A stretch of DNA of 63,333 bases, filler included, from Reclinomonas americana ATCC 50394 (Eukaryota), in the NCBI GenBank assembly GCA_048213135.1. It is 21 parts of 21 records of this genome, joined end to end, with 100 filler letters (N's around TTAATTAATTAA, not from the genome) between each part and the next. Parts side by side here need not be neighbours in the genome. Positions count along the whole stretch, not along the records: positions 11,579 to 16,369 come from AFZH01018538.1; positions 16,470 to 18,070 come from AFZH01018539.1; 19 more parts are not named here. One strand, given 5' to 3'. The translations under genes and the position numbers were made by a program. Positions 1 to 63,333 of this stretch are shown piece by piece. The notes under the pieces were generated by a model that worked only from the letters and a program-made list of their open reading frames with translations, ran no database searches and had not been told where the DNA came from. How positions within the stretch are numbered: position 1 is the first letter of the stretch; every line of letters starts with the position of its first letter.

Positions 1-13406: not shown

Positions 13407-13762
13407 GCTTCTGATTGCGTTGTCGTCTGGCACAGACTCTCTTGCTTGTTCCCTGGCGAATGCTGTTCCGGTCGCTGTACCGCGGTCTGCACACTGGCCT
13501 CAACGACGATATCGAATACGCGGCATGCCTTGCACCGGCCGCGGAATGCCAAGGCTGACACGCGTACGGTTGGCCTTGGCCCCTGAAAGCGAAGATGACT
13601 GTTTTTTTGTTTTGTTGGCATGCCAAAGTCGACGTCGGTTTGAAATGTTGTCCGGTCTTGCCGGATTTCGCGTCATCTGACGATTTCCCGTCATCCCACT
13701 GCTCTTGGTGTTTGTGCACGCCAGTTCACCTCTGACTCTCACAGTCAACGTGGAGAGGAATT

Positions 13763-13806
<44 letters not shown>

Positions 13807-13897
13807 GCTGTGCGTGCACTCCCAAAAGCACACACACACAAACATTCACACACACGCACACACACACCACCCAATTCTGCTGAGACGGGGCGAGCCC

Positions 13898-14463
13898 ATG
13901 GAGAACATCAAGTGTTGCGTCTCTCTCTTTCTCAGCAGCGAGGTGTGTACATGTCAGAGTGTTGCATGTATGAGAGGCGGGTGTTTTTCAATGGCAACAC
14001 CAGTGCTTCTCGCTCAGTCTCCCATTGTTCTGTGAGTCTCACCCACTCGCTCACTCTGTGCACGCACGCAGGCGTGGTCGTAGGAAACCCTACCGTTGGA
14101 AAGGTGAGACGAGTGAGTCGATAAGCCGTGCACACCGAGTGAGATCTAGCAGGGCATCTTGATCAATCTAGAATTCATCCGATCGCGGGGGTCACGTGCT
14201 TGGTCGGTGACTCACAGTTTATTCGCAGACGGCAATGGTGCTGTCTTTCATGAACAAAGAATTCTGGGGGGACTCGGTACCAACAATCTTTGAGTTGCGA
14301 AAACATGCACACACCCACGCGCCAACACACACACACACTACACATGTTCATGTTTAAGTGTATCTTACTTTGCCCTACGCAGCACTTTTGTCGCAAATCT
14401 GAGGGTTGGAGACGCGGAGATACACCTCGAACTGGTCGACACGGCCGGTAATTTGGTTGAAGC

Positions 14464-14544
<81 letters not shown>

Positions 14545-16275
14545 ATGTGCGTGTAGGGCGCATACCATTCGTAACTTGCAATCGGTGCAGGTGTGGAAGA
14601 CTTTGATCGTCTGCGCCCTCTGTCGTACCACAAAGCAGACGTCTTTATCATCTGCTTCTCTCTCGTGAAACCCACGCCGTTTGAACAAGTGAAAGACAAG
14701 GTGAGGTTTGTATAACAACATTCGCAGCGTTCACTGCGAAGACGTACAACCTCTGTTGTTGTTTCTGCAGTGGAGTGCTGAGCTTAGGGACCATGCATAT
14801 GCACCGAAAGCTCCTATCCTGCTTGTGGGCACCCAGCTCGACCTGACTGCGGATCCAAAAATTGTCGAGGAGCTAAGGAAGAGTAGAATGGCGCCGATTT
14901 CAACGAAGCAGGTATACGTATCGGCTGGAGTTTGTTGCATTCTACTTTTTGCTGTGCCCTTGCCTGACCTTGAGCATTGTTTGGGGTTTTTTTTGCGTAT
15001 TCAGGGTATCCAAATGCTGAAGGAGATTCACGCCAGTGCCTACTGTGAGTGCTCAGCGAAAACACAACAAGGATTAGAAGAGGTGTTCGAAACCGCAGTC
15101 CGGGTGAGTCGCGCGTTCACCAAAGATGTATTTGTGCTGAATGCTGCTGACAATCCTGGAAGTTGGCCAAAGGCTTGCCTGTTCCATCGAAGCCGCCCCC
15201 CCGCCGAAATGTTTGGCGAGAACCTCCATCTCGTCCACCTCCTCCAGCAAGTCTGTGATCGCTCATCGGTTCACCGATTTCTGTTCCAGTTATTCTGACT
15301 GTCTTGCATTAGTTGTAGCCCCTCCCGTCGCGGCTGCAGCTGTTGCCGCTCTGGTGAACGCCTCCGCTGCTGCCGCTCAGGTGAGCGCCTCCGCTGCTTG
15401 TCCTTAGCCTTCAGCTGCCGATATTAGTGTTGCTGTGTTTACGCGTCGCTTGCGCAGGCTGCGCGCGGTTCTGGTTCCTCTTCTGGGTCATCTCGCCACG
15501 AGGAGGCTCTCGTCGCACAACAGCAAGCAGTGGAGCAGCAAGAGCGGCAGATCGCTGCTGCAGAGTTGCAACATCTATCCGAGCTCATGCGTCGAGAGCA
15601 TGAGCACGCTGTGGAGCAAGAACGGCAGGCAAATGTGGAGCTGCGGCAACGCGTCACCGAGGGCCAGCAGCTTATCGCCCAGCTACAGCAAGCCAACACC
15701 CAGTTGCAGGAAGTCAACACCCAGTTGCAAGCTCAGCTGCATGCGGCACTGCAGGACAAGGACGAACTTGCAGCAGAGCTTCAACAAAGCAATCAACTTT
15801 GCACCCAGCTGCGAGAGGAGCTTCTCCTTGCTCAAGGTCAGTAGCATCTGTGCTTCCTCCCCTTTCCATTTCTAACTTGTACTTCACTGCAGTTGACACG
15901 TCGGTGCAGCGGTTCGAGTGGCCGGAAATTATTCAAGCCACTGACTCTTTCTCACCGAGCATCGTGGTCGGTGAAGGCGGGCAAGGCTCTGTCTACATGT
16001 GTTACCTGCGCGAAATCTACGTTGCCATCAAAGTGCTGGACTCCGACGCACCGTGGACGAAGGAGTCGTTCGAGAGCGAGGTTTTGCATTGTTGCCCTCT
16101 CTGTTCTTTGGTTTTCGTTTGTTCCTTCCATTCATCATTATTACCCGTTACAGGTGGCCACCCTTGGGCGCCTGCGCCACCGACGCGTTGTCCCTCTCGT
16201 CGGCTACGCAGTGGGCGTTGGCCAGGAACGCTGCCTCGTGTACAAGGCCCTGCAGTGCGTGCTCAAATCTCTCTC

Positions 16276-16369
<94 letters not shown>

Positions 16370-16477
16370 NNNNNNNNNNNNNNNNNNNNNNNNNNNNNNN
16401 NNNNNNNNNNNNNTTAATTAATTAANNNNNNNNNNNNNNNNNNNNNNNNNNNNNNNNNNNNNNNNNNNNTACGTTCG

Positions 16478-16518
<41 letters not shown>

Positions 16519-17016
16519 TCTTCTTCTTCTTCTTCTTCTTTTCTTCTCCCTCTCTCTCTCTCTCACACACTTGCGTTTCTCTGTGTGTCTTCATTATTTT
16601 TCACAACTGCCCTCACTCTCTCTGTCTTACGTCTTCTCACAATGCTCTTGCCACAGACAACATCTGCCGCCGGTACACCTGATTACATGGACCCACTGGC
16701 CATCCGCGCGCGGCGTCCTCTCCCAGTGCACGACGTCTACAGTATGGGTGTGGTGCTGGTGCAGCTGGTCACCGGCAAGTCCGTTGCATCGGTGGGCGAG
16801 TGGTCCTTGGCGTGGGACGTGTCGCCTGCGTCACTTGGCGTCATGGAACTCGTGGATCGCAGCGTTGAGTGGACGCCGCGCATCGCCGAACCCATGTTTG
16901 AGCTCGGTATGCGATGCATGAGTCTGCGGCGCGACAGGCCGACCGCCCAAGAGGTACTCGAAGGAATGCGCTCGGTGCGCGAAGTGTGCGAACAGTTTAC
17001 GTTGCTTCTCGAGTAA
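13898..17016 (+). CDS. Rho/Rac-like GTPase - Pro/Ala linker - coiled coil - IRAK/Pelle/RLK-type kinase fusion (middle kinase exons in gap)
   Basis: Phase-consistent exons: [23 protein letters not shown]...VPTIFD|TFVANL...[18 protein letters not shown]...|...[10 protein letters not shown]|...[34 protein letters not shown]...|Q/E-rich coil|[20 protein letters not shown]...[10 protein letters not shown]...VAIK...|GTPDYMDP...[15 protein letters not shown]...RPTAQEV. Confidence 0.85.
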
Positions 17017-17584
17017 TAAGAAATACTCTCGAGACTTGTCGGTGACCACTGGGAGACGCGCGTTGATGAGTTTGTGCTGTTATTATAAACAAGCAGCCAG
17101 GGGCAATATGTCGTCGGCCAGGGACTTGGAAATATTACGTCGTCGGAAAAACAACAAAAACCCAAGCAACAGCTGTCATCATGACCGAGTGCAACCACAA
17201 CTCTTGAGCCTTGACCGTTGAACGGACACCAATCTTGAGGGCAACAGCAGGTTTTCTTATGCGTGTTCGCTCTCGGAGCTTCGCACAAGTCGGAACCGCG
17301 ATCTTCACCGTGGATTGCACATGTCTTACTGACCAAGTCAACCCTATGCAATCCTCAACAAAGCATCAGTCTTGAGGGCAGCGGTGAGGGGGTTTGCCAG
17401 CATTAGCCTTCTCGATTTTTCTCGTTTTGATCCGTGATGTCTGTCTGAGTTTCTGGTGCTCACTGAAGATGATGATCATCATGCAGCTGTGTTGCTGTTT
17501 GGATTAGTACAGTTGTTGTTGTTGTTGTTGCTGCCGTGGTGGTGAACAATTGTTTCATTGCCTTTCCCAATGTACCCCCACCTA

Positions 17585-20569
<2,985 letters not shown>

Positions 20570-20699
20570 TTGCAAGGAGGAGAAGGACACACAGGCGTCG
20601 GGACACTTCTATTTTCTTCGATCTCAAAGCTGTCTCCGCTTTTCCGTCTTTTTGAGTTGTCATCCTTTATCTCTGTGTGCTTTCGTCCCGCATGTGAAG

Positions 20700-21084
20700 G
20701 CTGTCAATCTTTTGCCTCCTGAAAGGGAAGACGGCTGTCGGAGAAGAGCCGCTGACACCATTTGCGCCACGAAATCCTTTTGAGGCCAACACGCGTTTGA
20801 TTGGCTTTGCCTCCTGAAAGGGAAGGTGACTGTTGGAGAAGTAATTATGTGTTTGTATATTGTTGGTGTGCCAAGGTCATTGTCGGCAAGGGATTTGTGG
20901 GCGTTTATCGCATTATTGGAATATTAATGTGGTGAATGAAGTGTTTTGTTTGTTTTTTAGTAATTACAAACAAAACACTTCACCACATTCCAATAATGCG
21001 ATAAACGCCCACAAATCCCTTGCCGACAATGACCTTGGCACACCAACAATTTTCAAACACATAATTACTTCTCCAACAGTCATC
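20700..21084. repeat. Dispersed repeat copy forming a long inverted repeat (arms ~20827-20952 and ~20967-21082); MITE/fold-back-like
   Basis: tgactgttggagaagtaattatgtg...gaagtgttttgtttg followed after ~14 nt by its near-perfect reverse complement caaacaaaacacttc...ttctccaacagtca. Confidence 0.85.
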
Positions 21085-21377
21085 TTATGTGATTTTATAT
21101 GACACTGCTGTTGTCGTCGTCGTCGTATCGCAAGGACCCACGGGCGGATTGCATTTTTTCGAGACGACTCGGGAGTGGCACTTGTCGCTGCTGTTCACTG
21201 CAGTGGTGGCCATGCATCGGATGTTGTTGATGGATCCGCCGACGTGACGCTGGCGAGCGGAGGCCAGTGAGCAGGCCGAGGCCACCGTCCGCAAGACGTT
21301 CTTTTGATGTAAAAATGATGAGAAACAGAAGGTGGAAGTCTGTGATGCACAGACACAAACGCTAGCTGTGTATTGCT

Positions 21378-23351
21378 TCACTCCACAAGAAACACTTCAT
21401 AGTCCGCCACAATGAACTCTCGCGATCCCAACAGTGTCGTGTCGTCATATGCTCCACCGTCGGTGCTCCAATAATAGGAAGCGATAGCGTAGTTTGCATT
21501 GCTGTTACAAAAGTCATACAAGTAAATATCGCTGTCGCCAAAGATGGGTCCATATGCTGGCGTGCGAAGAGTGGCCTTCTCCTTGTAGACGCCATGCAGT
21601 GCAAAGCGCCGCGCTCCAGCACCAGGCCACGATGCGGAGAACAGGAAGCTGGAGCACGTCGGATCAGAGCCCCACATCCCACTTGAAGACCACGAGACAG
21701 GCGTGTACCCGCCGCACACTCGTCCCGTCGACGACTTGACCACTACTAGCGTCGGCCTGCAATAAAAACAGGCACACATCCATCAGTCACCAAAAAACAA
21801 CAATCTCTTTCTCTCCTCCTCCACCATCACTCACTCGCGATTGTCACACCGCTGATGGAATGTGGCTGCGGCAAACCCGTCTCGACTTCCCCTGAACAGC
21901 AACGTCAATCTGGGCACACCTCCTCCACCTCGCGCCTCCCGCACCCACTGCAACACCACTCGCGCATCCGCCGCACCCAGCAGATTGCAGTCAATCTTAT
22001 TCTCCGCCCATTCGCGCTCCTCTCGTTCCCTGGCCTCGCGCTCACGCTCCTCCCGCTCCCTGGCCAGCTGCTCTCGTTCCTCCCGCTTCTTGGCTTGGCG
22101 CTCGCGCTTGGTCGCCTCCCGTTCCTGCATCGCTCTTTCGCGTACCTCCAGAGGCTCGAGACGGGCGAGAAGCTGCAGATGGATAGGAGACACGATGAGG
22201 GGAATAGAAATAATCCATCAGCACTCACACAACAGACCTCAGCAACACCTCTCTCGAGAGCTTCTCTCATCCGTCGCTCGGCGGCGAGTTGCTCATCTGT
22301 TGCTTGTCTAGCTTGCTGCTCGCGACTCAATCGCTCTTCAACAGCTTGTCTCGCCTGTTGCTCGGCGGCCGGGCACGCATCTGTAGCTTGTCTCGCACGT
22401 CGCTCATCGGCCAGCTGCTGCTCAACAGCTTGTCTCGCCTCCCTCTCCTGGGCCAGCTGCTCCCTGCTCTCTGCCACCATCTGTGACAGCTCGCGCACTC
22501 GGCCGTGCAGCTGTGTACACATAAGCTGCGTGAGTGACCAACAACATTCACTGACAATTATTCCAAAACTCACCTCTCGCAGCGGTCGCTCCACTCGCAA
22601 CACATCACACACTCGCTCATGCTCCTCCCTCTCCCCACCAATACCACGCCATCCACACCCCAATTCACCACCACGACACACAGTGTGCTGCAGCCGGCAC
22701 TCCGTTTCTGCCACAAAGATACAAGAGAGACACAACATCAGTGTCATGCCACCCCTCTCTCTTGATCAAGCACCACTCACCAAGATGCCGCTGCATCTCC
22801 GCCAGTGCACACCGCTGCTGACATCCACGAGGACACGCCCGCATGCACCCACTCCAGCTGTGCTCCACCATCTCACTCAGCGCCATCCTTGCTCCACATC
22901 CGAGTGGACACTCGCGCAAGCATCCACTCCACTCGTGCTCGGCAGTGCGATCCAGTGTCATCTGCTGTCCACATCTCTCGCATGCATACGGGCACTGCGT
23001 CAAGCCGTGTGTGCGGTAGTAGTCGCCCACCGTCTGTTCGTCCATGGTGAGAAGACAGAGAAACCAAGACAAACAACTCTCCATGACAACACGAACCATG
23101 GGTACGTGGCACAGCGGGCATGTGATCTGTGACGCTCTCTCTCATGTCAACATCACTGGCGACTTGCACATGCAACAAACAACATGCACACCCAACCTTT
23201 ACACTGCGGTACGTCAACAGGTTCCGCGGCAGAGCCTGGTGTACAGTGGCCAGCGACGTGACTCCATCGCCACACAAATCCGCACCAGCCTCCGTCACAT
23301 GTTCACTGTCGCATGAGAACCCCCCAAGGAGAGAGAAGGAAGTCAGTGCAC

Positions 23352-23394
<43 letters not shown>

Positions 23395-23635
23395 CTCTAC
23401 TCTACCGTACTACCTACNNNNNNNNNNNNNNNNNNNNNNNNNNNNNNNNNNNNNNNNNNNNTTAATTAATTAANNNNNNNNNNNNNNNNNNNNNNNNNNN
23501 NNNNNNNNNNNNNNNNNCGTAACCCGTAACCCGTAACCCGTACCGTACCGTACCGTACCGTACCGTACGTACGTACGTACGTACGTACGACGACGACGAC
23601 GACGACGACGACGACGTACGTACGTACGTACGTAC

Positions 23636-23718
<83 letters not shown>

Positions 23719-23823
23719 TCTTGCACTCACCGACACAAATAATGTTGCCCGCTGGCACACAACACGAAATCCGGAGCACACAGATCCTGCAGCACAGAGA
23801 AGAGAAGAGTGAGCATCATCAGT

Positions 23824-23862
<39 letters not shown>

Positions 23863-24159
23863 ACACTCACTCACCAAGCACACTGGGCACAGATACTCGT
23901 CCGCCAACACTCGTGACTCCTCCGCCACATTCTCCATCCACAAACGTGGTGCTTCCTTCTCTTTCTCTCCCACCTCCGATGGAGGACGACGATGCACAGC
24001 GCGCACCACACAAAACACGTGTTGTTCCTCAGTGTCGCCAGAGAGTCGCATCACTTGCTGCTCGAGAACAATCTGACTGTCATCCTCTGCAGCAATAGGA
24101 GGAGGAGGAGGGGGAGGAGCAGATACACTGCCTCCCACGTGCGCGTCTTCGAAACCCAT
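21378..24159 (-). CDS. TRAF-like RING - zinc fingers - coiled coil - TLDc protein, copy A
   Basis: MGFEDAHV...EYLCPVCL|DLCAPDFVLCASGQHYLCR|EH..; CPxxC-x-H-xxxC finger repeats; E/R/Q coil; LTLLFRGSRDGFAAATFHQRCDN|RPTLVVVKS...GGYTPVSW...FLFS...GPIFG...DYEVF (TLDc signature). Confidence 0.85.
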
Positions 24160-24286
24160 CACAATCTTGACACAACCATGTCATCCAGTACTGACTGCCA
24201 AACACTCATTTTTCCTCTCGATGTCGACTTCGACATTGGATCTGCTGTGACTCTCCGCTGCACCAACAACAGAACGAGATAGTGTT

Positions 24287-26621
24287 TCACTCAACGAGGA
24301 ATACTTCGTAGTCTGCCACTTGGAAGTTCGTCGATCCCATCAGTGTCGTGTTGTCGTAGGGTCCACCATCGGTGCTCGAATAACTGGAGGAATTAACCCA
24401 GCTTCTGGCGCCGCTGTTGCAGTGGTCTTGCAAACCAAAATCGGCATCACCGAAACATGGACCCCAATTATTACCGTGACCGAGAGCACGGTGCTTGTGA
24501 TCATTCTTCAGTGCAAAACGTCGCGCACCGGCACCACTCCACGTGGCAGAGAACAGAAAGCTAGTGCCTGATGAATCGGCGACAAAATCGAATGACGAAG
24601 TGTACAGCCGCGATGCAGGCCACGAGACAGGCGTGTATCCGCCACACACTCGTTCGGTCGACGACTTGGCCACGACTAGTGTTGGTCTGCACACGGTCCA
24701 TCAGCGATCAGTCAATATAATAAGCAACAACAACCAGCCTCCTCCATCAATCACTCACCCACGATTGGCACATTTCTGATGGAACGCGACCGATGTAAAC
24801 CCATCTTGACTGCCTTTAAACAGCAACGTCAACTTGGGCACACTTCCACCTCCTCGTGCCTGCTGCACCCACTGCAGCACCACCCGCGCATCTGCCGCGC
24901 TCAGCAGATCGCTGTCAATCTTCCTCTCCGCCCGCTCCCGTTCCTCTCGTTCCCTGGCCTCACGCTCACGCTCTTCCTGCTCTCTGGCCTGCCGCTCTCG
25001 CTCCTCCTGCTCCCTGGCCAGCCTCTCACGTTCAGCCGCCTCCCGTTCCTGAATCGCTCGTTCTCGCATCTCAAGCGGCTCGAGTCGAGCAAGCAGCTGC
25101 AGATGAACAGAAGGGAGAGTGAGGACTGGAGACAGACAGTCGAAATCACAGGCATTCTCAACACAGACCTCAGCAACACCTCTTTCAAGAGTTTCGCGCA
25201 TTCTCCGCTCAGCAGCAAGTTGTTCATCTGTTGTCTGTCTCGCTCGTTGCTCGTGGTTCAATCGCTCCTCAAGAACTTGTCTCGCCTCTCTCTCCTGAGC
25301 CGCAATCTGCGACAGCTCGCGCACTCGGCCATGCAGCTGTGCTCACAAACGCGACTCACATCAGCAGCATGTATAACCAACAGCATCCATCATTCCAAAC
25401 TCACCTCTCGCAGTGGTCGCTCCACTCGCAACACATCGCACACTCGCTCATGCTCCTCCCTCTCACCAATAATACCACGCCATTCACACCCCAATTCAGC
25501 ACCACGACACGCTGTGTGCTGTAGTCGGCACTCCGTTTCTGCCACAATACAAATCAGTGTCATGACAACACCTCTCTCCATCAAACAAGCTCACCAAGAT
25601 GCCCCTGCATCTCCGCCAATGAACACCGCTGCTGACATCCACGCGGACATGCTCGCATGCACCCACTCCAGCTGTGCTCCACCATCTCACTCAGCGCCAT
25701 CCTCGCTCCACACCCCAGTGGACACTCCCGCAAGCATCCACTCCACTCGTGCTCCGCCGTGCGATCCAGTGTCATCTGCTGTCCACATCTCTCGCATGCA
25801 TACGGGCACTGCGTGAGGCCATGCGTGCGGTAATAGTCGCCCACCGTCTGTTTCTCATCTACAGTGAGGAGAGAGAGACAAAGGCAAGCAACTCTCCATG
25901 ACAAACACAAACCATGGGAGCGTGGCACAGCGGGCATGTGATCTGCGGTGCTCCCTAATGTCAGCATGACTGGCGACTTCACCCCACTAAACAAGCACAC
26001 CCAACCTTCACATTGCGGTACGTCAGCTGTATCTTTGGCAGAGCCTGGTGCAGAGTGGCCAGCGACGTGACTCCATCACCACACAGATCCGATCCACTCT
26101 CCGTCACATGCTCACTGTCGCATGCATCCAACAAAGAGAGAAGAAAGTCAGCGCACAGCTTGCTCTCTTTCTCTCTCTCTCTCTCTCTCACTCACCGACA
26201 CACATAATGCAGCCCGCTGGAACACAACACGAAATCCGGAGCACACAGATCCTGCAGCACTGAGTGAGCGAGCATCAGTACTCTCTCTCTCTCTCTCTCT
26301 CTCTCTGCTGTACGCCGAAGGCGGATGTACGGTACAGCAGACGTTGTTCGTTCCTCAGTGTCGCAGAGAGTCGCATCACTTGCTGCTCGAGAACAATCTG
26401 ACTGTCANNNNNNNNNNNNNNNNNNNNNNNNNNNNNNNNNNNNNNNNNNNNTTAATTAATTAANNNNNNNNNNNNNNNNNNNNNNNNNNNNNNNNNNNNN
26501 NNNNNNNAACCGAAAACCAAACCGAAAACGTAAACCGGTAACCGGGACGGACGAACCAACGAAGTACCTTCGTCGACGACGACCTACGTAGGTAGGTAGG
26601 ACGGACGGACGACTACTACTA

Positions 26622-26664
<43 letters not shown>

Positions 26665-27001
26665 CGCTCTCCAAAACACTCACCAAGCACACTGGGCACA
26701 AATACTCGTCCGCCAACACTCGTGACTCCTCCGCCACATTCTCCATCCACAAACGTGGTGGCTGTACATCCTTCTCTCCCACTTCTGAAGGAGGACGACG
26801 ATGCACAGCGCGCACCACACAAAACACGTATTGTTCCTCACTGTCGCCAGCTGCAGTGAGTCGCATCACTTGCTGCTCGAGAACAATCTGACTGTCATCC
26901 TCTGAAGCAGCAGGAGGAGGAGGAGGAGGAGGAGGAGCAGCTCCACTGCCTTCTCCACCACCACCACCACTGCCTCCAACGTGTGCGTCTTCGAACCCCA
27001 T
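24287..27001 (-). CDS. TRAF-like RING - zinc fingers - coiled coil - TLDc protein, copy B (gap after exon 1)
   Basis: Same exon structure as copy A; LLFKGSQDGF...FHQKCANRG|PTLVVAKS...GPCFG...DYEVFLVE. Confidence 0.85.
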
Positions 27002-27120
27002 TCACACAGATCTTTACAAAGTTGTCGTCCAGGCAGCCAGGACTTCGACACACGATATCGACGTTGACACAGGATCAGCTGCGACTCTCCACTGCAGCAA
27101 CAACAGAACGAGATGATGAT

Positions 27121-38309: not shown

Positions 38310-40305
38310 AATGCTCTCCGGTGAAGAAGTGAGGCGACTGGTGCCGGCGGTGCAGACGCTGTTGAGCTGTATAGATCCGCTAAGTAAGCTGGCTGTGGGT
38401 GAGTGAAGGCGATGAGAAGAGGGGAAGAGTGGGAAAGAGAGAGAGGGAGAGAGGGAGAGAGTGAGAGAGAGGGAGGGGAGGAAGGGCGAGAGGGATGCGT
38501 AGGTGGAGAGTGAGAGGAAAGGAATGGGGAGAGGGGAAGTGTGCGAAAGAGTGGGAAGAATGATTGATCACTGATTGAGCAACGGATCTCACGAGAGAGG
38601 AGGGGTTGAACAGAGCGAGGAAGGAGGAGCGAAAGACAGTGCGTGACAAGCTCGCTCACCCTCTCTCTCTCTCTCTGTTGCTGTATCTGTGATCTTTTGT
38701 TCTTGCTTCTTTCATACTCTCTTTCGCTCTCAATCTCTCTTCTCATCCTTCCGTGAGTGAGAAGAGTGAGACACTGAGAGAACGCACCACTGAATGATCT
38801 TTCGCTCTTTGTTTGTAGATCCTGCGGCGACTGCGGACAACTTGCGAGCGAGGATTGAGAGTGTGGAGGCGCAAGGTTTGTTACTTGGGAAGATGATCCG
38901 GGGCGATGATTGTGGCGACGCTCAGAGAGAACATAATCGTTGAGAACGGAGAGGCATAAGGGACAGGTCCTGATTGTGCTGGAGCTCGTCTTTGATGGAG
39001 ACAGCAGGCGTTGCTGAACGGGGAAGAGTCTCTGATTTGAGATGCAAATTGTCTTTGTTGACGAAAGAGCAAACGTTGCTCCTCGTTGTTGGGAAGAGTC
39101 TCTGAATGAGATGCAACTTGTCTTCATCGACGGCCACAACAGCCGCTGCACTTCTGAGAGAACGGAGAGGTTGAGCAGAGAAAGGCTTCTGAATGAGATA
39201 GAGCTTGATTTCATCGATGGAGACATCAGCTGTTGCAAGTCGTCGAGAGAACTGAGTCTGTGTAGGAGATTGAGCTTGTTTTCATGAGAGAGGCAGCTGC
39301 CATTGCACATTGTTTAGAAAGCAGAGAAGCCGAGCAGAGAAAGGCTTTTGATGAGATAGAGCTTGATTTCATCGACGGAAACAACAGCCGTTGCCCATCC
39401 GGAGAGGCTGAGCAGCGAAGGATATTCTGTTTGTTTTCATCGATGGAGATGCGCGTCGTAAAGAGCAGAGAGGCTGGGCAGAGAAGAGGGGTTTCTGGTT
39501 GAGATGGAGCGATAGTGAAAGCAGCCGTTGCGCATCGCTGAGAGAACAGAGAAGCTGAGCAGATGCTGCTTGTTCGTCAACGATGAGAGAGTAACCGCTG
39601 CGTATCGTGGAGAGAACGGAGAGGCCGAGTAGTGAAGTGGATGCTGCATGTCTTATTCGACGGAGACAGCAATCGCTACACATCGTCGTCTGAGCAGAGA
39701 AGCTGAGCAGATGCTGCTTGTTCGTCAACGACGAGAGCGCAGTCGTTTCTCGTCGCTGAGAGAACACGGAGGCAGAGCAGCGAAGGAGGTGCACCTTGTC
39801 TTTATCGACGGAGACTCGGTGGAGAACAGAGAAGTGTCTGATTGAGATGGACTCGGTGAGAAAGCGTAGAGGCTGAGCAGAGAAGAGTCTCTGATTCGAG
39901 GTGGCTGTCACATGCCGTTGAGAGAACGGAGAGATGTTGCAGAGAAGGGTCTCTGTTGGTCTCCCTCACTTTTCCCTTCTCTCCCTTCCCCCTCCCTCGC
40001 TCCCTCCCCCTGCAGCCGCCCTCCGCGCCATGCAAGCCCGCATCCTCGAAGTCCAAATCAAACAAGTCGAACTCCTCATGCTGCTCAAGCAAGCGCAACA
40101 AGTGGTCACGCTGCGACAAAAGGAGACCACACTCTCCGACAAGAAGCAGATGCTGGAGAACAAGATCAGCGAGCTGCAGAGCCGCATCGAGGAACTCGAA
40201 GGCCGTGCTGCGGAGGCAGCGGCCGATGGGGAAGAGGAAGGCGAAGGAGGTGAAGGAGGAGAAGGAGAAGGAGGCGCAGGTCCATCAGGACCACCGCAAG
40301 ACTGA
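38310..40305 (+). CDS. Small hypothetical coiled-coil protein (3 exons)
   Basis: MLSGEEVRRLVPAVQ...IDPL|NPAATADNLRARIESVEAQ|AALRAMQARILEVQ...LENKISELQSRIEELEG...; intron phases consistent. Confidence 0.5.
38930..39955. repeat. Degenerate intronic tandem repeat
   Basis: Recurrent gagaacggagaggctgagcagagaag / ttcatcgacggaga motifs. Confidence 0.6.
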
Positions 40306-40989
40306 AGTGTACAGCTGTATCAAATACAGAGGTTTGGTTTTTCTCCAGATGGCCGTTCGTGTCAGTCCCCGTCTGCGCCTCTCAGCCTCACTTCACGACG
40401 TCGACCAAATGCATTTGCAAATGGTCGAGCTGTCTGCTCCATCTCTTTTCCTCGCGGATCTTACTCCCACACTTGCTGCTCTCCCAAGCCCCTCATGCAC
40501 CTCGGACGTATGGAAGGAGCAGGCCGGTCAGGACCGCCACAGGACTCCGTCTGTCACGTCATATCAATCACATGTGGTTGAGCGCGTGGGCACGTTTCTT
40601 CGCCCGCCACTTGCACGTGCGCTACTTCTTCCTCGCCGAACCCATTGCCGCACTGGCCGCACTAGTCGCCCTCTCCAGCACCTGTGCGTCTGCCACTCAG
40701 ACTCGAAAGAGACAACACACTGTTTCCCACCTCTTTTCCCTCTTCTCTTTCCCCTCTCCTTCCCCTTCTCCTTCCGCTGCCAGTTCCTTTTCTCCTTCCC
40801 TCTCATCCCGTTCTCTCCCCTCTTCTCTTCCCCCATCTCTTCTCCCTCTTTTCTCCCTCTCTTCTCCCTTCGTCTTCCCCTTCGGTCTTNNNNNNNNNNN
40901 NNNNNNNNNNNNNNNNNNNNNNNNNNNNNNNNNTTAATTAATTAANNNNNNNNNNNNNNNNNNNNNNNNNNNNNNNNNNNNNNNNNNNN

Positions 40990-41315
40990 CACTGCTGCAG
41001 GCGCGCGTGTGGACTGCACGAGGGAAACGCGAGCCTCGCGCACTCTACGAGTTGCTCACCAAGCACGTGCGCGGGCATGTGCGTCTGCATGTGGAGAACG
41101 AGGGGAGGCAGGGAGTGCAAAGGGTGACGGTGGAGGCGCGTAGTCATCGCAATGGACAGGTGTTGACGCGCGTGGAGAGGTTACTGGTGCGAAATTCGTT
41201 GACTGATGCTGCTGCTGCTGCTGTGCGCGGTGGGGAGACAAGTGTGGAGGATGTGGATGAGTGGTTGGAGAATGTGCAGCGCGCGAGGCAGTTGTCGGTG
41301 GAGCATGTGTCATGA
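40990..41315 (+). CDS. 3' exon of a hypothetical protein
   Basis: Open, coding-like frame ending ...VEDVDEWLENVQRARQLSVEHVS*; 5' part unclear. Confidence 0.35.
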
Positions 41316-42180
41316 AGGCATGGGGATGAAGGGAGACGGGAGAGAGGGAAGGGAGGGGTGACTTGACTCATAATGCAAATAGTTGTGTTGCTGCGTGTTG
41401 CATGGCGCCCAAGCTGTCCCCTGCCTCTGTCTCTATATCTGACACGCGTGGAAGAGCTGTCTGCGGATCATGTTTCATGAAAGGGGGGCGAGATGAAGGG
41501 ATATGGAGACGGGAAGCAGATTTCAATTCTGATACGACTTTGTTTCGTTCTTGCCCTTGCTCTTGGTGCGTGTCGCATGGCGGCCTGTCCTTGTGTACTT
41601 TTTGTCTCTCACGGGCGAGGAGCTGTTCTGTGGAGCATGTTTCACGGAGGGAAAGGAGACAGAGGGGAGAGAGAGAGAGAGATTGCACTCATTTGCGGTA
41701 TCTCTTGTTTCGTTGTTGCATTTGCTCTTGGTGCGTGTTGAATTGCTCCCAAGCCATCTCCTGACTTCTCTCTTACACGGGTGGAAGACCTGTCTGCGAA
41801 CCACGTTTCATGAAGGGGGGGAGAGATGAAGGGATATGGAGACGGGAATGGGATTTCACTCCTGATACGACTGTGTTTCGTTGTTGCCCTTGCTTGGCTC
41901 CCAAACTTTGTCTCTCTCTCTCTCACACATACACACCAAGAAGCTGAGACTCTGATAACTTCTCTCCATTTCTTCCTTGCTTAATCTAGTCAGCTTGCAT
42001 CCGTGAGTCTCCTGCCATTCTAATTCGCTTTCGTACCCGCAGCTCTGTGTCCACCCTCCCCTTCCATCCCAACATCCCTTTCCCTTTTCGCGTCAACAAA
42101 GTTAGTTTCCTTTAATCAGTAACTTCTCCCTCCACCCTCCCTTCCCCCTCTCACCCTCAGCCTTTCCCTTTTCTTCCCCC

Positions 42181-44420
42181 TCACGCAAACGACCCGGTAT
42201 GCACAAACTTCTCCAACAGCTCGTCCTTGGCGACGAAACGCTGTCGCAGCCACCCCGCCACACGCTCCTCGTCCTTGTCCGCTTCGGGGACCTCGGCAAT
42301 CGGAATGCGCTTCATGTGCAGGTGACATTCGTAGTCGCGCCCGCCGCACGCAATCTGCCACAAGTCGGGCACCACCGACGGGTAGCCAATCGTGCAGTCG
42401 TAGATGGCGTCGATGCGATCACCGTAGCCCTGCAACGTGGCCAAAAAGCCGCGGTGGCGCGGGTACACCACGTGTTTCAACTCCGGCAGCGACGCCGACT
42501 CCGCAAACTTGTTCGAGGCCTCCACCGAGCGCTTCGAGTACCGCGTGCCCTCCACGAACGAGTAGAGCCACACCGGGAGGCGCAGACTGCGCATTAAACA
42601 AAGGGAGAGGAGGGAGGTGAGGGGCGATATTGGACAGTTCAGTTGCTGAGTGCGTAACTTGCGCAAGTGGTCAAACGACGACTTCAGGCGCTTCTGGTCC
42701 TTGACCCAGTCGCGCTTGAGGAAGATGAAGCCAATGAGCCACGTGCCGAGGCCGATGCCAGGGACGTACTTGAGCATCTGGGGGAGGGTGGAGGCGGTGA
42801 GTGGGGAGGGAGTTGCGAGGAATACGAAAAGGAGGGAGAAGGGTCGGGCGCGCGCAACATTCTTCATGAAGAACTTGGAGTAGGAGAGGGCGCCGTACTC
42901 TTGCGTCAACTCAAAGATGATCATCCAGTCGGTGTAGGAGCGGTGGTTGCTGATGATCAGGGCGGCTGCAGGACGGGGGAAGATTAGGAGGAGGAGGAGG
43001 AGGAGGAAGGGGGAAGGGGACGGGGAGAGGGAAGGGGAAGGAGGAAGGGGAAGAGAGAAGGGGAAGAAAGAAGGCGAGGAGAGAAGGGGAAGACAAAGGG
43101 GGAAGAGGGAAAGGGAAGGGGATTGGGGAAGGGGATTGGGGAAGGGGGAAGGGGAACAGAGAAGGGAAAGAGGGAAGGGAAGAGAGAAGGGGAAGAGGGA
43201 AGGGGAAGAGGGACAAGGAAGAGGGAGGGGGAAGAGGGAAGGGGATTGGGGAAGAGGAAGGGGGAAGAGGAAGGGGAAGGAAGAAGGGGATTTGGGGAAG
43301 AGGGAAGGGAGGAGAACAGAAAGGGGAAAACGGGATATGAAGGTTGATGATGAGGCTGAAGATGGACAAAGGAAAGAAGAAAGGTGTAAGAAAGAGAGGA
43401 CGGATGCGAGCAAGAGACAACAAACACGAAAAGAAAGATCGACACAAGCAAACGCAACTCTCAATCTCTCCATTGGCCTTTCGCTTCGGCTTGTCGCCCG
43501 TCACCGTGACCTTGACACGACCGAGCCATCGCGCGTACGTGAGCGCCATCCACCAAATGATCGCCGCCATGTAACAGCTGAATCGGTGCACTGTGTGTCG
43601 AAGATGAGCGTGTGCACGACTTGCGCGAATGAGCGAGGCAGCAGGAGACCAACCTTGTCGCGGGAAACACCAGTAGAACATGAGACTGAGCAGTTGCAAA
43701 AAGTTTCCTGTGGGGAAAAAGGGGAAGAAGAGGTGGTCAGCAAAAGGGAACAGTGAGGGAGAGGGGATGATAGGGAAAGGCGCGAGGGGAATACCACAAG
43801 AGAAGTGTGGGAGAGAGAGATGAAGCGTGAAGTGCAAGAACAAAAGGCGAGAGCGACAGACTGAGGAATGAAGAAAGAGAGGAACGGGAGAGACACGCAG
43901 AAAGGGAGGAGTAAGGAGGGGAGCAAGGGAGAAGATTGACAATGTGAAAGAGAGGCAGAAAAGGAAAGAGAAGAGAGACAGAGGCGCTGCGCGTGAGAGA
44001 CAGAGACCAGAACAAGAGACGGAAGAGAAGAAAGAGTAAAAAATGAGGGACGCGTGTGAGAAGCAAACGACTGAGAGAGTGAGAGAGAGTGAGAGAACAG
44101 AGAGCAGGGAAATGAAAAGCAAGTGAATGATGGGAGGCATGCGAGAAGAATGACAGAGCACGAAAAGGATGAAAGAGGGAGGGAGGGAGAGAGAGAGTCA
44201 AAGTTGGGAGGAAACGACAACAATAAGGGAAGAGAAACAGAGAAAGAAATTGAAGGAAGAGCGACAACAGCGAGAAGCAAACGAGCGTGAAAGACAGAGA
44301 GAGTGTGTGTGAGAGAGTGTGTGTGCGTGTACGCGTGTGAGGAGTGAGTGTGAGAGTGCCAAAGTCGAGAGGAATCTCCGCCAAGTCCGCCTCTGGCTGA
44401 TCGCATATTCCCCACACGAT
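42181..44420 (-). CDS. 1-acylglycerol-3-phosphate / lysocardiolipin acyltransferase (AGPAT3/4-LCLAT1-like), 5' end uncertain
   Basis: SNHRSYTDW (NHxxxxD), FIFLKRDW, FVEGTR, VYPRHRGF, DAIYDCTIGY, WLRQRFVAKDELLE. Confidence 0.9.
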
Positions 44421-44752
44421 CACACACACAAACACACACAAACACACACACAAACACAAGCACACAAAGAGAGAGAACAAGAGAACACGAGAAAGAAAAA
44501 CACACGTGTCACACACACAAGAGAGAGCGCGCGGGAATTGGACGTTAAGAATGCATCAGTGACACACACACGCGCAGAGAGAGAGAGAGAGGGAGAGAGA
44601 GAGAGGAGGGAGGAGAGAGAGAGAGAGGAGGAGAGGAGGAGAGAGAGAGAGANNNNNNNNNNNNNNNNNNNNNNNNNNNNNNNNNNNNNNNNNNNNTTAA
44701 TTAATTAANNNNNNNNNNNNNNNNNNNNNNNNNNNNNNNNNNNNNNNNNNNN

Positions 44753-45985
44753 TTGCTCTTTCTGTTGTTGTTGTTGTTCGCGTTGCTTTCGTGCTTGTTG
44801 CTGCTTGGCGAGAGAGACGGGGGAGACTGCATCGTCGCGTTGAGGTTTCATCATCTTGCTCTCTCTCTCTTCTTCTGCAATGAATGAATGAACTCCGTGG
44901 ACCGACGCCGGCTTGTGAGTTGCAACTCCGCTTGTCCGGATTCTTCTCGTTTTTGCAGCAGCTGCTTGCTTGTTTTTGCGACGTGTCATGATGATGCCAA
45001 TGGTTAAACTCCGTTGCCCTGCTATGCACGAGGCTGGCTGCACACGAGTTGGCGAAGATCATAGAGTTTTGATTGCAATCAATTCCGCATTCGGCAGTGT
45101 CGCGATGTCGATATCGCGATCGACTTGTAAGAACGTCATACGCATGCTTCGGCGTGCTAGTTCTTCAACTGCAAGCACTTTTGAATTGGCGATCCGTACA
45201 TACTGCTGCATTTACATATGATGCATTTACATGCAGCTTTGAATTCACGAGCGTCACCTGCTTGGTCTGCGCGCGGTGCTGCTCTCGCGCAAGCACCGGT
45301 GCCTCAAAGCTCACTCGCCTCTGCTGCTGCAAAGCAGAGGAAGCAGAGGAAGAAGATGACTGTTCTTCTTGTTGTTGTTGCTCTTTCTGTTGTTGTTGTT
45401 GTTCGCGTTGCTTTCGTGCTTGTTGCTGCTTGGCAAGGGAGACAGGGGAGACTGCATCGTCGCGTTGAGGTTTCATCATCTTGCTCTCTCTCTTCTTCTG
45501 CAGTGTTGAATGAATGAACTCCGTGGACCGACGCCGGCTTGTGAGTTGCAACTCCGCTTGTCCGGATTCTTCTCGTTTTTGCAGCAGCTGCTTGCTTGTT
45601 TTTGCGACGTGTCATGATGATGCCAATGGTTAAACTCCGTCGCCCTGCTATGCACGAGGCTGGCTGCAGTGCGGGCGAGGAGTTTGCGATTTGTGATTGC
45701 AATCAGTTCCGCATTCGGCAGTGTCGCGATGTCGATATCGCGATCGACTTGTAAGAACGTCATACGCATGCTTCGTCGTGTTAGTTCTCCGGTGTGGCGT
45801 CGTAACTGCAAACACTTTTGAATTGGCGAACCGTACATACTGCTGCATTTTCATGCAGCCTTGGATTCACGAGCGTCTCCTGCTTGGTCTGTGCGCGGTG
45901 CCGCTCTCGCGCAAGCACCGGTGCCTCAAAGCTCACTCGCCTCTGCTGCTGCAAAGAAGAGGCAGAAGAAGAAGAGGATTGTTCT
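44753..45985. repeat. Tandem duplication, ~625-bp unit, about 2 copies visible
   Basis: ttgctctttctgttgttgttgttgttcgcgttgc... at 44753 and ~45378, with near-identical downstream sequence. Confidence 0.85.
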
Positions 45986-46087
45986 TACACAAGGCTCAAT
46001 GCATCGCAATCTCCATCAACTCCGCTGCGTGCACACGTCACCATTGTTCACTCACACTTCGTGACCGCTCCCACGCTACACCCCATT

Positions 46088-50895
<4,808 letters not shown>

Positions 50896-51315
50896 TGGCG
50901 TGTCAGAGAAAGGGAGGATGTTGTCAGTGACGTCACTGTGGCTATTTTGAGCATAAATCAGACGTCGACGTTGGCTGTGCGGTGGTTGCTTGTGCTGTGG
51001 GGAAGCTGTACGTTGGTCGCTATAATGCTATGAAATGCTCGATATTGCTTGGGCGTTAGCAATGGTCACGACGTTGCTCAGAGAAGACGACTGGTCGGCA
51101 CATCAAAAGGCCCGCCAGCGAAGCCGTGACTTTGAAGACATCGACATCCTTTGAGGTAGACAACTGCCCACTGATTGCCGTTCCTATTTGCAACCGCGGT
51201 AGCAGTCGCAAACGTGTTGTTTGTTTCGGTCGCTGGCCAAGTCGAGGGAAACGGATGTCTCCCGTCGCACTCTCTTTCTCGTCGCATTGTACGTACAGTA
51301 CACTACTAGTATACA

Positions 51316-53286
51316 TCAGCTTCTTCCCTCTCGCGGCGGAGCCACATACGTGTGGAACCCGTATCCCTCCCCCGCATCCACACCCTCCACTCGCACGCGA
51401 CACACCGGACACTCGCCGCCCTTGCTCGCCAGCCGCTCCGCGCACTCCCGACACAGAACCTGGTGCATGCACGGACGCAGTCGCGTCTCGCGCAGTCCGT
51501 CGCACACCATGCACGCCCGTCGGCACGACAGCACCGTCAGGTCGCTCAACTCGCTCGCCAGCTGCTGCGCTGTTGGACGGCGTGCTGGGCGACCGTCCAG
51601 GCACCTGCAGATTGATCAGTCAGCGTGTCTCCTCGCAACTCTCTCTTGGAAACACACAAGGTACCTCAGTGCCAATCGCACAATCCTCTCACACACTGGC
51701 GCCGGCCACGGTCGACCGACGCCTGCATCCGCCAGCTCCACAGCGGCTTTGAGTAGCTCTTCGCCATCGACGCCATCCTCTATCTCCTCCAGTGCCTCCA
51801 CTCGCCGATGCACCTCTTCAATCGGCAGACCACTGAACACTTGCAGGAGGACGAGACCGAGCGAGAACACATCCGAACTCAGTCGCAGCTGGCCGTGCAT
51901 GGCCTTGGGGTCGGCGTACTTTGGGTCGCCAGCAAAATGCACAGACAAGTGCGTCTGTGGCACGACGAAGGAAAAGGAGAGAGAAGAGATGAGGGAAGAC
52001 GAAGGGAGACTGTGACATGCAATGAGTGGTGAGACACTCACCCCCTCGGTGCGGAACCAGTGTGCCACTCCCAAGTCCGAGATGTAGGCCATTCCACTGT
52101 GGTTGAACAGAATGTTGGCTGGCTTCAGGTCGCGATGGATCACTGAGAGAGAGAGGGAGAGAGAAAGTGAGTGGAAGAAAATGAGCAGAGGACGGAGAAC
52201 AGACACACGTACCATTCTGCGAATGTCGAAAAGCGCACAGAAAGGCACGAGTTAGTTAACAAGGAGATATATGAAGCAAACGCACACAGACAACACGCAT
52301 GACATCTCTCACTCACATGCCTGCATCATCAACGACGTGAGTCCGAAAACATGGAGAACAAAGCAACAGACAACCAGGCATGTGACACGCAACTTATGCA
52401 GCGAAGCAACAGCCTCGGCACATCGCAGCATGCACGTCATGCGTGCCTCAATCGACATGGCCGGCAATCCGCGCTCCGCCCACTGCAGCAGTCTGTGCTC
52501 CAGGTTGTGCTTGCTGTAAATCGTAAAAAGATTGAGGGCACAATGACGTCTTCTCCTTGAGGAACGGCGAAGAGGCGTGGTGGTGGTGATCGATCATGAC
52601 AGACGGAAAGGCGGGAAACTGCATCTCTCTCTCTCTCTCACACTCCCAGCCGGACTTTCTCATCCTGACTTGCTCCGCTCTCAACAATCGCGAAGTGCCA
52701 CCTGAAGTGCCACCTCTGCCTGTCCACTGTCCCCTTCCCCTCACACTCACCTCATCGCCTCCAGCACCACACATCGCTTGCCGTCGTCCGACTCCGCAAA
52801 CCCAATCAACGGCACCACACCGGCCACACTCACCGCCTTGAGCTTCTCCAACTGCGATGCAGGCAGAAAGAGAGTGAGACGCACACATTTTCTCCTCCTC
52901 TCATCCTTTCCCCATCCACCATCCGCACCTCATTGGAGAACGACTCGATGCCCCACGGCAGCGCACAGTCAAACACCTTGATTGCCACACTCTGCCCGGC
53001 CCACTGCCCACAAAACACCTTGCCCTGTCCGCCGTCACCGCCGCCCAGTCGCTCCGCAAAGTTATTGCTCATCGACACCACTTGTTCCCACGAGAATGCC
53101 ATCAACGGTGCTGCAATAATAGACAAGCAGAGTGAGTCTCCTCTCACCATCGATCATCCCCTATCCCTCTTGCCTCTGCCTCACGCACCTCGGTGGGTGA
53201 GATCCCGCTGTACGGCGGCCAAATCAGCCTCGAGTCGCAAGGCTCGGTCATGTTCGCGCTGCCGCTGTTCGTCCACGCGATCCAGT
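51316..53286 (-). CDS. Coiled coil - Pelle/RLK-type kinase - C3HC4 RING, copy 1 (5' end in gap)
   Basis: FSWEQVVSMSNNF...GGQGKVF...VAIK, HRDLKPANIL, SDLG, YADP, SDVFSLGLVLLQ, RRPTAQQL, then CMVC...PCMHQVLCRECA...CPVCR. Confidence 0.85.
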
Positions 53287-53695
53287 NNNNNNNNNNNNNN
53301 NNNNNNNNNNNNNNNNNNNNNNNNNNNNNNTTAATTAATTAANNNNNNNNNNNNNNNNNNNNNNNNNNNNNNNNNNNNNNNNNNNNGAGCTGCGGCGATC
53401 CTCTCTCTATTGAGACGCGTTGTGTGCGGGACGTCGGCAAAATTGACTTGGACACATCATCGCAAGCGCCCTTCTGACCTCGTAGTCGAGCAACAGCGGA
53501 GTGCATGCTGTAAGGATCACCGATTCGACGAAATTCGCAGCGCAACAGAGGCGCACAAGAAGGTCGAATATTGAGAGCAATAATTGTCAATCGACGTCGC
53601 CTGCGGATCATGCGTGGTCTGCTGGCGTCTGCCCCACACTCTCTTCCGCGTCTACTCCGCATCGTACAATACAATAAAATACAACAAGTCATTCT

Positions 53696-55242
53696 TCACC
53701 GCCGCGGCGCCGGGAGACCCACATACGTGTGGAATCCATATCCCTCCCCCGCATCCACACCCTCCACTCGCACGCGACACACCGGACACTCGCCGCCCTT
53801 GCTCGCCAACCGATCCGCGCACTCCCGACACAACACTTGATGCATGCATGGACGCAGTCGCGTCTCGCGCAGTCCGTCGCACACCATGCACGCCCGTCGG
53901 CACGACAACACCGTCAGGTCACTCAGCTCGCTCGCCAGCTGTTGCGCCGTCGGACGGCGTGCTGGACGACCATCCAGGCATCTGCAGATTGGTCAGTCAG
54001 CGTGCCTCCTCGCGGCTCTCTTGGAAACACACAAGGTACCTCAGTGCCAATCGCACAATCCTCTCACACACAGGAGCCGGCCACGGTCGACCGACACCAC
54101 CATCCGCCAGATCCACCGCGGCGTCGAGCAGTGCTTCGCCATCGACGCCATCAATGTCGTCCATCTCCTCCAGTGCCTCCACTCGCCGATGCACCTCTTC
54201 AATCGGCAGACCGCTGAACACTTGCAGGAGGACGAGACCGAGCGAGAACACATCCGAACTCAGTCGCAGCTGGCCATGCATGGCCTTGGGGTCGGCGTAC
54301 TTTGGGTCGCCAGCAAAGTGAACAGACAAGTGCGTCTGTGGCACGAAAAAGGAGAGGGAACGGAGGATTGAGGAAAGGGGAAGGGAATGACAGGGCAGGA
54401 AAGTGCCACTCACCCCCTCGGTGCGGAACCAGTGCGCCACTCCCAGGTCCGAGATGTATGCCATTCCACTGTGGTTGAACAGAATGTTGGCAGGCTTCAG
54501 GTCGCGATGGATAACTGAGGAGTGAGAGAAAGCGAGTGGAAGAAAATGGGCAAAGGACGGAGAACAGACACACGTACCATTCTGCGAATGTCGAAAAGCG
54601 CACAGAAAGGCACGAGTTAGTCAACAAGGAGAAATATGAAGCAAACGCATACCACACGCATGATCTCTCTCACTCACATGCCTGCATCATCAGCAACGTG
54701 AGTCCAAAGACATGGAGAACAAAGCAACAGACAACGAGGCATGTGACACGCAACTTGTGCAGCGAAGCAACGGCCTCGGCACATCGCAGCATGCACGTCA
54801 TGCGTGCCTCAATCGACATGGCCGGCAGTCCGCGCTCCGCCCACTGCAGCAGTCGATGCTCCAAGTTGTGTTCACTGCGAATCATGAGAGAATGAGCAAA
54901 CACGAATAGATGATCAAAAGAAAGACCAAGTGGTGGTAATCGAGAATGAGAGAGAGAGAGAGAGAGAGGCAGAGGAAGTCACATCCAGAATAAACGAGCT
55001 CCTCTCTCTCTCCCTCTGTCTTGCCTCAATCAATCTCTCAGTGCCACGCATTGAAATCTCTCTATTTCATTCTTTCATTCTTTCTCTTTCTCTCTCCCTC
55101 CTCTCTCATTCAGTCTCTCAACTCTTTCTTTTTCTCTCCCTTCCTCTATCTCTCTCCTTTTCATTCTCTCTGTTTCTCTCTCTATGCCTCACACATCCAC
55201 CAGTTCACTGCAAACTCTTTCGTTTGGTCTTTTATCTCGCCG

Positions 55243-55286
<44 letters not shown>

Positions 55287-56424
55287 TCTCTCTCTCTCAC
55301 ACACACACACTCACACACATACACACACACACTGTGACTCCCGCTCAATCCTCCACTCCCTTAACTCATTCGCTTATCCTCTACACTCACTCCAATCCTT
55401 GAAGTCAACGCTACCTCTCCGAACATTGCACATCAAAACATCACATGCAAGCTCTCCCTCTCTCTCTCTCTCTCACCAAAATCCTTCTCTTGTGAATCAC
55501 ACTCACCTCATTGCCTCCAGCACTACACATCGCTTGCCGTCGTCCGACTCCGCAAATCCAATCAGCGGCACAACACCAGCCACACTCACCGCCTTGAGCT
55601 TCTCCAACTGCGATGCAAGCAGACAGAGAGTTAGAAGAAAACAACCTCCTTCTCTTATCCTTCCCCCAATCAACCACCCTCACCTCATTGGAGAACGACT
55701 CGATGCACCACGGCAGCGCACTGACAAACACCTTGATGGCCACACTCTGTCCGGCCCACTGCCCGCAGAACACCTTGCCCTGTCCACCGTCGCCACCGAG
55801 TCGGTCCGCAAAGTTGCTGCTCATCGCCACCACTTGCTCCCACGAGAATGCTGTCAACGGCGCTGCATTCATCATCATCAAACAAAGTGAGCATCCTTCC
55901 TCCTTCCCCTCTTGCTGCCACACATACCTCGGTGGGTGAGATCACGCTGCACGACGGCCAAATCAGCCTCGAGTCGCTGTGGTCGGTCATGCTCCCGCTG
56001 CCGCTGCTCGTCCACACGATCCAGCGCCTCCTGCAGTGCGGTACGCGCGGCTTCTTGTTGCTGGAGCGAGGCGGCATGCTCAGCGATGGTCGCTTCCTGC
56101 TGCTGCGCACGCTGCTGCCACTCTCTCATCCTCGCTCGCTGCTCGTCCAGCTGTCGCTGCAGTTCCTGAATCTGTTGTTGTACCCGCTGCAAGGCTCCCT
56201 CCCTATCACGTTGCGCTGCCTCAACCTCCAATCGCAGCTGAGCAGCGGTCTGTTCGTGGTGCTGCACCTGAGCTTGCCATTCGCTTGCCCGCTGTCGCTG
56301 CTCCTCGAGTTCTTGCTGCAGCGCATCGGCCGCGGGCTGGGGCAGAGCTTGTCCATTGCCAGCCTGCTCGAGTGGAGTGCGGGAGGAGGCGTCGATGGGA
56401 GATGGAGACGCCCCAGACGCCTGC
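53696..56424 (-). CDS. Coiled coil - Pelle/RLK-type kinase - C3HC4 RING, copy 2 (start codon not identified)
   Basis: Q/E-rich coil exon 55929-56424, kinase exons near-identical to copy 1, intact HRDLKPAN and RING. Confidence 0.82.
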
Positions 56425-56489
56425 GGCGAGGCAAGACATATTAGCGACTGCGTCACATGAAACAACACTGTGAGATCAGCTCACTCCCC

Positions 56490-56630
56490 AGTTTCAGCTG
56501 CGCGGCGCGGTCGGACGGCGTGCTGGTCGACCATCCAGGCATCTGCAGGCTGGTCGCGTGTATCAGATCTAGACACAATCTCAGCGCAAGGCGTACAATC
56601 CTATCACACACAGGAGCCGGCCACGATGAG
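56490..56630 (-). pseudogene. Relic fragment of the kinase C-lobe
   Basis: WPAPVCDRIVRLALR...CLDGRPARRPTA followed by a frameshift and stop. Confidence 0.6.
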
Positions 56631-56778
56631 GGAGCGCAGCATGCGACAACATGAACAATTCTTACCACTTTTCTGCGTGACTGCATTCATTCCAACTCAC
56701 TACTTCGCATCAACTATACAAACAAACAAACAACCCACAAACAAGCGGAAATCGTACCCATTCCCCACGTCAACATCC

Positions 56779-57730
56779 TGACGCCAACACCGCAAGATCA
56801 CTCAGCTCGCTCGCCAGCTGCTGTGCTGTTGGACGGCGTGCTGGGCGGCCATCAAGGCATCTGCAGATTGGTCAGTCAGCGTGTCTCCTTGCAACTCTCT
56901 TGCAAACACACAAACCTCAGTGCCAATCGCACTGTCCGCTCACACACAGGAGCCGGCCACGGTCGACCGACATCTCTATCCGCCAAATCCACAGCGGCTT
57001 TGAGCAAAGCATCGCCGCCCACTTCTTCCATCTGCTCCAGCGCTTCCACTCGCCAGTGCACCTCCTCGATCGGCAGACCGCTGAGCATTTGCAGGAGGAC
57101 GAGACCAAGAGAGAACACATCCGAACTCGGTCGCAGCTGGCCGTGCATGGCCTTGGGGTCGGCGTACTTGGGGTCGCCAGCAAAATGCACAGACAAGTGC
57201 GTCTGTGACACGAGGAAGGGAAGGAGAGGATTGAGGAAAGGAGAAGGGAGAGACAGCGAAGGAGAGTGTCACTCACCCCCTCGGTGCGGAACCAGTGTGC
57301 CACTCCCAGGTCCGCGATATAGGCCATTCCACTGTGGTTGAACAGAATGCTGCCTGGCTTCAGGTCGCAATGGATCACTGAGAGAGAAAGTGAGTGGAAG
57401 ACAATGGGCAGAGGACGGAGAACAGACACACGTACCATTCTGCGCATGTCGAAAAGCGCACAGAAAGGCACGAGTGAGTCAATAAAGAGAAGAATGAAGC
57501 AAACGCACACAGTCAACACGCATGACATCTCTCACTCACATGCCTGCATCATCAACGACGTGAGTCCGAAAACATGGAGAGCGAAGCAACAGGCATGTGA
57601 CACGCAACTTGTGCAGCGAAGCAACAGTCTCGGCACATCGCAGCATGCACGTCATGCGTGCCTCAATCGACATTGCCGGCAGTCCACGCTCCGCCCACTG
57701 CAGCAGTCGGTGCTCCAAGTTGTGCTCACT
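56779..57730 (-). pseudogene. Kinase copy 3: altered catalytic loop and RING deleted (pseudogene or pseudokinase); 5' end in gap
   Basis: HCDLKPGS replaces HRDLKPAN; stop after SDLAVLASGC; out-of-frame remnant DVDVGNGYDF matches the post-RING tail GVDAGEGYGF. Confidence 0.65.
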
Positions 57731-59959
57731 GCGAATCACGAGAGAATGAGTGAACACGAATAGATGCCATCTCCAAGAAAAGACACATGGCGTGGTGGCT
57801 ATTGATCGAGACAGACGGAAAGACAGGAAAACTGCATCTACAACAGACGAGCTGGCAGCTNNNNNNNNNNNNNNNNNNNNNNNNNNNNNNNNNNNNNNNN
57901 NNNNTTAATTAATTAANNNNNNNNNNNNNNNNNNNNNNNNNNNNNNNNNNNNNNNNNNNNAGAGAGAGAGAGAGAGAGAGAGAGAGGTGATGAGAGACAG
58001 CGAAGGGGAAACATAGTCTGGCAATAGTGAGAGGGGGAGGGAGAGAGCGCGCGCTCCCGACGGAGACTCCCTCCTGTCTCTTTATCCGCTCACCGCGTTT
58101 TTCACGCAGGTTACACGATGGTCATCAAAGCCTCGACGCCATCGCCTTCCACATTTTTCATATACTTTTTCGTTAAGTCATCGCTCGCCCCCGTATGCTG
58201 GAATAAATGGCTCTCACCTCCCTCGTGCGCAGACCCCTCGGGAGGATGCGAACTACCAAAGTGTGTCGGTGCCCCCATGAGCGGCGAATCAGTTGCCACT
58301 CACTCACTTTCCTTGTCTCTCTTCGCAGAAGTCATGCAGGGCGCGACGCAGGGTGCTGAAATATCGCTAAATTATGTCGTTGGGTGTCCTTTTGTGCTCT
58401 CCGGTTGCAGAAACACAGCGTGAATGTTCACATCCTGCGTGTGCTGCGGCAGATGCAATCCAACAGCGTCGCGCAAGCCATTTCCAATGCCGGGGTTCCT
58501 GGTCGTCAGGTGCATCTTTCGTTCTTCTTTCATTATCCTCGTTGTGTTCTCGCGACTGGCTCGCTCAACTGGTATGTTTAGTTCTTTGAGATCCTGGTCA
58601 CGGAGATCCAGCAGTACAGATACATGAATTCTAGCCAGGACTACAAGTACCACGTAATCGAACAGACAGAGGTTTGCTGATGGGCGCGGGGGCCTGCTTT
58701 CGACATGATTGCAGCTCATCTTTTTCTTGCAGATTTCATCGTTTTCTCCGGCGTTCTTCGCCAACACGCTGCCGAGTGGATACCAGGCGTCTATTGGTTT
58801 GTGTTGTGTTGTAGAATGATGAGACTGCGAGCTGTGCTGACTGCTGTCGTGCAGGCGTGCGACCTGCACTGTCGACATTTAAGGTGTGGAATGGGAGAAG
58901 GGGGATAGGAGGGGAAGGAGCGAAGAAAGAGGGAAGGGGAAGAGAGCAGTATGTACCGGAAAATGGATCGTCTGTGCGATTCTGTGTGCTGCTGAGTCCG
59001 AAGTGGCTGTACGATACTTTTCTCGTGTGCTGTTGCTTGGCTGTGTCATGCTGTGGTGCTCTGTTGCTCTCGTGTGGTTGTCGGTCTGGTGCTGCGGTCT
59101 TGCTATTCTGTGTTGCTCTTTCCTTCGCTGCTTTGTTATTGGGGCATGCTTCTGTTATTTTTTGTGCTCCTCTCCTGCGTTGCTTCGCTTCCTGCGATGT
59201 TGCCGCTTTGGTGGTCGTGTGAGTGTGAGTTGGCTGCCCCGTGCTACTTCCGTTTGCTGAGTTGTTCTCTGTTTGAGCGTGCGAATATATTCGTGTGCTG
59301 CGGTGTCTAACGTCGTGCGCAGGAGACATACCAGTTCTCCGTTACCGACTTCCTGGGCTCCGAAGTCGCCATCATCGGTGGCTGCTTCTCATTGTTGCGT
59401 GACCGGCGACCGTTCCCCTGCCTGCCTGCGTGATTGCACTCACACACACTGCGGTACAGATGGCGCGGCGTCTACTGGATCCTGTCGTTGATATTACGCA
59501 GGTGGTTCTCCGCGTCCAAGCAGCAGTCGCCGGATGCGGTCAATGGCAGTGGCATGCTGCTGGAGCCATTAACGAGGGGAAAGAATTGAACACTAATGAT
59601 AACAACAGAGCAAGGAGAAGGGAGGTGGTCGTATGGATGGGAGATTCAATCAATCAAGTATGCCGAGCACACTGGAGCGATTGTTTTCACCCGAGTCGGA
59701 TCGTGCGCACAGACTTCCCGGGCGTCGTTGAAGGAGATGGACGACCGACATCGAGAGCGGCCACCTGCGCCGAGTGGTGGACAGATGCTGCGTAGAGATC
59801 CTGCGGGCGGACTATGCGATGTTCGCTTTCCGCTGTGCTGGTGGCAACCAGGCTCAAAACCAAGAGCCAAGCAAATAATCTCCCACCCGCAGCAACTGCG
59901 CCGCAGCCTCAGGGCAACTGGAACCATCGCGTCGCTATTGCAGCACCCAGCGTCTACGT

Positions 59960-60152
59960 ACGGCCGCTGACACTATTTGCGCCACGAAATCCTTCCAGCT
60001 GCAGGCCAACTCGCGTTTGATTGGCTTTGTCTCCTGAAGGGGAAGATGACTGTTGGAGAACTTAATTATGTGTCTGCATATTGTTGGTGTACCAAGGTCA
60101 TTGTCGGTAAGGGATTTGTGGGCGTTTTCGCATTATTGAAATGTGGTGAATT
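59960..60152. repeat. Dispersed intergenic repeat, copy upstream of the ankyrin-kinase gene
   Basis: ccgctgacac...atttgcgccacgaaatcc...gcgtttgattggctttg...aagggatttgtgggcgttt matches 20749-20940. Confidence 0.85.
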
Positions 60153-60306
60153 ACACGACGTCGATGGGACAGACTGTGGGACACACACGCTGGACGACGG
60201 ACCTGGAATCGTGTGCGTGGTGAATAGGCATTGTGTTAGAGCGCGCGCACGTGTGTGTGTGTGTGCTGCAAGGATCTTCTGCTTCGTCGGTGTCGAGTCA
60301 AGAAAA

Positions 60307-63023
<2,717 letters not shown>

Positions 63024-63333
63024 AGCAAAGTTAACTGCAAGTGAACGCTTCAGCCGCGTGCGCGAGTTACACGTATTTTCTCTTGTCTTGATTACTGCAT
63101 AATAGCGCGACAGTTCCAAGCATGTCGTCGTTGTGGTGGAACTCGATATTGCGACATCTCTAATATCATCGTCGACGTTAGAACTCTCTCTCTCTCCTTC
63201 GCTGCACACCTCTCACTCTCACTCGCCCTCTCTCTCTCTCACACAGTGCACTCAAGAAAGATACACAGAGAACACACCAACGTCAAACCACAAACCATGT
63301 CCTGTCTTCATTGATCACTGTATCTTTTGTCAC

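Follow-up and report, generated by a model that had tools for sequence, protein, structure and literature searches.

A candidate fusion of an atypical Rho-type GTPase domain to a coiled-coil, RLK/Pelle/IRAK-type kinase in Reclinomonas americana

We analyzed a stretch of 63,333 nucleotides of Reclinomonas americana ATCC 50394 DNA (the window), made up of about 21 contigs separated by 100-nt linkers, each with a 12-nt six-frame stop between two runs of 44 N. The contig at 11579-16369, bounded by linkers at 11479-11578 and 16370-16469, is free of gaps, and the region 13898-16254 lies on it uninterrupted, as the first-pass annotation of this DNA had stated. Seven GT-AG exons on the plus strand within 13898-15103 encode a stop-free G domain of 176 residues. 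Exon 1 (13898-13913) supplies the start codon and the N-terminus MENIKC and ends in phase 1 at the donor GTTGCG. From residue 4 onward the domain aligned to a canonical Rho protein, P0151 (199 aa). Exon 2 (14072-14103) encodes the P-loop GNPTVGK(T), in which GxxxxGK[ST] is retained and Pro stands where Ras/Rac have Gly12, exon 3 (14229-14293) encodes switch I with its conserved Thr (VPTIFD) and has the same donor as exon 1, and exon 4 (14383-14447) encodes beta2-beta3 and DTAG. Exon 5 (14591-14700) covers switch II, with Val at the Gln61 position, and the motif DRLRPLSY; exon 6 (14771-14911) covers the G4 motif TQLD and the Rho insert and aligned to Rac1 residues 96-139; and exon 7 (15005-15103), aligned to Rac1 141-175, contains ECSAK (G5) and the final helix, whose ETAVR end stands ahead of a phase 0 GTGAGT donor (score 6.5).

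The family assignment of this domain draws on several comparisons. Pfam Ras scored above its cut-off on two of the exon pieces, exon 5 (1.6e-6; 28.2 bits, where the cut-off is 21.6) and exon 6 (1e-6). P0151 aligned end to end with G-domain residues 4-176 at 45% identity, and human Rac1 residues 96-175, Rho insert included, aligned to the second half of the domain (best E 9.7e-13), Rac1 being the best solved relative among the 162 PDB sequences that matched this half at E<=0.01. All of G1-G5 are present (GNPTVGKT, the switch I Thr, DTAG, TQLD and ECSAK), and TQLD conforms to (N/T)(K/Q)xD, the form of G4 given in PMC7600811. The Rho insert, which the same article defines as lying between G4 and G5, is complete, in that the stretch following TQLD aligned to Rac1 96-139 without deletion. 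Together these results support a Rho-family member, of an atypical kind, with the Rho insert present, and the Rac1 and P0151 alignments agree with the earlier recognition of a complete Rho domain by its DRLRPLSY, Rho insert and ECSAKTQ.

The domain departs from canonical Rho proteins in its catalytic residues and in its C-terminal end. Pro and Val replace the Gly and Gln that P0151 carries at two catalytic positions. Gly12 and Gln61 (Ras/Rac numbering) are required for GAP-stimulated hydrolysis, and because the catalytic Gln is absent, the predicted GTPase is unlikely to cycle. No CAAX-type ending (C-x-x-x-stop) was found in any of the three frames from 15095 to 16260, which bears out the first reading of a GTPase lacking this signal; P0151, by contrast, carries KKKKCQLL. 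Since the G domain ends at a GTGAGT donor rather than a stop, and no CAAX-type ending follows, a conventional stand-alone Rho protein is not encoded either way. The three residues past ETAVR in the read-through frame are identical to those of P0151, so the real end of exon 7 may be elsewhere.

A junction of 354 nt (15104-15457) separates exon 7 from a coiled-coil exon (15458-15836), which aligned to the coiled-coil exons of two paralogs, begins Ser/Gly-rich and continues in Q/E/A/L heptads; its 5' boundary is in phase 0 and its 3' boundary in phase 1. Two kinase N-lobe exons follow on the same strand. In the first (15893-16080; 77% identical to the ankyrin paralog described below), a juxta-kinase motif of the kind seen in IRAK and plant receptor kinases occurs together with the Gly loop GEGGQG and the VAIK lysine, and the second (16154-16254) runs from the helix C Glu to the hinge and ends at the donor CA/GTGCGT, the same as in the paralog. 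In total, the G domain and the kinase are about 180 residues apart, a span of low complexity and coiled coil. The kinase C-lobe exon (16657-17016, plus strand) lies on the next contig, past the 100-nt linker at 16370-16469, both flanks of which are (CT)n; it covers subdomains VIII-XI, has the APE glutamate replaced (DPL) and ends at the stop TAA 17014-17016. The VAIK Lys and helix C Glu are present, and the HRD/DFG region falls in this gap.

The kinase part resembles the RLK/Pelle/IRAK type. PDB matches of the N-lobe exon were led by a LysM receptor kinase (1.2e-5) and IRAK1 (3.9e-5), and all 24 PDB sequences at E<=1 were IRAK1/4 or plant receptor-type kinases, the cytoplasmic kinase BIK1 among them. 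Pfam Pkinase matched the C-lobe at 3.3e-7 (30.4 bits, slightly below the cut-off of 31.7), and its PDB matches included IRAK4 (9.4e-5) and BRI1 (2.5e-4), with IRAK4 or plant receptor kinases accounting for 33 of 33 sequences at E<=0.01. These matches support the RLK/Pelle/IRAK assignment, and the Pelle/IRAK type proposed in the first-pass annotation is upheld by both lobes. No Death-family Pfam match was obtained on any piece, and it is the G domain that forms the N-terminus. Purifying selection acts on the kinase exons flanking the gap, with dN/dS values of 0.12-0.17 relative to the paralog (0.17 for the C-lobe). The dS values of the N-lobe and C-lobe relative to the paralog are alike (0.8-1.2), which supports their belonging to one gene.

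The paralog used in these comparisons (60449-63023, plus strand) is 70-77% identical and carries ankyrin repeats (60449-61063) in the position of the GTPase, followed by a coiled coil (61236-61752) and a complete kinase (61825-63023) with HRDIKPSN and DFG; its 670-aa model is in frame throughout. In its own junction, the top-scoring donor (61064, 7.3) and the top-scoring acceptor (61235, 11.8) are both in phase 0, placing the ankyrin head in frame with the kinase part, and the ankyrin frame without splicing would terminate 169 nt ahead of the first ATG of the kinase part. On the minus strand, at 51316-57904, a tandem array holds at least three related coiled-coil-kinase genes, in two of which a C-terminal RING finger shares one uninterrupted frame with the kinase end. 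Altogether, the region contains at least five related kinase copies, counting partial duplicated fragments (for example 56453-56686). Outside this organism, two transcript-derived proteins of Stenamoeba stenopodia have a comparable build, P0154 (840 aa) being WD40-coiled coil-kinase-RING and P0072 coiled coil-kinase-RING. These tandem copies and Stenamoeba proteins make it certain that the coiled-coil-kinase family forms fusions with accessory domains.

The start of the coiled-coil exon matters for deciding whether it could begin a gene of its own. Its earliest in-frame ATG is at 15587, with 43 codons ahead of it, and heptad periodicity was significant downstream of this Met (p = 0.001) and not upstream of it (p = 0.40, 31 residues). 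In composition, frame 0 of the 43 codons resembles the coiled coil downstream (0.06, compared with -0.8 and -0.99 for the other frames). The 129 nt from 15458 to 15587 hold no ATG in any frame, and both here and in the ankyrin paralog the first ATG to follow the coiled-coil acceptor is an in-frame one, although a 5' UTR would look so too. In all three paralogs compared, a ..GCAG acceptor is followed by an Ala codon, from which the exon reads on without a stop. The copy on the minus strand has 97 codons before its first in-frame Met, which hold three out-of-frame ATGs and of which 67 are heptad-periodic (p = 0.003). In this third paralog the exon is thus demonstrably internal coding sequence, which supports reading it as an internal coding exon in the family. 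A conserved Met at the coiled-coil start of both paralogs was also considered and was dropped, as the alignment did not place the Mets together.

We then evaluated how the GTPase exons might be joined to the coiled coil. A direct splice from 15104 to 15457 stays in frame, and this, with just 354 nt between the last G-domain exon and the coiled-coil exon, supports a single gene. The first-pass annotation had proposed a path through a Pro-rich exon (15163-15250) and an Ala-rich exon (15313-15380) to the coiled-coil exon and on into the two N-lobe exons. This path does consist of GT-AG introns and is in frame and free of stops, but its two linker exons are not a unique solution: of the 673 GT-AG paths that lead from donor 15104 to acceptor 15457, 114 join the two in frame without a stop, namely the direct splice, 16 paths with one intermediate exon (out of 104) and 97 with two (out of 568), so that an in-phase path by itself is not beyond chance. 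With a splice-site matrix trained on 13 confident introns, whose acceptors score 5.8-12.2, the acceptors of the two linker exons scored low (0.3 for 15162 and 2.6 for 15312), and the coiled-coil acceptor 15457 scored 3.9, under every one of the training acceptors. In an alternative chain (15104>15192, 15251>15318, 15381>15457) the candidate Pro-rich and Ala-rich exons begin at 15193 and 15319, the introns have typical lengths of 89, 68 and 77 nt, and the chain draws on three of the junction's four top-scoring donors and three of its four top-scoring acceptors downstream of exon 7. Codon-usage scoring trained on five neighboring genes (GC3 of 0.62-0.91, compared with 0.38-0.76 in the Rho-kinase gene) did not tell the linker frames apart and did not favor the Pro-rich and Ala-rich frames of the first path.

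The same junction could be read as the boundary between two tightly packed genes on one strand, a stand-alone, CAAX-less atypical Rho-like GTPase followed by a coiled-coil kinase gene, perhaps as an operon or through an internal promoter; an operon with trans-splicing is possible. Suitably placed stops and start codons exist for such an arrangement. The GTPase could end at 15256-15258 with a Pro-rich tail, if donor 15251 is not used, and would then be 197-207 aa long, a typical length for a Rho protein. It could also run on through intron 7 to 15296-15298, or stop two codons past acceptor 15289, which with a score of 4.1 is no worse than 15457. The kinase gene could start at ATG 15587, with the ATG-free stretch before it resembling a 5' UTR, or else at ATG 15141 or 15209 within a short first exon, though a start at either of these would make the two genes overlap. 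Elsewhere in the window, too, neighboring genes lie close together (about 600-700 nt apart), and gene models that fuse neighbors are a common artifact. We looked for a poly(A)-type hexamer shared downstream of five true gene ends and found none. Two genes would require the 3' end of the GTPase together with promoter and 5' UTR to be squeezed into 170-330 nt at two independent loci, this one and the ankyrin paralog, and the upstream module to stand in frame with the kinase part at both by coincidence. This reading is also at odds with the internal coding position of the coiled-coil exon in the third paralog, and with the transcript-supported relatives that bear N-terminal heads on a coiled-coil-kinase core. 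We therefore consider two separate genes unlikely, though by no means far-fetched.

It is also conceivable that a duplicated kinase copy inserted into the final intron of a Rho gene and that no functional fusion resulted, the locus being a decaying chimera with a truncated Rho relic or a kinase deprived of its catalytic core. The number of related kinase copies in the region, partial duplicates included, would suit such an origin, as would the loss of both catalytic residues and of the CAAX motif from the G domain and the absence of HRD and DFG from the assembly, where the exons that encode them in the ankyrin paralog (62292-62409 and 62471-62578) have no counterpart; with (CT)n at both flanks, the gap could in principle consist of repeat alone. 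A splice from exon 12, the last before the gap, straight to the C-lobe exon would join phase 2 to phase 0 and break the frame, however, and as the C-lobe is intact, missing exons are implied. Moreover, the seven G-domain exons retain their frames, splice sites and nucleotide-binding motifs despite only 45% identity to the nearest Rho protein found, and the kinase exons flanking the gap show the constraint given above, which makes decay very improbable. Least credible is that the contig 11579-16369 wrongly joins a Rho gene to a kinase gene: the assembly is in many small pieces (contigs of 1.5-4.7 kb, broken at microsatellites), but the compound microsatellite at about 14460-14545 sits within the G domain, between exons 4 and 5, which match as parts of one domain, the interval from exon 7 to the coiled-coil exon is without repeat, and the ankyrin paralog has a matching layout on another contig.

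We conclude that the GTPase, coiled coil and kinase probably form one fused signaling gene, a reading best backed by the ankyrin paralog, the tandem coiled-coil-kinase-RING copies and the Stenamoeba proteins elsewhere. A single transcript of about 15 exons would encode a protein of roughly 640-650 residues composed, from N- to C-terminus, of the atypical Rho G domain, a flexible linker, a coiled coil of about 110 residues and an RLK/Pelle/IRAK-type Ser/Thr kinase. It would belong to a locally expanded family in which the coiled coil and kinase core stay constant and accessory modules are exchanged: the Rho head here, the ankyrin head of the paralog, the RING tails of the tandem copies and the WD40 head of the amoebozoan relative. 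The coiled coil would dimerize the kinase and so allow self-activation in trans. The Rho head, with intact nucleotide-binding motifs, Pro and Val at two positions for fast GTP hydrolysis and no lipid-anchor signal, would hydrolyze GTP slowly, would probably always be GTP-bound, and may serve as a recruitment or regulatory head, docking the kinase on Rho-binding partners or binding its own kinase much as GTP-bound ROP activates plant RLCK VI_A. The GTPase had earlier been suggested to act as a built-in switch or an integrated decoy; the head-swapped paralogs would fit a general recruitment head at least as well as they fit a decoy.

In order to find relatives of this gene, we searched protein libraries, and no close ortholog was found in these searches. 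An exhaustive HMMER search of a 1.84-billion-protein library with the C-lobe returned 354 proteins at E<=0.001 (the best match at 32% identity), and neither the spliced G domain nor the ankyrin head of the paralog matched any of the best 150 of these 354 (for the G domain, none at E<=10), so that no Rho and kinase protein was present among these 150. The nearest library proteins were plant kinase-U-box proteins, Closterium kinases and an Artemia IRAK4-like protein, with 30-36% identity over the kinase domain. Word-indexed searches for longer proteins gave no match at E<=0.001 among 491 candidates for the G-domain frame 14705-15298 and no match among 16 candidates for the N-lobe exon, and a search with the G-domain frame among proteins of like length gave two weak matches among 119 candidates. 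A metagenome scan with the C-lobe alignment yielded 80 loci, generic kinases of at most about 30% identity over the domain, of which none had a Rho-like sequence. Scanning the window for Rfam families and tRNAs was negative and gave no hint of a spliced leader. A full-text literature search found no Rho and kinase protein either; within these searches, the earlier view that the architecture is not a described family still stands.

The predicted protein can be seen as a variant on known multidomain TKL kinases and atypical multidomain Rho proteins. It resembles the ROCO proteins (LRRK2 and Dictyostelium Roco/GbpC; Roc-COR-TKL kinase) in joining a Ras-superfamily G domain, presumed to regulate the kinase, to a TKL-group kinase in one polypeptide with a dimerizing element between or around the domains. 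In contrast to ROCO proteins, the G domain here is of Rho type (with the Rho insert, and Rac1 as best relative) and lies at the extreme N-terminus, a coiled coil takes the place of COR, and the kinase is of IRAK/RLK rather than LRRK type. Pfam searches of the 15141-15407 linker frame, the coiled-coil exon and the G-domain pieces matched neither COR nor Roc at E<=0.1 or E<=0.01, consistent with the initial judgment that this is not a ROCO protein. Similarity to IRAK/Pelle and plant RLK/Pelle kinases is evident in the significant PDB matches, which were all to IRAK1/4, BRI1, CERK1, LysM and SYMRK kinases; unlike these, the predicted protein has a Rho GTPase head, neither a death domain nor a receptor ectodomain, and a replaced APE glutamate. 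The plant kinase-U-box proteins carry a U-box where the tandem paralogs here have a C-terminal RING.

Two further comparisons concern the partnership of a Rho protein with a kinase and the Rho domain itself. In plants, according to PMC7582978, ROP GTPases regulate RLCK VI_A activity, which offers an analogy, and an analogy only, of a Rho-type GTPase working with an RLK/Pelle-type cytoplasmic kinase. The plant partners are separate proteins, and among solved structures the G domain here is closer to Rac1 than to plant ROP; a Rho GTPase and an RLK/Pelle kinase in one protein would be a "Rosetta stone" for the ROP-RLCK VI_A pairing. With respect to the G domain, Rnd and RhoH are GTPase-deficient Rho proteins with substituted catalytic positions, and the domain described here resembles RhoBTB, Rnd and RhoH in its Rho insert, lack of CAAX, C-terminal extension and catalytic substitutions. 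RhoBTB is described in PMC7600811 as a Rho domain with the insert, no CAAX and a long C-terminal multidomain extension; in the present protein the extension would be a coiled coil and protein kinase, not BTB, and the relationship would be confined to the Rho domain. No BTB Pfam match was obtained on the G-domain, coiled-coil or linker pieces. Finally, the Stenamoeba stenopodia proteins P0154 and P0072 (from the EukProt transcriptome) share with the present family a coiled coil directly before an RLK/Pelle-like kinase, accompanied by an interaction domain at the N-terminus, a C-terminal RING (zf-C3HC4_3 type), or both, whereas the head of P0154 is a WD40 propeller rather than Rho, and kinase identity is about 30%.

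Novel combinations of kinase domains are common in protists, which limits the weight of this find. If the transcript is as predicted, a GTPase of the Rho family proper would be covalently linked to a kinase of the IRAK/plant-receptor type, a combination found neither in the literature search nor among the best 150 of the 354 nearest kinases. More speculatively, and we think this rather improbable, the GTP-locked Rho head may be a built-in partner of the kinase, its "Rosetta stone" pairing reflecting that the direct coupling of Rho to RLK/Pelle kinases, known to date from plant ROP-RLCK VI_A pairs, is older and wider than plants, and the local coiled-coil kinases with exchangeable heads (Rho, ankyrin, WD40) and RING tails may form an innate-immunity-like repertoire of sensors in which the Rho head is a possible bait for Rho-binding or Rho-modifying factors. 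A true fusion would provide a simple system in which to study control of an RLK/Pelle kinase by a Rho-type switch, as in plant ROP-RLCK signaling, and a means to ask what role a GTPase-dead, anchor-less Rho domain plays. The coiled-coil-kinase core of this family, with its Rho, ankyrin or RING modules, would be a compact case of exon shuffling building signaling proteins.

The G domain of gene 1, the plus-strand locus at 13898–17016, comprised 176 residues spread over seven short exons from an ATG at 13898 (13898–13913, 14072–14103, 14229–14293, 14383–14447, 14591–14700, 14771–14911 and 15005–15103), with GT-AG introns of 70–158 nt. Two exon-bearing frames matched Pfam Ras above the cut-off (1e-6 and 1.6e-6), and the spliced domain was 45% identical across residues 4–176 to P0151, a canonical 199-residue Rho protein. 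Its second half, Rho insert included, aligned with Rac1 residues 96–175, and Rac1 was the top PDB match of this half (162 PDB sequences at E ≤ 0.01), bearing out the complete Rho-family domain described in the first-pass annotation. The nucleotide-binding motifs were all kept (GNPTVGKT, the switch I Thr, DTAG, TQLD and ECSAK). Two positions that are Gly and Gln in P0151, and on which fast GTP hydrolysis by the Ras and Rho families depends, were Pro and Val in gene 1. P0151 ends in a polybasic CAAX tail, unlike gene 1, where ETAVR ended exon 7 immediately 5′ of a phase-0 GTGAGT donor and no C-x-x-x-stop occurred in any frame at 15095–16260, as expected from the earlier claim that a CAAX box was lacking. 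Because of the Pro and Val at catalytic positions and the missing C-x-x-x-stop, this Rho domain is atypical, lacks an anchor and is probably GTP-locked. The first three residues read through past ETAVR (15104–15112, covering the GTGAGT donor plus the codon after it) were identical to those of P0151, so that exon 7 may really extend a few codons further 3′; an alternative donor, GTATTT at 15128, is also in phase 0.

The coiled-coil exon (15458–15836) began with a Ser/Gly-rich stretch, after which Q/E/A/L heptads set in (periodicity p = 0.001). Two N-lobe exons (15893–16080 and 16154–16254) encoded the juxta-kinase motif, Gly loop, VAIK Lys and helix C Glu, and a C-lobe exon (16657–17016), 3′ of the linker at 16370–16469, encoded subdomains VIII–XI and the stop. 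All 24 N-lobe PDB matches at E ≤ 1 were IRAK1/4 or plant receptor-type kinases, and all 33 C-lobe matches at E ≤ 0.01 were IRAK4 or plant receptor kinases, supporting the proposed Pelle/IRAK-type class; the C-lobe matched Pfam Pkinase at 3.3e-7, slightly below the cut-off. The HRD/DFG part was absent from the assembly, and joining exon 12 (16154–16254) directly to the C-lobe exon shifted the frame, so the missing kinase exons must exist.

Identical 100-nt linkers, each a 12-nt six-frame stop between two blocks of 44 N (for example at 5206–5305 and 11479–11578), join the roughly 21 contigs of 1.5–4.7 kb that make up the window; which contigs lie side by side across a linker is known from scaffolding, not from sequence. 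Several contig breaks fell in (CT)n microsatellites. Long microsatellites, (CT)n and compound (CT)n(CG)n(GT)n, occupied introns and upstream regions (13750–13870, 14460–14545 and 16260–16369) and created spurious long reading frames on either strand, such as 14175–14783 (minus), which had no Pfam match. Neighbouring genes encoded KAP3, the kinesin-associated protein (425–1729, minus, 3.5e-67), Hsp20 (12499–13218, minus), an acyltransferase (42181–43500, minus), EDRF1 (49200–50690, minus, 1e-47) and a GRIM-19-like piece (9054–9995, plus). The presence of KAP3 suggests a eukaryote with flagella or cilia. Third-position GC was 0.82–0.91 in four of the five neighbouring genes of the codon-usage training set, 0.59 in the G domain and 0.71–0.76 in the kinase of gene 1, and 0.62 in the ankyrin head of its paralogue; codon bias thus differs among genes within one neighbourhood.

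This paralogue was located at 61353–63020 by tblastn of the gene 1 model against the window, with 75–77% identity in the N-lobe and 70% in the C-lobe. Its 670-residue model (60449–63023, plus), on a contig without gaps, joined ankyrin repeats (60449–61063; Pfam Ank_2 2.8e-20), a Pro-rich tail, a coiled coil (61236–61752) and an IRAK/RLK-like kinase that was complete, HRDIKPSN and DFG included; its introns matched those of gene 1 in position and phase. At least three further related coiled-coil kinases lay in tandem at 51316–57904 (minus), two of which carried a RING finger (zf-C3HC4_3, ~1e-10) in one uninterrupted frame with the kinase end. The array kinases had DLG where DFG is expected, and partial duplicated kinase 3′ fragments occupied 56453–56686.

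The protein libraries searched contained no close relatives: identity reached at most 32–37% with the C-lobe and 36% with the paralogue's entire kinase domain. The nearest proteins were plant kinase-U-box proteins, Closterium kinases, an Artemia IRAK4-like protein and two transcript-derived proteins of the amoebozoan Stenamoeba stenopodia (EukProt), a WD40-coiled coil-kinase-RING (P0154) and a coiled coil-kinase-RING protein (P0072), so that coiled coil-RLK/Pelle-like kinase cores to which variable heads and RING tails are joined do exist in transcripts elsewhere. A layout parallel to that of these two is seen in plant Usp-kinase-U-box proteins and in this window's tandem genes. None of the 150 nearest kinases had a Rho domain.

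From the sequence, the G domain, coiled coil and kinase most likely form one fused gene. Between donor 15104 and acceptor 15457, the direct splice was open and in frame, as were 16 of 104 one-exon and 97 of 568 two-exon paths. The route first proposed, through a Pro-rich (15163–15250) and an Ala-rich exon (15313–15380), is indeed GT-AG, in frame and stop-free, but it is not special among these many alternatives. With a scoring matrix trained on 13 confident introns (donors 0.2–10.1, acceptors 5.8–12.2), donors 15104, 15251 and 15381 scored 6.5, 6.3 and 6.7, and the acceptors of that route were weak (15162, 0.3; 15312, 2.6); acceptors 15192 (4.6) and 15318 (4.5) scored higher in the same two frames, and acceptor 15457, that of the coiled-coil exon, scored 3.9. 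Codon-usage scoring did not tell the linker frames apart.

The main rival, two tightly packed genes, is possible but rather unlikely. A stand-alone GTPase could stop at 15256–15258, at 15296–15298 or, with acceptor 15289 (4.1), two codons beyond that acceptor, and the kinase could start at ATGs at 15141, 15209 or 15587. At the junction of the ankyrin paralogue, phase 0 was shared by the top-scoring donor (61064, 7.3) and the acceptor that clearly outscored all others (61235, 11.8); left unspliced, the ankyrin frame would end only 169 nt 5′ of the kinase part's first ATG. In one array copy, 97 codons of the coiled-coil exon preceded the first in-frame Met, with three out-of-frame ATGs and heptad periodicity (p = 0.003), which makes this exon internal coding sequence. 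In all three coiled-coil exons (gene 1, paralogue and array copy), the ..GCAG acceptor was followed by an Ala codon. A decaying chimera is improbable: comparison of gene 1 with the ankyrin paralogue gave a dN/dS of 0.12–0.17 in both lobes with similar dS, from which it follows that the kinase is functional now or was recently, and that its lobes on either side of the gap behave like a single gene. Mis-assembly is very improbable. The stretch from G domain to N-lobe lies, as originally noted, on a single unbroken contig (11579–16369).

In the favoured fused gene, the coiled coil would dimerise a constant coiled coil-kinase core, and the Rho head, with slow hydrolysis and no membrane anchor, would serve as a recruitment or regulatory head. 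As the paralogues have swapped heads, we favour recruitment over a finely tuned GTP switch. ROP GTPases are reported to regulate plant RLCK VI_A kinases (PMC7582978), a precedent that keeps open a model of intramolecular kinase activation by the Rho head.

ROCO proteins are closest in working, with a G domain and a TKL kinase in both, but gene 1 had no COR or Roc features and was rightly separated from them. Its kinase belongs with IRAK/RLK, yet there is no death domain; its G domain belongs to the Rho family, without the CAAX and catalytic residues of typical members. Rnd and RhoH are GTPase-deficient Rho proteins. RhoBTB, as described in PMC7600811, resembles gene 1 in having no CAAX. We found no description of a Rho and RLK/Pelle/IRAK fusion in full-text searches of mainly non-subscription journals, and within that scope the layout is not a described family. 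Protist kinases often occur in novel domain combinations, which lowers the weight of the gene 1 fusion, whose single transcript is a predicted one.
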